From: Bacteroidota bacterium | Lineage (GTDB): Bacteria > Bacteroidota > Bacteroidia > Flavobacteriales > BACL11 | Length of the DNA: 64,000 nucleotides | Direction: 5' to 3' | NCBI GenBank assembly: GCA_036141595.1 | Contig: JAYZXD010000021.1 | Location: 7,969-71,968 of the forward strand | In this document: positions 1 through 64,000 of the stretch, piece by piece | Layout: each line of letters begins with the position of its first letter | Numbering within the stretch: the first letter of the stretch is position 1 | Made by a program: the position numbers and the translations under genes | Notes under the pieces: generated by a model | What the model was told of the DNA's origin: nothing | The model's database searches: none | The model's input: only the letters and a program-made list of their open reading frames with translations

Positions 1-2
1 CT

Positions 3-158
3 TTAAATACATGGATTGATTACTACAATGATATTGATATGAAAATTCCTGAAGGAAAACCTGGTATAAACCCTGGCGTTATGTCCTTGTCTGATAAAAT
101 CAACATTGTTCACATTTATGAAAAACCAAATGGAATGAAAAATAACATTAAAAAATAA
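3..158 (+). CDS. 3' end of an unidentified CDS (5' part lies outside the window)
   Basis: Frame 3 is open from the window edge to TAA at 156-158 (...KPGINPGVMSLSDKINIVHIYEKPNGMKNNIKK*). The other two + frames hit stops within 20 nt. 51 aa is too short to assign a family. Confidence 0.4.
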   Translation, partial: LNTWIDYYNDIDMKIPEGKPGINPGVMSLSDKINIVHIYEKPNGMKNNIKK

Positions 159-162
159 TACT

Positions 163-2046
163 ATGAAAATCAAGTCGATTATTTCTCTGCTATTTATTAC
201 GTGTTTTTTAAATGCACAAGATGTATTAAATATTGATGTGAATGAAGTAGTTATTTCATCAAATAGAGCTCAAAACCAAAAAAATATAACAAATATTCAA
301 ATAATTTCTCTAAAAGAAATTGAAAATGCACCAGTTCAAAGCATAGAAGATTTATTAGAATATGCAATGAATGTTGACATAAGACAAAGAGGCAGACAAG
401 GTGTTCAATCAGATATAAGTATTAGAGGTGGAAGTTTTGAACAAGTTTTAATTATGTTGAACGGAATCAAACTAAATGATCCTCAAACAGGTCACCACAA
501 TTTAAATCTACCTATTTCTTTAGAACAAATTGAAAAAATTGAGGTGATCACTGGTGGAGCTAGCAGAATTTATGGAAATTATGCCTATACAGGTGCAATA
601 AATATAATAACAAAAAAAAATTGTAAAAATTCTATTGATTTAAGTACTGGAAATAATGGATTTCAAAATGGAAGCCTGAATCTTGGATATGCTAAAAACA
701 CATATAATCATAATCTTTCAATAAACCAAAAAGAAAGTGATGGATACATTCAAGGAATGGATTACAACATAAGAAATTTTTATTATCAAATAAACTCAAC
801 AAAAAATGGAATTTATAAGCTTTTAAATGCAGGATATTCAGAAAAAGAATTTGGAGCATTTAGTTTTTACACTCCAGTATATCCAAATCAATTTGAAAAA
901 ACGAAAACTACGTTTGCTTCAATACAAATAAAAACTGATGGAAATATCTCATTTAGAAACAATTTATATTGGAGAAAACATAATGATAACTTCATATTAT
1001 TTAGAGAAAATCCATCTCTTTATCAAAACTTTCACGAAACAAATGTTTTTGGAACAGACATGAATATAATTCAAAAAACAAGTTATGGAAGTAACGTATT
1101 CGGAATGGAAATTAGAAACGATAATATAATTTCTAATATACTTGGAGAGGATTTAGAAAGCCCAATTCAAATTGACAGTAATAATTTTTATTTTAAAGGA
1201 GCAAATAGAACTTTAGTTAATCTTTTTGTTGAAAAAAATATCAATTTCAATAATTTAAATATATCAACTGGTTTCATGACTAACATTGATTCTGATTATG
1301 GCTACAGTTATTTTCCTGGTGTAGATATTTCTTATCAAATAAAAAGCAACATGAGTTTTTTTATTTCTTATAACAAATCAATGAGAACTCCAAATTACAC
1401 TGAACTATATTACAACTCCCCTACTAATGAAGGAAATATTAATTTACAACCCGAACATTCTGAAAACAAAGAAATTGGCTTAAAGTATAAACAAAAAAAT
1501 CTTACAACTAGCATAACATTTTATGAAAGAAAGGGAGAAAATATGATTGACTGGATTTTGTTAAATGGAGATAGTGTTTGGAGAACTCAAAATCTTAGCA
1601 GAATTAAAACAACCGGATATGAAATTAATTCACTTATTGACATTAACAATTTTCTAAATCTCAACCTTCCTTTTTCACCAGTTAATATCAACTTCGCTAT
1701 GAACAAGTCTGACACTAATTCAGTAGGCTTTCAATCAGCATATATATTAGATCATCTGAAAACAAATTTATCAATAAGTACTAATCAAACTATAAATAAA
1801 AAATTATTTGCTAACTGGAGATTTACTTATCAAGACAGAGAAGGGGGATATATCAATTTTGCAGATGGTATTGAAAATGATTATCTACCATTTTGGTTAG
1901 TTGACATTAAATTATCTTATAAATTATATTCTAACAATACAATTTATTTCGAGATCAATAATCTATTAGATAAAAAATATGTTGATTTTGGTAATATACC
2001 TCAGCCTGGAAGATGGGTTAGAACAGGAATAAAAATAAATTTATAA
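163..2046 (+). CDS. TonB-dependent outer-membrane receptor (substrate unknown)
   Basis: Signal peptide ending FLNAQ. Plug-domain motifs DISIRGGSFEQVLIMLNGIKLNDPQTG and IEKIEVITGGASRIYG. Long C-terminal region has a beta-barrel-like alternating aromatic/polar pattern. Confidence 0.85.
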   Translation: MKIKSIISLLFITCFLNAQDVLNIDVNEVVISSNRAQNQKNITNIQIISLKEIENAPVQSIEDLLEYAMNVDIRQRGRQGVQSDISIRGGSFEQVLIMLNGIKLNDPQTGHHNLNLPISLEQIEKIEVITGGASRIYGNYAYTGAINIITKKNCKNSIDLSTGNNGFQNGSLNLGYAKNTYNHNLSINQKESDGYIQGMDYNIRNFYYQINSTKNGIYKLLNAGYSEKEFGAFSFYTPVYPNQFEKTKTTFASIQIKTDGNISFRNNLYWRKHNDNFILFRENPSLYQNFHETNVFGTDMNIIQKTSYGSNVFGMEIRNDNIISNILGEDLESPIQIDSNNFYFKGANRTLVNLFVEKNINFNNLNISTGFMTNIDSDYGYSYFPGVDISYQIKSNMSFFISYNKSMRTPNYTELYYNSPTNEGNINLQPEHSENKEIGLKYKQKNLTTSITFYERKGENMIDWILLNGDSVWRTQNLSRIKTTGYEINSLIDINNFLNLNLPFSPVNINFAMNKSDTNSVGFQSAYILDHLKTNLSISTNQTINKKLFANWRFTYQDREGGYINFADGIENDYLPFWLVDIKLSYKLYSNNTIYFEINNLLDKKYVDFGNIPQPGRWVRTGIKINL

Positions 2047-2049
2047 ATA

Positions 2050-2502
2050 TTATTCTCTATTTTTTGTATCTATCAATATAGTTACAGGGCCATCATTTGT
2101 TGATTCTATCAACATATTAGCTCCAAATTTCCCACTCTTTACTTTTTTATTAGTTGTCATATCTAATTTTGTTATAAATTCTTGATATAGTAATATTGCT
2201 TCTTTTGATTTGGCAGCTTTAATGAATGAAGGACGATTACCTTTTTTTGTTTTTGCATGTAAAGTAAATTGACTAACTACAAGAATTTCCCCATTAATTT
2301 CATTTATAGAACTATTCATGTTGCCAAAAGAATCAGCAAACAATCTTAGTTTAGAAATTTTTTGAGCTAGCCATGAAGCATCCTCGTTTGTATCGTTTGT
2401 TTCAACACCCAATAAAATTAAATAACCAGACTCTATTGTAGAATAAGTATTATTTTCAATCAAAATTGATGCACTAGAAACTCGTTGTATTACTGCCCTC
2501 AC
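2050..2502 (-). CDS. dtd: D-aminoacyl-tRNA deacylase
   Basis: 150 aa. MRAVIQRV start, LLGV, SQFTL, GNRPSF and NDGPVT motifs are colinear with Dtd. Confidence 0.9.
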   Translation of the reverse strand: MRAVIQRVSSASILIENNTYSTIESGYLILLGVETNDTNEDASWLAQKISKLRLFADSFGNMNSSINEINGEILVVSQFTLHAKTKKGNRPSFIKAAKSKEAILLYQEFITKLDMTTNKKVKSGKFGANMLIESTNDGPVTILIDTKNRE

Positions 2503-2514
2503 TTTTTAAAAATT

Positions 2515-3432
2515 TTATCTGAAAAGATCATCACTATCTTCATTTAACATAGATAAATAATTTTTATACCTACTTTGCAAAATCTCTCCATTTTCCAAAG
2601 CTATTTTCACAGCACAATGGGGTTCATCTTTATGTACACAGTTATGAAACTTACATTTTGATTTTAAATTAAAAAACTCCTTAAAATAGTTACCAATATC
2701 ATGTTTTTCAATAGATACTAATCCAAAACCTTTAATTCCTGGAGTATCAATAATTGATCCCCCGAATTCAAATTCATGTAGTTGAGAAAATGTTGTAGTA
2801 TGCTGTCCTTGATTATGTGCAACAGAAATTGGCATTGTTAAAATATTCAGATTTGGTTGTAACCTATTTATTAATGTTGATTTCCCTACACCCGAATGTC
2901 CTGCAATCATATTAACTTTTCCTTTTAAAATTTTTTTAATATCAGAAATACTTTCAAATAGAATAGATGTTTTAAGACACTTATATCCAATTTTTTGATA
3001 GTATTTTTTGAGTATTTTTAATTCTTTAAGAGAGCTATCATCTAATAAGTCTATTTTATTAAATATTAAAACAACATCTACGTCATATGCATTAGCAGCA
3101 ACTAAAAATCTGTCAATAAAGCCAGTTGAAGTAATAGGACTTGATAATGTAATCATTAAAATAGCCTGATCAACATTTGCTGCAATAATATGTGTTTTTT
3201 TAGATAAGTTAACCGACTTTCTTATAATATAATTTTTCCTATCATATAGTTCGGTAATTACCCATTTTTCTTTTACTTTACTAATTTCAACTTTGTCTCC
3301 AACTACAATAGGATTTGTGCTTTTGATACCAGCTATTCGAAATTTACCTTTTAAAATAGATTCAAAAATAATACCATTCTCTAGCTTAACCAGATAACTT
3401 TTTCCTGTTGACTTTATTACAATTCCTCTCAT
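2515..3432 (-). CDS. rsgA: Ribosome small-subunit-dependent GTPase A
   Basis: Circularly permuted GTPase with NKIDL upstream of the GHSGVGKSTLIN P-loop. C-terminal zinc knuckle CKFHNCVHKDEPHCAV. Confidence 0.9.
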   Translation of the reverse strand: MRGIVIKSTGKSYLVKLENGIIFESILKGKFRIAGIKSTNPIVVGDKVEISKVKEKWVITELYDRKNYIIRKSVNLSKKTHIIAANVDQAILMITLSSPITSTGFIDRFLVAANAYDVDVVLIFNKIDLLDDSSLKELKILKKYYQKIGYKCLKTSILFESISDIKKILKGKVNMIAGHSGVGKSTLINRLQPNLNILTMPISVAHNQGQHTTTFSQLHEFEFGGSIIDTPGIKGFGLVSIEKHDIGNYFKEFFNLKSKCKFHNCVHKDEPHCAVKIALENGEILQSRYKNYLSMLNEDSDDLFR

Positions 3433-3454
3433 TTATGCAGGACTAGCAATAGAT

Positions 3455-4477
3455 TTAATTTAATTTTTTCTTCCATTTTTGCTTTGCATATTCTTGCATG
3501 TCTATTACCTTATCATTTTCATCAATTATTTCTAATCCTAATAATGTTTCAATTATATCTTCCATTGTAATAATTCCATCAAAGCCACCGTATTCATCAA
3601 CAATCATCGATATATGTTCTTTGTTTTCAATTAACTTATTGAATAAACTAAATAAATTAATAGAATTTGGCAAAGTCAAAATATTTCTTTTAAAATTTTT
3701 TAATTTAATATTTTCTAAATTTTCTTCTAAAGATTTCTCTAAAATATCCTGCAAGTAAATATAACCACTAATTTTTTCTTTTTGATCGGAGAAAATAGGT
3801 ATACGAGAAAAATTAAGATTATCTACTTTAGTTTTAAAATTAGAAAGAGATAAATTCTCATCCATAGAAAAAACTACCACTCTAGGTGTCATAATTTCTG
3901 CAGCCTTAACTTTTTTTAAATTAATTATATTTTGTATTATTTTGTTTTCTTGCTTTGAAAAAACCCCTTCATCATAACCCAAGTTTGCTAAAGCAGAAAT
4001 TTGTTCTCTTGTAACTAATGTTTCTTTTTTAATAGCAAATAAACTTGTAATTTTACTAGATATTATTACTAATGGATAAGAAACTATTACCATAAATTTA
4101 ATTATATAAAAAGTATATCTAGAAAGTTTTTTACAATAAATAGCACCAATTGTTTTGGGAATTATTTCAGAAAAAATAAGAATCAAAATGGTTAAAATTG
4201 CTGACACAATTCCTAAATAACTATCACCAAATAATCTTGTTGCCTCAGCCCCAACTCCTGCAGCCCCTATTGTATGGGCGATTGTGTTTAATGCTAAAAT
4301 TGCAGACAAAGGTGTATCAACATTTTTCTTAAAATTTAAAAAGGAAATAGCCCATGGACTTTGATCTTTAATCGAATTTAAATAAGAACGAGAGATAGAC
4401 AAGAAAACCGCTTCAACCAAAGAGCAAATAAAAGAAATAACTAATGCTAATAGTAAATATGCAAACAATGCATTCAT
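3455..4477 (-). CDS. CNNM/DUF21 membrane domain plus CBS-pair protein (hemolysin/TlyC-like); no CorC_HlyC C-terminal domain evident
   Basis: Four N-terminal hydrophobic helices (SEIIPKTIG motif) followed by a CBS-pair-like region (IMTPRVVVFSM ... MIVDEYGGFDGIITMEDIIE). The protein ends soon after the second CBS. Confidence 0.8.
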   Translation of the reverse strand: MNALFAYLLLALVISFICSLVEAVFLSISRSYLNSIKDQSPWAISFLNFKKNVDTPLSAILALNTIAHTIGAAGVGAEATRLFGDSYLGIVSAILTILILIFSEIIPKTIGAIYCKKLSRYTFYIIKFMVIVSYPLVIISSKITSLFAIKKETLVTREQISALANLGYDEGVFSKQENKIIQNIINLKKVKAAEIMTPRVVVFSMDENLSLSNFKTKVDNLNFSRIPIFSDQKEKISGYIYLQDILEKSLEENLENIKLKNFKRNILTLPNSINLFSLFNKLIENKEHISMIVDEYGGFDGIITMEDIIETLLGLEIIDENDKVIDMQEYAKQKWKKKLN

Positions 4478-4484
4478 ATAAAAG

Positions 4485-4492
4485 CAAAATTA
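4485..4492 (-). promoter_or_regulatory. Candidate Bacteroidetes -7 promoter box for the CNNM-rsgA-dtd unit
   Basis: Minus strand reads TAatTTTG, an exact match to TAnnTTTG. The G lies 7 nt upstream of the ATG at 4477. Confidence 0.45.
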
Positions 4493-4532
4493 ATTTAAAG
4501 TATTAATTACAACAAGGAATTTTGAAATATAT

Positions 4533-4540
4533 TATATTTG
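4533..4540 (+). promoter_or_regulatory. Candidate -7 promoter box for the ABC ATPase gene
   Basis: TAtaTTTG, an exact match to TAnnTTTG, 36 nt upstream of the ATG at 4577. Confidence 0.45.
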
Positions 4541-4576
4541 ATTTGTTAAAATTTTTTTTCTGATTAAATTAGTATT

Positions 4577-5278
4577 ATGTCAATTAACGTTAAAAATTTA
4601 TCAAAAACTTATACTGAAAAACTAGCGTTAGATAATATATCATTTAGTATTAAAAAAGGTGAAATTGTTGGACTGTTAGGACCAAACGGTGCTGGCAAAT
4701 CAACATTAATGAAAATTTTAGCGCAATCTTTAACACAATACAAGGGAGAAGTATCGATTTGTAATTTAAACTCACATAAAAATAATCTACTTATAAAATC
4801 AAAAATTGGATACTTAGCAGAAAACAACCCTCTATATAATAACATGTTTGTAAAAGAATACTTAAGTTTTGTTTCTAGAGTCTACAAAATTAAAAATTCT
4901 GAAAATCGTATAATAGAAATTATGGATGCTACAGGATTAACAAAAGAGTATAAAAAAAAGATCAGCGCATTATCAAAGGGCTTTAAACAACGTGTTGGCT
5001 TAGCAGCTGCATTTATTCATAATCCAGACGTGCTAATATTAGACGAACCAACTACTGGTCTTGACCCTAATCAATTAATTGAAATGCGGAAACTAATAAA
5101 AAAAATCAGCGAGGAGAAAACAGTACTATTATCAACTCATATATTACAAGAAGCGTATAAAATATGTACAAGAGTTATTTTATTAAATAATGGTCAAATT
5201 ATTGATGATAAACCCATTAAATACATAATAGAAAATAATGTAAATTTAGAAAATCATTTTAAGGCCCTAACAACATAA
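4577..5278 (+). CDS. ABC transporter ATP-binding protein (no adjacent permease gene)
   Basis: Walker A GPNGAGKST, signature LSKGFKQR, Walker B VLILDEPTTGLD, H-loop STHIL. Confidence 0.85.
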   Translation: MSINVKNLSKTYTEKLALDNISFSIKKGEIVGLLGPNGAGKSTLMKILAQSLTQYKGEVSICNLNSHKNNLLIKSKIGYLAENNPLYNNMFVKEYLSFVSRVYKIKNSENRIIEIMDATGLTKEYKKKISALSKGFKQRVGLAAAFIHNPDVLILDEPTTGLDPNQLIEMRKLIKKISEEKTVLLSTHILQEAYKICTRVILLNNGQIIDDKPIKYIIENNVNLENHFKALTT

Positions 5279-5294
5279 AATAATACATTTTTAA

Positions 5295-5302
5295 TATATT
5301 TG
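5295..5302 (+). promoter_or_regulatory. Candidate -7 promoter box for the metK leader
   Basis: TAtaTTTG, an exact match to TAnnTTTG. It ends 9 nt before the first helix of the putative riboswitch. Confidence 0.5.
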
Positions 5303-5309
5303 TAAACAT

Positions 5310-5358
5310 AAGTGGAAAGATTTGGCCTATTGCAACCACTAAAAAAAATGCTAAAATG
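5310..5358 (+). promoter_or_regulatory. Putative SAM-II/SAM-V-clan riboswitch aptamer (H-type pseudoknot) in the metK 5' leader
   Basis: GUGG (5312-5315) pairs with CCAC (5336-5339). The enclosed loop carries UUUGGC (5321-5326) and UAUUGCAA. After an A-rich linker U-A8-U, GCUAAA (5350-5355) is complementary to the loop UUUGGC. The layout and conserved blocks resemble the SAM-II/SAM-V consensus as I remember it. It sits directly upstream of metK. Confidence 0.55.
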
Positions 5359-5415
5359 CATCTCAATTAGTAACTCCAAGCCAAATCTTATTTTTTAATT
5401 TTAAACTATAACATT

Positions 5416-6672
5416 ATGTCATATTTTTTTACTTCTGAATCTGTTTCTGAAGGACATCCAGATAAGATAGCTGATCAAATTTCTGATGCTTTACTAGATA
5501 ATTTTTTAGCACAAGATTCAGAATCAAAAGTTGCTTGCGAAACTTTAGTCACAACTGGTCTAACTGTACTCAGTGGTGAAGTTACAACTAAAGCATACAT
5601 AGATGTTCAAAAAATTGCAAGAGAAGTGATTCTGAAAATAGGCTATAACAAATCAGAGTACCAGTTTGACGGAGATAGTTGTGGTGTAATTTCTGCAATT
5701 CATGAACAATCTCCTGACATAAATCAAGGAGTTGTTGAAGGAAAAGGTTTAAATAAAGAGCAAGGAGCAGGAGATCAAGGTATGATGTTTGGTTACGCAA
5801 CAAACGAAACTGAAAATCTAATGCCTCTTGCACTAGACATATCACATAAAATACTAATTGAATTAGCCAAAATAAGAAAAAAAGGTGTTGAAATGACTTA
5901 TTTGCGTCCTGATTCCAAATCTCAAGTAACAATTGAATATAATGATGATCATACACCAATGAAGATAACTGATATTGTTGTTTCAACTCAACATGATGAA
6001 TTTGCAGATGAAGAAATTATGCAAAAACAAATTAAAAAAGATGTTAAAGAAATTTTAATTCCGAAAGTTAAAGCATGCTTATCAAATGAAAATAAACTAT
6101 TATTTGGTGAAGAAAAATATCATGTAAATCCAACTGGAAAATTTGTTATTGGTGGTCCACATGGAGATACTGGCTTAACAGGTAGAAAAATAATAGTAGA
6201 TACTTACGGAGGTAAAGGGGCACACGGAGGAGGTGCTTTTTCTGGAAAAGACCCTTCAAAAGTTGATAGATCGGCAGCATACGCAACACGTCACATAGCT
6301 AAAAATTTAGTAGCTGCAGGAGTTGCTGAAAGAATACTAGTACAGGTTAGCTATGCTATTGGAATAGCTGAACCTATGGGTATATTTATAGACACCTACG
6401 GAACAAGCAAGGTAAATATGTCGGATGGAAAAATTGCAGAGAAAGTAAAAAATATGGCTTGTTTTAATCTAAAACCAGCTTCCATAATTAAAAGATTAAA
6501 ATTAAAACAGCCAATATATTCTGAAACAGCTGCATATGGCCACATGGGAAGAAAATCAGAAAAGAAACAAGTGATCTTTAAAACAAATAAAGGATCAACA
6601 AGCTTTGATATCGAGACATTTACTTGGGAGAAATTGGACTGTATTGATGAAGTAAAAAAGGTGTTTTTTTAA
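5416..6672 (+). CDS. metK: S-adenosylmethionine synthetase
   Basis: [38 protein letters not shown] and [19 protein letters not shown] motifs. Confidence 0.95.
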
Positions 6673-6700
6673 TGTAGGAAACACCAAATAACTATAAGTA

Positions 6701-9700
6701 ATGAAATATAGTATTATAATTGTTTTATTGTATTTTAATTTTGATCTTTTTTCACAAGTAGAAATGAGTTATGATCAAGAAGCTAAATATCTTCCATATT
6801 GGGTTGAGTTAATGTATGAAGAAAAATCTAATGAGGGAATAGTAATAGATGAGTATAACAAGTATTACAAAAAGAATAAATTTAAAAAAAATAAATATAC
6901 TCAATATTACAAAAGATGGTTACGTAATATTAGCAGATCTTCTAATGCCAAACAAACAAATAAGAAATCGAAAAGCTCAAATCAGTGGCAATGTATTGGA
7001 CCTTGGGATTTTGATAAAGATGCTGAAAGTAGAAGTTATGCTCCAGGATCTGCACACATATATTCAATAGAACAAAGTATCAGTAATCCAAATATATTAT
7101 ACGCTGGCACAGCTACTGCAGGTGCTTGGAAAACTATTGATAAAGGAGATAATTGGAATCTAATTACTAAAAATTTACCTCTTAACGAAGTATATTCAAT
7201 TGAAATTGATTTTATTAATCCTAATATAATTTATATAAGTGGTAACGGAGGTATTTATAAATCTTATAACGGAGGAGGAAATTGGACTATTATTGGCGAT
7301 ATTAATTTTACTAATTTATACCACACAACAAAAGATATAAAATTAAATCCAGATAATAATAATATTCTTTATATCGCATCTAGCGAAGGCTTGTTTAAAT
7401 CTACAGATGGTGGATATAATTTTTCATTAATAATGAGTGGAAACTTTTTAGAAATTGAATTTCATCCAATCTCATCAGATACAATATATTTTATTAAACA
7501 AATTGGCAACAAAACAGAGTTTTACAGATCAGATGATGCAGGTAATACATTAACATTACATTCAAATGGATGGCCAGCTCCTTCTAATAATGAGGAACAA
7601 AAAAGAACAGAGATAGCTGTAAGTTCTGCTGCACCAAATAAAATTGTTGCTCTTGCAACAGGAGCCGCAAATGGAGGTAGCGGGTTATATGGAATATACA
7701 TAAGTTATGACAAAGGAGATAATTGGTCTTTTCAATGCTGTGGGCCGCACCCTGCAGGAGCTCCTGATTCAATAAATATTAATATGATGGGATGGCAACC
7801 AGATGGATCTGATGACGGCGGACAATATTACTATGATTTAGCACTAGCTGTTAATCCATATGATGCAAATATTATTCATGTTGGAGGAGTAAATCATTGG
7901 ATATCATACGATAATGGGCTTACATTCAGTTGTCCCGCAAAATGGAGTGAACCACATAAAAAAGGCTATGTTCATGCTGATATTCATGATATTAATTATT
8001 TTGGAAATGACTTGTGGTTTGCCTGTGACGGTGGTATTTTTTACTCTGATAATTCAGGTGATAGCATATATAAAAAACAATTTGGCATAGCTGGTACTGA
8101 CTTTTGGGGTTTTGGAACAGGTTTTGTAGACGGAGAAATAATGCTTGGTGGAACATATCATAATGGAACATTACTCAAAGACGGCAACACTTATCTAAAC
8201 GATTGGCTATGTACAGACGGAGGTGATAACATAAGAGGATTTGTAAATTTTGGAAATCCAAGAATAGCATACAGTGATTATGGTGGAAAGACACTATCAG
8301 GTAATAGAAATATTCCTATTTCAAGTTTTTCTGTTGAAAAACTACCTAACGCATCATATATTGTTGGCGAGTCTTCTCAGATAGAATTTGACCCAAGATG
8401 TTATAATTGGTTGTATTCTGGAAATGACACAACACTTTGGTTATCAAAAAATGGAGGAGTAACATTTGAACCAATTTATCATTTTGATGAAAAAATTACA
8501 TCAGTAGAAGTATCATGGAGTAACCCCGATGTTATATACTTGGCAACATTTCCTTCTTGGTGGGGAACAAAAAAAATATATAAAACAACTGATGCAGGAA
8601 TAACATGGACAGATATAACTCCAACAAATTTAAATGGGCAAGATTGGATACCATATGACATAACAGTTAGTAGCAATGATGAAAACACGCTTTGGGTTGC
8701 GAGGACGAGTATGTATGGTGATACATGGGATGCTCAAGGCTATGAAATATTTAAATCAATAGATGGAGGACAAAATTGGATAAATCTTAGCACACCCACA
8801 CTTGATAATGTTAATATAACAAATATAGAGCATCAAAGAGGAAGCGAAGGAGGAGTATACATTGGAACTAGAGAATCTGTATATTACAGAAATAATAATA
8901 TGACTGATTGGGATATCTATAATTCAGATTTACCAAAAAACACATACTCTACACAACTAAGTCTTTATTACGGAAAAGGTCTTTTAAGAAACGGTACAAA
9001 TAGAAGTGCATATGAAATCGAATTTTATGAAAATAGTCCCCCCTCTGCTCAAATAGCAGCAGATAAACTAACAATAAATTGTTTTAATGACACAGTACAA
9101 TTTGTAGATCATTCTGCATTAAGAATTAATAGCGCTACTTGGCAATGGTCTTTTCCAGGAGGATACCCCTCGACCTCAAATATTCGAAACCCTAGTGTAA
9201 TATACTCACAACCGGGTAAATATAATGTGAGTTTAACTGTTACCGATTCATTTGGGACAAGTTCACAACACTACACAGATTTTATTGAATATAAAGACAC
9301 CATATCTAATATTACTAATAATATAAATATAAATCAAAATTTTGAAAATAATATCTTCCCTCCTACAAGTTGGGAACTACAATCTTCTTCTTTTAGTTGG
9401 CTTTCTACTGATGTTGATTTCGGCATAGATTGTTTACCAACAACTACTGCTTATGTTAATCATTACTGGATTCAATATCCTGGAGAAGAAGCATATCTCA
9501 TTACAAATAAAGTTGCTTTAGGAAATGGAACATTAGCCGAAAACTGGTTGACTTATGATTATGCCTATTCTGGCTATGCAAGTGGTTATGATGATGGACT
9601 TAGAATTGATATTTCAACTAATTGTGGAACCAGCTGGGATTCTATTTACGGCGCGTTTGGTCCTAATTTACAAACAGTGCCTTATGAAAGTAGCGCTTGG

Positions 9701-10108
9701 ACTCCAACCTGTGGCAGCTGGGCAACTGATAGCATAAATTTAAGTAATTTAGGACTGAACGGTGATACTATTATGTTTCGTTTTGTAGCTATTAATGGTT
9801 ATGGAAATCATTTTTATCTAGACAATATTAATGTAAATGGGTTAAATATTTTATTTAATGAAGAAAAAAACGAACTGTTTAGTCAAACTAAAATATACCC
9901 TAATCCTTCTAATGGTAATATTAATATCAAAACAAACATTGACAAATTAAAAATAAAAATATATTCTTCATTAGGAGAATTAATGACTGAAAAAAACATT
10001 GAAAAAAATGTAAAATCAATTGATTTTAATAAAATGCCTAAAGGAATATATCTAATCCAACTAATTAATCAAAATAATACTGAAGCTAGAAAATTTGTTA
10101 TACAATAA
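6701..10108 (+). CDS. Large secreted BNR/sortilin-like repeat protein with a PKD-like domain, jelly-roll-like domain and T9SS C-terminal sorting domain
   Basis: Signal peptide. Repeated S/T-x-D-x-G-x-x-W/F motifs (KTIDKGDNW, KSYNGGGNW, KSTDGGYNF, SYDKGDNW, SKNGGVTF, TTDAGITW, KSIDGGQNW). PKD-like WQWSFPGG...KYNVSLTVTDSFG. C terminus KIYPNPSNGNINI...KGIYLIQLIN...KFVIQ, typical of type-A T9SS CTDs. Confidence 0.75.
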   Translation: MKYSIIIVLLYFNFDLFSQVEMSYDQEAKYLPYWVELMYEEKSNEGIVIDEYNKYYKKNKFKKNKYTQYYKRWLRNISRSSNAKQTNKKSKSSNQWQCIGPWDFDKDAESRSYAPGSAHIYSIEQSISNPNILYAGTATAGAWKTIDKGDNWNLITKNLPLNEVYSIEIDFINPNIIYISGNGGIYKSYNGGGNWTIIGDINFTNLYHTTKDIKLNPDNNNILYIASSEGLFKSTDGGYNFSLIMSGNFLEIEFHPISSDTIYFIKQIGNKTEFYRSDDAGNTLTLHSNGWPAPSNNEEQKRTEIAVSSAAPNKIVALATGAANGGSGLYGIYISYDKGDNWSFQCCGPHPAGAPDSININMMGWQPDGSDDGGQYYYDLALAVNPYDANIIHVGGVNHWISYDNGLTFSCPAKWSEPHKKGYVHADIHDINYFGNDLWFACDGGIFYSDNSGDSIYKKQFGIAGTDFWGFGTGFVDGEIMLGGTYHNGTLLKDGNTYLNDWLCTDGGDNIRGFVNFGNPRIAYSDYGGKTLSGNRNIPISSFSVEKLPNASYIVGESSQIEFDPRCYNWLYSGNDTTLWLSKNGGVTFEPIYHFDEKITSVEVSWSNPDVIYLATFPSWWGTKKIYKTTDAGITWTDITPTNLNGQDWIPYDITVSSNDENTLWVARTSMYGDTWDAQGYEIFKSIDGGQNWINLSTPTLDNVNITNIEHQRGSEGGVYIGTRESVYYRNNNMTDWDIYNSDLPKNTYSTQLSLYYGKGLLRNGTNRSAYEIEFYENSPPSAQIAADKLTINCFNDTVQFVDHSALRINSATWQWSFPGGYPSTSNIRNPSVIYSQPGKYNVSLTVTDSFGTSSQHYTDFIEYKDTISNITNNININQNFENNIFPPTSWELQSSSFSWLSTDVDFGIDCLPTTTAYVNHYWIQYPGEEAYLITNKVALGNGTLAENWLTYDYAYSGYASGYDDGLRIDISTNCGTSWDSIYGAFGPNLQTVPYESSAWTPTCGSWATDSINLSNLGLNGDTIMFRFVAINGYGNHFYLDNINVNGLNILFNEEKNELFSQTKIYPNPSNGNINIKTNIDKLKIKIYSSLGELMTEKNIEKNVKSIDFNKMPKGIYLIQLINQNNTEARKFVIQ

Positions 10109-10116
10109 TTAAAATT

Positions 10117-11502
10117 TTACATGTGAATAACCTCATCATACGCATCAGCGACAGCTTCCATTACAGCTTCACTCATAGTGGGATGGGGATGAACAGCCTT
10201 TAGTATCTCATGACCTGTAGTTTCAAGCTTTCTAGCAACGACAGCTTCCGCAATCATTTCTGTGACATTATAGCCTATCATATGACATCCTAACCATTCT
10301 CCATATTTTGCATCAAAAATGACTTTTACAAAACCATCTTTATGCCCTGCAGCTGATGCTTTACCAGATGCAGAAAATGGGAACTTACCAACTTTCACAG
10401 AATAGCCTGCTTCTTTTGCAGCAGCTTCAGTCAATCCAACAGATGCAATCTCTGGGCTACAATATGTACATCCAGGAATATTATTATAATCTATCTTGTC
10501 AGGTGTTTGCCCAGCAATCTTTTCAACACAAGTAATTCCTTCAGCTGATGCTACATGAGCAAGAGCCTGATTAGCAAGTACGTCACCAATTGCATAATAA
10601 CCACTAACATTTGTATTATAGTAATCATCAACAATAATTTTACCATTTTCAGTTTTGATTCCAACCTCCTCTAAGCCGATATTATCAATATTAGCTACAA
10701 TACCAACCGCTGAAAGAACAATATCACATTCTATTTGTTCTTCGCCATTTTTAGTTTTAATTACAACATTACAGCCTTTACCTGAGGTATCAACTTTTTC
10801 AACTGAGGCGTTAGTCATTACATTTATGCCAGATTTCTTAAATGATCTTTGTAACTGCTTAGATACATCCGTATCTTCAACAGGAACAATATTTGGCAAA
10901 TACTCAACTATAGTTACCTCACATCCCATAGAATTATAAAAATACGCAAACTCTACTCCTATTGCCCCTGAGCCAACAATAACCATTCTTTTTGGAACCG
11001 ACTTTAACACCATCGCATCCCTGTAACCAATAATCTTTTTTCCATCTTGAGGCAAATTTGGTAATTCTCTTGACCTTGCTCCAGTTGCTATAATGATATT
11101 TTTGGCAGAATAATCTTGTGTTTTCCCTTCGCTAGTTACTTTGAGCTTATTATTTGGTAGAATCTTTCCAAATCCAATAATAACATCGATTTTATTTTTT
11201 TTCATTAGATATGATATCCCATTACTCATACCATCAGCTACATCACGACTTCTTTTGATAATTGATGTAAAGTCAGCTTCAGCATCATTAACTTTTATAC
11301 CATAATCTTTAGCGTGATTTATGTATTCAAATACCTGAGCTGATTTTAAAAGTGCTTTTGTAGGAATACAACCCCAGTTAAGACATACACCCCCTAGGCT
11401 TTCCTTTTCCACTATAGCTACTTTCATACCAAGCTGTGATGCTCTGATTGCAGCAACATATCCACCAGGTCCACTTCCCAACACAATTAAATCGTAATTC
11501 AT
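10117..11502 (-). CDS. lpdA: Dihydrolipoyl dehydrogenase
   Basis: FAD motif GSGPGGYVAAIRA, redox-active disulfide CLNWGCIPTKALL, NAD motif VGSGAIGVE, C-terminal HPHPTMSE. Confidence 0.92.
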   Translation of the reverse strand: MNYDLIVLGSGPGGYVAAIRASQLGMKVAIVEKESLGGVCLNWGCIPTKALLKSAQVFEYINHAKDYGIKVNDAEADFTSIIKRSRDVADGMSNGISYLMKKNKIDVIIGFGKILPNNKLKVTSEGKTQDYSAKNIIIATGARSRELPNLPQDGKKIIGYRDAMVLKSVPKRMVIVGSGAIGVEFAYFYNSMGCEVTIVEYLPNIVPVEDTDVSKQLQRSFKKSGINVMTNASVEKVDTSGKGCNVVIKTKNGEEQIECDIVLSAVGIVANIDNIGLEEVGIKTENGKIIVDDYYNTNVSGYYAIGDVLANQALAHVASAEGITCVEKIAGQTPDKIDYNNIPGCTYCSPEIASVGLTEAAAKEAGYSVKVGKFPFSASGKASAAGHKDGFVKVIFDAKYGEWLGCHMIGYNVTEMIAEAVVARKLETTGHEILKAVHPHPTMSEAVMEAVADAYDEVIHM

Positions 11503-11503
11503 T

Positions 11504-12724
11504 TTATTTATTTTTTAGGTTTTTATTTAAGAGTACAATATTAGACAAAACATCTTGAACTGAGATATCATTCATACAACTTTTTTCTCTTTTGCAAACA
11601 TTTCCAAAATAACAATCACAACCACTATGAGGTTCAATAATAACACCTCTGTTGTATAATTCAAATTCATGTATGTTAAATATATTATGAAATAGCATTA
11701 ACTGTTTTTTTAATGCTAATGCGATATGCATCATCATACTCACTGGTGTTACAATAATATCTGTATTATTACTAATGGAAATAAATTCTTCTAAACCAAA
11801 TGTACCTAAATAAGTTGCTCCTGTCTTATCTCTGTAGTATCGATTCACTTCATCTTCATCTGCCCCCCCCATTAATAAACAAAAGTAATTTTTTTTTTGA
11901 AGAATATTAATTAAACTAATCCAGTATTTTTTTGGCCATAGTCTTGTCTTCCATCTTGAACCACATCCAGTATTTAATCCAATAACAACTTTATTATTAG
12001 ACAATTTACCTATTTTTTTTGACCAAAAATTACTTAGATTTTTGTTAATATTTATTCTGTATTCTTCTCCATTGAAATCAAAATGACAGATTTCAAATAT
12101 TTCTTGTAAATAGTTTTTGGTATTTTGTTTTGATATGTGATCAAAAAATCCTGTAATGAGCTTATGTTCTGCATTCTTAGTTGCAACATTTATATGTCCA
12201 TCTTTCCATAGAAAACCAAACTTCTTTTGTGCTTTTATTAATGAAAGTAGCATGCATGCTTCTCTATCTTTATCTAAATTAATGGCAATATCATAATTAG
12301 AACTTGTAACTTTAGCCACTGAAAAATTATCCCATTTGTAAACCTCATCTACCTCATTTACAGGAACTACTTCAGGACTGTGAGTTATCCATGAGAAATG
12401 ACAAAGCCCATACTCTGATTTAAATTTTTCTAATAATGGAGTAGTTCTAATAACATCACCTATAGCACCTAATTTAATAATTAGAATTTTTGTAAAATTT
12501 TGTGAAAGATTAATCGGCTCAAAGCTTTTTTTAGAGTCTCTAAAATCACAAATTTCATATATTTCTTTAAGAAGTGACGATGAATTATTTAAATGTTTTA
12601 TTTGTAATGAGTTTTTTTCATAGTATGTACAGCTATCACATTGTGCATCATAATCTTTGTTTGGTGCACAAGGAATATGCCCTCTAAAAAAACTACAATC
12701 GTATTTTACATCTTCTTTTTTCAA
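11504..12724 (-). CDS. Glycosyltransferase family 9 (heptosyltransferase-like) protein with extra N- and C-terminal Cys clusters
   Basis: GT9 hallmark ILIIKLGAIGDVIRTTPLL plus GLNTGCGSRWKTRLWP and LLMGGADE. TTG is the only start candidate (no in-frame ATG before residue 158). The stop lies 1 nt from the lpd start. Confidence 0.7.
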   Translation of the reverse strand: MKKEDVKYDCSFFRGHIPCAPNKDYDAQCDSCTYYEKNSLQIKHLNNSSSLLKEIYEICDFRDSKKSFEPINLSQNFTKILIIKLGAIGDVIRTTPLLEKFKSEYGLCHFSWITHSPEVVPVNEVDEVYKWDNFSVAKVTSSNYDIAINLDKDREACMLLSLIKAQKKFGFLWKDGHINVATKNAEHKLITGFFDHISKQNTKNYLQEIFEICHFDFNGEEYRININKNLSNFWSKKIGKLSNNKVVIGLNTGCGSRWKTRLWPKKYWISLINILQKKNYFCLLMGGADEDEVNRYYRDKTGATYLGTFGLEEFISISNNTDIIVTPVSMMMHIALALKKQLMLFHNIFNIHEFELYNRGVIIEPHSGCDCYFGNVCKREKSCMNDISVQDVLSNIVLLNKNLKNK

Positions 12725-12738
12725 AAATACTTTTATTG

Positions 12739-12746
12739 CAAATTTA
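12739..12746 (-). promoter_or_regulatory. Candidate -7 promoter box for the GT9-lpd unit
   Basis: Minus strand reads TAaaTTTG, 14 nt upstream of the TTG start at 12724. Confidence 0.45.
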
Positions 12747-12796
12747 AAAAAAATCTTTCCTAATATTTAAGAAATATATTACAGTCTAAAAATTTG

Positions 12797-12804
12797 TAAG
12801 TTTG
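12797..12804 (+). promoter_or_regulatory. Candidate -7 promoter box for the M61 peptidase gene
   Basis: TAagTTTG, 16 nt upstream of the ATG at 12821. Confidence 0.45.
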
Positions 12805-12820
12805 TGTAATATTTTTTTTG

Positions 12821-14524
12821 ATGATAACTTACAACATAAGCTACAATAATCCACATCGTCATTATGTAGATTTTCAACTTCTTACAAGAACAAATGGAGT
12901 TGAAAAAATGTATTTTCAACTTGCTGCTTGGAGACCAGGTAGATATGAGTTAGCAAATTTTGCGCAAAATATTAGAAATTGGGAAGCAAAAGATGATAAT
13001 GGTAATTTATTAAATTTTAAAAAAATAACAAAAGATCTCTGGTTAGTAGAAACAAAAAATATACAAAAAATAAACATCTCATATAGTTTTTACGCCAACA
13101 AACTTGATGCTGGGTCTTGCTATTTAGATGAATATCAACTTTATTTAAATCCTGTACATTGTTTCTTTTATATAGTAGATAGAATGCAAGAAACATACAC
13201 TTTAAATTTTGATATACCAAAAGATTATGACTTAGCCTCTTCCCTATCAAATAAAAATAAAACTCTTATTGCAAAGAACTATGATGAGCTAGCAGAATCT
13301 CCAATTATTTGCTCTAACACTTTGCAACATGACTTTTATGAGGTTAATAATATAAAATTTCATCTTTGGTTTCAGGGAAAATGCAATTTGGATTGGACAA
13401 AACTAAAAAAAGATTTTACTTTATTTACAAAAAGTCAGATAGATCATTTTGGAGGTTTTCCTGTTGATGAATATCATTTTTTATTTCAAATAACACCCTA
13501 CAAAAGCTATCATGGTGTTGAACATACAAAAAATACAGTTTTACTACTAGGACCAGGAGATGATATAATGGATAAAAGATATGAAGACCTTTTAGGAGTA
13601 TGCTCACATGAACTATATCATACATGGAACATAAAAGCAATAAGGCCAAAAGAGATGCTTCCTTACAATTACACAAAAGAAAATTATTTTCGAACTGGTT
13701 TTGTAGCTGAAGGTGTTACAACATATATGGGAGATTTAATGCTTTATAACTCTAATGTTTTTAATTGGAATGAGTTTATAAAAACACAAAATGAAAATAT
13801 TAAACGTCATCTAATGAACTATGGTAGATTTAATTTGTCTGTCGCAGAAAGCGGATTTGACAACTGGCTTGACGGATATAAAATTGGTGCTCCTGACAGA
13901 AAAGTATCTATATATCCAGACGGAGCGTTATGTATGTTAATGGTTGATCTAGAGATTATAAATTATTCTAATGGAAAAGACAGTTTACACTCCGTTATGA
14001 AAAATTTATACAATGATTTCGCATTAAAAGAAAAAGGTTACTCTGAAGATGATTTTAAAAATATATGTTTGAATTATGGCGGTAGTAGAGTTTTGGAAAT
14101 TTTTAAAAAACATATTTACGGCACAGAAAACTATATTCCAACTTTAAATTCAGCACTAAAGATAGTTGGACTAGAGTTAATTGAGAAAAAAAACTCTAAT
14201 TTATCAGCACAATATTTTGGATTTATTTCAGTAAAAGAAAATGGAAAAGAAATCATTAAAAAAGTTCAGCCAGATTCAACAGCTGATTTAAATGGTATAG
14301 GACCTGAAGATGAAGTAAAAAAACTAAATGGCAAGCCAATTAAAGAAAATTTAAATAAATTATTGGAAAATATAAATAATGATATTGAGTTTACTTTCAA
14401 GAATAAGTTTTCTGAAAAAACTGTAATTTTTAATAAAGGAAACTATTATAACTTATTAGAAATTAAAAAAATAGAAAATCCAACAAAAAATCAAATATTT
14501 TTGCAAAATAAATGGTTAAGTTAG
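12821..14524 (+). CDS. M61 family (glycyl aminopeptidase-like) metallopeptidase with a C-terminal PDZ-like domain
   Basis: HExxH in SHELYHTWN. N-terminal NPHRHYVDF typical of M61. C-terminal ADLNGIGPEDEVKKLNGKPI is PDZ-like. The ORF track starts at TTG 12818; the adjacent ATG at 12821 is preferred. Confidence 0.8.
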   Translation: MITYNISYNNPHRHYVDFQLLTRTNGVEKMYFQLAAWRPGRYELANFAQNIRNWEAKDDNGNLLNFKKITKDLWLVETKNIQKINISYSFYANKLDAGSCYLDEYQLYLNPVHCFFYIVDRMQETYTLNFDIPKDYDLASSLSNKNKTLIAKNYDELAESPIICSNTLQHDFYEVNNIKFHLWFQGKCNLDWTKLKKDFTLFTKSQIDHFGGFPVDEYHFLFQITPYKSYHGVEHTKNTVLLLGPGDDIMDKRYEDLLGVCSHELYHTWNIKAIRPKEMLPYNYTKENYFRTGFVAEGVTTYMGDLMLYNSNVFNWNEFIKTQNENIKRHLMNYGRFNLSVAESGFDNWLDGYKIGAPDRKVSIYPDGALCMLMVDLEIINYSNGKDSLHSVMKNLYNDFALKEKGYSEDDFKNICLNYGGSRVLEIFKKHIYGTENYIPTLNSALKIVGLELIEKKNSNLSAQYFGFISVKENGKEIIKKVQPDSTADLNGIGPEDEVKKLNGKPIKENLNKLLENINNDIEFTFKNKFSEKTVIFNKGNYYNLLEIKKIENPTKNQIFLQNKWLS

Positions 14525-14550
14525 TTTATTATCAAGATAGCAATTAGATT

Positions 14551-15087
14551 ATGGATGACATTCAATTACATAACAAAAAATTTGAACTTTTTATTGAAAA
14601 AAATGAGCTTAATCAAATTGTATCATCATTAGCCAAAAAAATAAATGAATCTAATTTAAATAATCCACTATTTATTGTAGTTTTAAAAGGATCTTTTTTA
14701 TTTGCATCTGACCTAATAAAAAAAATCAATATTCCGAATACTGAAATTGCTTTCATAAAAGTTTCCTCATATATTGGAACTAACACAAGTGGTAATTTAA
14801 AAGAGATTTTTGGAATAGAAAAAGATATATCAAATCGAAATATTTTTATTATTGAAGATATTGTTGATACTGGAAATACAATATATGAATTAGTGAAAAT
14901 TTTTAAAAATAAAAGAGTTAAAAACATGAAAATAATTACATTATTATATAAACCTGATTGCTACAAAAAGAAAATTAAAATTGACTATATTGGAAAATCT
15001 ATTTCAAATGATTTTGTTGTTGGATACGGACTAGATTATAATGATTTAGGTAGAAATTTATCAAATATTTATAAATTAAAAGAATAA
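14551..15087 (+). CDS. hpt: Hypoxanthine(-guanine) phosphoribosyltransferase
   Basis: PRPP-binding loop IIEDIVDTGNT, C-terminal VVGYGLDYN. Confidence 0.9.
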   Translation: MDDIQLHNKKFELFIEKNELNQIVSSLAKKINESNLNNPLFIVVLKGSFLFASDLIKKINIPNTEIAFIKVSSYIGTNTSGNLKEIFGIEKDISNRNIFIIEDIVDTGNTIYELVKIFKNKRVKNMKIITLLYKPDCYKKKIKIDYIGKSISNDFVVGYGLDYNDLGRNLSNIYKLKE

Positions 15088-15090
15088 AAT

Positions 15091-15663
15091 ATGTTAAATA
15101 TTGTATTATTTGGTCCTCCTGGGGCAGGAAAAGGTACACAAGCAGACTTATTAGTTAAGAAATATAATTTAATACATCTATCTACCGGTGACATCTTAAG
15201 ATCAGAAATAAAAGAAGGAACTTCTCTTGGTTTGGAAGCTAAGAAGTTAATGGATGACGGACTACTAGTTCCAGATGATGTTGTAATAGGAATGATAAAA
15301 TCTAAACTTGATAAAAACCCTAAATCTCCAGGTTTTATTTTTGATGGATTTCCTCGAACTCAAAAACAAGCAAAAGAACTCGATAATTTGTTAAATCATC
15401 AATCTACATCTATATCGGTTATGTTAGCACTTGTAGTGGATGATAAAGAATTAATAAAAAGATTATTAAACAGAGGTATAAGTTCTGGTAGAGCCGACGA
15501 TCAAGATGAAAAAATTATAGTAAATAGAATAAATGAATATAATATAAAAACAACACCTCTAAAAGACTATTACGCATCTCAAAATAAACTTCACGAAATA
15601 AATGGGACTGGAAGTGTTTTGGACATAACAAATAAATTAAACCACATAATTGATAATCTTTAA
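15091..15663 (+). CDS. adk: Adenylate kinase (short-lid type)
   Basis: P-loop GPPGAGKGTQ, STGDILR, GFPRT, short lid RGISSGRADD without a Cys4 motif. Confidence 0.95.
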   Translation: MLNIVLFGPPGAGKGTQADLLVKKYNLIHLSTGDILRSEIKEGTSLGLEAKKLMDDGLLVPDDVVIGMIKSKLDKNPKSPGFIFDGFPRTQKQAKELDNLLNHQSTSISVMLALVVDDKELIKRLLNRGISSGRADDQDEKIIVNRINEYNIKTTPLKDYYASQNKLHEINGTGSVLDITNKLNHIIDNL

Positions 15664-16662
15664 ATGAGAATAAAAAATTCTAATTTTGTTGATTATGTAA
15701 AGATATTTTGTCGTTCTGGCAAAGGGGGAGCTGGATCGACACATTTTAGAAGAGATAAAAGCACAGCAAAAGGTGGACCTGACGGAGGAGATGGAGGCAA
15801 CGGAGGTAATATAATCATAAAAGGAAATAGCAATATGTGGACGCTATTACACTTAAGATATAAAAAACATATTTTTGCTGAACATGGTGAGCAGGGAACA
15901 GGGAACCATAGTTTTGGTAAAAATGGAAAAAACAGTTTTATAAATGTTCCGCTTGGAACAATTATTAAGGACGCTGAAACAAATAATATCATTTGTGAGG
16001 TAACAAAAGATAATGAAGAGCATATTCTAGTAAAAGGTGGTTTAGGGGGAAGAGGAAATGCTCACTTCAAGTCCTCTACAAATCAATCACCAAGATATGC
16101 ACAGCCTGGTGAAAAATATTCTGAGGGCTGGTACATATTAGAGCTAAAAGTATTAGCTGATATTGGTTTAGTTGGCTTTCCAAATGTTGGGAAGTCAACA
16201 TTACTTTCAGTTGTTTCAGCCGCAAAACCTGAAATTGCAAACTATCCATTTACAACATTAGCACCTAATTTAGGAATAGTATCTTACAGAAATGATCGAT
16301 CATTTATAATGGCGGATATACCAGGAATAATTGAGGGGGCTTCAGAAGGTAAAGGGTTAGGTTTACGTTTTTTAAGACATATAGAAAGAAATACCACATT
16401 ACTATTTATGGTCCCATCAGACTCAAACGATATAAAAGAAGAATATAATATTTTATTAAATGAATTAAAAAAATACAATCCTGAATTACTAGACAAAGAT
16501 AGAATTCTAGCAATTACTAAAAGTGATTTATTAGATTCAGAACTAAAAAGTGAAATAACAAAAACACTTCCAAAAAATATTGATTCTATATTTATATCTT
16601 CAATAGCACAGCAGGGCTTAGTGAAATTAAAGGATTTAATTTGGGAAAAACTAAACAATTAA
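15664..16662 (+). CDS. obg: GTPase Obg/CgtA
   Basis: Gly-rich Obg fold [15 protein letters not shown]1 [10 protein letters not shown]3 [11 protein letters not shown]4 TKSD. Confidence 0.95.
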
Positions 16663-17348
16663 TGAATAACTTAATTGAAATAGATAAACATTTGTTCAAA
16701 ATTATCAATTCTTCTGGTTTTGAAGAACTAGATAAGTTAATGATCCTTATTTCATCAAAGTGGTTTTGGATTCCTTTATATTTATTTATTATTTTTTTAA
16801 TCAAAAAAAAATTTCCTCAACAATTCTTTAAAATACTAATTTCAATTATTTTTTTAATTTTTATTTCTGATTATGGTAGTGTAGAATTATTTAAAAATAT
16901 GTTTGAAAGATTTCGCCCATGTCATGAGTTTGATATTGCTAAGGACATTAGGCTTGTTGATGGCTGTGGTGGAAAATATGGATTTATATCATCGCATGCT
17001 TCAAATTCATTTGCTATTGCCTTCTTTTTAACTCTTCTATTTAGAAACCTAAAAGGGTTTATTTTTCTTTTTTCTTGGGCTACTCTGATCGGATTTAGTA
17101 GAATATATTTAGGAGTACATTATCCTTTTGATGTTTTAGGAGGAATGTTTTGGGGACTATTTGTAAGTTTGTTAATGTATTTAACTTACAGTATAAAAAT
17201 CAAAAAAACTGATAGGATATGGATATTATGGCTTGCATTAGTTTGCATTTGGAATTTTGGTTGGACCAAAGCACCAGCAATAGCAGACATTATCGTAGCA
17301 ATTTCACTTTCAATTTTCGTATTAAAATTTAAACAAAAACTTAACTAG
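16662..17348 (+). CDS. PAP2-family lipid phosphatase (membrane protein)
   Basis: PAP2 motifs RFRP, SSHASNSFAIA and SRIYLGVHYPFDVLGG. The ORF track starts at TTG 16641; ATG 16662 gives a TAATG junction with the obg stop. Confidence 0.8.
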   Translation: MNNLIEIDKHLFKIINSSGFEELDKLMILISSKWFWIPLYLFIIFLIKKKFPQQFFKILISIIFLIFISDYGSVELFKNMFERFRPCHEFDIAKDIRLVDGCGGKYGFISSHASNSFAIAFFLTLLFRNLKGFIFLFSWATLIGFSRIYLGVHYPFDVLGGMFWGLFVSLLMYLTYSIKIKKTDRIWILWLALVCIWNFGWTKAPAIADIIVAISLSIFVLKFKQKLN

Positions 17349-17349
17349 T

Positions 17350-18936
17350 ATGAAGAAGATTTTACTTTTTTTTATTTGCATTCCTTTATTAGTACAATCA
17401 CAAAATAATCAAGATAAACCTAAGCTAGTAGTTGGAATTGTTGTAGATCAAATGAGGTTTGATTATATACAGAGATTTTGGGACGATTTTTCAGATGAGG
17501 GATTTAAAAAATTAATTAATCAAGGTCATTTTTTTAGAAATACTCGCTTTGGATACGTGCCAACTTATACTGGACCTGGGCATGCTAGTATATTTACTGG
17601 AACAACTCCTTCAATGCACGGGATCATTGCAAATAATTGGTATGATAAACATACTGAAGAATTGATATATTGTGCTGGCGATGGAAGTACTCATACTATT
17701 TGTAACTGTGAAAATAATGTTAATGATGTTCTTTCTGAAGACGGAAAAATGTCTCCAAAGCATATGCTAACAACCACTATTGGAGATGAAATTAAATTAT
17801 TTAATAGCAACAGTAAAGTTATTGGGATTTCATTAAAAGACAGAGGAGCAATATTATCAGCTGGTCATTCTGCAAATGCTGCTTATTGGATGGATAAACA
17901 CGGAGAATGGATTACTAGCAGTTATTATATGAAAAACTTACCACAGTGGTTAATTGAATATCAATCTAAAACAAGTGTATCAAAATATTTAAAAGGAAAC
18001 TGGTCCTACAAAGATATGTTTAATCACAGTCTAGATAGTATTTTAATTAATGATGGTGCAGGAGGGATTAAAGTAACACCAATGGGTAATACTATATTAA
18101 AGGACTTAGCTTTGGAAATAATAAAAAATGAAAAAATGGGTCAAAAAGAAGATGTTGACATGCTAACAATTAGTTTTTCTTCTACTGACTATATTGGGCA
18201 TAAATATGGTCCTCATGCCAATGAAATAAAAGATACTTATATAAAATTAGATAAGGATATTTCAGAGTTACTTAAACATATTGATAAAAATAATTCTATT
18301 GTCTTTTTAACAGCTGATCATGGGGTTGTTTCAGAGCCACATGAACTAATAGAACGAAAAATACCGGCAGGGTATTTTGACAAAAAAGAAATGATCAAGT
18401 CACTTAATGAACACTTAAATAAAAAGTTTATTGACAAAAGTATGATAACTCCTAAATCATGGATAAAAAACTTTTCGAATTTGCAAGTCTTTTTAGATCA
18501 TGAATTAATTGCTCAGTCATCATTTTCATTAAAAGATTTTCAAGAAACATGTGCTGAATTTGTTCTCAATGTTGACGGCGTAAAAAATACATTTACCCGT
18601 TATCAAATGATGAACACATCACAACACTCATCTTCTACACGTACTTTAATTCAAAACGGTTTCAATCCAAAAAGATCAGGAGATGTGATTATTGTCTTGC
18701 AAACAGGATGGATAAGTAATTCTTGGGAAAAAGGTGGAACAACACATGGGTCTTCATATAGCTACGATACACATGTTCCTTTAATTTTTTGGGGAGGGAT
18801 GATTCCTAAGGGTAAGACAGATAGATTAGTAAACATAAGAGATATTGCTCCAACAATTTCAACAATCTTAGGTATTTCATACCCAAATGGGTGCACCGGA
18901 AACCCTTTACCAGAAGTAACACAATGGAGGAAATAA
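17350..18936 (+). CDS. Alkaline-phosphatase-superfamily phosphomonoesterase/phosphodiesterase, PafA-like
   Basis: Signal peptide. GIVVDQMRFDY, nucleophile region PTYTGPGHASIFTG, FSSTDYIGHKYGP, TADHG. Confidence 0.75.
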   Translation: MKKILLFFICIPLLVQSQNNQDKPKLVVGIVVDQMRFDYIQRFWDDFSDEGFKKLINQGHFFRNTRFGYVPTYTGPGHASIFTGTTPSMHGIIANNWYDKHTEELIYCAGDGSTHTICNCENNVNDVLSEDGKMSPKHMLTTTIGDEIKLFNSNSKVIGISLKDRGAILSAGHSANAAYWMDKHGEWITSSYYMKNLPQWLIEYQSKTSVSKYLKGNWSYKDMFNHSLDSILINDGAGGIKVTPMGNTILKDLALEIIKNEKMGQKEDVDMLTISFSSTDYIGHKYGPHANEIKDTYIKLDKDISELLKHIDKNNSIVFLTADHGVVSEPHELIERKIPAGYFDKKEMIKSLNEHLNKKFIDKSMITPKSWIKNFSNLQVFLDHELIAQSSFSLKDFQETCAEFVLNVDGVKNTFTRYQMMNTSQHSSSTRTLIQNGFNPKRSGDVIIVLQTGWISNSWEKGGTTHGSSYSYDTHVPLIFWGGMIPKGKTDRLVNIRDIAPTISTILGISYPNGCTGNPLPEVTQWRK

Positions 18937-19913
18937 AATCCAATGACTATTCTATATGGGTTGGAGAGGATTTAGAGTCTCAGCTAAATTTAAAAACATA
19001 TTCAAAAATTGCAATTCTTGTTGATGAAAACACTAAAAAATATTGCCTTAAATTAATACCCAAACTTAATAACATATTAATTATTGAAATAAGTTCTGGT
19101 GAAAAAAATAAGAACTTAAATACATGTGTTCTGATTTGGAATAAGCTCTTAAAAAATAATTTTGATAAAAATTCAGTGATAATAAATTTAGGAGGAGGCC
19201 TCATATGTGATTTAGGAGGTTTTTGTGCTTCAGGCTTTAAAAGAGGAATTGACTATATAAACTTACCTACGTCATTGTTAGCTATGGTTGATGCATCTTT
19301 TGGAGGGAAAATTGGAGTCAATCATAATAACTATAAAAATCAAATTGGATTCTTTGAAAATCCAAAGCAAGTAATTATAAATCATAAGTTTTTATCTACA
19401 CTACCAAAAGACGAATTTAATTCTGCTTTTGGAGAAATAGTAAAGCATGCTCTTATTGGAGATTCAAAATTATGGAAAAGATTATTAAAAAATAAAATTC
19501 AAAATCTTAACATAGAAGATATTATTATTAAATCCGTTCAATTAAAAAATGCAATCATTTTAAAAGACTTTAAAGAAGGGAATGAAAGAAAAAAATTAAA
19601 TTTCGGACACACTTTTGGACATGCAATAGAAAGTTATTATATGAGCAAAGGTACTGCTATTCTTCACGGTTATGCTGTGTTATTAGGTATTTTATGTGAA
19701 ATAGAAATCTCTAATCTTTCTTTGAAAGAAAAAGTTGAGATAAGAAACTACATTTCAAATAACTTCCAACTACCTGATATGCCTAAAAAAAATAAACTTT
19801 TTAACTTTATTAAGCAGGATAAGAAAAATTTATGTGAGCGAATAAACTTCTCACTACTTAATGGAATAGGAAATTGTACTGTAGATAACTTATTTAATAT
19901 AAATGAACTATAA
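18924..19913 (+). CDS. aroB: 3-dehydroquinate synthase
   Basis: GGGLICDLGGFCA, DASFGGKIGVN, FGHTFGHAIE. ATG 18924 (MEEIKSNDYSIWVG) is preferred over the upstream ATG at 18891 used by the ORF track; it overlaps the preceding gene by 13 nt. Confidence 0.9.
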   Translation: MEEIKSNDYSIWVGEDLESQLNLKTYSKIAILVDENTKKYCLKLIPKLNNILIIEISSGEKNKNLNTCVLIWNKLLKNNFDKNSVIINLGGGLICDLGGFCASGFKRGIDYINLPTSLLAMVDASFGGKIGVNHNNYKNQIGFFENPKQVIINHKFLSTLPKDEFNSAFGEIVKHALIGDSKLWKRLLKNKIQNLNIEDIIIKSVQLKNAIILKDFKEGNERKKLNFGHTFGHAIESYYMSKGTAILHGYAVLLGILCEIEISNLSLKEKVEIRNYISNNFQLPDMPKKNKLFNFIKQDKKNLCERINFSLLNGIGNCTVDNLFNINEL

Positions 19914-21075
19914 AATTTCACATCCAAATAAAATAATTAATTGTGAAATTAATTTACCCGCTTCAAAAAGTATTTCTAATAGGTTACTAATCATACAAGC
20001 TCTTAGTAATAAAACAATTACTATTGAAAACATATCAAAGTCTGAAGATACCATAAATTTAAAGAAAGGTATTTTTGCTTCAAATAAAAATATTGATATT
20101 AATCATTCTGGTACTGCATTTAGATTTCTTACTTCCTATTTGTCATCAATTAAAGATAAAGAGTATATACTTACTGGATCAAAAAGAATACAACAAAGAC
20201 CAATTAAAGAATTGGTCGACATTTTAGTTCAAATGGGAGCTAATATCAACTATATAAACAAAAAAGGATTTGCTCCATTAAAAATTAAAGGGAAGACACT
20301 TAGAGGGGGCTCATATCAAATTAGTGGTAAAATAAGTTCACAATTTATAACGTCTCTTTTATTGATTGCACCTACTTTAGAGAATGGAATTAAATTACAA
20401 ATTGATGGTTCTTTAGTTTCGGCTCCATATGTGTATATGACATTAAAAATTATGAAGGAATTTGGTATTGAAAGTGAATGGAAAGATAATACTATATGTA
20501 TTAAAAAACAATGTTACCTAAGTAAAGTGACATCTGTAGAAAGTGACTGGAGCGCCGCATCCTTTTGGTTTCAAATTGCTGCACTCTCTTCAAATTGTAA
20601 TATCATTTTAAATGGTTTAAATGACAGATCAATTCAAGGCGATAAAAAATGCAGATATTTTTTTGATAGATTAGGTGTATCATCTAAATTTTTAAACAAA
20701 TCACTGGTACTAACAAAAAACAAAAAAGTTTATAGCAATTTAAACTATAATCTTGTTAAATATCCTGACCTATTTCAACCACTTGCATGCACACACTTTG
20801 CAAAAAACATAAAAGCAAAATTTTCAGGAACCGATTCATTAAAAATTAAAGAAAGTAATAGATTACGAGTAGTTGCAGATGAATTACAAAAATTAAATAC
20901 AAATAAAAATATTGACACATATAATGACCATCGCATGGCCATGAGCTTTGCTCCTTTATGTCTATCATATGGTGAACTTCAAATTAATAATATTGAAGTT
21001 GTAAAAAAATCATATCCAAATTATTGGAGTGATTTGAAAAAAGCTGGTTTTAAAATATCTCCAGTAATTGACTGA
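19903..21075 (+). CDS. aroA: 3-phosphoshikimate 1-carboxyvinyltransferase (EPSP synthase)
   Basis: LPASKSISNR, HSGTAFRFL, NDHRMAMSFA. 390 aa, on the short side for the family. Confidence 0.88.
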   Translation: MNYKISHPNKIINCEINLPASKSISNRLLIIQALSNKTITIENISKSEDTINLKKGIFASNKNIDINHSGTAFRFLTSYLSSIKDKEYILTGSKRIQQRPIKELVDILVQMGANINYINKKGFAPLKIKGKTLRGGSYQISGKISSQFITSLLLIAPTLENGIKLQIDGSLVSAPYVYMTLKIMKEFGIESEWKDNTICIKKQCYLSKVTSVESDWSAASFWFQIAALSSNCNIILNGLNDRSIQGDKKCRYFFDRLGVSSKFLNKSLVLTKNKKVYSNLNYNLVKYPDLFQPLACTHFAKNIKAKFSGTDSLKIKESNRLRVVADELQKLNTNKNIDTYNDHRMAMSFAPLCLSYGELQINNIEVVKKSYPNYWSDLKKAGFKISPVID

Positions 21076-21742
21076 GAGATGAGATCTCATACGTAACTTT
21101 TTCTTTGTGAGGAGTTTTTTGTGGATTAAAAAAAATTCCATCGATTCCAAAATTTTGACATCCTAAAATATCTACTTCCAAATCATCTCCTACGTATATA
21201 CTTTCCGACTTTATAGCTTGTGATTTTTGTAAAGCATACTCAAAAATTTTAGGACTAGGCTTTTTAAATCCTATTTTTTCAGATGTTATAATATTAAGGA
21301 AAAAGGGCATTAGCGCAGAACACTTTAATTTAATGAGCTGAGTCTTTTCGAAACCATTTGTAATAATATGTAAATAATATTTATTCTTTAAATAATTTAA
21401 AGCTTCTAAAACGTAAGGAAATAGTTTAGTTTTTTTTGGACATATTTCAATATAATCAAGGCCTATTTTTTCTGACAATTTAAAATCATCGATTCCATAA
21501 TCAAGTAAAGTATTGTAAAATCTTTGGCTTCTTAATTTTTTTTGAGAAATTTTATTTTCTCTATATAAAGCCCATAAATGTTCATTATGAAGTTTATATT
21601 TTGTGATAAATTCATTATGGTCTGATATTCCTCTTGAAGCAATATTATACTTATTACATAATTCTAATAATGTTTCATTGGAATTCTCTTCAAAATCCCA
21701 AAGTGTTCTATCTAAGTCAAAAAAGATATGCTTATACTTCAT
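21050..21742 (-). CDS. HAD-superfamily hydrolase, subfamily IA (YjjG-like nucleotidase type)
   Basis: Motif I FFDLDRTLWDF, motif II ITNG, motif IV VGDDLEVDILG. The 3' end overlaps the aroA 3' end by 26 nt (convergent). Confidence 0.8.
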   Translation of the reverse strand: MKYKHIFFDLDRTLWDFEENSNETLLELCNKYNIASRGISDHNEFITKYKLHNEHLWALYRENKISQKKLRSQRFYNTLLDYGIDDFKLSEKIGLDYIEICPKKTKLFPYVLEALNYLKNKYYLHIITNGFEKTQLIKLKCSALMPFFLNIITSEKIGFKKPSPKIFEYALQKSQAIKSESIYVGDDLEVDILGCQNFGIDGIFFNPQKTPHKEKVTYEISSLSQLLEIF

Positions 21743-22396
21743 TTAAATTTTTGTTCCATATGACAAATCTCCAGCATCTCCTAGTCCTGGTACTATATAT
21801 GATTTTGAGTTTAGTTTTGAGTCCTCTGCTCCAATCCAAAGTGAACAGTTCTTAAAAGTGATATTATTTTGTATATAATCTACTCCAGATTTACTAGCTA
21901 TTACTCCAACTATATGCACACACTTTGGATTACCTTTTTTTAATATTAAATTTAATGATTTAATAAAAGATTTTCCAGTTGCAATCATTGGATCAACTAC
22001 AATTAAAACTTTATTATCAATGTTAGGAGTTGACAGATACTCTACTTTAATACTGAAGTCTTTCTGATCTTTTTCAGATCTGTAAGCAGAAATAAATGCA
22101 CTTTCAGAATTATCAAAATAATTCAAAAACCCTTTATGTAAAGGAAGACCAGCTCTAAGTATTGTAGCTAAAACCAATTGATCTTTAATTAGGGATTGAT
22201 TTACTTTTCCAAGAGGAGTAGTTATATTTTGTGTTTCATAATCTAATTTTTTACTGATTTCATATGCAAATACTTCTCCTATTCTTTCTAAATTTCTTCG
22301 AAATCTCATTGAATCTTGTTGTACATTTATATCTCTAATTTGACTTATAAAATTATTGAAAACAGAATTATTTTTTCCTATGTTAATTACTTTCAT
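21743..22396 (-). CDS. upp: Uracil phosphoribosyltransferase
   Basis: ILRAGLP, PRPP loop VVDPMIATGKS, IVPGLGDAGD. Confidence 0.9.
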   Translation of the reverse strand: MKVINIGKNNSVFNNFISQIRDINVQQDSMRFRRNLERIGEVFAYEISKKLDYETQNITTPLGKVNQSLIKDQLVLATILRAGLPLHKGFLNYFDNSESAFISAYRSEKDQKDFSIKVEYLSTPNIDNKVLIVVDPMIATGKSFIKSLNLILKKGNPKCVHIVGVIASKSGVDYIQNNITFKNCSLWIGAEDSKLNSKSYIVPGLGDAGDLSYGTKI

Positions 22397-22412
22397 AAAT
22401 ATATATTTACAA

Positions 22413-22420
22413 CAAATATA
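22413..22420 (-). promoter_or_regulatory. Candidate -7 promoter box for upp-HAD
   Basis: Minus strand reads TAtaTTTG, 16 nt upstream of the ATG at 22396, immediately after the rpsT terminator. Confidence 0.45.
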
Positions 22421-22450
22421 AAAAAAGGGGTAAGCAAAAAAGCTGACCCC
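22420..22450 (-). terminator. Rho-independent terminator downstream of rpsT
   Basis: Minus strand: GGGGUcAGC-UUUUUU-GCUuACCCC hairpin (22427-22450) followed by U7 (22420-26). Confidence 0.6.
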
Positions 22451-22474
22451 ATATATAAGTTTATTAAAAAATAA

Positions 22475-22729
22475 CTATGATAAAGTATTTACGTGCTTAG
22501 TTAGTTTAGATTTAATATTACCTGCTTTGTTTTTGTGAATAATATTTTTTTTAGCTAACTTATCTAGCATAGCAGTTACCTTTGGTAGTAAATCTAAAGC
22601 TTCTTTTTTGTTTGTAGTTGCTTTTAAATCTCTGACAGAATTTCTTGTTGTTTTATGCTTGTATTTATTTAACAACCTTTTTGTTTCAGTTTGTTTAATT
22701 CTTTTTAATGCAGATTTATGATTTGCCAT
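22475..22729 (-). CDS. rpsT: 30S ribosomal protein S20
   Basis: 84 aa, basic. MANHKSALKRIKQ start typical of S20. Confidence 0.95.
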   Translation of the reverse strand: MANHKSALKRIKQTETKRLLNKYKHKTTRNSVRDLKATTNKKEALDLLPKVTAMLDKLAKKNIIHKNKAGNIKSKLTKHVNTLS

Positions 22730-22745
22730 AATATTTATTTTTTTG

Positions 22746-22817
22746 TACCCCGACGGGGAATCGAACCCCGGTTACCAGGATGAAAACCTGGCGTCCTAAC
22801 CACTAGACGACCGGGGC
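22746..22817 (-). tRNA. tRNA-Glu (anticodon UUC); CCA not encoded
   Basis: Manual cloverleaf: GCCCCGG-UC-GUCU-AGUGGUUA-GGAC-G-CCAGG-UUUUCAU-CCUGG-UAAC-CGGGG-UUCGAUU-CCCCG-UCGGGGU-A. It has a 4-nt variable loop and a layout matching bacterial tRNA-Glu. G-U pairs sit at acceptor positions 1-72 and 7-66, so the exact ends are +/-1 nt. Confidence 0.85.
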
Positions 22818-22842
22818 CTATGTGTTTTTATTTATTGGATTG

Positions 22843-22850
22843 CAAATTTA
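22843..22850 (-). promoter_or_regulatory. Candidate -7 promoter box for tRNA-Glu (and probably rpsT)
   Basis: Minus strand reads TAaaTTTG, 25 nt upstream of the tRNA 5' end. Confidence 0.45.
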
Positions 22851-22876
22851 TAATTTTTTTTATTCTTTCAAAGAAA

Positions 22877-23551
22877 TTAATGATTATTTGTTTCGTTAGA
22901 AAACTTAAATCCTAATCGCTTTGCTGTTCTGATTTTATGATTGTTATTTAAATTTAAAACTTGACTAACAGAAACTACTTTAACATCATTAAAATTTGGT
23001 GTTTGTAAATCAAAATTAAGTGAATATGTAATAGCATTACTAATAATACTAGTTATATATTCTTTATTTATACTTTGATTTGTGAAGTCACTAAATAAAA
23101 AGCCTAGCTGATCCTCTCCTTCAACAAAAAAATTTCTATCTTTATTAATAAAAATTCTAGCAATTAAAAACCCAACATCATTAAGCCTATTATATTTTAA
23201 TGAATCTGAAAGAAAATTATAAATATTAATGATGCCACAAAAAGATCTTGAACTATCCTCTTTAACATATTTACTTTTATGAATTTTATGTGCGGCATCA
23301 AAATCAAAAATGTTTGTATGCATATTAAACAAAAGTGTATCACCTGAGAATTTTATCTTTGCATCGAAATCACCCGACTCTTTGTAAAGTATATTTATTT
23401 TGGGATCTAAAGTCTCCTTATTTAGTTTGTTGACTAATTCAACTAAAACATCTTGGATTTGAGCAAAAACTTCTTTTGTGATCTGATATACTTTTTGTTT
23501 TGTTCCAGCTTTTTCTTTAAGTAATTTAATTATATTTTCTTGATTATTCAT
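22877..23551 (-). CDS. Hypothetical protein (no recognisable domain)
   Basis: 224-aa ORF from ATG 23551 (MNNQENIIKLL...), 1 nt after the proS stop (TAGAATG). The ORF track's TTG at 23569 would overlap proS. No signal peptide, TM segment or catalytic motif is visible. Confidence 0.6.
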   Translation of the reverse strand: MNNQENIIKLLKEKAGTKQKVYQITKEVFAQIQDVLVELVNKLNKETLDPKINILYKESGDFDAKIKFSGDTLLFNMHTNIFDFDAAHKIHKSKYVKEDSSRSFCGIINIYNFLSDSLKYNRLNDVGFLIARIFINKDRNFFVEGEDQLGFLFSDFTNQSINKEYITSIISNAITYSLNFDLQTPNFNDVKVVSVSQVLNLNNNHKIRTAKRLGFKFSNETNNH

Positions 23552-23552
23552 T

Positions 23553-25025
23553 CTAATAATTTTTTGCAAATAAAACTAGCTGATCTGAAGACTTACCACT
23601 ATAAAGACACTTACCCGGTTTTTTATTAGTATTATAAGGAATACACCTGATCGTTGCCTTAGTTTTTTGTTTTATTAGCTCTTCAGTTTCAGATGTCCCG
23701 TCCCAATGAGCGTAGACAAAACCTCCCTTTTTTATTAGCTCTTCAAATTCTTGTTTTGTATTAGCTTCATAAGTATTATCTTCTCTAAAGCTTAATGCAT
23801 TTCGATATAAATTTTCTTGAATTTCATCAAGTATTAATTTTACTTGATTTTCAATATCAGAGATTGCATAAGACTTTTTTTCTAAAGTATCTCTCCTAAC
23901 GATTTCTACAGTTCCATCTTCAATATCTCTTGGACCTAAAGTAAGGCGTAGTGGAACTCCTTTTAATTCATATTCTGCAAATTTCCATCCAGGCTTGTGC
24001 GTATCTCTGCTATCGTATTTAACTGAAATACCTTTTTTTTCTAGTGACTTTTTGATTGAATCTACTTTTAATGATATTTCCTCTAATTGCTTTTTCTCTT
24101 TAAAAACAGGAACAATAACAACTTGAAAAGGAGCAAGTTTTGGTGGTAAGACTAAACCATTATCATCAGAGTGTGTCATAATTAGTGCTCCCATTAATCT
24201 TGTAGATACACCCCATGATGTTGCCCAAACAAATTCTTGCTTACCCTCTTTATTGGTAAATTTTACATCAAATGCTTTAGCAAAATTTTGACCTAAAAAA
24301 TGAGATGTTCCCGCTTGTAGTGCTTTTCCATCCTGCATCAATGCCTCAATACAATATGTTTCCTCAGCACCTGCAAACCTTTCTTTTTCAGATTTTAAAC
24401 CAATAATAACTGGCATTGCCATAAAATTTTGAGCAAATTCAGCATAAACATTTATCATTTGTTCGGTTTCAAAAATTGCTTCTTTTTTTGTAGAGTGAGC
24501 TGTATGCCCTTCCTGCCACAAAAATTCTGCAGTTCTCAAAAATAATCTTGTTCGCATCTCCCATCTGACAACATTAGCCCATTGATTTACTAGTATAGGT
24601 AAATCTCTATATGACTGTATCCATTTTCTATATGTATCCCAAATAATAGTTTCTGAAGTTGGTCTTACGATAAGTTCCTCTTCCAACTTAGCTGATTCGT
24701 CTACAACTACACCACTCCCATCACTTGCGTTTTTTAATCGATAATGAGTAACTACAGCACACTCTTTCGCAAATCCATCTACATGAGCAGCTTCTTTACT
24801 TAAGTATGATTTAGGAATAAATATTGGAAAATAAGCGTTCTCATGTCCTGTTTGTTTAAACATTTTATCAAGCTCAGCTTGCATTTTTTCCCAAATTGCA
24901 TATCCATATGGTTTTATTACCATACATCCTCTTACACCTGAATTTTCAGCAAGACCTGCTAATTGCACCAACTCGTTATACCATTGCGCATAATCTTGGG
25001 CTCTTGAAGTTAATTTTTTCTTCAT
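23553..25025 (-). CDS. proS: Prolyl-tRNA synthetase (archaeal/eukaryote-like type without an insertion editing domain)
   Basis: Class II motifs ([26 protein letters not shown]), anticodon-binding region, C-terminal YAHWDG...IRCIP...Y. Confidence 0.95.
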
Positions 25026-25047
25026 TGTATATTTAACTTAAAAAATG

Positions 25048-25055
25048 TAATTTTG
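25048..25055 (+). promoter_or_regulatory. Candidate -7 promoter box for the lipoprotein/barrel gene pair
   Basis: TAatTTTG, 86 nt upstream of the ATG at 25142. The predicted leader contains a 9-bp inverted repeat AAAACTAAT/ATTAGTTTT (25086-25117). Confidence 0.4.
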
Positions 25056-25141
25056 TAGTATAATTTACGTTAGTAATTATAGTACAAAACTAATAAAATT
25101 AAACTAGCATTAGTTTTAAATTAAAAAACATACAAAAAAGA

Positions 25142-26053
25142 ATGAAAAATATAATATTATCAACTCTAGCCCTACTATTTTTAGGATCATGCATTTCTAC
25201 AACACAAATTTATTATAGTGATCCAAATTATTTAGCAAGTGATGAATTTAGTTCGTATGAAGATCTTGTTAAAAATGAATCTGTTGGCTCTGAATATGAT
25301 ACTACAAGTATAAATGATACAGTATACTCAGAAACAGAAAATTTTTCTACTGATGATTATTATGATTTTTCATTTTCATCTAGAATAAAAAGATTTCATA
25401 ATCCTTTGTTTTATTCAGGATACTATGGTAATTTCTACACCGATTATTACTGGTACCACGATGATCCATTTTTTTGGGGATCTAGTATTTATGCTGGATA
25501 TAACTGGTATTCACCTTATTATTCTTATTATAGCTATTCTCCATTTTATCATAGCTACTACAGCCCATACTACTACGGAAATTATTTTACGTATGGCTAT
25601 CATTTTCATCACTGTCATTCAAATTATAATACATACACTTATTCACATTATCCACTAAATCAGCATGATAGCTATATCAAGGGTAATCGAACAAATTTAT
25701 CAACAAACAGCATATCATCTAACCAGGTAAATAATAGAGGATTAATAAATATAAAAAACAAAAATTCAACTATTAACATTAGAAATAATAATACTAAAAC
25801 ATCAAGTATTTCTAAAAATAATAGCCAGACTAAGAATCAAAATCGAAATAAAGTAAAAACAAATACCTATAATAGAAACAAAGTAAAAACTAACAATACA
25901 AACACAAACTATAAAAACAACAAATCTAATAACAGCAGATCAAATATAAATAGATCAAACATAAATAGATCAAACATAAATAGATCAAATATAAATAGAT
26001 CAAATATAAATAGATCAAATAATAATAGATCAAATAGAAACCCTAGAAGATAG
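25142..26053 (+). CDS. Low-complexity lipoprotein: acidic N-terminal region, Tyr-rich core, Asn/Ser/Lys/Arg tail with RSNIN repeats
   Basis: Lipoprotein signal MKNIILSTLALLFLGSC. 28 Tyr in residues 91-170 (my count). The C terminus is (RSNIN)5-RSNNN-RSNRN-PRR. No domain I can name. Confidence 0.6.
   Translation: MKNIILSTLALLFLGSCISTTQIYYSDPNYLASDEFSSYEDLVKNESVGSEYDTTSINDTVYSETENFSTDDYYDFSFSSRIKRFHNPLFYSGYYGNFYTDYYWYHDDPFFWGSSIYAGYNWYSPYYSYYSYSPFYHSYYSPYYYGNYFTYGYHFHHCHSNYNTYTYSHYPLNQHDSYIKGNRTNLSTNSISSNQVNNRGLINIKNKNSTINIRNNNTKTSSISKNNSQTKNQNRNKVKTNTYNRNKVKTNNTNTNYKNNKSNNSRSNINRSNINRSNINRSNINRSNINRSNNNRSNRNPRR
25937..26041 (+). repeat. Seven tandem copies of a 15-bp unit AGATCAAAYATAAAT (last two degenerate), in frame, encoding RSNIN
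   Basis: Direct reading gives units starting at 25937, 25952, 25967, 25982, 25997, 26012 and 26027. The first five differ only at the T/C wobble position. Confidence 0.9.
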
Positions 26054-26059
26054 TAAAAC

Positions 26060-27493
26060 ATGAGAAATATAATTTTAACACTAATATTTATACTACAAAC
26101 AATTATTATAAATGCTCAAAACGAAATTGATGCACTTAGATATTCTATGACAGATTTATCTGGATCAGCAAGATATACTGCAATGGGAGGAGCTTTTGGA
26201 TCTTTGGGAGGAGAATTCTCATCATTAAGCTCTAATCCTGCAGGTTTAGGGATGTATCAATATTCAGAAATATCTTTCACTCCCATATTTAATTTATATT
26301 CAACAAAATCATATTATTCTAATAATTCAGCTACTGCATACAGATCAAATTCATTAGTAGGTAATTTTGGCTTAATTCTTTCAACACCAAAAAACAACTC
26401 AGACTGGAAAAGAATCAATATTGGAATTGGATGGAACCAATTAGCAAATTTTGATAATTCAACAGTTATTGAAGGTGTAAATTACGATAACTCTATTGTA
26501 GATAAAATTATAGATTTGACCAACGGCACACTAACAAATGATTTAATTAATGGTAATGGTAATACATACTCTCAATTAGCATGGAACACTTATTTAATTG
26601 ATCCATTATACATTAACAATGATTTAGTTGATGGCCAATACATTTCGAATTTTTCTAGTGCTAGCAAAATACAGTATAAAAATATTAGAACTAGCGGTGA
26701 TATGAGTGAATTTGTTATTTCACTTGGTAGTTCTTTCAAAGAAAAATTATATGTTGGAGCAACGCTTGGTATTCCTGCAATCAATTTTTATGAATATTCA
26801 GAATATATTGAAAGTGAAAACACTGATACAGCAAATAATTTAAGAGATATAATTTTAACAGAGGAGCTTTCGGCTTATGGTACTGGATATAATTTTAAGA
26901 TAGGTGCTATTTACAGACTTTCAGAAAATATAAAAATAGGAGGTGCTTTACATACACCTACATTTATCAATATGGAAGAGGATTACAACGTAGCTATGTC
27001 TACATACTTTAAAGACAGTTCATTAAATTATTCTATGGGATATAGAGCTCCATTTAATTATGATTTAATTACACCAATGAAAACAATAGTTAGTGCTTCT
27101 ACAATATTTAATAATATTATTATTTCAGGGCAGTATGAAATAATTGATTACTCAACAGCTGAGTATTTCACTACTGGATTTGAAATTGAAAATAATACTA
27201 TTTCTGAAATTTATCAAAGAACTGAAAATATTAAAGTTGGTGCTGAAATCAATCTCAAAACAATAATTCTTAGAACAGGATATGCAAAATATGGAAGTCC
27301 CTACATAGAAAATGATTTTAGTATAGAAAACTTTAGCTACGGAATAGGAATGAACAATGGTAGATACTTTATGGATGTAGCGTATATATTAAACCAGAGC
27401 ACGTCAGAACACTCACTATATAGTTATGTAAATCCAATAAAGTTAATTAACACTAATCATAGTGTAATATTTACTTTAGGTTTTAGGTATTAG
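26060..27493 (+). CDS. Outer-membrane beta-barrel protein, FadL/OMPP1-PorV-PorQ-like (putative)
   Basis: Signal peptide ending INAQ. SARYTAMGGAFGSLGGEFSSLSSNPAGLG near the mature N terminus. Strand-like alternation throughout. C-terminal FTLGFRY. The start is 6 nt after the lipoprotein stop. Confidence 0.65.
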   Translation: MRNIILTLIFILQTIIINAQNEIDALRYSMTDLSGSARYTAMGGAFGSLGGEFSSLSSNPAGLGMYQYSEISFTPIFNLYSTKSYYSNNSATAYRSNSLVGNFGLILSTPKNNSDWKRINIGIGWNQLANFDNSTVIEGVNYDNSIVDKIIDLTNGTLTNDLINGNGNTYSQLAWNTYLIDPLYINNDLVDGQYISNFSSASKIQYKNIRTSGDMSEFVISLGSSFKEKLYVGATLGIPAINFYEYSEYIESENTDTANNLRDIILTEELSAYGTGYNFKIGAIYRLSENIKIGGALHTPTFINMEEDYNVAMSTYFKDSSLNYSMGYRAPFNYDLITPMKTIVSASTIFNNIIISGQYEIIDYSTAEYFTTGFEIENNTISEIYQRTENIKVGAEINLKTIILRTGYAKYGSPYIENDFSIENFSYGIGMNNGRYFMDVAYILNQSTSEHSLYSYVNPIKLINTNHSVIFTLGFRY

Positions 27494-27498
27494 TCAAT

Positions 27499-28242
27499 TT
27501 AATTTTCAAATTGCTCAGCATCAACTAAAATTCTTCCGCAGTGCTCACAACTTGTTACTTTTTTGTGCATTTTGATATCTAATAACATTTGAGGAGGAAT
27601 TTGATAGCCACTACAAGAAGAGCGTTCAACAGAAACAACCGCTAAGCCATTTGGAACTTTACTTCGTATTCTTTTATATTGAGCTAAAAGTCTCTCGTTA
27701 ATTACTTTTTCAGCTTTTTTTGATTCCTGAAGCAACGACTTCTCTTCTTTCTCTGTTTCTGCAATTATTTCGTTAAGTTGATCTGTTTTAATTTTCAACT
27801 CTTCCTCTTTTTCATTGATCTCATCTTTGCATGAGTTTAATATTTCAGTTTTGTGTAATATACTTGCATCGTTTTGATTTTTCTTTTTATTAGCAAGCTC
27901 TATTTCTAAATTTTGATACTCAACTTCTTTTGTTAGTGATGTGTACTCTCTATTATTTTTAATATTTTTAAGTTGTTCTTCATATTTTTCCACAGCAGCA
28001 ACAGCTAAGGAAATAGTATTTTTATTACCTACAATGTTGTCATTTATATCATCTATTTCAGACTGGATTTTATCCAATCTTAAATTTAAGCCCGCAATGG
28101 TATCTTTCAAATCACTAATTTCTAAAGGCAATTCACCTCTTACTATTCTTATATTATCAATTTTTGAATCAATTACTTGTAATTGGTGTAAAGCTCTCAA
28201 TTGATTCTCAACTGAATCAGCTTTTGTTTTTTGTTTTACCAT
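27499..28242 (-). CDS. Coiled-coil protein with a C-terminal C4 zinc ribbon (DUF164/COG1579-like)
   Basis: Long heptad-like region, then CSGYQIPP...SCEHCGRIL. The usual genomic partner, a NIF3 protein, is encoded immediately upstream. Confidence 0.75.
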   Translation of the reverse strand: MVKQKTKADSVENQLRALHQLQVIDSKIDNIRIVRGELPLEISDLKDTIAGLNLRLDKIQSEIDDINDNIVGNKNTISLAVAAVEKYEEQLKNIKNNREYTSLTKEVEYQNLEIELANKKKNQNDASILHKTEILNSCKDEINEKEEELKIKTDQLNEIIAETEKEEKSLLQESKKAEKVINERLLAQYKRIRSKVPNGLAVVSVERSSCSGYQIPPQMLLDIKMHKKVTSCEHCGRILVDAEQFEN

Positions 28243-28244
28243 TT

Positions 28245-29342
28245 TTATATGTACTTTATTGGATTAGTATTTATTTTTGATAATTGGAGGGCAAATTTAG
28301 GAAATTTTTCTTTAAGCATATCAAAAATTAGTTCCTTTGTATATTGCTCACTTTCATAGTGACCGATATCTGCAATTACAATTTTATCCTCAGCATCAAA
28401 AAATTCATGGTATTTAAAATCAGACGAAATAAAAATATCTGCACCAGCAGAAATTGAGTTCTTTAATAAAAAACTACCACTACCTCCACAAATAGCAACT
28501 TTATAAATATTTTTTTTTGTTTTAGGCTCAGTATATCGAATACAGTCTGTTTTCATTTTTGACTTCAATTGCTTCAAAAATTCAATAGGTGTTATTTCTT
28601 TTGATAAATTACCAATAACTCCAGAACCTATATGCTGATAAGAGTTTTCAAGTGCATAAAGCTGATATGCAACTTCCTCATAAGGATGATTTTTTTTCAA
28701 TACTTTAATAATTTCATGTTCAAGATACTTAGGAAAAACTAAAGAAATACATTCCTCTTCTTTGTTCTGTAATTCTCCAACAGAACCAACATGAGGATTG
28801 CTTCCGTGTAGAGGTTTGAATGTTCCCTGCCCTGTAAAATTAAAACTGCATTGATCATAAGAACCGATGTTTCCAGCACCTACATCAAAAAGTTGTTTTC
28901 TAACTTTAAACGCATCTTTTTTAGGACAATAAAAAACTAAATTGTATAAATGATTTCTTTTGGATTCTAAAACTGATATGTTTTGTAATTCTAAACAACT
29001 AGCAATTTTATAATTTACTCCATTAAATACATTGTCAAGATTAGTATGCATTGCATAAATAGCAATATCATTTTTAATTGCCTTTATAATAGTTCTTTCA
29101 ACATAATTCGATCCATTTATTTTTTTTAGTCCCTTAAAAATTATTGGATGATGAGCGATAATGAGATTACACTTTTTTTGTATTGCTTCTTCAACTATAT
29201 CCTCAGTACAATCTAAAGTTATCAAAGCAGAATCTATGGTATTATTTGCATCACCAATAATTAAACCAGAGTTATCATAATCTTCCTGTATTGACAAAGG
29301 GGCTATGCTTTCAAGATAATTAACTATTCGTTCTATTTTCAT
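28245..29342 (-). CDS. NIF3-family dinuclear metal-centre protein (YbgI/GTP cyclohydrolase 1 type 2 homologue) with an inserted domain
   Basis: DNSGLIIG, IAHHPIIFKGLK, MHTNLD, C-terminal GHYESE. Confidence 0.85.
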   Translation of the reverse strand: MKIERIVNYLESIAPLSIQEDYDNSGLIIGDANNTIDSALITLDCTEDIVEEAIQKKCNLIIAHHPIIFKGLKKINGSNYVERTIIKAIKNDIAIYAMHTNLDNVFNGVNYKIASCLELQNISVLESKRNHLYNLVFYCPKKDAFKVRKQLFDVGAGNIGSYDQCSFNFTGQGTFKPLHGSNPHVGSVGELQNKEEECISLVFPKYLEHEIIKVLKKNHPYEEVAYQLYALENSYQHIGSGVIGNLSKEITPIEFLKQLKSKMKTDCIRYTEPKTKKNIYKVAICGGSGSFLLKNSISAGADIFISSDFKYHEFFDAEDKIVIADIGHYESEQYTKELIFDMLKEKFPKFALQLSKINTNPIKYI

Positions 29343-29346
29343 TTTT

Positions 29347-29354
29347 CAAAAATA
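29347..29354 (-). promoter_or_regulatory. Candidate -7 box for the NIF3/zinc-ribbon unit (leaderless geometry)
   Basis: Minus strand reads TAttTTTG. The G lies only 4 nt upstream of the ATG at 29342. Confidence 0.45.
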
Positions 29355-29378
29355 CAAAAGTCTTTAACAACAAAAGAT

Positions 29379-29386
29379 TATCTTTG
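29379..29386 (+). promoter_or_regulatory. Candidate -7 box for the lpxK operon (leaderless geometry)
   Basis: TAtcTTTG. The G lies only 4 nt upstream of the ATG at 29391 (TATCTTTGCGATATG). Confidence 0.45.
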
Positions 29387-29390
29387 CGAT

Positions 29391-30425
29391 ATGCGTTATT
29401 TTTTATATCCATTTTCATTAATTTACTACATTATAACAACAATTAGAAACCTATTTTATGATCATAAAATTATAAAATCAATAAAACATAAAATACCAAT
29501 TATTTGTGTAGGAAATTTGTCAATGGGAGGTACAGGTAAAACTCCTCTTACAGACTATATTACAAAAACTCTTATAAAAAATTTTAAAATTGCAATTTTA
29601 AGTAGAGGATATGGAAGAAAAACATCTGATTTCCAATACGTGGAGTTAAATAGCAGCCCATTAGATGTTGGTGATGAACCACTTATGTTGAAGAATAAAA
29701 ATCCTAATGCTATTGTTGTAGTAGAAAGTAATAGAAATAAGGCAGTAAAAAAAATTATAAATGACTTTCCAAAAGTAAATTTAATTATTCTTGACGATGG
29801 GTTCCAACATAGAAAAATTCAAGCCAAAACTTATATTTTAACAACTCCATTCCACAATCTGTATTTTAATAATAATATTTTTCCTTTTGGGACACTTAGA
29901 GAAAGTAAAAAAGGTTCTAAAAGAGCAGATATAATAATGGTTAGTAATTCTCCAAAAAAAATTTCAGAAACAACCAGAAAAAATATTATTAAATATATTA
30001 ATCCAGAAAAAAATCAAAGTATATTTTTCTCTAGTATTGAATATTTGAATTATATATCTTTAAAGGATAATAGTGAGGTAAAAAAAGAAAAGTTTAAAGA
30101 TTATGGTGTCACACTGGTAACAGCCATTGCATCAAACAAAAAAATATTAGAGTATATAAAAAGCAATCATAACAATATTAAAATTTTAAGTTTTGTAGAT
30201 CACCATTACTTTAGCGAAGACGATATTCATAAAATTTTAACTCTACATTCAAAGCATAAAAACAGAAAAAAAGTTATATTGACCACGGAAAAAGATGCAA
30301 CTAAACTTAAGCAATATATATCTATATTTGGAGATAATAAAATATACTATATCGATATAAAAATAAATATAGATCAAAAAGAAAAATTTAATAAACAATT
30401 GTTAGATTATGCTAAACAAGATTAA
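29391..30425 (+). CDS. lpxK: Tetraacyldisaccharide 4'-kinase
   Basis: P-loop VGNLSMGGTGKTP, SRGYGRK, ILDDGFQH. Confidence 0.88.
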   Translation: MRYFLYPFSLIYYIITTIRNLFYDHKIIKSIKHKIPIICVGNLSMGGTGKTPLTDYITKTLIKNFKIAILSRGYGRKTSDFQYVELNSSPLDVGDEPLMLKNKNPNAIVVVESNRNKAVKKIINDFPKVNLIILDDGFQHRKIQAKTYILTTPFHNLYFNNNIFPFGTLRESKKGSKRADIIMVSNSPKKISETTRKNIIKYINPEKNQSIFFSSIEYLNYISLKDNSEVKKEKFKDYGVTLVTAIASNKKILEYIKSNHNNIKILSFVDHHYFSEDDIHKILTLHSKHKNRKKVILTTEKDATKLKQYISIFGDNKIYYIDIKINIDQKEKFNKQLLDYAKQD

Positions 30426-31218
30426 TGAGTCTTCAGTCTTCTTAAAAGAAAAAACTAAATTACTGCCTGAAATAGGAATAGTTCTTGGCACAGGACTTGG
30501 TGGATTGGTAAAAGATATTAAGATAACACATTCAATAGAATATAAAAACATCCCAAATTTTCCACTTTCTACAGTTGAAGGCCACACAGGCAGACTAATA
30601 TTTGGCTTATTAGGAAATAAGAGTGTAATAGCTATGCAAGGAAGATTTCATTTTTATGAAGGATATGATATTGAAAAAGTTACTTTCCCAATAAGAGTAA
30701 TGAAAAATTTAGGTATTAAAACATTATTTCTATCAAATGCAAGTGGTGGCGTAAATCCTAAATACAAAGTCGGAGACCTTATGATTTTAAATGACCACAT
30801 AAATCTTATTCCTAATCCACTTATTGGAAAAAATATTGATCAGCTTGGACCTAGATTTCCTGACATGAGTGAGCCATATTGTAAAGAGCTAATTAAGAAG
30901 GCAGAAAAAATTAGTTTATCGAACAATATTGATCTTCATAAAGGAGTATATGTTGCACTTACTGGGCCCACTTTAGAAACACCTGCCGAATATAATTATA
31001 TGAGAATAATTGGAGGAGACACTGTTGGTATGTCAACTGCTCCTGAAGTTGTAGTTGCCAGACACATGAACATAAAATGTTTTGCAATCTCTGTAATAAC
31101 TGATTTAGGAATACCTGGAAAGATAAAAAAAGTAAGTCATAAAGAAATACAAAAGATTGCTGAAGCAACTGAACCAAAACTAACAACAATTATTAAGGAA
31201 GTCATTAAATCAATTTAA
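30409..31218 (+). CDS. Purine nucleoside phosphorylase (trimeric PNP family)
   Basis: GHTGRLIFG, MQGRFHFYEG, SNASGG, GMSTAPEV. Confidence 0.9.
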   Translation: MLNKINESSVFLKEKTKLLPEIGIVLGTGLGGLVKDIKITHSIEYKNIPNFPLSTVEGHTGRLIFGLLGNKSVIAMQGRFHFYEGYDIEKVTFPIRVMKNLGIKTLFLSNASGGVNPKYKVGDLMILNDHINLIPNPLIGKNIDQLGPRFPDMSEPYCKELIKKAEKISLSNNIDLHKGVYVALTGPTLETPAEYNYMRIIGGDTVGMSTAPEVVVARHMNIKCFAISVITDLGIPGKIKKVSHKEIQKIAEATEPKLTTIIKEVIKSI

Positions 31219-31219
31219 A

Positions 31220-32560
31220 ATGATAAAAAAAATATTTTTAATAATTAAGCTAACATTAGCAACATTTTTTGTGAGTGCTCAACAAAATGCAACACTACTA
31301 TATAATTGGCAAGACACATCATTAGTAGGTTCGTGGGCATATGATAATGTATATAATGAATGTTGGGGTCTTTATGTAAATAATAGAGAAATTGCAATCA
31401 TTGGATCTACTGAGGGAACACATTTTTTTGATATCACTGATCCTACTTCAGTAAGCCAGGTTGGTTTTGTTGTTGGAGGTTATACTGGGGCAGGTGTAAT
31501 ACATAGAGATTATCACGACTATCAAGGATATTTATATGCTGTATGCGATGAAGGTAATAGTTCAACATTGCAAATCATAGATATTTCCAACTTACCTAAT
31601 TCAATTAATACAGTTTATGATTCAAATGATCTTTTCACCAAAGCACATAATATTTTTATAGATACTGCAACAGCAAAAATGTATGCTTGTGCTTCTAATT
31701 CAGCAATGGATGTATATAGTTTACAAAATCCTGTAAGTCCTCAACTCATATACTCTTACAACAATGTCGGTCATGTACACGACGCTTTTGTCAGAAATGA
31801 TTCTGCATACTTGAATTGTGGAAACGAAGGACTAAGAATTTTTGATTTTTCAAATGTAAATCAACTTGGAGATCAACCAATCCTTCTAGGATCTTTAACT
31901 TCATATCCTGATGCTGGATATAATCATTCTGGATGGCTTAGTGATGATGGAAAAACATATATAATGCAAGATGAAAACCATGGATATGACGTGAAAGTTT
32001 TAGATGTTAGTGATGTTAATAATATTTCTGTTACATCAACATTTAATTCTGGTGTTAGTTCACAATCTATGGCTCATAACGGAATTATTAAAGGAAATAA
32101 CGCTTATATTCCTTACTATCATGATGGCATTAGGGTATTTGATATATCAGACCCATATAATCCAATACAAACTTGGCAATACGATACATATGCACCACTT
32201 AGTCATGCTTCATACAAAGGTGCTTGGGGTGTATATCCATACTTACCATCTGGAAATATTATTGTTTCTGATATGCAGACAGGACTTTATATTTTTACTT
32301 TAGATGAAAATACTAACATAATTAGTCAACATTTATCAAAAATTCAAATTTTTCCAAATCCTGCTGATAAAAAAATTTGGATTGAATCAAGCGCAGATAA
32401 AATTATTATCTATAATAGTGTTGGTGAGGTAATAGTTAATGAGAAAATACTAAGTTCAAAGCATGCAATTAATACAAATAGTTTTAATAGTGGTATTTAC
32501 TTTTATGAACTTATGAATAATCATAAAAAATTAAGTACAGGTAAAATAATTTTTAAATAA
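31220..32560 (+). CDS. Secreted beta-propeller-like protein (choice-of-anchor B / LVIVD-repeat type) with a T9SS C-terminal sorting domain
   Basis: Signal peptide ending VSAQ. YNECWGLY...IIGSTEGTHFFDITDP pattern. C terminus IFPNPADKKIWIES...SGIYFYELMN...GKIIFK. Confidence 0.7.
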   Translation: MIKKIFLIIKLTLATFFVSAQQNATLLYNWQDTSLVGSWAYDNVYNECWGLYVNNREIAIIGSTEGTHFFDITDPTSVSQVGFVVGGYTGAGVIHRDYHDYQGYLYAVCDEGNSSTLQIIDISNLPNSINTVYDSNDLFTKAHNIFIDTATAKMYACASNSAMDVYSLQNPVSPQLIYSYNNVGHVHDAFVRNDSAYLNCGNEGLRIFDFSNVNQLGDQPILLGSLTSYPDAGYNHSGWLSDDGKTYIMQDENHGYDVKVLDVSDVNNISVTSTFNSGVSSQSMAHNGIIKGNNAYIPYYHDGIRVFDISDPYNPIQTWQYDTYAPLSHASYKGAWGVYPYLPSGNIIVSDMQTGLYIFTLDENTNIISQHLSKIQIFPNPADKKIWIESSADKIIIYNSVGEVIVNEKILSSKHAINTNSFNSGIYFYELMNNHKKLSTGKIIFK

Positions 32561-34008
32561 TGGATAAAAAGTACGAAGCTACAATTGGTTTAGAAGTACA
32601 TGCGCAGTTGTCAACAAATACAAAAGCGTACTCTGGAGATCAAAATATTTATGGAGCAACACCAAATTCCAAAACTTCAATTATTTCTTTGGGACATCCA
32701 GGAACTTTACCTAAAAGTAATCTAAGAGTTATTGAATATGCAGTTAAATTAGGAATTGCTGTAGGAGCCAATATTACAAAAAAAAATGAGTTTGCAAGAA
32801 AAAATTATTTTTATGCTGACTTACCAAAAGGTTATCAAATTACACAGGATACTTCACCAATATGTAAGGGTGGGGCTATTTTAGTTAAGGATAATAATGG
32901 CAAAAATAGAAAGATAAATATCACAAGAATTCATATGGAGGAAGACGCAGGCAAATCAATACACGACATTGATCCCTTCAGTACATTAATTGATCTTAAT
33001 AGGGCTGGTGTTCCTCTTTTGGAGATTGTTTCAGAACCAGAAATTAGATCTGCAGAGGAAGCGTATCAATACATAAATGAAATTAGAAAACTTGTTAGAT
33101 ATTTAGATATATGTGATGGTAATATGGAAGAAGGATCTTTAAGATGTGACGCAAATATTTCTGTTAGATTAAAAGGAGACAAACTTGGTACTAAAGTTGA
33201 AGTAAAAAATATGAATTCAACAAGAAATTTAAAAAAAGCTATTGAATATGAAATTAATAGACAAATAAAAACAATAGAAAATGGAGGTAAAATAAAACAT
33301 GAAACAAGAAGCTTTAATGCATCAAATAATACAACAATTTCAATGCGTCATAAAGAAAATGCTAATGACTATAGATATTTTCCTGAACCAGATCTTCCAC
33401 CAATAGTTTTAAATGATGAATACATTGATTATGTAAAATCGAAAATACCACCATTACCTAATTATTTATTTGAAAAGTTTACAAAAGATTTTGGTTTATC
33501 AGATTATGATGCTAGATTAATGACCGATGAAAAAGAAATAGCACTATATTTTAACGAACTATGTAACATTACAAATAATTATAAATCAGCAGCTAATTTG
33601 ATAAATGGAGTAATTAAATCATACCTAAATGAAAATGCTTTAGAGATAAACGACTTAACTATATCCAAAGAACAAATCTCAAGCATTATTAATCTATTGG
33701 ATGAAGGAAAAATAAGTAGTACAATAGCGAAAACAAAAATTTTTCCATTAATGACAAAAAGTAATAAATTGGCATATGAAATAGCACAGGAAAATAATTG
33801 GATTCAAGAAAGTGACGACGATAAAATTAATGAATATATAAAATTAGCAATTAATAAATACCCAGAAAAAGTAATTGAATATAAAAATGGGAAAAAGGGT
33901 CTTATTGGACTATTTATGGGAGAGATAATGAAAGTATCAAAAGGAAAAGTTGACCCTAAAAAAGCAAACAAAAAATTGTTAAATGAATTAAACAAAGAAA
34001 TTGGATAA
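32560..34008 (+). CDS. gatB: Asp-tRNA(Asn)/Glu-tRNA(Gln) amidotransferase subunit B
   Basis: EATIGLEVHAQL, RIHMEEDAGK, DLNRAGVPLLEIV, C-terminal YqeY-like tail. Confidence 0.95.
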   Translation: MDKKYEATIGLEVHAQLSTNTKAYSGDQNIYGATPNSKTSIISLGHPGTLPKSNLRVIEYAVKLGIAVGANITKKNEFARKNYFYADLPKGYQITQDTSPICKGGAILVKDNNGKNRKINITRIHMEEDAGKSIHDIDPFSTLIDLNRAGVPLLEIVSEPEIRSAEEAYQYINEIRKLVRYLDICDGNMEEGSLRCDANISVRLKGDKLGTKVEVKNMNSTRNLKKAIEYEINRQIKTIENGGKIKHETRSFNASNNTTISMRHKENANDYRYFPEPDLPPIVLNDEYIDYVKSKIPPLPNYLFEKFTKDFGLSDYDARLMTDEKEIALYFNELCNITNNYKSAANLINGVIKSYLNENALEINDLTISKEQISSIINLLDEGKISSTIAKTKIFPLMTKSNKLAYEIAQENNWIQESDDDKINEYIKLAINKYPEKVIEYKNGKKGLIGLFMGEIMKVSKGKVDPKKANKKLLNELNKEIG

Positions 34009-34750
34009 GGAAAAAATATATTTTGCATCAGACTTTCATTTAGGTAGCCCAAATTTTAAAGAAAGTAGAATACGAGAGAACCTTATAATTAACTGGTTAA
34101 ATGACATTAAAAAAGATGCTAAAGCTATTTACCTTTTGGGTGATATTTTTGACTTTTGGTTTGAATACAAAAAAGTAGTTCCCAAAGGTTATATTAGATT
34201 TTTATCAAAGCTAGCTGAAATAGTAGAATCGGGAACTGAAATACATTTTTTTGTAGGAAATCATGATTTGTGGGCAAAAGATTATTTAGAGGTTGAGTTA
34301 GGCTTAAATATCCACCATCATCAAAAAATTATTAAAGAGCAAAATAAAAAATTATTAATAGCTCATGGAGATGGTTTGGGAAAGGCAGATTATACATACA
34401 AGTTAATAAAAAAAATTTTTAAGTCTAGAATTTGTCAATGGATTTTTTCTCAATTACATCCAAACCTTGCTTTCACTGTAGCACAAAATTGGAGCAAAAA
34501 AAGCAGAAAAAAAATAAGCAAACCATTTCTTTCAAAAGAAAAAGAAGTCTTATTTAATTATTGTAAAAATTTACAAAAGAAAAACCCTGTTGATTACTAT
34601 GTAATGGGTCATAGACATTTGCCGTTAGAAATTAAAATAGATGAACAGGCAAAATATATTAATTTGGGAGAATGGATAAACTATAACACCTATGCTGTTT
34701 TAGAAAATGGAATCATAAAACTAAATACATACAAAAAAAACCACCATTAG
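34001..34750 (+). CDS. lpxH: UDP-2,3-diacylglucosamine diphosphatase
   Basis: Calcineurin-like motifs FASDFHLG, LLGDIFDFW, VGNHD, AHGDG, MGHRH. Confidence 0.85.
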   Translation: MDKEKIYFASDFHLGSPNFKESRIRENLIINWLNDIKKDAKAIYLLGDIFDFWFEYKKVVPKGYIRFLSKLAEIVESGTEIHFFVGNHDLWAKDYLEVELGLNIHHHQKIIKEQNKKLLIAHGDGLGKADYTYKLIKKIFKSRICQWIFSQLHPNLAFTVAQNWSKKSRKKISKPFLSKEKEVLFNYCKNLQKKNPVDYYVMGHRHLPLEIKIDEQAKYINLGEWINYNTYAVLENGIIKLNTYKKNHH

Positions 34751-34767
34751 TGTGGTGGTTTTTTTTT
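34733..34767. terminator. Bidirectional rho-independent terminator between convergent lpxH and the M43 protease gene
   Basis: A8 (34733-40), hairpin CCACCA-ttagtg-TGGTGG (34741-58), T9 (34759-67). The hairpin includes the lpxH stop codon. Confidence 0.75.
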
Positions 34768-34786
34768 AAAACATAATCTTATACTC

Positions 34787-37700
34787 TTATTCAATAATTA
34801 ATTTTTTAGTTGATATAACATCATTTTTTGTTTCAACATTAATGAAATAAACTCCTTTACCTAAATCACCTAAATCAATTTTTATTTCTTGATAATTACT
34901 TACTATATTACCTTTAAAAAGCTTGCTAACTTCAGCGCCTAAAACATTCATGAGGGTAACTTCAATATTTCTATCAGCTAAATTTTCAATAGATAAAGTA
35001 GTAGTAGTATTAGCAGGATTTGGGTAAGCTATAACTCTTGCATTTGACAAGTCATTGATATTTAAATTACTGAGCTCTCCAATTTGAATATTATCTAAGT
35101 AAAAGTTATTTGAACTTCCATTAACTACATATTCAAATTTAAATCTTATGTTATTTGATTTAAGAGCATTTGCCCCTACTCTGTCATACATTATTGTATC
35201 ATTCCATTCTGAGACTAATGGTTTGAAGCTTTCTACATAAAGACCTGCATTTGATGCTTCAACAGCATCCAAAGATCCTAAATTTTTCCATGACTTTCCA
35301 CAATCATCAGAGTAAGTAACTAAAAGTTCATTTGATGGAAAAGTATTTATTGCTGCTCCTGCCCAAGAGAATTTTATAACAGGCTGAGTGAATGCACTTA
35401 GATTATAGGCTTTGGAAATTATTTCAGTTGAAACTCCCACTTGCATTAACTCTCCATCTACTTTAATTGAAGAAGAACCTTCCGCTGCAGAACCAGAAAC
35501 CAGTTGCCATGAGGTACTATTGTTAGAATTAAAACTCCATGGGCTTTGTATGTTTGTTGAAGCACTTAATACCCAATCAGCATTTAAATCCGAGACATCT
35601 TCAAAACTATAACTATATGATGACGAATTAGATGAAGCTACTGATGGGAAAACTTTTAAATAATTTGATTCTTTAAATGTTGAAGTACATGAATTTGAGA
35701 AATATGCTACATAAGTCTTCTTAGCTAGATTACCTCTATAAAACATTGTGTCAGCATAATAACCATTGAATCTAGTATAATAATGCTTTCCATAATAAGT
35801 TCTGACAGTATCAACCCAACCAACAAAATTATCTATCTGCCAAGTACTATCTGCATCATTAAACATTAGTGAATCAACAGCACTTAATGAAGCGTTGTCA
35901 GTATTTACTGAAATTGTAATTGTGGTATCCATATTATATTGAGCATAATATATTCTAACAGAATCAGAATTATTTAAAATACCGTCAATAACCCATACAC
36001 TGTCTGCTCCGTTAATTAGATTTGAATCTGAAGCAGTCAAATATGTACTATCAATGTATGTTAAGATATCGTGTACTGTCGTGTCATAATAAAAATTATA
36101 GTCAACAATAGAATCTAAATAATCCACAATAAATTGGGTCGAATATATTTCTGATGAATCAGCATTGTGTTCTGAGCTTTCCAATAATAGTAAATCCTGT
36201 GTACTAAGAGCGTTGCTACCATCAATATGAATGTAAGTACTATCCCCATCATCAATAAATAAAACAGAATCGGGTGCTGGCAAACTATTACCACTTCCAT
36301 CTATGTAAATTATTACTTGATCTTCGACCTTTGAAGTATTAAAGGTATCAATAGTAAAAGCCCCTACCAAACTATCTGTTGTAAATTGATTGTTTTTCCA
36401 GTATGAATCTAGACTATAACCATCTTGGTCAATAAACACATTAATATTACTAGCTCCCATATCTTGTAGCTCCTGTTCACTACCTTGAACAATTAAAATA
36501 TCTATTATAGAATCGTAAGATGTTGCATTTGTAAGGTCTAAGTCAGACAAATTAGATGCACGACTTTCAGTAACTTCATCATATTCAACAGTTAATGTAA
36601 TATCATATCCCTGTGGGTTTGTAGAGTTATATGTATGTGTTATAAAATTATTTCCAGAATTATCAGTATTTCCATCTCCAAAATCCCAAATGAATGAACT
36701 TACATTACCAATACCGAACATATTTTTGTTACCCTCTAAAATAATAGTTTCGCCTTCACAAATAGCAGGATCACCGCTTCGTATCTTAAATGAAGCTTGC
36801 TGAGTACAAATTGGCACCTGATAACCATCACTAGTTCCAGTAGAATCAAGATTCTCTTCAGACCACATATATTCTCTAAATCCAATTCCAGTCAAACCAG
36901 TTTGTTCATCAAGTTCTCCATTTAATGTAACATTCATAGCCTCAACTTGACCTTTGGTAAACATTGTAACTGCTGCATCAGATGAATAGTCCATATAATT
37001 TACGAACATTTCACCTGCAGGGTTCAAAGAATCAGCGACACAACCCCATGGGCCTGTTATTGGCGGCGGTGGAGCTAATCCGACATGATATGGGAAATTA
37101 TTTAAAGAAATACCATAATTTGGACCTCTTGCTGTTGGAGTATCCTTAATTCCATCGTCACCACAGTCGGTGTCACCCCAAGTATGTCTTAATCCTAACC
37201 AATGGCCTACTTCATGAGTTAATGTACCACCACTAACCATTTGACTAGCTAATAATACTACTCCATCTGTTGACATAGAACCACTGTATGGGAATTGAGC
37301 ATATCCTAACAATATGTTACCGTCTCCTTGTGGAGCAAACTGTTTTACAGTCCAAATATTAAAGTATTGATACGAATTCCAATAACTTAACGCCTTTACA
37401 GCATCTCTTGGTTCTGGCTGATTAGTCAAAGAGGACCTTACACGATTTATACCAGTTGTAGGTAAACCATCAGGATCTTTTTTTGCTAATCTAAATTCAA
37501 CTTTGGCTTCACCTCTAACCTTAGCAAAAACATCGGGTGTTTGACTCAAAAAATTAGCGCCTTGTCCGTTAATGTTTGCATTTAGTATGTCAAGTGCATT
37601 TTGAATAGATGCATCAGAAATATTTTCACTTCCAAGATCATGAATAACATGTACAACAACCGGAATGATCCTTACACCATTTTCTGTTTTAACTTTATTC

Positions 37701-37888
37701 ATTTTTGAAATTGCATTCTCAAAATTCTTTTTTATTTCTGCATTTTTTTCAGCAAGTCCATTGTAAAAGTCAGGATACTTTTGCATTTGATCAGACAATG
37801 AATGTTCATAAGAAGCACATTTTTGAGCTACAGAAAAATTAAAAGTTAGACACGTTATTAAAATTAATGAAAGGATTTTATTTTTCAT
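34787..37888 (-). CDS. Secreted M43 (pappalysin/cytophagalysin-like) zinc metalloprotease with a PKD-like domain, uncharacterised repeat region, jelly-roll-like domain and T9SS C-terminal sorting domain
   Basis: Signal peptide. Zinc site HEVGHWLGLRHTWGD. PKD-like FIWDFGDGN...YDITLTVEYD. C terminus IAYPNPANTTTTLSI...KGVYFINVET...KLIIE. Confidence 0.8.
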   Translation of the reverse strand: MKNKILSLILITCLTFNFSVAQKCASYEHSLSDQMQKYPDFYNGLAEKNAEIKKNFENAISKMNKVKTENGVRIIPVVVHVIHDLGSENISDASIQNALDILNANINGQGANFLSQTPDVFAKVRGEAKVEFRLAKKDPDGLPTTGINRVRSSLTNQPEPRDAVKALSYWNSYQYFNIWTVKQFAPQGDGNILLGYAQFPYSGSMSTDGVVLLASQMVSGGTLTHEVGHWLGLRHTWGDTDCGDDGIKDTPTARGPNYGISLNNFPYHVGLAPPPPITGPWGCVADSLNPAGEMFVNYMDYSSDAAVTMFTKGQVEAMNVTLNGELDEQTGLTGIGFREYMWSEENLDSTGTSDGYQVPICTQQASFKIRSGDPAICEGETIILEGNKNMFGIGNVSSFIWDFGDGNTDNSGNNFITHTYNSTNPQGYDITLTVEYDEVTESRASNLSDLDLTNATSYDSIIDILIVQGSEQELQDMGASNINVFIDQDGYSLDSYWKNNQFTTDSLVGAFTIDTFNTSKVEDQVIIYIDGSGNSLPAPDSVLFIDDGDSTYIHIDGSNALSTQDLLLLESSEHNADSSEIYSTQFIVDYLDSIVDYNFYYDTTVHDILTYIDSTYLTASDSNLINGADSVWVIDGILNNSDSVRIYYAQYNMDTTITISVNTDNASLSAVDSLMFNDADSTWQIDNFVGWVDTVRTYYGKHYYTRFNGYYADTMFYRGNLAKKTYVAYFSNSCTSTFKESNYLKVFPSVASSNSSSYSYSFEDVSDLNADWVLSASTNIQSPWSFNSNNSTSWQLVSGSAAEGSSSIKVDGELMQVGVSTEIISKAYNLSAFTQPVIKFSWAGAAINTFPSNELLVTYSDDCGKSWKNLGSLDAVEASNAGLYVESFKPLVSEWNDTIMYDRVGANALKSNNIRFKFEYVVNGSSNNFYLDNIQIGELSNLNINDLSNARVIAYPNPANTTTTLSIENLADRNIEVTLMNVLGAEVSKLFKGNIVSNYQEIKIDLGDLGKGVYFINVETKNDVISTKKLIIE

Positions 37889-37909
37889 ATGTTTTTATTT
37901 TATAATCTA

Positions 37910-37917
37910 CAAATATA
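37910..37917 (-). promoter_or_regulatory. Candidate -7 promoter box for the M43 protease gene
   Basis: Minus strand reads TAtaTTTG, 21 nt upstream of the ATG at 37888. Confidence 0.45.
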
Positions 37918-37966
37918 AAATTTATAGCTTAAACGAATCAAAGTTAAACCAAAAAAATTGTTTTTG

Positions 37967-38878
37967 TTAATGAATATGCTTTTCAGCTCTGTAGGAAGAC
38001 CTCACCAAGGGACTGCTTTCAACATGCTTAAACCCAAGAGAAAGCCCAATATTTTTATACTCTAAAAATTGATCTGGCGTTATAAAATCAACTACTGGAA
38101 GATGTTTTTTTGACGGCTGTAGATATTGACCTATAGTCATTATTGAAACACCAACGTTTCTTAAATCGTGCATTGCCTCAACAACCTCATCTTTGGTTTC
38201 TCCTAGTCCTACCATCAAACCAGATTTTGTTTTTATTCCACCTTCATGTAAAAAACGTAATGTATCCAAACTTCTATCGTACTTTGCTTGAATTCTAACT
38301 TTTTTGGTTAGTCTCCTGACTGTTTCAATATTGTGAGAAACAACTTCAGGAGCAACATCAATTATGGGCTGAATATCTTTTAACCTTCCTTTAAAGTCAG
38401 GAATTAGTGTCTCCATAGTAATTTTTGGATTCTTTTTCCTTACTTCGTTAATTGTTTCTACCCAAATACTCGCCCCTCCATCTTTTAAATCATCTCGATC
38501 AACAGAGGTAATAACTGCATGTTTAACTTGCATTAAATATATCGATCGAGCAACTTTTTTAGGCTCGAGCAAATCAACAGCAAGAGGACGACCAGTTTTG
38601 ACATTACAAAAACCACAAGATCTAGTACAAATATTACCTAAAATCATAAAAGTTGCAGTACCTTCCCCCCAACATTCGCCCATGTTGGGACAGTTACCGC
38701 TTTCACATATAGTGTGTAAGCTATGCGATTTAGTTAAACTTCTTACCTTTTTAAATGCTTCACCAGTCGGTAATTTGACCCTCAGCCATTTAGGCTTTTT
38801 ATTTTTTATCGGACCGTTAGAATCATTTAAATTTTGTTCAACTAAATTAGATTTTTTTTTATCTAAAAGTATGCTCAA
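37967..38878 (-). CDS. lipA: Lipoyl synthase
   Basis: Auxiliary cluster [13 protein letters not shown], radical-SAM cluster [11 protein letters not shown] start (no in-frame ATG upstream of the first cluster), 5 nt after the stop of a small upstream ORF. Confidence 0.95.
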
Positions 38879-38883
38879 AATAA

Positions 38884-39009
38884 TTACGATTTATGATTAA
38901 CACTATTGGCTTGTCCAACTCCCTCACATGGTTCATGATATACTCCACATGAAGATAGCAAGAACATTAAGGCTAGAGCAGTAAGAGAAGTTATTAATAA
39001 ATTTTTCAT
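38884..39009 (-). CDS. Small putative lipoprotein (41 aa), absent from the ORF track
   Basis: Hand translation: [41 protein letters not shown]. Signal peptide with lipobox LSSC. It has its own TAttTTTG box 12 nt upstream and is the first cistron ahead of lipA. Confidence 0.45.
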
Positions 39010-39021
39010 CTTTTTTTTTTG

Positions 39022-39029
39022 CAAAAATA
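39022..39029 (-). promoter_or_regulatory. Candidate -7 promoter box for the small lipoprotein-lipA unit
   Basis: Minus strand reads TAttTTTG, 12 nt upstream of the ATG at 39009. Confidence 0.45.
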
Positions 39030-39069
39030 CAACATTTAATTGTTGATTTATCATTTATTTAGTAGTTTG

Positions 39070-39077
39070 TATTTTTG
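39070..39077 (+). promoter_or_regulatory. Candidate -7 promoter box for ung
   Basis: TAttTTTG, 9 nt upstream of the ATG at 39087. It overlaps the TTG used by the ORF track, which argues for the 39087 start. Confidence 0.45.
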
Positions 39078-39086
39078 TTTTTTAAA

Positions 39087-39755
39087 ATGGAAATAAAATT
39101 TAATAATGATTGGGATAATATTTTAAATGAATTATTAAATAAAACTGCAACGAAACAATTATTTAATTTTATAAAAAAAGAAAGAAAAGAAAACAATGTT
39201 TTCCCAAAAAAAAGCAAAGTATTTAAAGCATTTGAGCTATGTTCATTTGAAGACACTAAAATTGTAATTATTGGTCAAGATCCATATCACAAAATAAATC
39301 AGGCAAATGGTTTAGCCTTTTCGGTGCCAAATACACAAAAATTACCTCCATCTTTAAAAAATATTTTTAAAGAATTAAATAACGATATGCTCATTAAAAT
39401 GTCAAATAAAGGAAATCTACATAATTGGGCTAAGCAGGGTGTATTATTACTTAATTGTATAATGACAGTACGTGAAAACGAGCCCGGATCACATAGTAAA
39501 TCGGGATGGGAGGACTTTACAGATTCGGTAATAAAAATTTTATCCAAGAAAAAAAAACATGTAATTTTTCTACTTTGGGGGAAATACGCCAAAAAAAAAC
39601 AAAAGATAATTAACAAACAAAAACATAGTATTTTAGTATCAGCTCACCCTTCACCTCTATCTGCTTACAGAGGTTTTTTTGGTTGCAAACATTTCTCAAA
39701 ATCAAATGAAATATTACGTAAAAAAAATATAAAAACAATCAACTGGAAAATTTAA
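39087..39755 (+). CDS. ung: Uracil-DNA glycosylase (family 1)
   Basis: GQDPYH, GLAFSV, LLLNCIMTV, HPSPLSA. Confidence 0.92.
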   Translation: MEIKFNNDWDNILNELLNKTATKQLFNFIKKERKENNVFPKKSKVFKAFELCSFEDTKIVIIGQDPYHKINQANGLAFSVPNTQKLPPSLKNIFKELNNDMLIKMSNKGNLHNWAKQGVLLLNCIMTVRENEPGSHSKSGWEDFTDSVIKILSKKKKHVIFLLWGKYAKKKQKIINKQKHSILVSAHPSPLSAYRGFFGCKHFSKSNEILRKKNIKTINWKI

Positions 39756-39833
39756 TGTTCTACAACTTTAATAAACTTTTAAATTACTTGCTACAAAGAA
39801 AAGAAGTTATTATTTTGTAAAAAATTTAAATAT

Positions 39834-41009
39834 ATGGAATTTATCATTTTAGCTCTATTAATAATATTAATTGGAATTATCATTTTTAATTTAAAATCAA
39901 TTAGAAATAATCAAAATGATTCTGAAAAAGAAAAAATTGAAAATTTACAAAATGATATTATTAAAAGAGAAGAAAACATAAAAAACCTAAATGATAACAT
40001 TAAAATATTAGAGGCGAAAATGCTATCTTTTGAACAAATTAAAACTGAAAAAACACAAATTCAGGAAAGATTAAAAATTGTTGAACAAGAGAGAAATAGT
40101 TTAAAAAACGAAGTTAACAAGTTGTTAAACAATGAAGAAAGTAGAAACGAAACTTTGAGAAAATCTATTGAATCAACTAATACGTTACAACAAAATCTTC
40201 AAACAGAAATTGCTCGAGTTAATGATGAAAGAGTAGAAAAAGAGAGAGAGCAGCAAGAAAAAATGAAAAAAAGTTGGGGAGAGCATGAAAAAGATGTTCA
40301 AAGATATATACAACTGATATGTAACAACAACATAATCAAATATATTGGACAAGAAGATTTTCCTTATCCAAGAAACAAACCTGATAATTGTATTGAAATT
40401 ATGGATCAATTGATAGTTTTTGATGCAAAAAGCCCAGCAAATGACGACTTAAGTAATTTTCCAAAATACATAAAAGATCAAACTGAAAATCTAAAAAAAT
40501 ATGCAAAGCATGAAAATGTTAAAAAAGATCTTTTTTTAGTTATACCATCAAATACTTTATCAGTAATAAACCAATACACATACAATGTTGGAGACTATAA
40601 TGTAAATGTTATAACAAAAGACTCACTTGAACCAATAATTCTTAGCTTAAAGAAAATTGAAGAATATGAGTTTGCTGACAAGCTAAGTCCAGAAGAAAGA
40701 GACAACATATGTAGAATAATTGGAAAATTTGCGCATACAACAAAAAGAAGAATTCAAATAGATCAGTTTTTTGCTAACGAATTTTTAGATACTCTAAGTA
40801 AGACAGGATCTTTACTTCCAAGAGAAATACTTGAAAGTGTTATTCAATTTGAAAATGCTGAAAAATTAAATCCTCCCATGGAAAAGAGAAAAAAACAAAT
40901 ATTGACAAAAGATCTTAAAAATCAGTCTGAAAAGCTAAAAAAAGAAATTGATTTAAGAGAAATACCTGAAATTGAGGCAAAAATTGAATTTAAAAACAAT
41001 GAAAAATAA
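39834..41009 (+). CDS. Membrane-anchored coiled-coil protein with a PD-(D/E)xK-like motif, RmuC-like (putative)
   Basis: N-terminal TM helix, ~130-aa coiled coil, then KPDNCIEIMDQLIVFDAKSP (P183-D184 ... D197-A198-K199), followed by KKYAKHENVKKDLFLVIPSN. The order and spacing recall RmuC. Confidence 0.55.
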   Translation: MEFIILALLIILIGIIIFNLKSIRNNQNDSEKEKIENLQNDIIKREENIKNLNDNIKILEAKMLSFEQIKTEKTQIQERLKIVEQERNSLKNEVNKLLNNEESRNETLRKSIESTNTLQQNLQTEIARVNDERVEKEREQQEKMKKSWGEHEKDVQRYIQLICNNNIIKYIGQEDFPYPRNKPDNCIEIMDQLIVFDAKSPANDDLSNFPKYIKDQTENLKKYAKHENVKKDLFLVIPSNTLSVINQYTYNVGDYNVNVITKDSLEPIILSLKKIEEYEFADKLSPEERDNICRIIGKFAHTTKRRIQIDQFFANEFLDTLSKTGSLLPREILESVIQFENAEKLNPPMEKRKKQILTKDLKNQSEKLKKEIDLREIPEIEAKIEFKNNEK

Positions 41010-41733
41010 AGATATTGTTTTTGGTATAAAACCAATAATTGAAGTTATAAAAAGTGGAAAAACAATTGATAAATTGTTTATCCAAAAGGGCTTACATAAC
41101 GAATCTTTTGCTGTATTATGGAAGCTAGTGAGATCAAATAGAATAAATTATAAACATGTTCCACTAGAAAAAATTAATCGAATTACAAGAAAAAATCACC
41201 AGGGTGTTGTAGCATTTATTTCTCCAATTGACTTTTATAATATCGAAGATATTGTTCCTGTAATATTTGAATCAGGAAGAAATCCTCTTATTTTAATTTT
41301 AGATAGAATTACAGATGTAAGGAATTTTGGCGCAATAACAAGAACGGCTGAATGTGCTGGAGTAGATGCAATATTAGTTCCAGAACAACAATCAGCTGCT
41401 ATAAATGCAGATGCTATCAAAACATCTTCTGGTGCTTTGCACAAAATTAAAATTTGTAGAACATGGAATATTAAGCTAAGTATTCAATTTTTAAAAGATA
41501 GTGGTATTCAAATTATAGGATGCTCTGAAAAAGCTAAAAGAAGTATTTACGATGTTAACATGCAAAGTCCAACAGGAATTATCATTGGGTCCGAAGAAAA
41601 TGGAATTTCAAAAGAATATTTAAATATGTGCAAATACACAACAAAAATTCCTATTTACGGAACAATTTCTTCGCTAAATGCATCAGTAGCAACTGGAATA
41701 ATTCTTTACGAGTTATTAAGACAAAGAAGTTAA
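40999..41733 (+). CDS. rlmB: SpoU/TrmH-family 23S rRNA 2'-O-ribose methyltransferase (RlmB-like)
   Basis: LDRITDVRNFGAITRTAE, IIGSEENGIS, SLNASVATGIILYE. ATG 40999 is preferred over the TTG at 40972. Confidence 0.85.
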   Translation: MKNKDIVFGIKPIIEVIKSGKTIDKLFIQKGLHNESFAVLWKLVRSNRINYKHVPLEKINRITRKNHQGVVAFISPIDFYNIEDIVPVIFESGRNPLILILDRITDVRNFGAITRTAECAGVDAILVPEQQSAAINADAIKTSSGALHKIKICRTWNIKLSIQFLKDSGIQIIGCSEKAKRSIYDVNMQSPTGIIIGSEENGISKEYLNMCKYTTKIPIYGTISSLNASVATGIILYELLRQRS

Positions 41734-41739
41734 CTAAGT

Positions 41740-42462
41740 ATGGAATGGTTTAAAAATTGGTTTGATTCGCCGTACTATCATATTCTTTATAAAAAGAGAG
41801 ATAGCATTGAAGCAAAATTTTTTATTGATAATTTAATTAATTTTTTACAAGTTCCAAATAACAGTAAAATTATTGACATTGCGTGTGGCAAAGGAAGACA
41901 TTCAATTTATCTTGAACAAAAAAAAATGAATGTTACAGGAATTGATATATCTCAAAAAAGCATTGATTATGCCAAAAAATATGAAAATGATAATTTACAT
42001 TTCTTTAAACACGATATGCGAAGGGAATTTAAAAAAGATACATATGATTTTGCTTTAAACCTTTTTACTTCTTTTGGCTATTTTAAAACTATTGAAGAAC
42101 ATCAAGCTGCAATTAACGCTATGGCGCTAAATTTAAAAAAAGAGGGGTATTTAATTATTGATTTCATGAACGTAAATAAAACTTTAAAAGATTTAGTGTA
42201 TAATGAAGAAAAAAAAGTTGATGGCATACATTTTAATATCACAAGAAAGTTAAAACAAAATTACATAGAAAAAAAAATTACGTTTCAAAATAAAAAACAA
42301 GATTATGTTTTTAAGGAGAAGGTAATGGCTTTTAGACTTTCTGATCTTTCTAATTTCGTTGTTAATGCCAAACTAAAAATAGTTAATGTTTTTGGGGATT
42401 ATAGTTTTATGGAATTTAACGAAGAAACATCTGACAGAGTAATCTTAATTTGCAAAAAATAA
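41740..42462 (+). CDS. Class I SAM-dependent methyltransferase (substrate unknown)
   Basis: Motif I IIDIACGKGRHS, post-I GIDIS, motif II/III region LNLFTSFGY ... LKKEGYLIID. Confidence 0.75.
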   Translation: MEWFKNWFDSPYYHILYKKRDSIEAKFFIDNLINFLQVPNNSKIIDIACGKGRHSIYLEQKKMNVTGIDISQKSIDYAKKYENDNLHFFKHDMRREFKKDTYDFALNLFTSFGYFKTIEEHQAAINAMALNLKKEGYLIIDFMNVNKTLKDLVYNEEKKVDGIHFNITRKLKQNYIEKKITFQNKKQDYVFKEKVMAFRLSDLSNFVVNAKLKIVNVFGDYSFMEFNEETSDRVILICKK

Positions 42463-42484
42463 TCTAAATTTTAATTCTTGGAAT

Positions 42485-43018
42485 ATGAATCAAAAATATG
42501 TAATAACTGGTGGTCCTGGAACGGGAAAGACATCAATAATAAGAGAACTTTCAAGTAGAAATTTTTTTTGTGTTAAAGAAAATGCAAGAGAGAGTGTGTT
42601 TTCAAGAGATAATAAAGTAGATAAACTTAGCTCTTACATTCATTACGAAAATAAAATTTCTGATTTAAGAACTAAAAGTTATGCTATTACTCCAAACAAC
42701 CAAATTTGTTTTTTTGATAGAAGTGTATTTGATTGTTTAGCGTATTTAAAGATAAAAAAGATTGAAGCTTCAAGCCAAATAAAAAAAAATATTAAAACAT
42801 GTATCTTCAACAAGAAATTATTTTTCACACCTTTTTGGGCAGAAATATTTAAAAATGATAAAGTCAGAACTGAGAGTATTATAGAAGCAAAAAAAATAGA
42901 AAAAACATTACTTGAAACTTATAAAAGTTTTGGATTTAAACCAATTATAATTCCAAAAGATAAAGTAAATAAAAGAGTAGATTTTATAATTTCATATTTA
43001 AATCTTAAAAAAAAATAA
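42485..43018 (+). CDS. Small P-loop NTPase (AAA_28/NadR-kinase-like, COG3911-type), function unknown
   Basis: Walker A GGPGTGKTS, FFDRSVFDCLAY. 177 aa. Confidence 0.65.
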   Translation: MNQKYVITGGPGTGKTSIIRELSSRNFFCVKENARESVFSRDNKVDKLSSYIHYENKISDLRTKSYAITPNNQICFFDRSVFDCLAYLKIKKIEASSQIKKNIKTCIFNKKLFFTPFWAEIFKNDKVRTESIIEAKKIEKTLLETYKSFGFKPIIIPKDKVNKRVDFIISYLNLKKK

Positions 43019-43020
43019 TG

Positions 43021-43028
43021 TAATTTTG
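43021..43028 (+). promoter_or_regulatory. Candidate -7 promoter box for the peroxiredoxin gene
   Basis: TAatTTTG, 25 nt upstream of the ATG at 43054. Confidence 0.45.
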
Positions 43029-43053
43029 TAAATTATTAACCAAATCAATAATT

Positions 43054-43686
43054 ATGGCTGTATTAGTAGGCAAAAAAGCGCCCTTATTTAAAACAAAGGC
43101 GGTAATAAATGGGGGTGAAATTGTAAATGACTTTTCACTAGAACAAATTTTAGGAAAAAAAACAATTGTTCTGTTCTTTTATCCAAAAGACTTTACATTT
43201 GTTTGTCCTACTGAATTGTTTGCATTTCAAGAAAAGATTGAAGAATTTAAATCTAGAAACGTTGAACTTATTGCATGCTCCACAGACAGTGAACAGTCAC
43301 ATTGGGGATGGCTACAGGTAGAAAAAGAAAAAGGTGGAATCAAAGGAATTACTTATCCAATTTTAGCAGATATTGACAAAACAATCAGCATGAACTATGA
43401 TGTGCTTTTTGGAGACTATGAAGTAGACGAAAACGAGTCGCTTAGTGCTACTGGACCAATGATTGCATTCAGAGCTCTGTTTATAATAGATAAAAATGGT
43501 ATCGTTCAACATCAACTTGTTAACCATCTTCCTCTAGGAAGAAACGTTGATGAGGCAATTAGGATGGTAGACGCTTTACATCATCATGAAGAAAATGGAG
43601 AAGTTTGTCCTGCTAATTGGAAACAAGGTGATGAAGCTATGAACGAAAGTCATGAAAGTGTAGCAGATTACTTATCAAAAATCTAA
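43054..43686 (+). CDS. Typical 2-Cys peroxiredoxin (AhpC/Prx1 subfamily)
   Basis: Peroxidatic site FFYPKDFTFVCPTE, resolving Cys GEVCPANW. Confidence 0.92.
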   Translation: MAVLVGKKAPLFKTKAVINGGEIVNDFSLEQILGKKTIVLFFYPKDFTFVCPTELFAFQEKIEEFKSRNVELIACSTDSEQSHWGWLQVEKEKGGIKGITYPILADIDKTISMNYDVLFGDYEVDENESLSATGPMIAFRALFIIDKNGIVQHQLVNHLPLGRNVDEAIRMVDALHHHEENGEVCPANWKQGDEAMNESHESVADYLSKI

Positions 43687-43755
43687 GATTTTATAAATTT
43701 TTTCAAATCATTTCATAACTTTAATTGAAAAGTTACAAATTAATAACTTAAAATA

Positions 43756-44235
43756 TTAGTTCTTTTTTAAAAGTACAGTTGCGTATGCTGAAACCCCTTC
43801 TTCTCTACCAACAAAACTTAATTTTTCGGTTGTAGTTGCCTTAACTGAAATTAAATCTTCCTCTATATTAAGACATTTAGCAATTGTTGTGCTCATATTT
43901 GATGTATAATCAGATATTTTTGGTTTTTCTAAACATATTGTTGAATCAATATTACATATTATGTAACCTTTGTTACAAACTAAATCATTCACAGTCGATA
44001 ATAGAAGTTTACTGTCAATACCCTTGTATTTGTTGTCGTTATCAGGAAAATGTTTACCAATGTCGCCCATATTAGCTGCTCCCAACAAAGCATCGCAAAT
44101 AGCATGAACTAAAACATCTGCATCAGAATGGCCAATAGCCCCCTTAGTATGAGGAACTAATATACCTCCAAGCCAAAATTGATGTCCAACCTCAAGTTTG
44201 TGTACATCAAAACCAAATCCAATTCTTAATTCCAT
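43756..44235 (-). CDS. ispF: 2-C-methyl-D-erythritol 2,4-cyclodiphosphate synthase
   Basis: GFGFDVHKL, GHSDADVLVHA, TTTEKLSFVGREEG. The start overlaps the porV stop (TAATG). Confidence 0.93.
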   Translation of the reverse strand: MELRIGFGFDVHKLEVGHQFWLGGILVPHTKGAIGHSDADVLVHAICDALLGAANMGDIGKHFPDNDNKYKGIDSKLLLSTVNDLVCNKGYIICNIDSTICLEKPKISDYTSNMSTTIAKCLNIEEDLISVKATTTEKLSFVGREEGVSAYATVLLKKN

Positions 44236-45413
44236 TAATTGATTGATGTTTTAGGATCCCCAAAATTCCATGTCATAGAAAAACGCATTGTATTTGCAAG
44301 AGGATTAGTTCCATTTATGGCTCTACTTGCATTAACTAAATAGGAAAAATCTAAAATAAACACATTATATTTCAATCCTGAACCGAAGGTGAAAAACTTT
44401 CTTCCTCCTTTAGTATTATGTTCGAAAAAATACCCTGTTCTTATAGCAAATTGATCATTATACCAATATTCAGTTCCAACTGAATAATTTATTTCTCTCA
44501 TTTCTTCTTTAAATCCGCCAGGTGCATCTCCAAATGATTGAAATATTCCTGAAACAACAGCAACATCTGGATCTTGACCTTCAATAATATCTCCATCTGA
44601 ATTATATCTTGGAGGTGTTGGAACTAATAATTTATTTATATCCAGTGCTATCGATAGTTTATTGTAGTCATCAAGATCTGACGAAATAGCAGAACCAAAT
44701 CTTAAATTAATTGGTATAAAATCTCTTGTTGAGGTTTCTGAATAAGCAATTTTACTACCTATATTAGAAATATTTAAGCCTAAAGAAAAATCCATATCTT
44801 TTTTTGCAATTGAAATTGGTTTAGTGTAAAACCCTGATACATCTGCAGCAATTGCTTGTCCTGCTTTAGTTGCAATTGAGCCCGCATACTGACCTCCAGT
44901 TAAATTGGAATATATATATCTACCCGAAATCGCTAAAGAAAAAAGGTCAGATAATTTTCTTGAGTAAGCAGAACCAATAGCGAATTCATTTGGTTTATAT
45001 TGACCAACAACATCTCCTTCTGTATTAGTAAATGTAATGTCTCCCAATGAAAAATATCTAAGCTCAACTCCAACAGCTTCATTTTTATTTAATTTTTTAA
45101 AACCACCAATATATGATAAGTTAATATCAGGTACCAACGCTCTAAGCCACGGAACATAAGATACAGACATACCTAAGTCTCCATCTGCAAAAATTAATTT
45201 TGATGGATTCCAATGTAGAGAGTATGAATCAGCTGATGTTGCAACCCCAACATCTCCCATTGCTCCAGATCTGGAATCGGGTCCAATTAATAAAAAGGGA
45301 ACAGCCGTTGTAATTGTATTTAAATCATTTTGACCTATACCATTTTCAATATTTTGAGCTTTTAAGTTGAATAAAATTAAGCATGTAAATAAAAATACGA
45401 TATTTCTTTTCAT
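44235..45413 (-). CDS. porV: T9SS outer-membrane shuttle/anchor barrel PorV (LptO)
   Basis: Signal peptide. Hallmark TTAVPFLLIGPDSRSGAMGDVGVA...HWNPSKL. ~390 aa. Immediately downstream of porU. Confidence 0.88.
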   Translation of the reverse strand: MKRNIVFLFTCLILFNLKAQNIENGIGQNDLNTITTAVPFLLIGPDSRSGAMGDVGVATSADSYSLHWNPSKLIFADGDLGMSVSYVPWLRALVPDINLSYIGGFKKLNKNEAVGVELRYFSLGDITFTNTEGDVVGQYKPNEFAIGSAYSRKLSDLFSLAISGRYIYSNLTGGQYAGSIATKAGQAIAADVSGFYTKPISIAKKDMDFSLGLNISNIGSKIAYSETSTRDFIPINLRFGSAISSDLDDYNKLSIALDINKLLVPTPPRYNSDGDIIEGQDPDVAVVSGIFQSFGDAPGGFKEEMREINYSVGTEYWYNDQFAIRTGYFFEHNTKGGRKFFTFGSGLKYNVFILDFSYLVNASRAINGTNPLANTMRFSMTWNFGDPKTSIN

Positions 45414-45435
45414 AGTTAAAAAATTTCTTGTTTTG

Positions 45436-45443
45436 CAAATATA
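45436..45443 (-). promoter_or_regulatory. Candidate -7 promoter box for porV-ispF inside the porU-porV gap
   Basis: Minus strand reads TAtaTTTG, 22 nt upstream of the ATG at 45413. Confidence 0.4.
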
Positions 45444-45471
45444 ATTGTTTTAATTAGGCTGTTAACGTAAC

Positions 45472-48400
45472 TTAATGAGGTAAAAGTATTACTCTTGTTG
45501 ATTTATTTATAAATTTAGTCTTATTTTCCTCAGATATTGTCAGATTTGCAATATATATTCCAGCATTAACTCTTGAACCAAAATTATTTGTCCCATCCCA
45601 AATAATTGGTCCTACTCTGTAACCCTCATTTATAAATGATGATAAATCAATACTTTTAATTAAAACTCCCGTTATTGAATAAATATTTAAAATATAATCC
45701 AATTCGCGATCGGATTGATTATGCTGAAAATAAAATTCAGTTGAAAAAGAAAATGGATTTGGATAATTAATAAAATCGGTCACAACTAAATTGTCATCTG
45801 AAACGACAGTAAAAGTAATTTCTGCCTCGGTCGAATTATTAAACACATCCCAAACTTTTACTTTAATTCGATGATCTCCTGATTCTAAGTTATAAAAAGG
45901 AAAAACTATATAGCCGTTTTGGTAATCGTCTTTATTTGTTTGGTAAAAATCATTTAAAATGTAGGGGTTTGATGTCTCATCGTCAAGAATTGCAGTTATG
46001 TCATGTCCTATTCCATTACCAACAGTATTAATGCCACTGAAATCAAAAATACGTACAAATAGTTTTGGATTTGAATTAGTGATACCACCATCAACAAAAA
46101 GAGTGTCGTTCATGTACAATGATATTTCAGGACCATCGTAATCATAATTAATATTGTTTGCCATTCCACCAATAATAAAATTATTTTCAACTCCGTTTGC
46201 GTCTAATGGATTTTGTCCATTTTCATTAAATGCATAGTATGAAATTTTTCCATCTCCATAATTATAATCAATATCTTTTGGAACAATAAATGAAAATGAA
46301 AATTCACCATCTATAACGCTTGCTGCCCCTTTATATATAATATTATTTTGATCTCTGTAAGGCATTGGAGAACTACTTTCTTGGCCAAGAGTAGTTTTAA
46401 TAATTTCTTTATCAAAAACTGTGGGATATATTATTCCATTAAAATCTGGCATCAGCACACCATCAGATTGAATTTGACCTTCAATTGTTACTTGACTTAA
46501 TGCTTTTAGGGTATCATTTAACTTGGTTGTTATAACATCAAATCTTGGATAGCTTAGTCGTAAAGCAGGATTACCCAAAAGAGTAAAATTTCTATTATTC
46601 ATAGAAGTACCACTCAATCTTTTGGTTTCTTTAAAAATATCTCCTAATCGTAAACTTACCAAATCATTATTTTTGTCAAAAACTGTCTTAATAAATTTTG
46701 TATTTAGATTATAGTTTGGCGCAGAATAAACTAAACGTGTAGTACTTAATAATGCAATTGCCCCTCCTGTTGGATTAAGTAATACTTGTTCTCCAGCAGA
46801 CTGCTCTTCAGGGTTATCAAAATATGAAAACTTACAGGTGGCTGTCATAAAAAGGGGCAATTTATTACTATTGCTCCAACCTTGAATTTGATCTATTTCC
46901 AAAATGCGCTCTTGAGTCCATCCAAGAGGCCCCCCATGACCGGTATAATTTACAAGCAAAACTCCTTTATCAATTTTAGAATTTATAGCATTTTGAGCTT
47001 GCTCGGACCTGGGACCTCCAGGAGTTGACTCTTGCAAATAATTATCAAGATAAATTTTTTGTATATTAACTTCACGGTGATTGTCTGCAACATAGTTAGC
47101 TAAGCTATCAGCTTGCCACATATGAGTATTTCCATCATTTGCATCACCATCATCTGCTATAAAAACAACATCATTTCTCCAGCTGCCAAAGGAATTTACA
47201 TCATAATATTGTTTAACCTTATCTACCAGAATATTAGCTTCTTGTTTTGTTGAAACAGGAAATCTACCAACACCTATATCTACCAAATCATTTAGGAAAA
47301 GTCCCTCATTATCGTCAAGTAATGCAAAATAATCATCTGTCACATAGGATTTAGTTGGATCAGTTGAATTTAAAGATTGATATGTTGGTATATAATTAGT
47401 GTTATTTAAAATTCTATCCTTTGGATCAAATGATCCATCTCCAAAAAGTAATAAATATTTGAGCTTTGAATCTTCCTTATCATATTGTTTTTTTACAAAA
47501 TCTCTAATTGCTGTCACATCTTGCATACCAGATGAAAATTCATTATAAATTTGTTTTGGAGTAACAACTACTGAAAACATGTTATCTTTATCATGATGGA
47601 AATCTGCTAACCTTTGAGCAGATTCTAAAAACTTTGGATGTGAAACAATAATAAATTCAATATCTGACGAGAGACTACGAATATTTTGGTTAACAATTAT
47701 GTCTTTGAAAGCAGGTGTCAAATAAAAGGATTTGTCAAATGCAATATACTCTTGTAGAGTATTTAAAGAATCAATAAAAATTAATGTATCATCATCTACT
47801 TGAGTCACTAACTTCTTTGCCTGAGTTGGATTAGTTATGTTCCATACTTCCATCCCCGCGCCATTCTCAATTTTGAAAGCTCCAATACCTTGACCAACGG
47901 TTATAGTATTTCTAAAATTAAATTGCGAAGCATTGGCTTTAAGTTTTCTTTGAGCATTTATCTCAATATAATCAAGCCAGGCTTGCGCTCCATTATCTGA
48001 TGATAAATATTGAAGATCTAAATCTAAATTTGAAGAGTTAGTGTAAATTTGAATAGTACTACTAATTTCTTTAGCATATTCTCGAGCGTATTGTGTAGAA
48101 ACAATTGGCATGCTTACATTATTTACTAATAAATTATTAATACTTAAAAGAAAATTAGAAGGTTGAAATGACCTTGAAACGACCGCCAACTTTACATTAA
48201 TAGGATTAGTCTGAATTACGTCAGGGATATTAAAATTAAAATTTTTTGTTGTGTTTGAAGAAAAAACTTCTCCAAACCACTTACTTCCCGAATTTATTAA
48301 ATTTACTTTTTCATCTTCATGATTGATGTAAAAATTATATGATCTTATATCAATATTAGCATTAAAAACTTCAGAAGCAAGTGGTACTGTTTTTGGATTT

Positions 48401-48843
48401 GCTTCATTATTTATGTTTATAAAGTAACTAACTTCGTCAGCATACAAATGAATAACATTTTCAAATAAATTTGTGTTAGAATTAAATTTCCAGGTATTTG
48501 AGGCCATTCCATAAAATAAAATATAATCATCAATATCAAATATGGTGTTATTGTTTAGATCAATTATTTCAATATTATTTTCATTTAAATCATTATATCT
48601 AAAGTCCGAATTGAGATTGGGAAGCATTCCACCTCCATGTCCATATAACTTAATTGAATTTATATTTAAACTGGACATATTAATTCCAAGTTCTGACAAA
48701 AAGGAATAATCGATTTTGTAAATTCCATTTTCATTAGTTGTTATTTCATACCAATCACCACTAGAAAGAAGAGAGGAATTTTGGCTTCTAACACAGAGTG
48801 AAAAAATTAAGAAAAATATTGATAAATAAAATCGAATCTTCAT
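45472..48843 (-). CDS. porU: T9SS C-terminal signal peptidase/sortase PorU (gingipain-like C25 fold)
   Basis: ~1120 aa. Signal peptide MKIRFYLSIFFLIFSLCVRSQ. His/Cys dyad context VNYTGHGGPLGW and LPLFMTATCKFSYFD. C-terminal NYPNPFS... domain. Adjacent to porV. The ORF track's TTG at 48879 is judged an artefact. Confidence 0.85.
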   Translation of the reverse strand: MKIRFYLSIFFLIFSLCVRSQNSSLLSSGDWYEITTNENGIYKIDYSFLSELGINMSSLNINSIKLYGHGGGMLPNLNSDFRYNDLNENNIEIIDLNNNTIFDIDDYILFYGMASNTWKFNSNTNLFENVIHLYADEVSYFININNEANPKTVPLASEVFNANIDIRSYNFYINHEDEKVNLINSGSKWFGEVFSSNTTKNFNFNIPDVIQTNPINVKLAVVSRSFQPSNFLLSINNLLVNNVSMPIVSTQYAREYAKEISSTIQIYTNSSNLDLDLQYLSSDNGAQAWLDYIEINAQRKLKANASQFNFRNTITVGQGIGAFKIENGAGMEVWNITNPTQAKKLVTQVDDDTLIFIDSLNTLQEYIAFDKSFYLTPAFKDIIVNQNIRSLSSDIEFIIVSHPKFLESAQRLADFHHDKDNMFSVVVTPKQIYNEFSSGMQDVTAIRDFVKKQYDKEDSKLKYLLLFGDGSFDPKDRILNNTNYIPTYQSLNSTDPTKSYVTDDYFALLDDNEGLFLNDLVDIGVGRFPVSTKQEANILVDKVKQYYDVNSFGSWRNDVVFIADDGDANDGNTHMWQADSLANYVADNHREVNIQKIYLDNYLQESTPGGPRSEQAQNAINSKIDKGVLLVNYTGHGGPLGWTQERILEIDQIQGWSNSNKLPLFMTATCKFSYFDNPEEQSAGEQVLLNPTGGAIALLSTTRLVYSAPNYNLNTKFIKTVFDKNNDLVSLRLGDIFKETKRLSGTSMNNRNFTLLGNPALRLSYPRFDVITTKLNDTLKALSQVTIEGQIQSDGVLMPDFNGIIYPTVFDKEIIKTTLGQESSSPMPYRDQNNIIYKGAASVIDGEFSFSFIVPKDIDYNYGDGKISYYAFNENGQNPLDANGVENNFIIGGMANNINYDYDGPEISLYMNDTLFVDGGITNSNPKLFVRIFDFSGINTVGNGIGHDITAILDDETSNPYILNDFYQTNKDDYQNGYIVFPFYNLESGDHRIKVKVWDVFNNSTEAEITFTVVSDDNLVVTDFINYPNPFSFSTEFYFQHNQSDRELDYILNIYSITGVLIKSIDLSSFINEGYRVGPIIWDGTNNFGSRVNAGIYIANLTISEENKTKFINKSTRVILLPH

Positions 48844-48848
48844 AATCG

Positions 48849-48856
48849 CAAATTTA
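48849..48856 (-). promoter_or_regulatory. Candidate -7 box for porU (leaderless geometry)
   Basis: Minus strand reads TAaaTTTG. The G lies 5 nt upstream of the ATG at 48843 (TAAATTTGCGATTATG). Confidence 0.4.
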
Positions 48857-48937
48857 AATAACGTTTTAATAACGAACAAAAAATTAAACTAGTATATAAT
48901 TTCTTTTTACTAAAAAGAAGATTTTAAATAATTTATG

Positions 48938-48945
48938 TATTTTTG
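48938..48945 (+). promoter_or_regulatory. Candidate -7 promoter box for the PorP/SprF-family gene and gldJ
   Basis: TAttTTTG, 29 nt upstream of the ATG at 48975. It overlaps the GTG used by the ORF track. Confidence 0.45.
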
Positions 48946-48974
48946 TGAAACTCTTGATAAAAGAAAAATATTGT

Positions 48975-49973
48975 ATGTACAGGTATATTTCAAAAGCTCT
49001 TACTTATTTTCTGGCAGTGTTATGCTTTTCTCTGGTTTTAAATACTAAAAAAGCACATGCACAGGATCCTGCTTATAGTCAGTTTTATGCAAATCCATTA
49101 TATTTAAATCCTGCCTTCGCTGGAGCTAATGATTGTCCAAGAGTAAATCTTAACTATCGGGACCAGTGGCCAGGTATTGGAAGAACATATGTTACAACTT
49201 CCGCATCTTGGGATCAAAATATTAATGCAATTGGAGGAGGATTAGGTGTTTTAGTCATGCATGATCGCGCAGGAGCTGGAGCACTAAATACCTCTCAATT
49301 CTCTCTTTTATACTCATACAATCTTCAAGTAAATTATGAATGGGCAGTTAAAGCTGGATTTGAGGCATCATTTAGACAAATAAATGTTGATTGGACTAAA
49401 CTTACATTTGGTGATCAAATTGATCCACAGTATGGTTTTATATATCCAACTAGTGAAGATATCGCCAACTATACTCAATCTGTAAATTATCCAGATTTTT
49501 CAGCTGGTTTAATCGGGTACTCAAAAAACTTATATTTTGGATTTGCTGCTCACCACTTGACTCAGCCAAACCAAGGTTTTATTAGTGAAAGTCAATTACC
49601 GACTAAGCTAACTGTTCATGCAGGAGGAAATTTTCCAGTAAATAAATACAGAAGAGACGTAACCACAATATCACCAAATTTTTTGTACCAAAAACAACAA
49701 GATTTTCAACAGTTTAATTACGGAATATACGTTAACAGAGGTCCAGTTGTTGGAGGTCTTTGGGCAAGAAATAGTTTGAAAAATTTTGATTCTTTTATAC
49801 TTATGGTAGGGCTCATACAAGATGCATTTAAATTCGGTTATAGTTATGACATAACTGCTAGTAATTTAAAAAACAGTAACACATTAGGAGCTCACGAATT
49901 AACGTTTACTTTGTTTTTGCCATGTAAAACAAGAACAAAATCATTTAGCACAATAAGTTGTCCTCAATTCTAG
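48975..49973 (+). CDS. PorP/SprF-family T9SS outer-membrane protein
   Basis: Signal peptide, then family hallmark AQDPAYSQFYANPLYLNPAFAG. C-terminal ...SCPQF. Confidence 0.85.
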   Translation: MYRYISKALTYFLAVLCFSLVLNTKKAHAQDPAYSQFYANPLYLNPAFAGANDCPRVNLNYRDQWPGIGRTYVTTSASWDQNINAIGGGLGVLVMHDRAGAGALNTSQFSLLYSYNLQVNYEWAVKAGFEASFRQINVDWTKLTFGDQIDPQYGFIYPTSEDIANYTQSVNYPDFSAGLIGYSKNLYFGFAAHHLTQPNQGFISESQLPTKLTVHAGGNFPVNKYRRDVTTISPNFLYQKQQDFQQFNYGIYVNRGPVVGGLWARNSLKNFDSFILMVGLIQDAFKFGYSYDITASNLKNSNTLGAHELTFTLFLPCKTRTKSFSTISCPQF

Positions 49974-50008
49974 TTAATTATAATGAATAACATTTTAAAC
50001 TACGTAAA

Positions 50009-51631
50009 ATGAAAACAAATCAATTAATATTAATAATAACATCGCTTATCTTTATAACATCGTGTTCTAACAAATCATTTGATAAATCTTCTTCAACAGG
50101 CTGGGAATACAATAACTCCTATAATGGAGGGTTTGAAACAAATCAAAGTTTTGTGGAACAAAAAACTGGTCCTGGTTTAGTATTCATTGAAGGGGGATCA
50201 TTCGTAATGGGACGAGTTGAACAAGATGTAATGCATGAGTGGGATAATATTCCTAGAAAACAAAGTGTAGCTTCTTTTTATATGGACGAAACGGAAGTCA
50301 CAAATCTTGACTACTTAGAATATTTATTTTGGCTTAAAAGAGTTTATGGAGAATCATATCCTGAAGTTTACAAAAATGCTCTTCCAGACACTCTCGTGTG
50401 GAGAGATAAACTTGGATACAATGAGCCGTATGTAAAAAACTATTTAAGACATCCTGCATACAAAAACTATCCAGTTGTTGGAGTAAGCTGGCAGCAAGCC
50501 ACTGATTATTGTGCTTGGAGAACCGATAGAGTAAATGAGCGAATTTTAATAGAAGCATGCATTATCAAAGAAGATATGGATCAATTCGATGATGGTGTGT
50601 TTACAACTGAAGCATACCTTAGAGGTTATTACGAGGGTACAGTAATCAAAGGAAAGAAAAATTTGACAAACAAAAACTATGGCAGCGGTGAAGACACCAG
50701 AATTGTAAAATTAGAAGACGGATTACTTTTACCAAGCTACAGATTGCCAACAGAAGCAGAATGGGAATATGCTGCTCTTGGTTATGTTGGTAATACAACT
50801 GATGAAAATCTAAGTGACAGAAAAATTTACCCATGGAGTGGCTCATCATTACGTAACAGTAGTAAAAATAATCAGGGTAAAATTATGGCTAACTTCAAAA
50901 GAGGAAGAGGAGACAATATGGGTATTGCAGGAAATCTTAACGATCAAGCAGACATAACTGCGGCAGTTAGATCTTATTTACCAAATGATTACGGAATATA
51001 TGATATGGCTGGCAATGTTTCGGAATGGGTAATGGATGTATATAGACCAGTAATTGAACAAACAGCAACAGCAGATCATAGAAGCTTCAGAGGTAATGTA
51101 TACAAAACATACCAAAATTCTGAAAGTGACGGCTTGACATATATGGACGGAATAGTTGATTTTGATGAATTTGGAAACCCTATTATGGTTGATGTTGATG
51201 AAAAACAAAATACATATAGAAGAAATTACAAAAAAGCTGATAATATTAATTACTTAGATGGTGATATTGAATCTCAAATAGATATTAATTGGAATACCGA
51301 ACTAGATGAAGTATCTGAAAAAGACAAAGATAACATCAGTATTGATAAATGGAATCAAGATGCTTCTAAGTATGCAAATGAAGTTAATGGAAATAGTAAT
51401 GAAATGTATGCTTATGGTGAATCTTCTCTTATAACTGATAGAACAAGAGTATACAAAGGAGGCTCATGGAAAGATCGTGCATATTGGCTAAGTCCTGGAA
51501 CAAGAAGATTTCTTGATCAAGATCAATCAACTGATGCTATTGGATTTAGATGCGCAATGGACAGAATAGGAAGCCCTGTAAGTAACTTAAAAGAAAATCA
51601 AAGAAAAGAAGTGGACTATAATAAAAAATAA
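50009..51631 (+). CDS. gldJ: Gliding-motility/T9SS lipoprotein GldJ (FGE-sulfatase/SUMF1-like fold)
   Basis: Lipobox ITSCS. GPGLVFIEGGSFVMG, YRLPTEAEWEYAA, VYKGGSWKDRAYW, GFRCAM. Followed by murF, which to my recollection is also the arrangement in Flavobacterium johnsoniae. Confidence 0.88.
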   Translation: MKTNQLILIITSLIFITSCSNKSFDKSSSTGWEYNNSYNGGFETNQSFVEQKTGPGLVFIEGGSFVMGRVEQDVMHEWDNIPRKQSVASFYMDETEVTNLDYLEYLFWLKRVYGESYPEVYKNALPDTLVWRDKLGYNEPYVKNYLRHPAYKNYPVVGVSWQQATDYCAWRTDRVNERILIEACIIKEDMDQFDDGVFTTEAYLRGYYEGTVIKGKKNLTNKNYGSGEDTRIVKLEDGLLLPSYRLPTEAEWEYAALGYVGNTTDENLSDRKIYPWSGSSLRNSSKNNQGKIMANFKRGRGDNMGIAGNLNDQADITAAVRSYLPNDYGIYDMAGNVSEWVMDVYRPVIEQTATADHRSFRGNVYKTYQNSESDGLTYMDGIVDFDEFGNPIMVDVDEKQNTYRRNYKKADNINYLDGDIESQIDINWNTELDEVSEKDKDNISIDKWNQDASKYANEVNGNSNEMYAYGESSLITDRTRVYKGGSWKDRAYWLSPGTRRFLDQDQSTDAIGFRCAMDRIGSPVSNLKENQRKEVDYNKK

Positions 51632-51652
51632 ACATCAAAAAATATTTATATC

Positions 51653-51678
51653 AAAACCCCAAAATTTGGGGTTTTTTT
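51653..51678 (+). terminator. Rho-independent terminator after gldJ
   Basis: AAAACCCCAA-aat-TTGGGGTTTT hairpin with a T7 run (51672-51678). Confidence 0.7.
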
Positions 51679-51686
51679 ATTAAGTC

Positions 51687-52943
51687 ATGGATATAATTAA
51701 AATTTATAAATTATTTTTAGAAAATCACACAGTATTTACTGATTCAAGAAAAATTAAAGGAAAAGGGATTTTTTTTGCACTTAAAGGTGAAAACTTTAAC
51801 GGAAATAAATTTGTAGATAATGCCTTAAAAGCTGGAGCCACATATTGCATAGTTGACGAAAAAAAAATAGCAAATAAAAAAAATATTATATATGTTAATG
51901 ATTCTCTTAAAACACTTCAAGATCTAGCGATTTACCATAGGAATCAACTATCTATACCTATAATTGGAATAACAGGATCAAATGGAAAAACCACTTCTAA
52001 AGAACTAATATCTCAAGTTTTAAAATCTGAAATTAATTGTTATTCGACAAAAGGTAATCTTAATAATCATATCGGAGTACCTTTGAGTATTCTTGAGATT
52101 AATTCTAAGCATAAAGTTGCAGTTATTGAAATGGGTGCAAACCACTTAAATGAAATAAATTTTTTATGTAATATATCAAAACCAACGCATGGTATTATTA
52201 CAAACATTGGATCAGCACATTTACAAGGCTTCAAAAACATAGATGGTGTTATAAAAACAAAAAATGAATTATATGAATACATCAAGAGATCTGAAGGGTT
52301 ATTATTTGTAAATAATGAAGATAAACTATTAAAAAAACTAAGTAATAATATTGAAAGAATAACTTATGGTTTAAATGGAATATATAAAGGAAAACCACTA
52401 GTAAATGATGATTACATAGAGATTAAATATAAAAACCAAAATATTTTTAGTCGACTTATTGGAGATTTTCAATTTTACAATATCATGCTAGCAATATGTG
52501 TCGGTGAACACTTTATGATTAACTTAAACAATATCAAAAAAGCGATTAAAAATTATCTTCCGAAAAATAATCGATCTGAAATTATCAAAACAAAAAAAAA
52601 TACAATAATTCTAGATGCATATAATGCTAATCCTTCTAGCATGAAAGCGATGATTATCTCATTCAGCAATAAAAAATACGAGAATAAGTTATGTATATTA
52701 GGTGACATGTTGGAATTAGGAAATTATTCACATGAAGAACATCTAAATATCATAAAGATTGTAAATAATCTTAATTTAAAAGTTATTTTTATAGGTAAAG
52801 AATTTTCAAGTGTAAATAGTGATGCTTTTGAAAATAGAGTGTTTTTTGAGGACTATCTAAAAAATAATCCAATAAAAAATCATACAATTCTGCTAAAAGG
52901 ATCAAGAAGCATGAGTTTAGAAAAACTAACCAAATATCTATAA
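51687..52943 (+). CDS. murF: UDP-N-acetylmuramoyl-tripeptide--D-alanyl-D-alanine ligase
   Basis: TDSRKI...FFALKGENFNGNKF, P-loop GITGSNGKTT, DAYNANPSSM. Confidence 0.9.
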   Translation: MDIIKIYKLFLENHTVFTDSRKIKGKGIFFALKGENFNGNKFVDNALKAGATYCIVDEKKIANKKNIIYVNDSLKTLQDLAIYHRNQLSIPIIGITGSNGKTTSKELISQVLKSEINCYSTKGNLNNHIGVPLSILEINSKHKVAVIEMGANHLNEINFLCNISKPTHGIITNIGSAHLQGFKNIDGVIKTKNELYEYIKRSEGLLFVNNEDKLLKKLSNNIERITYGLNGIYKGKPLVNDDYIEIKYKNQNIFSRLIGDFQFYNIMLAICVGEHFMINLNNIKKAIKNYLPKNNRSEIIKTKKNTIILDAYNANPSSMKAMIISFSNKKYENKLCILGDMLELGNYSHEEHLNIIKIVNNLNLKVIFIGKEFSSVNSDAFENRVFFEDYLKNNPIKNHTILLKGSRSMSLEKLTKYL

Positions 52944-52958
52944 GGATTTGATTTTTTA

Positions 52959-52966
52959 TATATTTG
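52959..52966 (+). promoter_or_regulatory. Candidate -7 promoter box for the small OMP gene
   Basis: TAtaTTTG, 21 nt upstream of the ATG at 52988. Confidence 0.45.
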
Positions 52967-52987
52967 TGCTTAATTAATAAACAAATT

Positions 52988-53716
52988 ATGAAAAAACTAT
53001 CAATAACTTTATTTTCGATATTATTTACTGTCAATACCTTTGCTCAAAAAAATGAACATAGTGAAAGAAAAAATTCTATAACTATCGGCTCTGGGTTACC
53101 TATTGTTCAAAAAACGATGTTACAATTTGAGCATGAACTATCAACAAATTGGTCAATTGGAGAAAATATTTCATATCATTATGGTCTACTTGGGTCTACT
53201 CAAGTTTGGAGTGGACCAAAATTAGAGTTATTGGGAAGATACTACTTTGATGATCAATCTATTAAATACGGTAAAAATTGGTTTGCACAAGTAAAAGCCG
53301 GTGCTGCATTATTTACTAATCCACTAGCTAGTGATGATAATTTTGATGCTAATGCATTTCTTCAGGAAGAAGTTTCAGGTGTTACACAGGCTGTACTGGT
53401 AAATGGACAAAGAGTACCCATTTTTGCAAATGGAAATGACTGGATGACAATAGGAGGGGGTATTGCATTTGGCTATAAAAATATTACTTGTAACGGATGG
53501 ATTTTTGAGGCATTTGTAGGATATCACTATTGGTCCAGTCCAAATTATTTCACTGAAGAATTTAAAAACTGGGTAGAAGATCCTCAAAATATTTATGATG
53601 ATAATGTAAACATTACAATTGACAATATTGAAGATGGTACAGATGCTTTATGGAAATTAACATATGGGTTCCCGGTTGACTTACAAATTAAAGTTGGAAA
53701 AATATTAAACTGGTAA
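52988..53716 (+). CDS. Putative small outer-membrane beta-barrel protein (unknown family)
   Basis: Signal peptide MKKLSITLFSILFTVNTFAQ. Alternating-strand segments. C-terminal aromatic residue (...KVGKILNW). No motif I can assign. Confidence 0.5.
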   Translation: MKKLSITLFSILFTVNTFAQKNEHSERKNSITIGSGLPIVQKTMLQFEHELSTNWSIGENISYHYGLLGSTQVWSGPKLELLGRYYFDDQSIKYGKNWFAQVKAGAALFTNPLASDDNFDANAFLQEEVSGVTQAVLVNGQRVPIFANGNDWMTIGGGIAFGYKNITCNGWIFEAFVGYHYWSSPNYFTEEFKNWVEDPQNIYDDNVNITIDNIEDGTDALWKLTYGFPVDLQIKVGKILNW

Positions 53717-53725
53717 AAAGTTTAT

Positions 53726-54775
53726 TTACCTTAAAACATCTTTTAAAAACTTACGAAATATAAAGTAAATAATTGAAAGAAAAAATCCCAAAAAAAAGAA
53801 TAATACAGCAGTTATCTTTTTTGATTTTTGGGTTTCTAAAATTGGTGCTTTTGGAGTATCAATAATATTAATAATTGGAATCTGATTTAACAGAGTCACT
53901 TTAGATACTTCCAAATTCTTAATAATTTCAGTATACATCGCTTGTAATACTTCAACATTTCTTAACAATTGTATTTCTTTTAATCTTCCAGATGCTTTAA
54001 TAATTCTGCTATTTACATCTTTTACTAACGCATAATTTTGTTCTGCAATAGCTAACTCTCTTTCAACAGAATCCGCTCTATTTTGCAAAAAACTTAAAGT
54101 GTTATTTGCTCTTGCTGTTCTATTTTGCACATACATCTTACTCATTTCATTAATTAATGCATTAACAAATTTTATTGCAAAATCTTCATCTACACAATTG
54201 TATGATAATTTTATTATTGTTGCATCATCATCTAATAGGTCAATTACTAGATCTTCTTCTATAATTTGAGACCATACAACATTAGAAATACTATCATGTA
54301 TCCTTGATTTATTATTTTTAGCAAATGAGAAACCATCTAATACTTTCTTATCACTCCATTCATCTTTTAAATCATTTATATTTATGTAATGTTCAATAAG
54401 TAGGTCATCTTTTCCATTAACTTTTGCAGATTGAAATAATGCATTCTCAACAACTACTCTAGATTTTAATAATTGTAAAATATTATTATTACTGAATGTT
54501 GAACCCTCAATATTGCCAAAATCAATACCAAATTGATTAGCAAAACCAGATAACGCTGAGGAGGATGGAATACCGTTATCAGCTTCAACAACAAAAGTTA
54601 ACTCTGCATTATATGAGTCATCTGAAAAAAACACATAAAATAATCCTGTTAATGAAAAAATAGATGAAACCAAAAAAATTACATATTTTTTTTTGTAGAT
54701 ATAAGATTTATATTCTACAAATTTTAGTAAGAGATCTTTAAATTTTATTTCATTATCCATTTTAGAAACTTCCAT
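53726..54775 (-). CDS. Wzz-like polysaccharide chain-length determinant protein (no tyrosine-kinase domain)
   Basis: N-terminal TM (VIFLVSSIFSLTGLFYVFF), ~270-aa periplasmic region with coiled-coil character, C-terminal TM (ITAVLFFFLGFFLSIIYFIF). An alternative start at 54760 lies 1 nt after the upstream stop. Confidence 0.7.
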   Translation of the reverse strand: MEVSKMDNEIKFKDLLLKFVEYKSYIYKKKYVIFLVSSIFSLTGLFYVFFSDDSYNAELTFVVEADNGIPSSSALSGFANQFGIDFGNIEGSTFSNNNILQLLKSRVVVENALFQSAKVNGKDDLLIEHYININDLKDEWSDKKVLDGFSFAKNNKSRIHDSISNVVWSQIIEEDLVIDLLDDDATIIKLSYNCVDEDFAIKFVNALINEMSKMYVQNRTARANNTLSFLQNRADSVERELAIAEQNYALVKDVNSRIIKASGRLKEIQLLRNVEVLQAMYTEIIKNLEVSKVTLLNQIPIINIIDTPKAPILETQKSKKITAVLFFFLGFFLSIIYFIFRKFLKDVLR

Positions 54776-57263
54776 TTAATCTTTCTATCAATAAAGCTAA
54801 TGAAATTACAGCTGTAATTTTTGTTATTACACTTTCAATATGTTTATTGTAGTCTATATCTTCCTTCTTTGTTCTTTTTATAGTTTTTTCATTAATAACA
54901 TGAATTGTTGAACCTGGCTTTACTTTAGGAGAAATAGAAAATAATCCAAAATTCATACTTTTTTTAGTAACACCATTTGCATGAACAACAACTGTTCTTG
55001 ATTTCTTATTGTTGCCAGAGTATCCTCCAGCAAAATTATTTACATAATAATGGGCACGTAATCCTAAAAAAGGAACACTGATCGAATTTCCATCAATATT
55101 ATTAAGATCTCCAGTAATTTGTACAAGGTCAAGTTTTTTAGGAACTATAATGCTATCACCCTCTAATAAAGATATATTATGCTTTGAATTAGTATTTGAT
55201 ATAGCCTTATTCATATCAAAATATACTACATCATAATGAACACTATCATAATTTAATAAATTATTTTTTTCTCGTTCTATTTGAAGCAATTCTTTTGTAT
55301 AGGTATAAGATAATTCTGTGTCCAGTAAAATAGAATCTAATAGTGCCTCAGGAATATTTAAATTATTATTTGTATCAAAGGCTTTAACAACAAACTTTCT
55401 GTACATTTTAACTCCATCTACATATGCAGAATTCTTAAAACCACCAGCTCTCTCTATTACTGATGATATTTTTTCATCTCTAGAAAGCAAAGAATATTTA
55501 CCAGGATATTTAACCTCGCCACTTAAAGTAATATTCATAGGTGGCATATAGTTTGGATTTTCTCTAACAAAAACTTGATCCTGTGGTCTTAAAATAAAAT
55601 TTTGTGCATTAAAATCAATCATCAAATCACTTCCAATTTTAATTTTTTCAATAACAGCTCTTTTGTGTTCAATCTTGTTTGATGTATTATAATCCATAAT
55701 CCTACTTACCTCTACTCTACTTCCTTCTGCTATTTGGGTAAATCCACCTGCTTGAACAAGAAGGTCTTGTAATGTCATTCCAGTACCATAATCATACTGT
55801 CCTGGTTTTTTAACCGCTCCTAAAACTGAAACAAAATAATTTTCATCAAAATCTTCTATGGACAATACTCTAACTATATCGTATTCCTTTATTAACACAT
55901 TATCCTTGTGGTTTCTATCTTGTAATACTTCTTCCAAATTTATGCTAATATGTGTTTTTGATCTATCCTCATTTGTTCTGATAATGTAAACTTTTTCTAA
56001 AAATGTTTTTTCATCAATACATTTTGCTCTATTTAATAAATCTAAAAGCCGTTCTCCTTTAATGTATTCATAATCTCCAGCAACACCAATACTTCCCTTT
56101 ACAGAAACAAGATTTGATAATTTGTTTGTTATAGTATTAACTATAATCTCATCTCCATTTTGCAGCTTACTATCATTTATATGATCCTTGTATATATCAT
56201 AAATTTTTGAAGAATTATATTCTATTCTTTTTAAAGTAATAACATCAATAAAAGCATTTGTTGTATATCCGCCAGAATACTTAATAATATCAGCAACTGT
56301 TTCTCCTTCTTTTGCTTCATATGTGTAGGGCCTATTTACCCCTCCTCTAACCTCAACAATATTTTTCGCTGGAGGAACAATTAAATAATCACCATCTTCC
56401 ATATATATATCAGTAGTTCTTGTAGGGTTAAATAAAAATTGATAAACGTCCAAAGAATCAACAATTTTACCATCTCTTTTTAAATAAATATTTCTTACTG
56501 AACCTAATTGATTTGGGCCATGAGATGCTATAAGCGCGTTAAATGCAGTGTTAATAGCAGGTATTGTGTATGATCCTGGCTTATATACTTCACCTACTAT
56601 ATTAACTGTTATAACTCGTGAGTAAGCTAATGTAACATCTATTTCAGAATTTCGCATGTCAAGAAACTTAGAAAATTTATTTTTAAGCAAGGAACGCATT
56701 TTTTTAAACGTCAAACCTTTAACATATATTCTTCCATATGAGTCAGGGTTTATATATCCTTTTTCATCAACTAAAAGTGTCTGATTATACTCTGAGTAAC
56801 CCCAAATAGAAATTGAAATTTCATCTCCACTACTAACTTTATAATTTTCTGGTGCTTTCGCATCTAATGCTTTTTGAAAAAATGATAAATTATTATTTCT
56901 AAATATATCTTGACCATAGATCTTAGCAAGAGGGAAATCAACTGTATCTGTGATCAAAGTATCTCCAAAACTTTGAATAAATTTTGAAACTGCGCTATTT
57001 TTAACAGTATCACTTAAATTCACTGAATATTTGCCACGACTAAACTTAAAATCTAATGCCTCTTGAATTTCTTTATCAGAAAAACCCATATTTTCAAGCA
57101 CTTGTTCAGACGGAATATCCGAGGGTTTAAGTTCATTTAAATTTTTATCTGAAGGTAATAACTTTAGATATGCTGGATTAATATCATTAATTTTATTATT
57201 TAGTTGAGGGTATAGAAAACCTGGTAATAAAACTAATATTTGAAGTAATAAAAATTTTTTCAT
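54762..57263 (-). CDS. Wza-family polysaccharide export protein with multiple SLBB-like repeats
   Basis: Signal peptide. Poly_export-like YKVSSGDEISISIWGY...VDEKGYINPDSYGRIYVKGLTF. Several later repeats of the (G)D.I.V / V.V.G.V..PG.Y pattern. Confidence 0.8.
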   Translation of the reverse strand: MKKFLLLQILVLLPGFLYPQLNNKINDINPAYLKLLPSDKNLNELKPSDIPSEQVLENMGFSDKEIQEALDFKFSRGKYSVNLSDTVKNSAVSKFIQSFGDTLITDTVDFPLAKIYGQDIFRNNNLSFFQKALDAKAPENYKVSSGDEISISIWGYSEYNQTLLVDEKGYINPDSYGRIYVKGLTFKKMRSLLKNKFSKFLDMRNSEIDVTLAYSRVITVNIVGEVYKPGSYTIPAINTAFNALIASHGPNQLGSVRNIYLKRDGKIVDSLDVYQFLFNPTRTTDIYMEDGDYLIVPPAKNIVEVRGGVNRPYTYEAKEGETVADIIKYSGGYTTNAFIDVITLKRIEYNSSKIYDIYKDHINDSKLQNGDEIIVNTITNKLSNLVSVKGSIGVAGDYEYIKGERLLDLLNRAKCIDEKTFLEKVYIIRTNEDRSKTHISINLEEVLQDRNHKDNVLIKEYDIVRVLSIEDFDENYFVSVLGAVKKPGQYDYGTGMTLQDLLVQAGGFTQIAEGSRVEVSRIMDYNTSNKIEHKRAVIEKIKIGSDLMIDFNAQNFILRPQDQVFVRENPNYMPPMNITLSGEVKYPGKYSLLSRDEKISSVIERAGGFKNSAYVDGVKMYRKFVVKAFDTNNNLNIPEALLDSILLDTELSYTYTKELLQIEREKNNLLNYDSVHYDVVYFDMNKAISNTNSKHNISLLEGDSIIVPKKLDLVQITGDLNNIDGNSISVPFLGLRAHYYVNNFAGGYSGNNKKSRTVVVHANGVTKKSMNFGLFSISPKVKPGSTIHVINEKTIKRTKKEDIDYNKHIESVITKITAVISLALLIERLNGSF

Positions 57264-57271
57264 AATATTAA

Positions 57272-58411
57272 CTATTTTAGAATGGAACGCGAAATAACGA
57301 TTCTCTGAATTTCTGATGTTCCTTCATAAATTTGTGTAATTTTTGCATCTCTCATCAATCGCTCTACATGATATTCTTTAACAAAACCATATCCTCCGTG
57401 CACTTGTACAGCTTCAACGGTTGTCTTCATTGCAACTTCAGATGAAAACACTTTAGCAATAGCACTAGCTTTATCATAATTTTTGCCATTATCTTTCAAC
57501 CATGCAGCTTTTAAACACAATAATCTAGCAGCTTCAATCTCGGTAACCATGTCCGATAACTTAAATGCTATTGCTTGATGTTTTGAAATCTCTTTTCCGA
57601 AAGCTTTTCTTTGCTTTGAATACTCTAAAGATAGTTCGTACGCACCTGAAGCAATTCCTAAAGCTTGTGCTGCAATTCCAATTCTACCACCAGCCAAAGT
57701 TTTCATAGCAAAAGTAAAACCAAAACCATCATCTCCAATACGATTTTCCTTTGGCACTTTTACATCTGTAAACATTAACGAATGTGTATCAGATCCTCTT
57801 ATTCCTAGCTTATTCTCTTTTAGGCCCACAACAAATCCATCCATTCCTTTTTCAACAATAAATGCATTAATTCCTTTATAACCTTTATCAACATCTGTTT
57901 GAGCAATAACTAAAAAAACGCTTGCACTACTTCCATTGGTAATCCAATTTTTAGTTCCGTTAAGAAGATAATAATCTCCCATATCTATTGCAGTTGTTTT
58001 TTGTGATGTAGCATCAGATCCAGCTTCAGGCTCAGATAAACAAAATGCTCCTATAATTTCACCAGTTGCCAATGGCTTTAAATATTTCTCTTTTTGCTGA
58101 TCTGTCCCAAATGTTTCAATACCCCAACAAACAAGTGAGTTATTCACAGACATAATAACAGAGCAGGATGCATCAATTTTGGATATTTCTTCCATTGCTA
58201 AAACATAAGATATTGTATCCATACCTGACCCTCCATACTTAGGATCAACCATCATCCCCATAAATCCTAATTCTCCTAATTTTTGTATTTGTTCCTTCGG
58301 AAATCTCTGATGTTCATCTCTTTCAATAACTCCTGGCAATAACTCATTTTTTGCAAAATCTCTTGCAGCAGTCTTAATCATTTCATGCTCTTCGGTAAAC
58401 TTAAAATCCAT
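57272..58411 (-). CDS. Acyl-CoA dehydrogenase (short/medium-chain type)
   Basis: MDFKFTEEHEM start, CLSEPEAGSD, GGYGFVKEY, YEGTSEIQR. The ORF track's 26-aa N-terminal extension to 58489 is judged spurious. Confidence 0.92.
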   Translation of the reverse strand: MDFKFTEEHEMIKTAARDFAKNELLPGVIERDEHQRFPKEQIQKLGELGFMGMMVDPKYGGSGMDTISYVLAMEEISKIDASCSVIMSVNNSLVCWGIETFGTDQQKEKYLKPLATGEIIGAFCLSEPEAGSDATSQKTTAIDMGDYYLLNGTKNWITNGSSASVFLVIAQTDVDKGYKGINAFIVEKGMDGFVVGLKENKLGIRGSDTHSLMFTDVKVPKENRIGDDGFGFTFAMKTLAGGRIGIAAQALGIASGAYELSLEYSKQRKAFGKEISKHQAIAFKLSDMVTEIEAARLLCLKAAWLKDNGKNYDKASAIAKVFSSEVAMKTTVEAVQVHGGYGFVKEYHVERLMRDAKITQIYEGTSEIQRIVISRSILK

Positions 58412-58435
58412 TTTTTGATATTTGTTGAAAAGAAA

Positions 58436-58443
58436 CAAAAATA
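58436..58443 (-). promoter_or_regulatory. Candidate -7 promoter box for the ACAD-wza-wzz unit
   Basis: Minus strand reads TAttTTTG, 24 nt upstream of the ATG at 58411. Confidence 0.45.
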
Positions 58444-58470
58444 CACTTTTTAATCTATCTTTGGGAAATA

Positions 58471-59520
58471 ATGAAAATGAAAAACACATACAGAATACTT
58501 GGAGTTATGTCTGGCACTTCAATTGATGGACTAGACTTGGCAATATGCTCATTTAATAAAACAAAAGAATGGAATTTTAAAATTGAAAAATGTAAGACTG
58601 TAAAATACACTAAAAATTGGAAATATATATTAGGTAATTTACATAATTCAACAATACAAAATATATTAAAACATGATATAATTTATGCTAAACTAATTGC
58701 GAAAGAAATTAAAAAATTTTTAAAAAATGAAAATGTAGATTTTATAGCTTCGCATGGACATACTATCTTTCATCAGCCTGAAAAAAAATATACTTTACAA
58801 ATTGGAAATGGAAGGACAATTGCAAATATTACAAGATTAAAAACTATAACCAATTTTAGAAATTTAGATATTTCATTAGGGGGACAAGGTGCCCCTTTAG
58901 TTCCTGTAGGAGATCTGAAACTATTTAAAAATTTCAAATATTGTCTAAATATTGGAGGGATAGCAAATATCTCCATAAAAGAAAAAAACAAAATAAAAGC
59001 ATTTGATATCTGTCCAGCTAATATTGTTTTAAATAAAATTAGTAGAAAATTAAAGTTAGACTTCGATAATGAAGGGAACCTTGCAATGCAAGGCAAAATA
59101 ATAACTAAGCTATTTTCTAAGCTTAACAGCTTATCTTATTATAATAATAAATCTCCAAAATCCTTATCTAGAGAATGGGTCGAAAAAAATATAGACCCCT
59201 TAATATTGGAAAGATACAATCACAAAGATGTTTTGCATACACTATGCGAACATATGGGTAAACAAATTGGTCAATACCTTAAAGAAGGTAAAACACTAGT
59301 TACGGGAGGAGGAGCATTCAACAAATATTTAATAGAAAGATTAAAAAATTATTCTAATTCTCAAATTGTTTTACCAAATAAAAAAATTATTAATTTTAAA
59401 GAGGCAATGATTTTTGCATTTTTAGGAGTATTAAAAATACGTAATCAAAATAATTGCTTAAAATCTGTTACTGGTGCCAAACAAAATAGTTGTGGTGGAG
59501 AAATTAACAACCCCATGTAG
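58471..59520 (+). CDS. anmK: Anhydro-N-acetylmuramic acid kinase
   Basis: GVMSGTSIDGLD, NIGGIANI, DISLGGQGAPLVP, TGGGAFN. Confidence 0.88.
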   Translation: MKMKNTYRILGVMSGTSIDGLDLAICSFNKTKEWNFKIEKCKTVKYTKNWKYILGNLHNSTIQNILKHDIIYAKLIAKEIKKFLKNENVDFIASHGHTIFHQPEKKYTLQIGNGRTIANITRLKTITNFRNLDISLGGQGAPLVPVGDLKLFKNFKYCLNIGGIANISIKEKNKIKAFDICPANIVLNKISRKLKLDFDNEGNLAMQGKIITKLFSKLNSLSYYNNKSPKSLSREWVEKNIDPLILERYNHKDVLHTLCEHMGKQIGQYLKEGKTLVTGGGAFNKYLIERLKNYSNSQIVLPNKKIINFKEAMIFAFLGVLKIRNQNNCLKSVTGAKQNSCGGEINNPM

Positions 59521-59575
59521 TTAAATACTAAAAAAAAATTTTTATTCTAACAGCTTATTAATAAATTTGCAAAAG

Positions 59576-59583
59576 TAAATTTG
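59576..59583 (+). promoter_or_regulatory. Candidate -7 promoter box for the gdh-mscS-nhaD unit (a second copy lies at 59562-59569)
   Basis: TAaaTTTG, 13 nt upstream of the ATG at 59597. The motif is tandemly duplicated (AAATTTGCaaaagtAAATTTGC). Confidence 0.45.
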
Positions 59584-59596
59584 CTTGTCAAATGAT

Positions 59597-60832
59597 ATGG
59601 AAAAATTATTAAAACAGTTTGAAAAAAAAGAGCCTGAAATTGTTTTTGAATGGAAAGACACAGAAACAGAAGCAGAGGGATGGATAGTGATTAACTCTTT
59701 AAGAGGAGGAGCAGCCGCAGGAGGTACTAGAATGAGAAAAGGAGTAACAAAAGAAGAAGTTTTAGCTTTAGCTAAAACTATGGAAGTAAAATTTACTGTC
59801 TCAGGTCCCCCAATTGGTGGAGGGAAATCAGGAATTAATTTCGATCCGCATGATCCCAGAAAAGAAGAAGTACTTAAAAGATGGTTTAAAGCTGTTAAGC
59901 CTCTTCTCAAATCATACTATGGAACTGGAGGAGATATGAATGTCGATGAAGTTGATGATGTTATTCCAATATGCAGAGAAAATAAAATTTTATTTCCACT
60001 AGAAGGTGTTATTGTTGGTCATCATAAAAAAAATAAAGATGCAACTTTAAAAATAATTAACCAATTATCTGAGGGAGTCCCTTTAATTGTAAAAAACAAA
60101 GAACTAGCCCCAAATTCAAAAAAAAGCTATAGTGTTGGTGATTTAATCACAGGTTATGGTGTTGCAGAAAGCATTAGACACTACTACAACATATACCATG
60201 AAAGTAATATAAAAAATAAAAAAATAATTATACAAGGTTGGGGAAATGTTGCTGCTACAGCAGCTTATTACTTATCTAAATATGGAGGGAAAATTGTTGG
60301 TATAATTGATTTAGCAGGAGGAATAATTAACAACAATGGACTAAATTATGATGAAATTAAATCATTATTTGAAAATAGAACATCAAATTTTCTTGAAAAT
60401 GATAACCTTTTGTCATTTAGTGAAACAAATGATAAAATTTGGGGAGTAGGAGCTGAAATATTTGTGCCTGCTGCTGCCTCGCGTTTGTTATCTCAAAATC
60501 AATTAGACTCAATGATAGAAAAGGGTTTACAAGTAATATCTTCTGGAGCAAATGTTCCTTTTGCGGATAAAGAGATATTTTTTGGACCGATTTCTAAAAG
60601 TGCCGACGAAAGAATTAGTGTCATTCCAGATTTTATTGCAAATTGTGGAATGGCTAGAGTTTTTGCATATCTCATGCAAGAAAATCAAACTATTAATGAT
60701 TTAGAAATTTTTGAAGACACTTCAAAAACTATTTACAAGGCACTACAACAAACATTTTCAAAAAACAAAAAACAAAACAATATTTCTAAAACAGCATTTG
60801 AAATTGCATTAAATCAGCTGCTAGTAAAATAA
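59597..60832 (+). CDS. Glu/Leu/Phe/Val-family amino-acid dehydrogenase (glutamate dehydrogenase-like)
   Basis: Catalytic Lys region PPIGGGKSGINFDP, GGAAAGGTRM, Rossmann QGWGNVA. ATG 59597 is preferred over the TTG at 59585. Confidence 0.85.
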   Translation: MEKLLKQFEKKEPEIVFEWKDTETEAEGWIVINSLRGGAAAGGTRMRKGVTKEEVLALAKTMEVKFTVSGPPIGGGKSGINFDPHDPRKEEVLKRWFKAVKPLLKSYYGTGGDMNVDEVDDVIPICRENKILFPLEGVIVGHHKKNKDATLKIINQLSEGVPLIVKNKELAPNSKKSYSVGDLITGYGVAESIRHYYNIYHESNIKNKKIIIQGWGNVAATAAYYLSKYGGKIVGIIDLAGGIINNNGLNYDEIKSLFENRTSNFLENDNLLSFSETNDKIWGVGAEIFVPAAASRLLSQNQLDSMIEKGLQVISSGANVPFADKEIFFGPISKSADERISVIPDFIANCGMARVFAYLMQENQTINDLEIFEDTSKTIYKALQQTFSKNKKQNNISKTAFEIALNQLLVK

Positions 60833-60839
60833 AATAAAT

Positions 60840-61931
60840 ATGAAAGATTTTTTACTCAAACAATGGTTAGGAAACTCAATAGGTGACTACTTGTGGTTTT
60901 TTGGTATAATATTATTAGGCTTTTTGTTTAAAAAATTAATTTCAAAATACCTAAGCTTTCTACTTTTCAAAATTATTAAAACAAAGCATGAAAGTTTAGG
61001 ACTAGATAAATTTGATCAATTATTAATAAAGCCAATTAGTTCCTTTCTAATGCTTTCAGTGATATTTGTTGGTAGTAATAATTTAGAATATCCATCTAGC
61101 TGGAATTTAGTTAATCAAAATGAATTTGGCATAAAAATGCTGGTGAGCAGAGGATTTTCACTTTTATTTATTGGTTCGATTTTTTGGATCTTAATAAGAT
61201 TTATTGACTACATTGGTTTAATTCTTAAAAGAAATGCTGAGTTGACAGAAAATAAAATGGACGACCAACTTATTCCTTTTATTATTGAAATAAGTAAAAT
61301 CGCAGTTTATGTTATTGCAGCATTTATTGTTATGGGAAGTATTTTTAATGTAAATGTAGCAGCTCTTGCAACAGGATTAGGTATTGGAGGTATTGCATTA
61401 GCTATGGCCTCAAAAGAAAGTCTAGAAAATCTTTTAGGCTCTTTTACAATTTTTTTTGATAAACCATTTACAGTTGGTGATATTGTAACTGTTGGAAATA
61501 TAACTGGAATTGTAGAAAAAGTTGGCTTTAGAAGTACCAGAGTTAGAACTTTTGATAAAAGTTTAGTTACTGTGCCAAATAAAAAAATGATTGATGCTGA
61601 GTTAGACAATTTAGGGCTCCGCCCGGTTAGAAGAGTTAAATTTAATATTGGACTAACTTATGAAACTACAGCTGATCAAATAAAATTAATTGTAAATGAC
61701 ATTCAAGAAATTATTGATAAGCATGAAAAAACAAATCAAGATGGTAAAGTAAGATTTCAAGATTTTGGCTCTAGTTCATTAGATATTATGGTTATTTACT
61801 TTGTAAATAGCCCTAGTTGGGAAGATTTAATTAATACAAAACAAGATATAAACTATCAGATTATGGAGGTTGTTAAAAAACATAAATCTGATTTTGCTTT
61901 TCCTTCAACAACTGTTTACTTACAAAAATAA
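60840..61931 (+). CDS. Mechanosensitive ion channel family protein (MscS-like)
   Basis: Multiple TM helices, then FTVGDIVTVGNITGIVEKVGFRSTRVRTFDKSLVTVPNKKM. Confidence 0.85.
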   Translation: MKDFLLKQWLGNSIGDYLWFFGIILLGFLFKKLISKYLSFLLFKIIKTKHESLGLDKFDQLLIKPISSFLMLSVIFVGSNNLEYPSSWNLVNQNEFGIKMLVSRGFSLLFIGSIFWILIRFIDYIGLILKRNAELTENKMDDQLIPFIIEISKIAVYVIAAFIVMGSIFNVNVAALATGLGIGGIALAMASKESLENLLGSFTIFFDKPFTVGDIVTVGNITGIVEKVGFRSTRVRTFDKSLVTVPNKKMIDAELDNLGLRPVRRVKFNIGLTYETTADQIKLIVNDIQEIIDKHEKTNQDGKVRFQDFGSSSLDIMVIYFVNSPSWEDLINTKQDINYQIMEVVKKHKSDFAFPSTTVYLQK

Positions 61932-61936
61932 AATTT

Positions 61937-63244
61937 ATGGAACTTACAACAATAATTTTAATTGCATTCACTTTAGGATATGTTGCTATTGCATTAGAAC
62001 ATAATATCAAAATTGACAAAGCAGCATCTGCACTTTTTCTTGGTGGAATATGTTGGGCAATCTTTGCCTTTACAGGTATATCAACTTTAGATTTAGAGTA
62101 TGAAATTCAACATCATATTATACATATAGCAGAGATATTATTTTTCTTGTTTGGGGCTATGACAATTGTAGAAATAATTGATTCACATCAAGGATTTTCA
62201 ATAATAACTGACAAAATAAAAACCACAAACAAATTAAAATTAATTTGGATTATAAGTGCTATTTCATTTTTCTTTTCAGCGGTTTTAGACAATTTAGCAA
62301 CTGCAATAGTGATGAGTTCGCTAATTACAAAAATAATTAAAGATAAAAAAGATATATGGATGTTTGGTGGGATGGTTATTTTAGCCGCAAACGCAGGAGG
62401 TGCCTGGTCTCCAATAGGGGACGTAACAACTATTATGTTGTATGCTAAACAATACGTTAGTGAAAGTATCATTGTAGATATATTTATACCTTCCTTAGTA
62501 TGTGCAATTGTGCCGTTAATTTATTTGTCATTTAAAATAAAAGGGAATATTGAAAGAGCTGCAGAAAATAATGTAGATGATAAAAAAAATAATTTTATTG
62601 CTAAATCTGAGAGGAATTTGATATTTGTTTTAGGTGTACTCTCACTTTTATTCGTACCCATATTTAAAATTGTAACACATCTGCCTCCTTATTTAGGAAT
62701 GCTTTTGTCATTGGGCTTTTTATGGATAGTAACTGAAATAATGCATAGAAAAAAATCAACCGACATAAGATCAAAATTGTCTGTAGTATCAATTCTAAAA
62801 AAAGTAGACACACCTACAATATTCTTTTTTCTAGGCATATTATTAGCTGTATCATCATTACAATCAACAGGTCAATTAGATAGTTTAGCAAAATATTTAG
62901 ATTCTTCATTTAATGGGCAAAGTAGAGATGGAATTTATTTAATAAATATTATAATTGGATTATTATCTTCAATAGTAGATAATGTGCCTCTTGTTGCAGG
63001 TGCAATGCAAATGTACGAGGGTCTTCTTACAGATGCTGGTTTCTACCAACCAGATGGTATGTTTTGGCAATTTTTAGCATATTGTGCTGGAACAGGTGGT
63101 TCTGTTTTAATAATTGGCTCAGCTGCAGGTGTTGCGGTTATGGGAATATTAAAAATAGATTTTATTTGGTATTTAAAAAATATATCATTGCTTGCTATAA
63201 TGGGTTATCTATCGGGAGCTTTAGTTTACATTTTAATGCAATAA
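61937..63244 (+). CDS. ArsB/NhaD-superfamily permease (NhaD-type Na+/H+ antiporter-like)
   Basis: ~12 hydrophobic segments. VLDNLATAIVM and IVDNVPLVAGAM motif pair. Confidence 0.75.
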   Translation: MELTTIILIAFTLGYVAIALEHNIKIDKAASALFLGGICWAIFAFTGISTLDLEYEIQHHIIHIAEILFFLFGAMTIVEIIDSHQGFSIITDKIKTTNKLKLIWIISAISFFFSAVLDNLATAIVMSSLITKIIKDKKDIWMFGGMVILAANAGGAWSPIGDVTTIMLYAKQYVSESIIVDIFIPSLVCAIVPLIYLSFKIKGNIERAAENNVDDKKNNFIAKSERNLIFVLGVLSLLFVPIFKIVTHLPPYLGMLLSLGFLWIVTEIMHRKKSTDIRSKLSVVSILKKVDTPTIFFFLGILLAVSSLQSTGQLDSLAKYLDSSFNGQSRDGIYLINIIIGLLSSIVDNVPLVAGAMQMYEGLLTDAGFYQPDGMFWQFLAYCAGTGGSVLIIGSAAGVAVMGILKIDFIWYLKNISLLAIMGYLSGALVYILMQ

Positions 63245-63280
63245 ACAAATCTAATTTCGTTATAATAACAATAAAATAAA

Positions 63281-63970
63281 ATGAAAAAAGAAAATTTAAA
63301 ACGCTGGGGAGAGGAATCACAAACCGTAAATGAAGGTTTTTTTGACATAATTAAAGAAATGGGCCTTGGCGGTAATATTGTAATAATTATTCTATTTTTT
63401 TTATCCGTTGCTGCAATTTATATAATTATTGAGCGCTATAACACAATAAGAAAAAATAGCATTGATGATAAAAACTTTTTAAAAGAAATCAAAGATGCAA
63501 TAACCAATAATGACTTAGATAAAGCTAAAAATTTATGTGAAGAAAATAATACACCCATTGCCAGAATGATGTTTAAAGGATTAGAAAGAATAAATCAACC
63601 TATCAAAGAAATAGAAAAAGCAATTGAAAATCAAGGGCAATTTGAAATATATAAAATGGAAAATAAAATTTCAAATCTAGCAACTATTTCTGGAGCCGCC
63701 CCTATGATCGGATTTTTAGGAACTGTTATCGGTATGATTATTGCATTTCAAAAAATGGCTAGAGAAACTCAACCAAGTCCTGCTGATCTTGCTGGAGGTA
63801 TTTACACTGCAATGATTACAACTGCGGCGGGTTTAATTGTAGGTATAATTGCATACATAGCTTATAATTTTTTAGTTGGTAAAGTTGAAAAAGCTATTTT
63901 CAAGCTTGAAGCTAAAACAAGCATTTTTATAGATTTACTATATAAGAAAAATAATGCTACTAAAGAGTAA
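63281..63970 (+). CDS. exbB: MotA/TolQ/ExbB proton-channel family protein
   Basis: ISGAAPMIGFLGTVIGMI and TTAAGLIVGIIAY motifs. Followed by an exbD-like start. Confidence 0.88.
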   Translation: MKKENLKRWGEESQTVNEGFFDIIKEMGLGGNIVIIILFFLSVAAIYIIIERYNTIRKNSIDDKNFLKEIKDAITNNDLDKAKNLCEENNTPIARMMFKGLERINQPIKEIEKAIENQGQFEIYKMENKISNLATISGAAPMIGFLGTVIGMIIAFQKMARETQPSPADLAGGIYTAMITTAAGLIVGIIAYIAYNFLVGKVEKAIFKLEAKTSIFIDLLYKKNNATKE

Positions 63971-64000
63971 AAACAAAATAAGTCCAAATTTTAATATGTC
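63954..64000 (+). CDS. exbD: 5' end of an ExbD/TolR-family gene (truncated by the window edge)
   Basis: ATG at 63954 overlaps the exbB 3' end. MLLKSKNKISPNFNM... resembles the basic N terminus preceding the ExbD TM helix. Only 15 codons are visible. Confidence 0.55.
   Translation, partial: MLLKSKNKISPNFNM

What the first reader, a model, noticed from the sequence alone, without database searches (positions are those of the whole stretch)
25142..27493. Self-contained two-gene unit: extreme Tyr-rich / Asn-Arg-repeat disordered lipoprotein plus a FadL/PorV/PorQ-like outer-membrane barrel
Seen: 25142-26053 encodes a lipoprotein precursor (MKNIILSTLALLFLGSC) with three compositional zones. First comes an acidic D/E/S/T zone (aa ~30-80). 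Next is an aromatic core where I count 28 Tyr in residues 91-170 (YSGYYGNFYTDYYWYHDDPFFWGSSIYAGYNWYSPYYSYYSYSPFYHSYYSPYYYGNYFTYGYHFHH...). Last is a basic N/S/K/R tail ending (RSNIN)5-RSNNN-RSNRN-PRR. Six nt later, 26060-27493 encodes a 477-aa signal-peptide protein with SARYTAMGGAFGSLGGEFSSLSSNPAGLG at its mature N terminus and a terminal ...FTLGFRY. The pair has its own TAatTTTG box (25048-55). Its ~86-nt leader carries a 9-bp inverted repeat (25086-25117). The pair is bracketed by divergent proS and by a convergent gene ending 5 nt away. Established knowledge: the AR..A.GGA ... NPAG N-terminal signature and a terminal aromatic residue typify FadL/OMPP1-type barrels. That fold group also contains the T9SS barrels PorV and PorQ, each of which works with a partner surface protein (PorU, PorZ). 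Inference: this is a candidate uncharacterised barrel-plus-partner surface module. Possibilities include barrel-assisted display or anchoring of an intrinsically disordered, tyrosine-rich (adhesive or cross-linkable?) lipoprotein whose basic tail could bind anionic polymers. I cannot assign any known domain to the lipoprotein.
Basis: partly seen in the sequence, partly recalled or inferred. Interest (0 to 1): 0.6.

Follow-up and report, generated by a model that had tools for sequence, protein, structure and literature searches.

The report
Conserved disordered lipoprotein plus FadL-fold barrel
This two-gene unit is real and found across the phylum Bacteroidota: a tyrosine-rich, positively charged, structureless outer-membrane lipoprotein always encoded just ahead of its own FadL-type barrel protein, a pair that nobody has characterised and that probably helps maintain the cell envelope.

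Summary
The two genes are a co-transcribed pair found across the Bacteroidota, not a local oddity. A barrel-based genome scan found at least 567 loci. In the 80 kept, a tyrosine-rich lipoprotein with a basic tail sits a median 30 nt upstream of the barrel, and proS lies divergently upstream in about 70.

The lipoprotein has no Pfam or NCBIfam match and AlphaFold2 predicts it disordered (pLDDT 39). It still carries a strongly conserved aromatic core of about 55 aa (DDYYDY-SSRIRRFH…YWY.DP..WG.SIY.GYNW), a polar polycationic tail and a basic C-terminus. It has no surface-export signal (0 of 75).

The barrel has a confident FadL fold. Its best structural matches are BamG of the Bacteroidota BAM complex and FadL. 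By sequence it is neither BamG, PorV nor PorQ. Its mature N-tail (QNE.DALRY) is near-invariant and about 7 residues longer than FadL's.

By synteny the Flavobacterium johnsoniae counterpart is Fjoh_4940/4941. Both proteins were detected in outer-membrane fractions and both rose on TamL depletion. That is the only published mention.

Best reading: a barrel-plus-lipoprotein complex working in envelope homeostasis. Surface display is not supported. The leader hairpin is insignificant.

The parts
25048..25055 (+). Candidate Bacteroidota-type -7 promoter box (TAATTTTG) for the lipoprotein-barrel operon
   Evidence: The block CTTAAAAAATGTAATTTTGTA is invariant in the intergenic alignment with L001, L002 and L004, whose barrels are 61-86% identical to the window's. 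The motif alone occurs at chance frequency.
25085..25092 (-).
   Evidence: GTACAAAACTA is conserved in relatives, and L001 has the variant that reads TAATTTTG on the minus strand. The hairpin is not significant (MFE -5.9 kcal/mol, z -0.29).
25142..26053 (+). Gene for the 303-aa intrinsically disordered outer-membrane lipoprotein (new family, no Pfam/NCBIfam match)
   Evidence: There are 146 homologues. S16 and C17 are invariant. AlphaFold2 gives pLDDT 39.
25142..25192 (+). Signal peptide and lipobox (LFLGS-C17)
   Evidence: Read directly from the sequence. A lipobox is detected in 66 of 75 family members at barrel loci and in 112 of 140 representatives found through the core alone.
25193..25351 (+). 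Conserved post-Cys segment (I..YYSDPNYL.SDEFSSYE) followed by an acidic Ser/Thr zone; no lipoprotein export signal
   Evidence: D27, N29, Y30, L31 and F36 are invariant. Net charge is -13. None of 75 sequences has two or more acidic residues at positions +1 to +6 after the Cys.
25352..25516 (+). Conserved aromatic core, aa 71-125 (DDYYDFSFSSRIKRFHNP..YYGNFYTDYYWYHDDPFFWGSSIYAGYNWYSP)
   Evidence: Invariant columns. The motif R.xR[FWY][HY] is present in 62 of 75 sequences. The core alone finds 407 representatives.
25517..25657 (+). Tyr/His/Ser/Pro low-complexity aromatic extension (aa 126-172)
   Evidence: Across the family the best 80-aa window is a median 44% aromatic.
25658..26050 (+). Polar polycationic disordered tail (aa 173-303; net +26), with the conserved G181-x-R183..L186 motif near its start and a basic C-terminus (NPRR)
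   Evidence: In the family, median net charge of the last 120 aa is +15, and 58 of 75 sequences end in RR or RK.
25937..26040 (+). 15-nt tandem repeat (AGATCAAATATAAAT, 6.9 copies) encoding (RSNIN)n
   Evidence: The L001 homologue has (RSNN)n instead.
26060..27493 (+). Gene for the 477-aa FadL-fold 14-strand outer-membrane barrel (a distinct subfamily)
   Evidence: Pfam Toluene_X at E 5.8e-5, below the cut-off. AlphaFold2 pLDDT 78.5, pTM 0.75. Best Foldseek matches are BamG 9hiv_F (E 3e-14), 9hjm_F, 9n2d_B, FadL and TodX. A sequence profile gets no PDB hit.
26060..26116 (+). Signal peptide; predicted cleavage INA|QNE leaves an N-terminal Gln
   Evidence: Sequence. A19 and Q20 are invariant. 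The cleavage site is an inference.
26117..26263 (+). Conserved N-tail (QNEIDALRYS) and hatch region, including NPAG (26234-26245)
   Evidence: The N-tail motif occurs in 110 of 120 and NPAG in 114 of 120 independently retrieved homologues. Conservation map. Short helices in the AlphaFold2 model.

Best explanation
The window holds the marine-Flavobacteriales version of an ancient, phylum-wide Bacteroidota operon. It encodes two outer-membrane proteins that work as one complex.

Gene 1 is a lipoprotein with no surface-export signal, so it is most likely anchored in the inner leaflet of the outer membrane. It is disordered on its own. It has a conserved segment after the lipid-anchor Cys, an acidic stretch, a highly conserved aromatic core of about 55 aa, and a long polar polycationic tail. 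The tail's composition is conserved but its sequence is not, and it ends in a conserved basic C-terminus.

Gene 2 is a dedicated FadL-fold barrel. It keeps the NPA hatch motif. Its mature N-tail is near-invariant and about 7 residues longer than FadL's, which recalls BamG.

Proposed mechanism (inferred): the barrel is the membrane socket for the lipoprotein, as BamG is for BamH. The lipoprotein's conserved N-segment and aromatic core fold on or in the barrel. The cationic tail stays free as a flexible tether or brush that binds an anionic envelope polymer such as peptidoglycan, LPS or capsule, or anionic lipid. The likely role is housekeeping outer-membrane and envelope homeostasis, not nutritional fatty-acid uptake.

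Shown: operon structure, co-conservation, fold, disorder, motif conservation, and absence of an export signal. Inferred: physical complex, topology, ligand of the tail, and physiological role.
For: - Co-transcription and co-inheritance. The gap is 6 nt here and a median 30 nt across 74 loci, with 61 of 74 at 60 nt or less. The lipoprotein is upstream of the barrel in about 72 of 80 loci spanning Flavobacteriales, Bacteroidales, Lentimicrobiaceae, Sphingobacteriia, Rikenellaceae and Prolixibacteraceae. The reverse look-up agrees.
- Housekeeping character. The pair is kept in low-GC (about 27%) marine Flavobacteriales MAGs. It sits in a block conserved across the phylum: proS divergent in 68 of 68 scored loci, then Zn-ribbon, NIF3, lpxK and PNP.
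- Barrel. FadL fold, with BamG chains from three species among the top five structural matches. The N-tail is QNE.DALRY in 110 of 120 homologues and NPAG is present in 114 of 120. NPA lies at mature residues 40-42, against 33-35 in FadL (PDB titles).
- Precedent. BamG's extended conserved N-tail and barrel groove hold the conserved lipidated N-terminus of BamH, and BamG2/BamH2 are an operon.
- Lipoprotein. It is disordered alone yet has invariant core residues. That pattern is typical of segments that fold on binding a partner.
- Topology. There is no export signal in 0 of 75 and 1 of 112 sequences.
- Experiment. By synteny the F. johnsoniae counterparts are Fjoh_4939 (proS), Fjoh_4940 (SPII, no export signal, 'periplasm-facing') and Fjoh_4941 (FadL homologue). 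Both were detected in outer-membrane fractions (mean 46 and 19 peptides). They rose 2.6-fold and 5.6-fold on TamL depletion.
Against: - No direct evidence of a physical interaction.
- The barrel keeps FadL transport hallmarks (hatch, NPA). Some family members pass the Pfam Toluene_X threshold, so a transport role is not excluded.
- The N-tail in the AlphaFold2 model has low confidence (residues 1-31 below pLDDT 50). Whether it threads through a lateral opening is unknown.
- The '+7 residue' extension depends on an inferred signal-peptide cleavage site.
- N-tail conservation in the 80 loci is partly circular, because one scan pattern was AQNE[IV]DALR. The 120 homologues were retrieved independently.
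- Orthology with Fjoh_4940/4941 rests on synteny only. The sequences could not be fetched.
- The export-signal rule predicts default sorting. A dedicated barrel could still expose part of the lipoprotein at the surface.
Confidence: 0.45

Rival explanations
1. The barrel is a working FadL-type channel for hydrophobic molecules such as long-chain fatty acids, lyso-lipids or mislocalised lipids. The lipoprotein is its periplasmic accessory. Its aromatic region would capture or hand over the hydrophobic cargo, and its cationic tail would dock on the anionic inner membrane. Together they would serve outer-membrane lipid recycling.
For: - FadL fold, NPAG hatch motif and weak-to-significant Toluene_X hits.
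- The TamL authors read Fjoh_4941 as the FadL homologue. It rises when outer-membrane lipid and protein homeostasis is disturbed.
- lpxK and a PagL-like gene lie in the conserved neighbourhood.
Against: - Characterised FadL transporters need no dedicated lipoprotein.
- The near-invariant extended N-tail resembles the non-transporting BamG more than canonical FadL.
- The window protein scores below the Pfam cut-off, and the family profile finds no FadL or TodX sequence in the PDB even at E<=10.
- The neighbourhood looks like ancestral synteny of unrelated housekeeping genes, not a lipid operon.
Confidence: 0.3
2. The barrel exports or displays the disordered lipoprotein on the cell surface. There the tyrosine-rich part acts as an adhesive or cross-linkable element, and the basic tail binds anionic surface polymers. 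The barrel-partner relationship would resemble PorV or PorQ.
For: - Strict co-conservation of barrel and lipoprotein.
- Characterised Bacteroidota FadL-fold barrels (BamG, PorV) do hold surface partners.
- A Tyr/Asn/Ser-rich, Arg-rich composition could be sticky.
Against: - No lipoprotein export signal in 0 of 75 sequences. Fjoh_4940 is listed among lipoproteins lacking that signal and facing the periplasm.
- No PorV or PorQ family hit, and no T9SS C-terminal domain on the lipoprotein. The same Pfam library does detect one in a nearby gene.
- FadL lumens are plugged by the hatch.
Confidence: 0.15
3. The lipoprotein is cargo, not a partner. A prion-like or amyloid-like Tyr/Asn-rich protein would be secreted through or released from the barrel to build an extracellular matrix, by analogy with curli CsgA/CsgG or Fap.
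For: Composition only. An operon with an outer-membrane barrel fits loosely.
Against: - It is a lipid-anchored protein with an invariant lipobox.
- A FadL-fold barrel is plugged and is not a known protein conduit.
- The core is a single conserved motif, not imperfect amyloid repeats.
- The F. johnsoniae counterpart was found in outer-membrane fractions, and the preprint notes it was not picked up again in the vesicle comparison.
Confidence: 0.05
4. The adjacency is incidental. The two genes are unrelated and simply sit in a conserved syntenic block.
For: The whole neighbourhood (proS, Zn-ribbon, NIF3, lpxK, PNP) is conserved without any obvious shared function.
Against: - Same strand, gaps of 0-60 nt in 61 of 74 loci, and a shared conserved promoter box.
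- The pair stays together where other neighbours change, as in L046 and L024. At L065, where proS is absent, the upstream gene is instead a protein with a DUF3300 match and only a short aromatic, basic C-terminus.
- The F. johnsoniae counterparts change abundance together.
Confidence: 0.03

Closest known systems
BamG-BamH (and the BamG2-BamH2 operon) of the Bacteroidota BAM complex (PDB 9hiv, 9hjm, 9n2d; PMC12578637, PMC12611786)
   Same: - A Bacteroidota FadL-fold 14-strand barrel with a conserved, extended N-tail, paired with a lipoprotein whose conserved lipidated N-terminus is held by the barrel.
- BamG2/BamH2 are co-encoded.
- BamG chains are the best structural matches here.
   Different: - About 11% identity, and no sequence-profile hit to any BamG in the PDB.
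- This barrel is about 80 aa longer.
- BamH is a folded, surface-exposed lipoprotein with an export signal. The partner here is disordered and lacks that signal.
- F. johnsoniae BamG and BamH are Fjoh_1412 and Fjoh_0823, not Fjoh_4941 and Fjoh_4940.
FadL/TodX/TbuX/CymD hydrophobic-substrate channels (Pfam PF03349)
   Same: Fold, N-terminal hatch with NPA motif, terminal aromatic residue, and a weak Pfam hit.
   Different: - Below the Pfam cut-off, and no PDB sequence hit.
- N-tail about 7 residues longer and near-invariant.
- Obligate co-encoded lipoprotein partner.
- Larger extracellular loops.
Fjoh_4940 / Fjoh_4941 of Flavobacterium johnsoniae (PMC12045153)
   Same: - Same order next to proS: Fjoh_4939 proS, then an SPII lipoprotein without export signal, then a FadL homologue.
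- These are probably the orthologues.
- Both are expressed in the outer membrane and rise together on TamL depletion.
   Different: - Orthology is inferred from synteny only, and sequence was not checked.
- The paper says only that gene proximity 'might indicate a functional link'. It does not describe the lipoprotein's composition or the phylum-wide conservation.
PorV-PorU and PorQ-PorZ of the type IX secretion system
   Same: FadL-related barrels in the same phylum that hold partner proteins. The N-terminal A.GGA...NPAG style motif is shared.
   Different: - No PorV or PorQ family hit, and no T9SS entry among the top 50 structural matches.
- The partner has no T9SS C-terminal domain and is not PorU- or PorZ-like.
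RcsF threaded through OmpA/OmpC/OmpF (Enterobacteria); LptE-LptD
   Same: A working analogy only: a lipoprotein with a disordered, positively charged segment whose function depends on association with an outer-membrane barrel. RcsF's export by BamA is mentioned in PMC12578637.
   Different: No homology. The barrel fold, the domain order and the phylum all differ.
Eukaryotic FUS-family low-complexity proteins (Tyr-rich prion-like domain plus Arg-rich region)
   Same: Same compositional pattern: Tyr-rich aromatic 'stickers' in a Ser/Gly/Asn context plus an Arg/Lys-rich polar region. This comparison rests on my own knowledge of the literature.
   Different: No homology. This protein is lipid-anchored in a bacterial envelope, contains a truly conserved core motif, and has never been tested for phase behaviour.

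Membership tests
Bacterial SPII lipoprotein | Signal peptide ending in a lipobox with an invariant Cys | tested here: met
   LFLGS-C17. S16 and C17 are invariant in 20 aligned homologues. A lipobox is found in 66 of 75 and 112 of 140 family members. No dedicated predictor such as LipoP or SignalP was available.
Bacteroidota surface-exposed lipoprotein | Lipoprotein export signal: two or more acidic residues within about six residues after the lipidated Cys (rule as used in PMC12578637) | tested here: not met
   The window protein reads C-ISTTQI. None of 75 and 1 of 112 family members meet the rule. Fjoh_4940 is classed as periplasm-facing and lacking the signal.
FadL/OMPP1/TodX (Pfam PF03349 Toluene_X) | Score at or above the Pfam gathering cut-off | tested here: inconclusive
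   The window protein scores 22.2 bits against a cut-off of 29.7. Relatives range from no hit to 44.1 bits. PF03349 is precomputed on a minority of homologues.
FadL/OMPP1/TodX (Pfam PF03349 Toluene_X) | 14-strand barrel with an N-terminal hatch domain | tested here: met
   AlphaFold2 model with pLDDT 78.5 and pTM 0.75. Foldseek probability 1.00 to FadL, TodX, TbuX and CymD, with TM 0.48-0.64.
FadL/OMPP1/TodX (Pfam PF03349 Toluene_X) | Conserved NPA motif in the hatch | tested here: met
   N59-P60-A61-G62 is invariant and present in 114 of 120 homologues. The FadL motif position is taken from the PDB titles N33A, P34A and delta NPA.
FadL/OMPP1/TodX (Pfam PF03349 Toluene_X) | Lateral wall opening, and transport of hydrophobic substrates | not testable with these tools
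   Model coordinates could not be inspected. No functional assay was possible.
BamG (Bacteroidota BAM subunit) | Sequence orthology to Bt4367, PgBamG or Fjoh_1412 | tested here: not met
   The family profile finds no PDB chain at E<=10, although 9hiv_F, 9hjm_F and 9n2d_B are in the PDB. Structural-alignment identity is 11%. F. johnsoniae BamG is Fjoh_1412.
BamG (Bacteroidota BAM subunit) | Extended (about 10-12 aa), highly conserved N-terminal tail | tested here: inconclusive
   The tail is near-invariant. By NPA register it is about 7 residues longer than FadL's, but the cleavage site is inferred and the tail has low confidence in the model.
BamG (Bacteroidota BAM subunit) | Partner is BamH, a folded surface lipoprotein with an export signal; the complex includes BamA | tested here: not met
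   The partner here is disordered, lacks the export signal, and has no detectable domain. Association with BamA is not testable.
PorV / PorQ (T9SS) | Match to the curated PorV or PorQ family models | tested here: not met
   No NCBIfam family at E<=1. That NCBIfam holds PorV and PorQ models is from my own knowledge. No T9SS entry is among the 50 best Foldseek matches.
PorV / PorQ (T9SS) | Partner or cargo carries a T9SS C-terminal domain, or is PorU or PorZ | tested here: not met
   The lipoprotein has no Por_Secre_tail or other domain. The same library detects Por_Secre_tail in the ORF at window 31220-32560.

The most novel reading that the evidence does not exclude
The pair would be a previously unrecognised core envelope component of the Bacteroidota. 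A FadL-fold barrel would nucleate a lipid-anchored protein built like a 'sticker-and-spacer' chain: a Tyr-rich aromatic block plus an Arg/Lys-rich polar tail, the same compositional pattern as FUS-type phase-separating proteins. This protein would form a polyelectrolyte tether or condensate-like layer. That layer would link the outer membrane to peptidoglycan or the inner membrane, or would sense LPS and envelope damage. It would supply a function that Lpp or RcsF-type systems supply in Proteobacteria and that is missing in this phylum.
Probability: 0.12. Interest if true: 0.85.

Novelty: new variant of a known kind. Interest (0 to 1): 0.6.

Why it matters
[quoted passage not shown] In 2025 a FadL-fold barrel (BamG) holding a lipoprotein (BamH) was shown to be essential for outer-membrane protein assembly in this phylum.

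This finding points to a second, separate FadL-fold/lipoprotein pair. It is conserved across the phylum, kept in small marine genomes, and expressed in the F. johnsoniae outer membrane (by synteny), yet it has no assigned function. Its partner is an extreme disordered protein that nevertheless has an invariant aromatic core.

If the pair is a physical complex, it defines a new protein family and domain. It would also be a new use of the FadL scaffold, and a tractable entry point into how the Bacteroidota organise or monitor their envelope. F. johnsoniae genetics already exist for the work.

Tried and rejected
- Pfam and NCBIfam on the window lipoprotein, and Pfam on eight distant homologues, found nothing meaningful. 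The weak Extensin, DUF6491 and MrtP hits are compositional.
- A sequence profile of the barrel family against all PDB chains gave 0 hits at E<=10.
- AlphaFold2 of the lipoprotein with a 20-sequence alignment gave pLDDT 39 and no fold, so no fold search was run on it.
- The leader hairpin is not more stable than shuffles and was rejected as a regulatory RNA.
- TAnnTTTG as stand-alone evidence was rejected because it is at chance frequency. It was kept only because the box is conserved in relatives.
- A search for a second FadL-like paralogue among 51 window ORFs with the family HMM found none.
- A conserved O-glycosylation sequon D-[ST]-[AILVMT] was considered. The window protein has two sites (DTT, DTV), but the count is 0-2 across the family, so I make no claim.
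- A third homologue search from a Bacteroidaceae-labelled barrel aimed to reach named proteins of cultured species. It returned only MAG proteins named hypothetical, 'OmpP1/FadL family transporter' or 'long-subunit fatty acid transport protein'.
- Literature searches for a described tyrosine-rich lipoprotein with a FadL-like barrel found nothing beyond the TamL paper's passing remark. The F. johnsoniae BAM paper's supplements do not list Fjoh_4940 or Fjoh_4941.
- BamG orthology was considered and rejected.

Full report
**1. Observation**

ORF 25142-26053 (+) encodes a 303-aa precursor that starts MKNIILSTLALLFLGSC. ORF 26060-27493 (+) follows after 6 nt and encodes a 477-aa protein.
- Residues 91-170 of the lipoprotein hold 28 Tyr.
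- There are three compositional zones. Residues 21-80 have net charge -13. Residues 81-172 are 51% Y/F/W/H. Residues 173-303 are 34% Asn with net charge +26.
- The tail ends (RSNIN)x5-RSNNN-RSNRN-PRR.
- TAATTTTG lies at 25048-55, and a 9-bp inverted repeat lies at 25086-25117.
- The convergent gene's stop codon lies 5 nt after the barrel stop.

At 12.9% Tyr, the lipoprotein is the most Tyr-rich of the 47 window ORFs of at least 200 aa. The RSNIN run is encoded by a 15-nt tandem repeat of 6.9 copies. The window has about 27% GC.

**2. Both genes are real and conserved**

- The barrel has 851 homologues at E<=1e-3, all unnamed or 'hypothetical', from marine Flavobacteriales MAGs. A more distant query gives over 2384.
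- The lipoprotein has 146 homologues. An alignment of 20 of them shows several conserved features:
  - an invariant lipobox (S16, C17);
  - a conserved YSDPNYL.SDEFSSYE segment;
  - an almost invariant aromatic core, DDYYDYSFSSRIRRFHRP..YYGG.YTDYYWYNNDPF..G.SIY.GYNW.SPYY;
  - a G.R..L motif;
  - a variable N/S/K/R tail;
  - a conserved KPR[KR] C-terminus.
- The 69-aa core alone retrieved 407 cluster representatives (E<=1e-3) out of 1.84 billion proteins. Each has one copy of the core, 45-165 residues from its N-terminus. Of these, 112 of 140 have a lipobox, 1 has an export signal and 107 have a basic C-terminus.
- No Pfam or NCBIfam family covers the lipoprotein or its distant homologues.
- AlphaFold2 predicts it disordered (pLDDT 39, pTM 0.13).

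It is therefore a new family: a conserved short aromatic core embedded in disorder.

**3. The barrel**

- Pfam gives only a sub-threshold Toluene_X (FadL/OMPP1/TodX) hit, 22.2 bits against a cut-off of 29.7. Distant members range from no hit to 44 bits.
- The AlphaFold2 model is confident (pLDDT 78.5, pTM 0.75) and shows a barrel with short N-terminal helices.
- Foldseek against the PDB gives BamG of the B. thetaiotaomicron BAM complex first (9hiv_F, E 3e-14). Next come P. gingivalis BamG, E. coli FadL, F. johnsoniae BamG (9n2d_B), TodX, TbuX and CymD, all at about 11-13% identity.
- No T9SS entry is among the best 50 matches. No PorV or PorQ model in NCBIfam is matched.
- The family profile finds no PDB sequence at all, even at E<=10. 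It is therefore a separate FadL-fold subfamily, not BamG.
- The mature N-terminus QNE.DALRY is present in 110 of 120 independently retrieved homologues, and NPAG in 114 of 120. Fifty-four positions are at least 95% identical over 81 barrels. Part of that conservation is circular, because AQNE[IV]DALR was one of the scan patterns.
- With cleavage at INA|QNE (inferred), NPA sits at mature residues 40-42. In FadL it is at 33-35 (PDB titles). The N-tail is thus about 7 residues longer.
- The BAM papers single out an extended, conserved N-tail as the feature that separates the non-transporting BamG from FadL channels.

**4. Co-occurrence and synteny**

A genome scan with the barrel alignment found at least 567 confirmed loci. 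The 80 kept span Flavobacteriales, Bacteroidales, Lentimicrobiaceae, Sphingobacteriia, Rikenellaceae and Prolixibacteraceae.
- About 72 of the 80 loci have an upstream same-strand ORF of the same type. Those ORFs are 270-350 aa in marine Flavobacteriales and 450-700 aa elsewhere.
- Of 75 such ORFs of at least 200 aa:
  - 66 have a detectable lipobox;
  - 62 have the R.xR[FWY][HY] core;
  - the median best 80-aa window is 44% aromatic;
  - the median net charge of the last 120 aa is +15;
  - 58 end in RR or RK;
  - none has two or more acidic residues in the six positions after the Cys.
- The lipoprotein-barrel gap has a median of 30 nt, and 61 of 74 gaps are 60 nt or less.
- A reverse look-up from lipoprotein homologue P0201 finds a 489-aa gene 2 nt downstream and proS divergent upstream.
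- Clustering all ORFs of 81 loci shows a block conserved across the phylum:
  - proS is divergent in 70 of 81 loci, on the opposite strand in all 68 scored;
  - then come the lipoprotein and the barrel;
  - an optional 490-aa ORF without a confident domain follows in 36 loci, and is absent here;
  - the block continues with a Zn-ribbon gene (47 loci), NIF3 (44), lpxK (40) and PNP (34).
- In higher-GC lineages the tail is Ser/Gly/Arg-rich (for example ...SSGSSSGSSRSGRR) rather than Asn/Lys/Arg-rich. Selection is therefore on polar, cationic, disordered character, not on sequence. The Asn-Arg repeat is a low-GC lineage version of that tail.

**5. Literature**

- Two 2025 papers show that the Bacteroidota BAM complex contains an essential FadL-fold barrel, BamG. 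Its conserved extended N-tail and surface groove hold the conserved lipidated N-terminus of the surface lipoprotein BamH. The paralogues BamG2 and BamH2 form an operon (PMC12578637, PMC12611786). F. johnsoniae BamG and BamH are Fjoh_1412 and Fjoh_0823.
- The TamL paper (PMC12045153) lists three adjacent genes:
  - Fjoh_4939 is proline-tRNA ligase.
  - Fjoh_4940 is an SPII lipoprotein lacking the export signal, classed 'periplasm-facing, function unknown'.
  - Fjoh_4941 is a FadL homologue.
- That is exactly the conserved order found here, so these are very probably the orthologues. This rests on synteny; the sequences could not be fetched.
- Both proteins were detected in outer-membrane fractions (mean 46 and 19 peptides). 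They rose 2.6-fold and 5.6-fold on TamL depletion.
- The authors note only that the gene proximity 'might indicate a functional link'.
- No other paper in the library mentions these genes or a tyrosine-rich lipoprotein paired with a FadL barrel.

**6. Regulatory details**

- TAnnTTTG is at chance frequency in this AT-rich window (124 observed, 123 expected).
- The block CTTAAAAAATGTAATTTTGTA is invariant in the intergenic regions of three relatives whose barrels are only 61-86% identical. That supports a real -7 box at 25048-55.
- A second conserved box, TAGTTTTG on the minus strand (25092-25085), fits the divergent proS promoter.
- The leader hairpin is not significant (MFE -5.9 kcal/mol, z = -0.29).

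**7. Interpretation**

Shown:
- an operon that is co-inherited across the phylum;
- a FadL-fold barrel of a distinct subfamily with a conserved extended N-tail;
- a lipoprotein that lacks an export signal and is disordered, with a conserved core and a polycationic tail;
- expression in the outer membrane of the probable F. johnsoniae orthologues.

Inferred:
- The two proteins form a complex in which the barrel acts as a socket for the lipoprotein, as BamG does for BamH.
- The conserved N-segment and aromatic core fold on the barrel.
- The cationic tail binds an anionic envelope polymer.
- The role is envelope homeostasis.

I put this at about 0.45. The rivals are:
- a true FadL-type lipid or hydrophobic-substrate channel with an accessory lipoprotein (0.30);
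- the lipoprotein as secreted matrix cargo (0.05);
- incidental adjacency (0.03).

**8. Verdict**

The finding is a new variant of a known kind (Bacteroidota barrel-lipoprotein complexes built on the FadL scaffold), and it contains a new protein family. Interest is 0.6.

Noticed in passing
window 25026-25141: The 116-nt proS-lipoprotein intergenic region carries two conserved TAnnTTTGTA boxes, one per strand: plus strand 25048-55 and minus strand 25092-85. Their arrangement means the 5' ends of the two divergent transcripts would overlap by roughly 15 nt. The head-to-head proS/lipoprotein arrangement holds in 68 of 68 scored loci, with a median spacer of 107 nt, which suggests coupled regulation.
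   Followed up: partly
window 25937-26040; L001 about 5900-5994: The (RSNIN)n tail is encoded by a near-perfect 15-nt tandem repeat (6.9 copies, 93% match). The closest genome-scan relative (L001, barrel 86% identical) has (RSNN)n instead. The repeat is therefore evolutionarily labile and could vary in length by slippage.
   Followed up: partly
L002:7413-8885 (-) and 35 other loci; L081:6434-7897: A roughly 490-aa ORF with no confident Pfam domain (only a faint TPR_8 hit) lies convergent, immediately downstream of the barrel, in 36 of 81 loci. It is missing in the window and in L001. It may be a lineage-specific loss, or a third associated gene.
   Followed up: partly
window 27499-31218 and L001-L080: A long block is conserved from Flavobacteriales to Bacteroidales: proS, lipoprotein, barrel, Zn-ribbon (CT398-like), NIF3, lpxK and PNP. 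In Bacteroidales-type loci a PagL-like barrel and a DUF2807 protein sit beyond proS.
   Followed up: partly
window 31220-32560 (+): A 446-aa protein with a Por_Secre_tail domain (E 1.8e-11) shows that this organism has a type IX secretion system.
   Followed up: no
window 22877-23569 (-): A 224-230-aa ORF directly beyond proS has no significant Pfam hit but is conserved next to proS in 31 of 81 loci (cluster c7).
   Followed up: no
L012, L066, L080: Contigs labelled Thalassomonas, Comamonadaceae and Omnitrophica carry a barrel of this family. L012 and L080 also have the typical upstream lipoprotein. These are probably mis-binned Bacteroidota contigs in MAGs.
   Followed up: no
L044:4123-5946, L059:4388-5980, L078:4497-5969: The long tails of non-Flavobacteriales homologues are built from short tandem peptide repeats, such as TVTPGRTEQPGRTSG, KGYSKPKSDYN and SYS.PSRSSS. 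The Y-S-x-P-S-R-S-S unit recurs in several orders.
   Followed up: no
literature (PMC12578637): Bacteroidota BamA has a flexible extracellular loop 3 rich in Tyr, Gly and Asn (13 Tyr) whose function is unknown. Its composition resembles the aromatic region of this lipoprotein. I found no evidence of a link.
   Followed up: no
L065:4812-5903: At one locus that lacks proS, the gene upstream of the barrel is not the usual lipoprotein. It is a 363-aa protein with a DUF3300 match scoring just under Pfam's cut-off (E 1e-4) and only a short aromatic, basic C-terminal stretch. The barrel partner may have been replaced or remodelled there.
   Followed up: no
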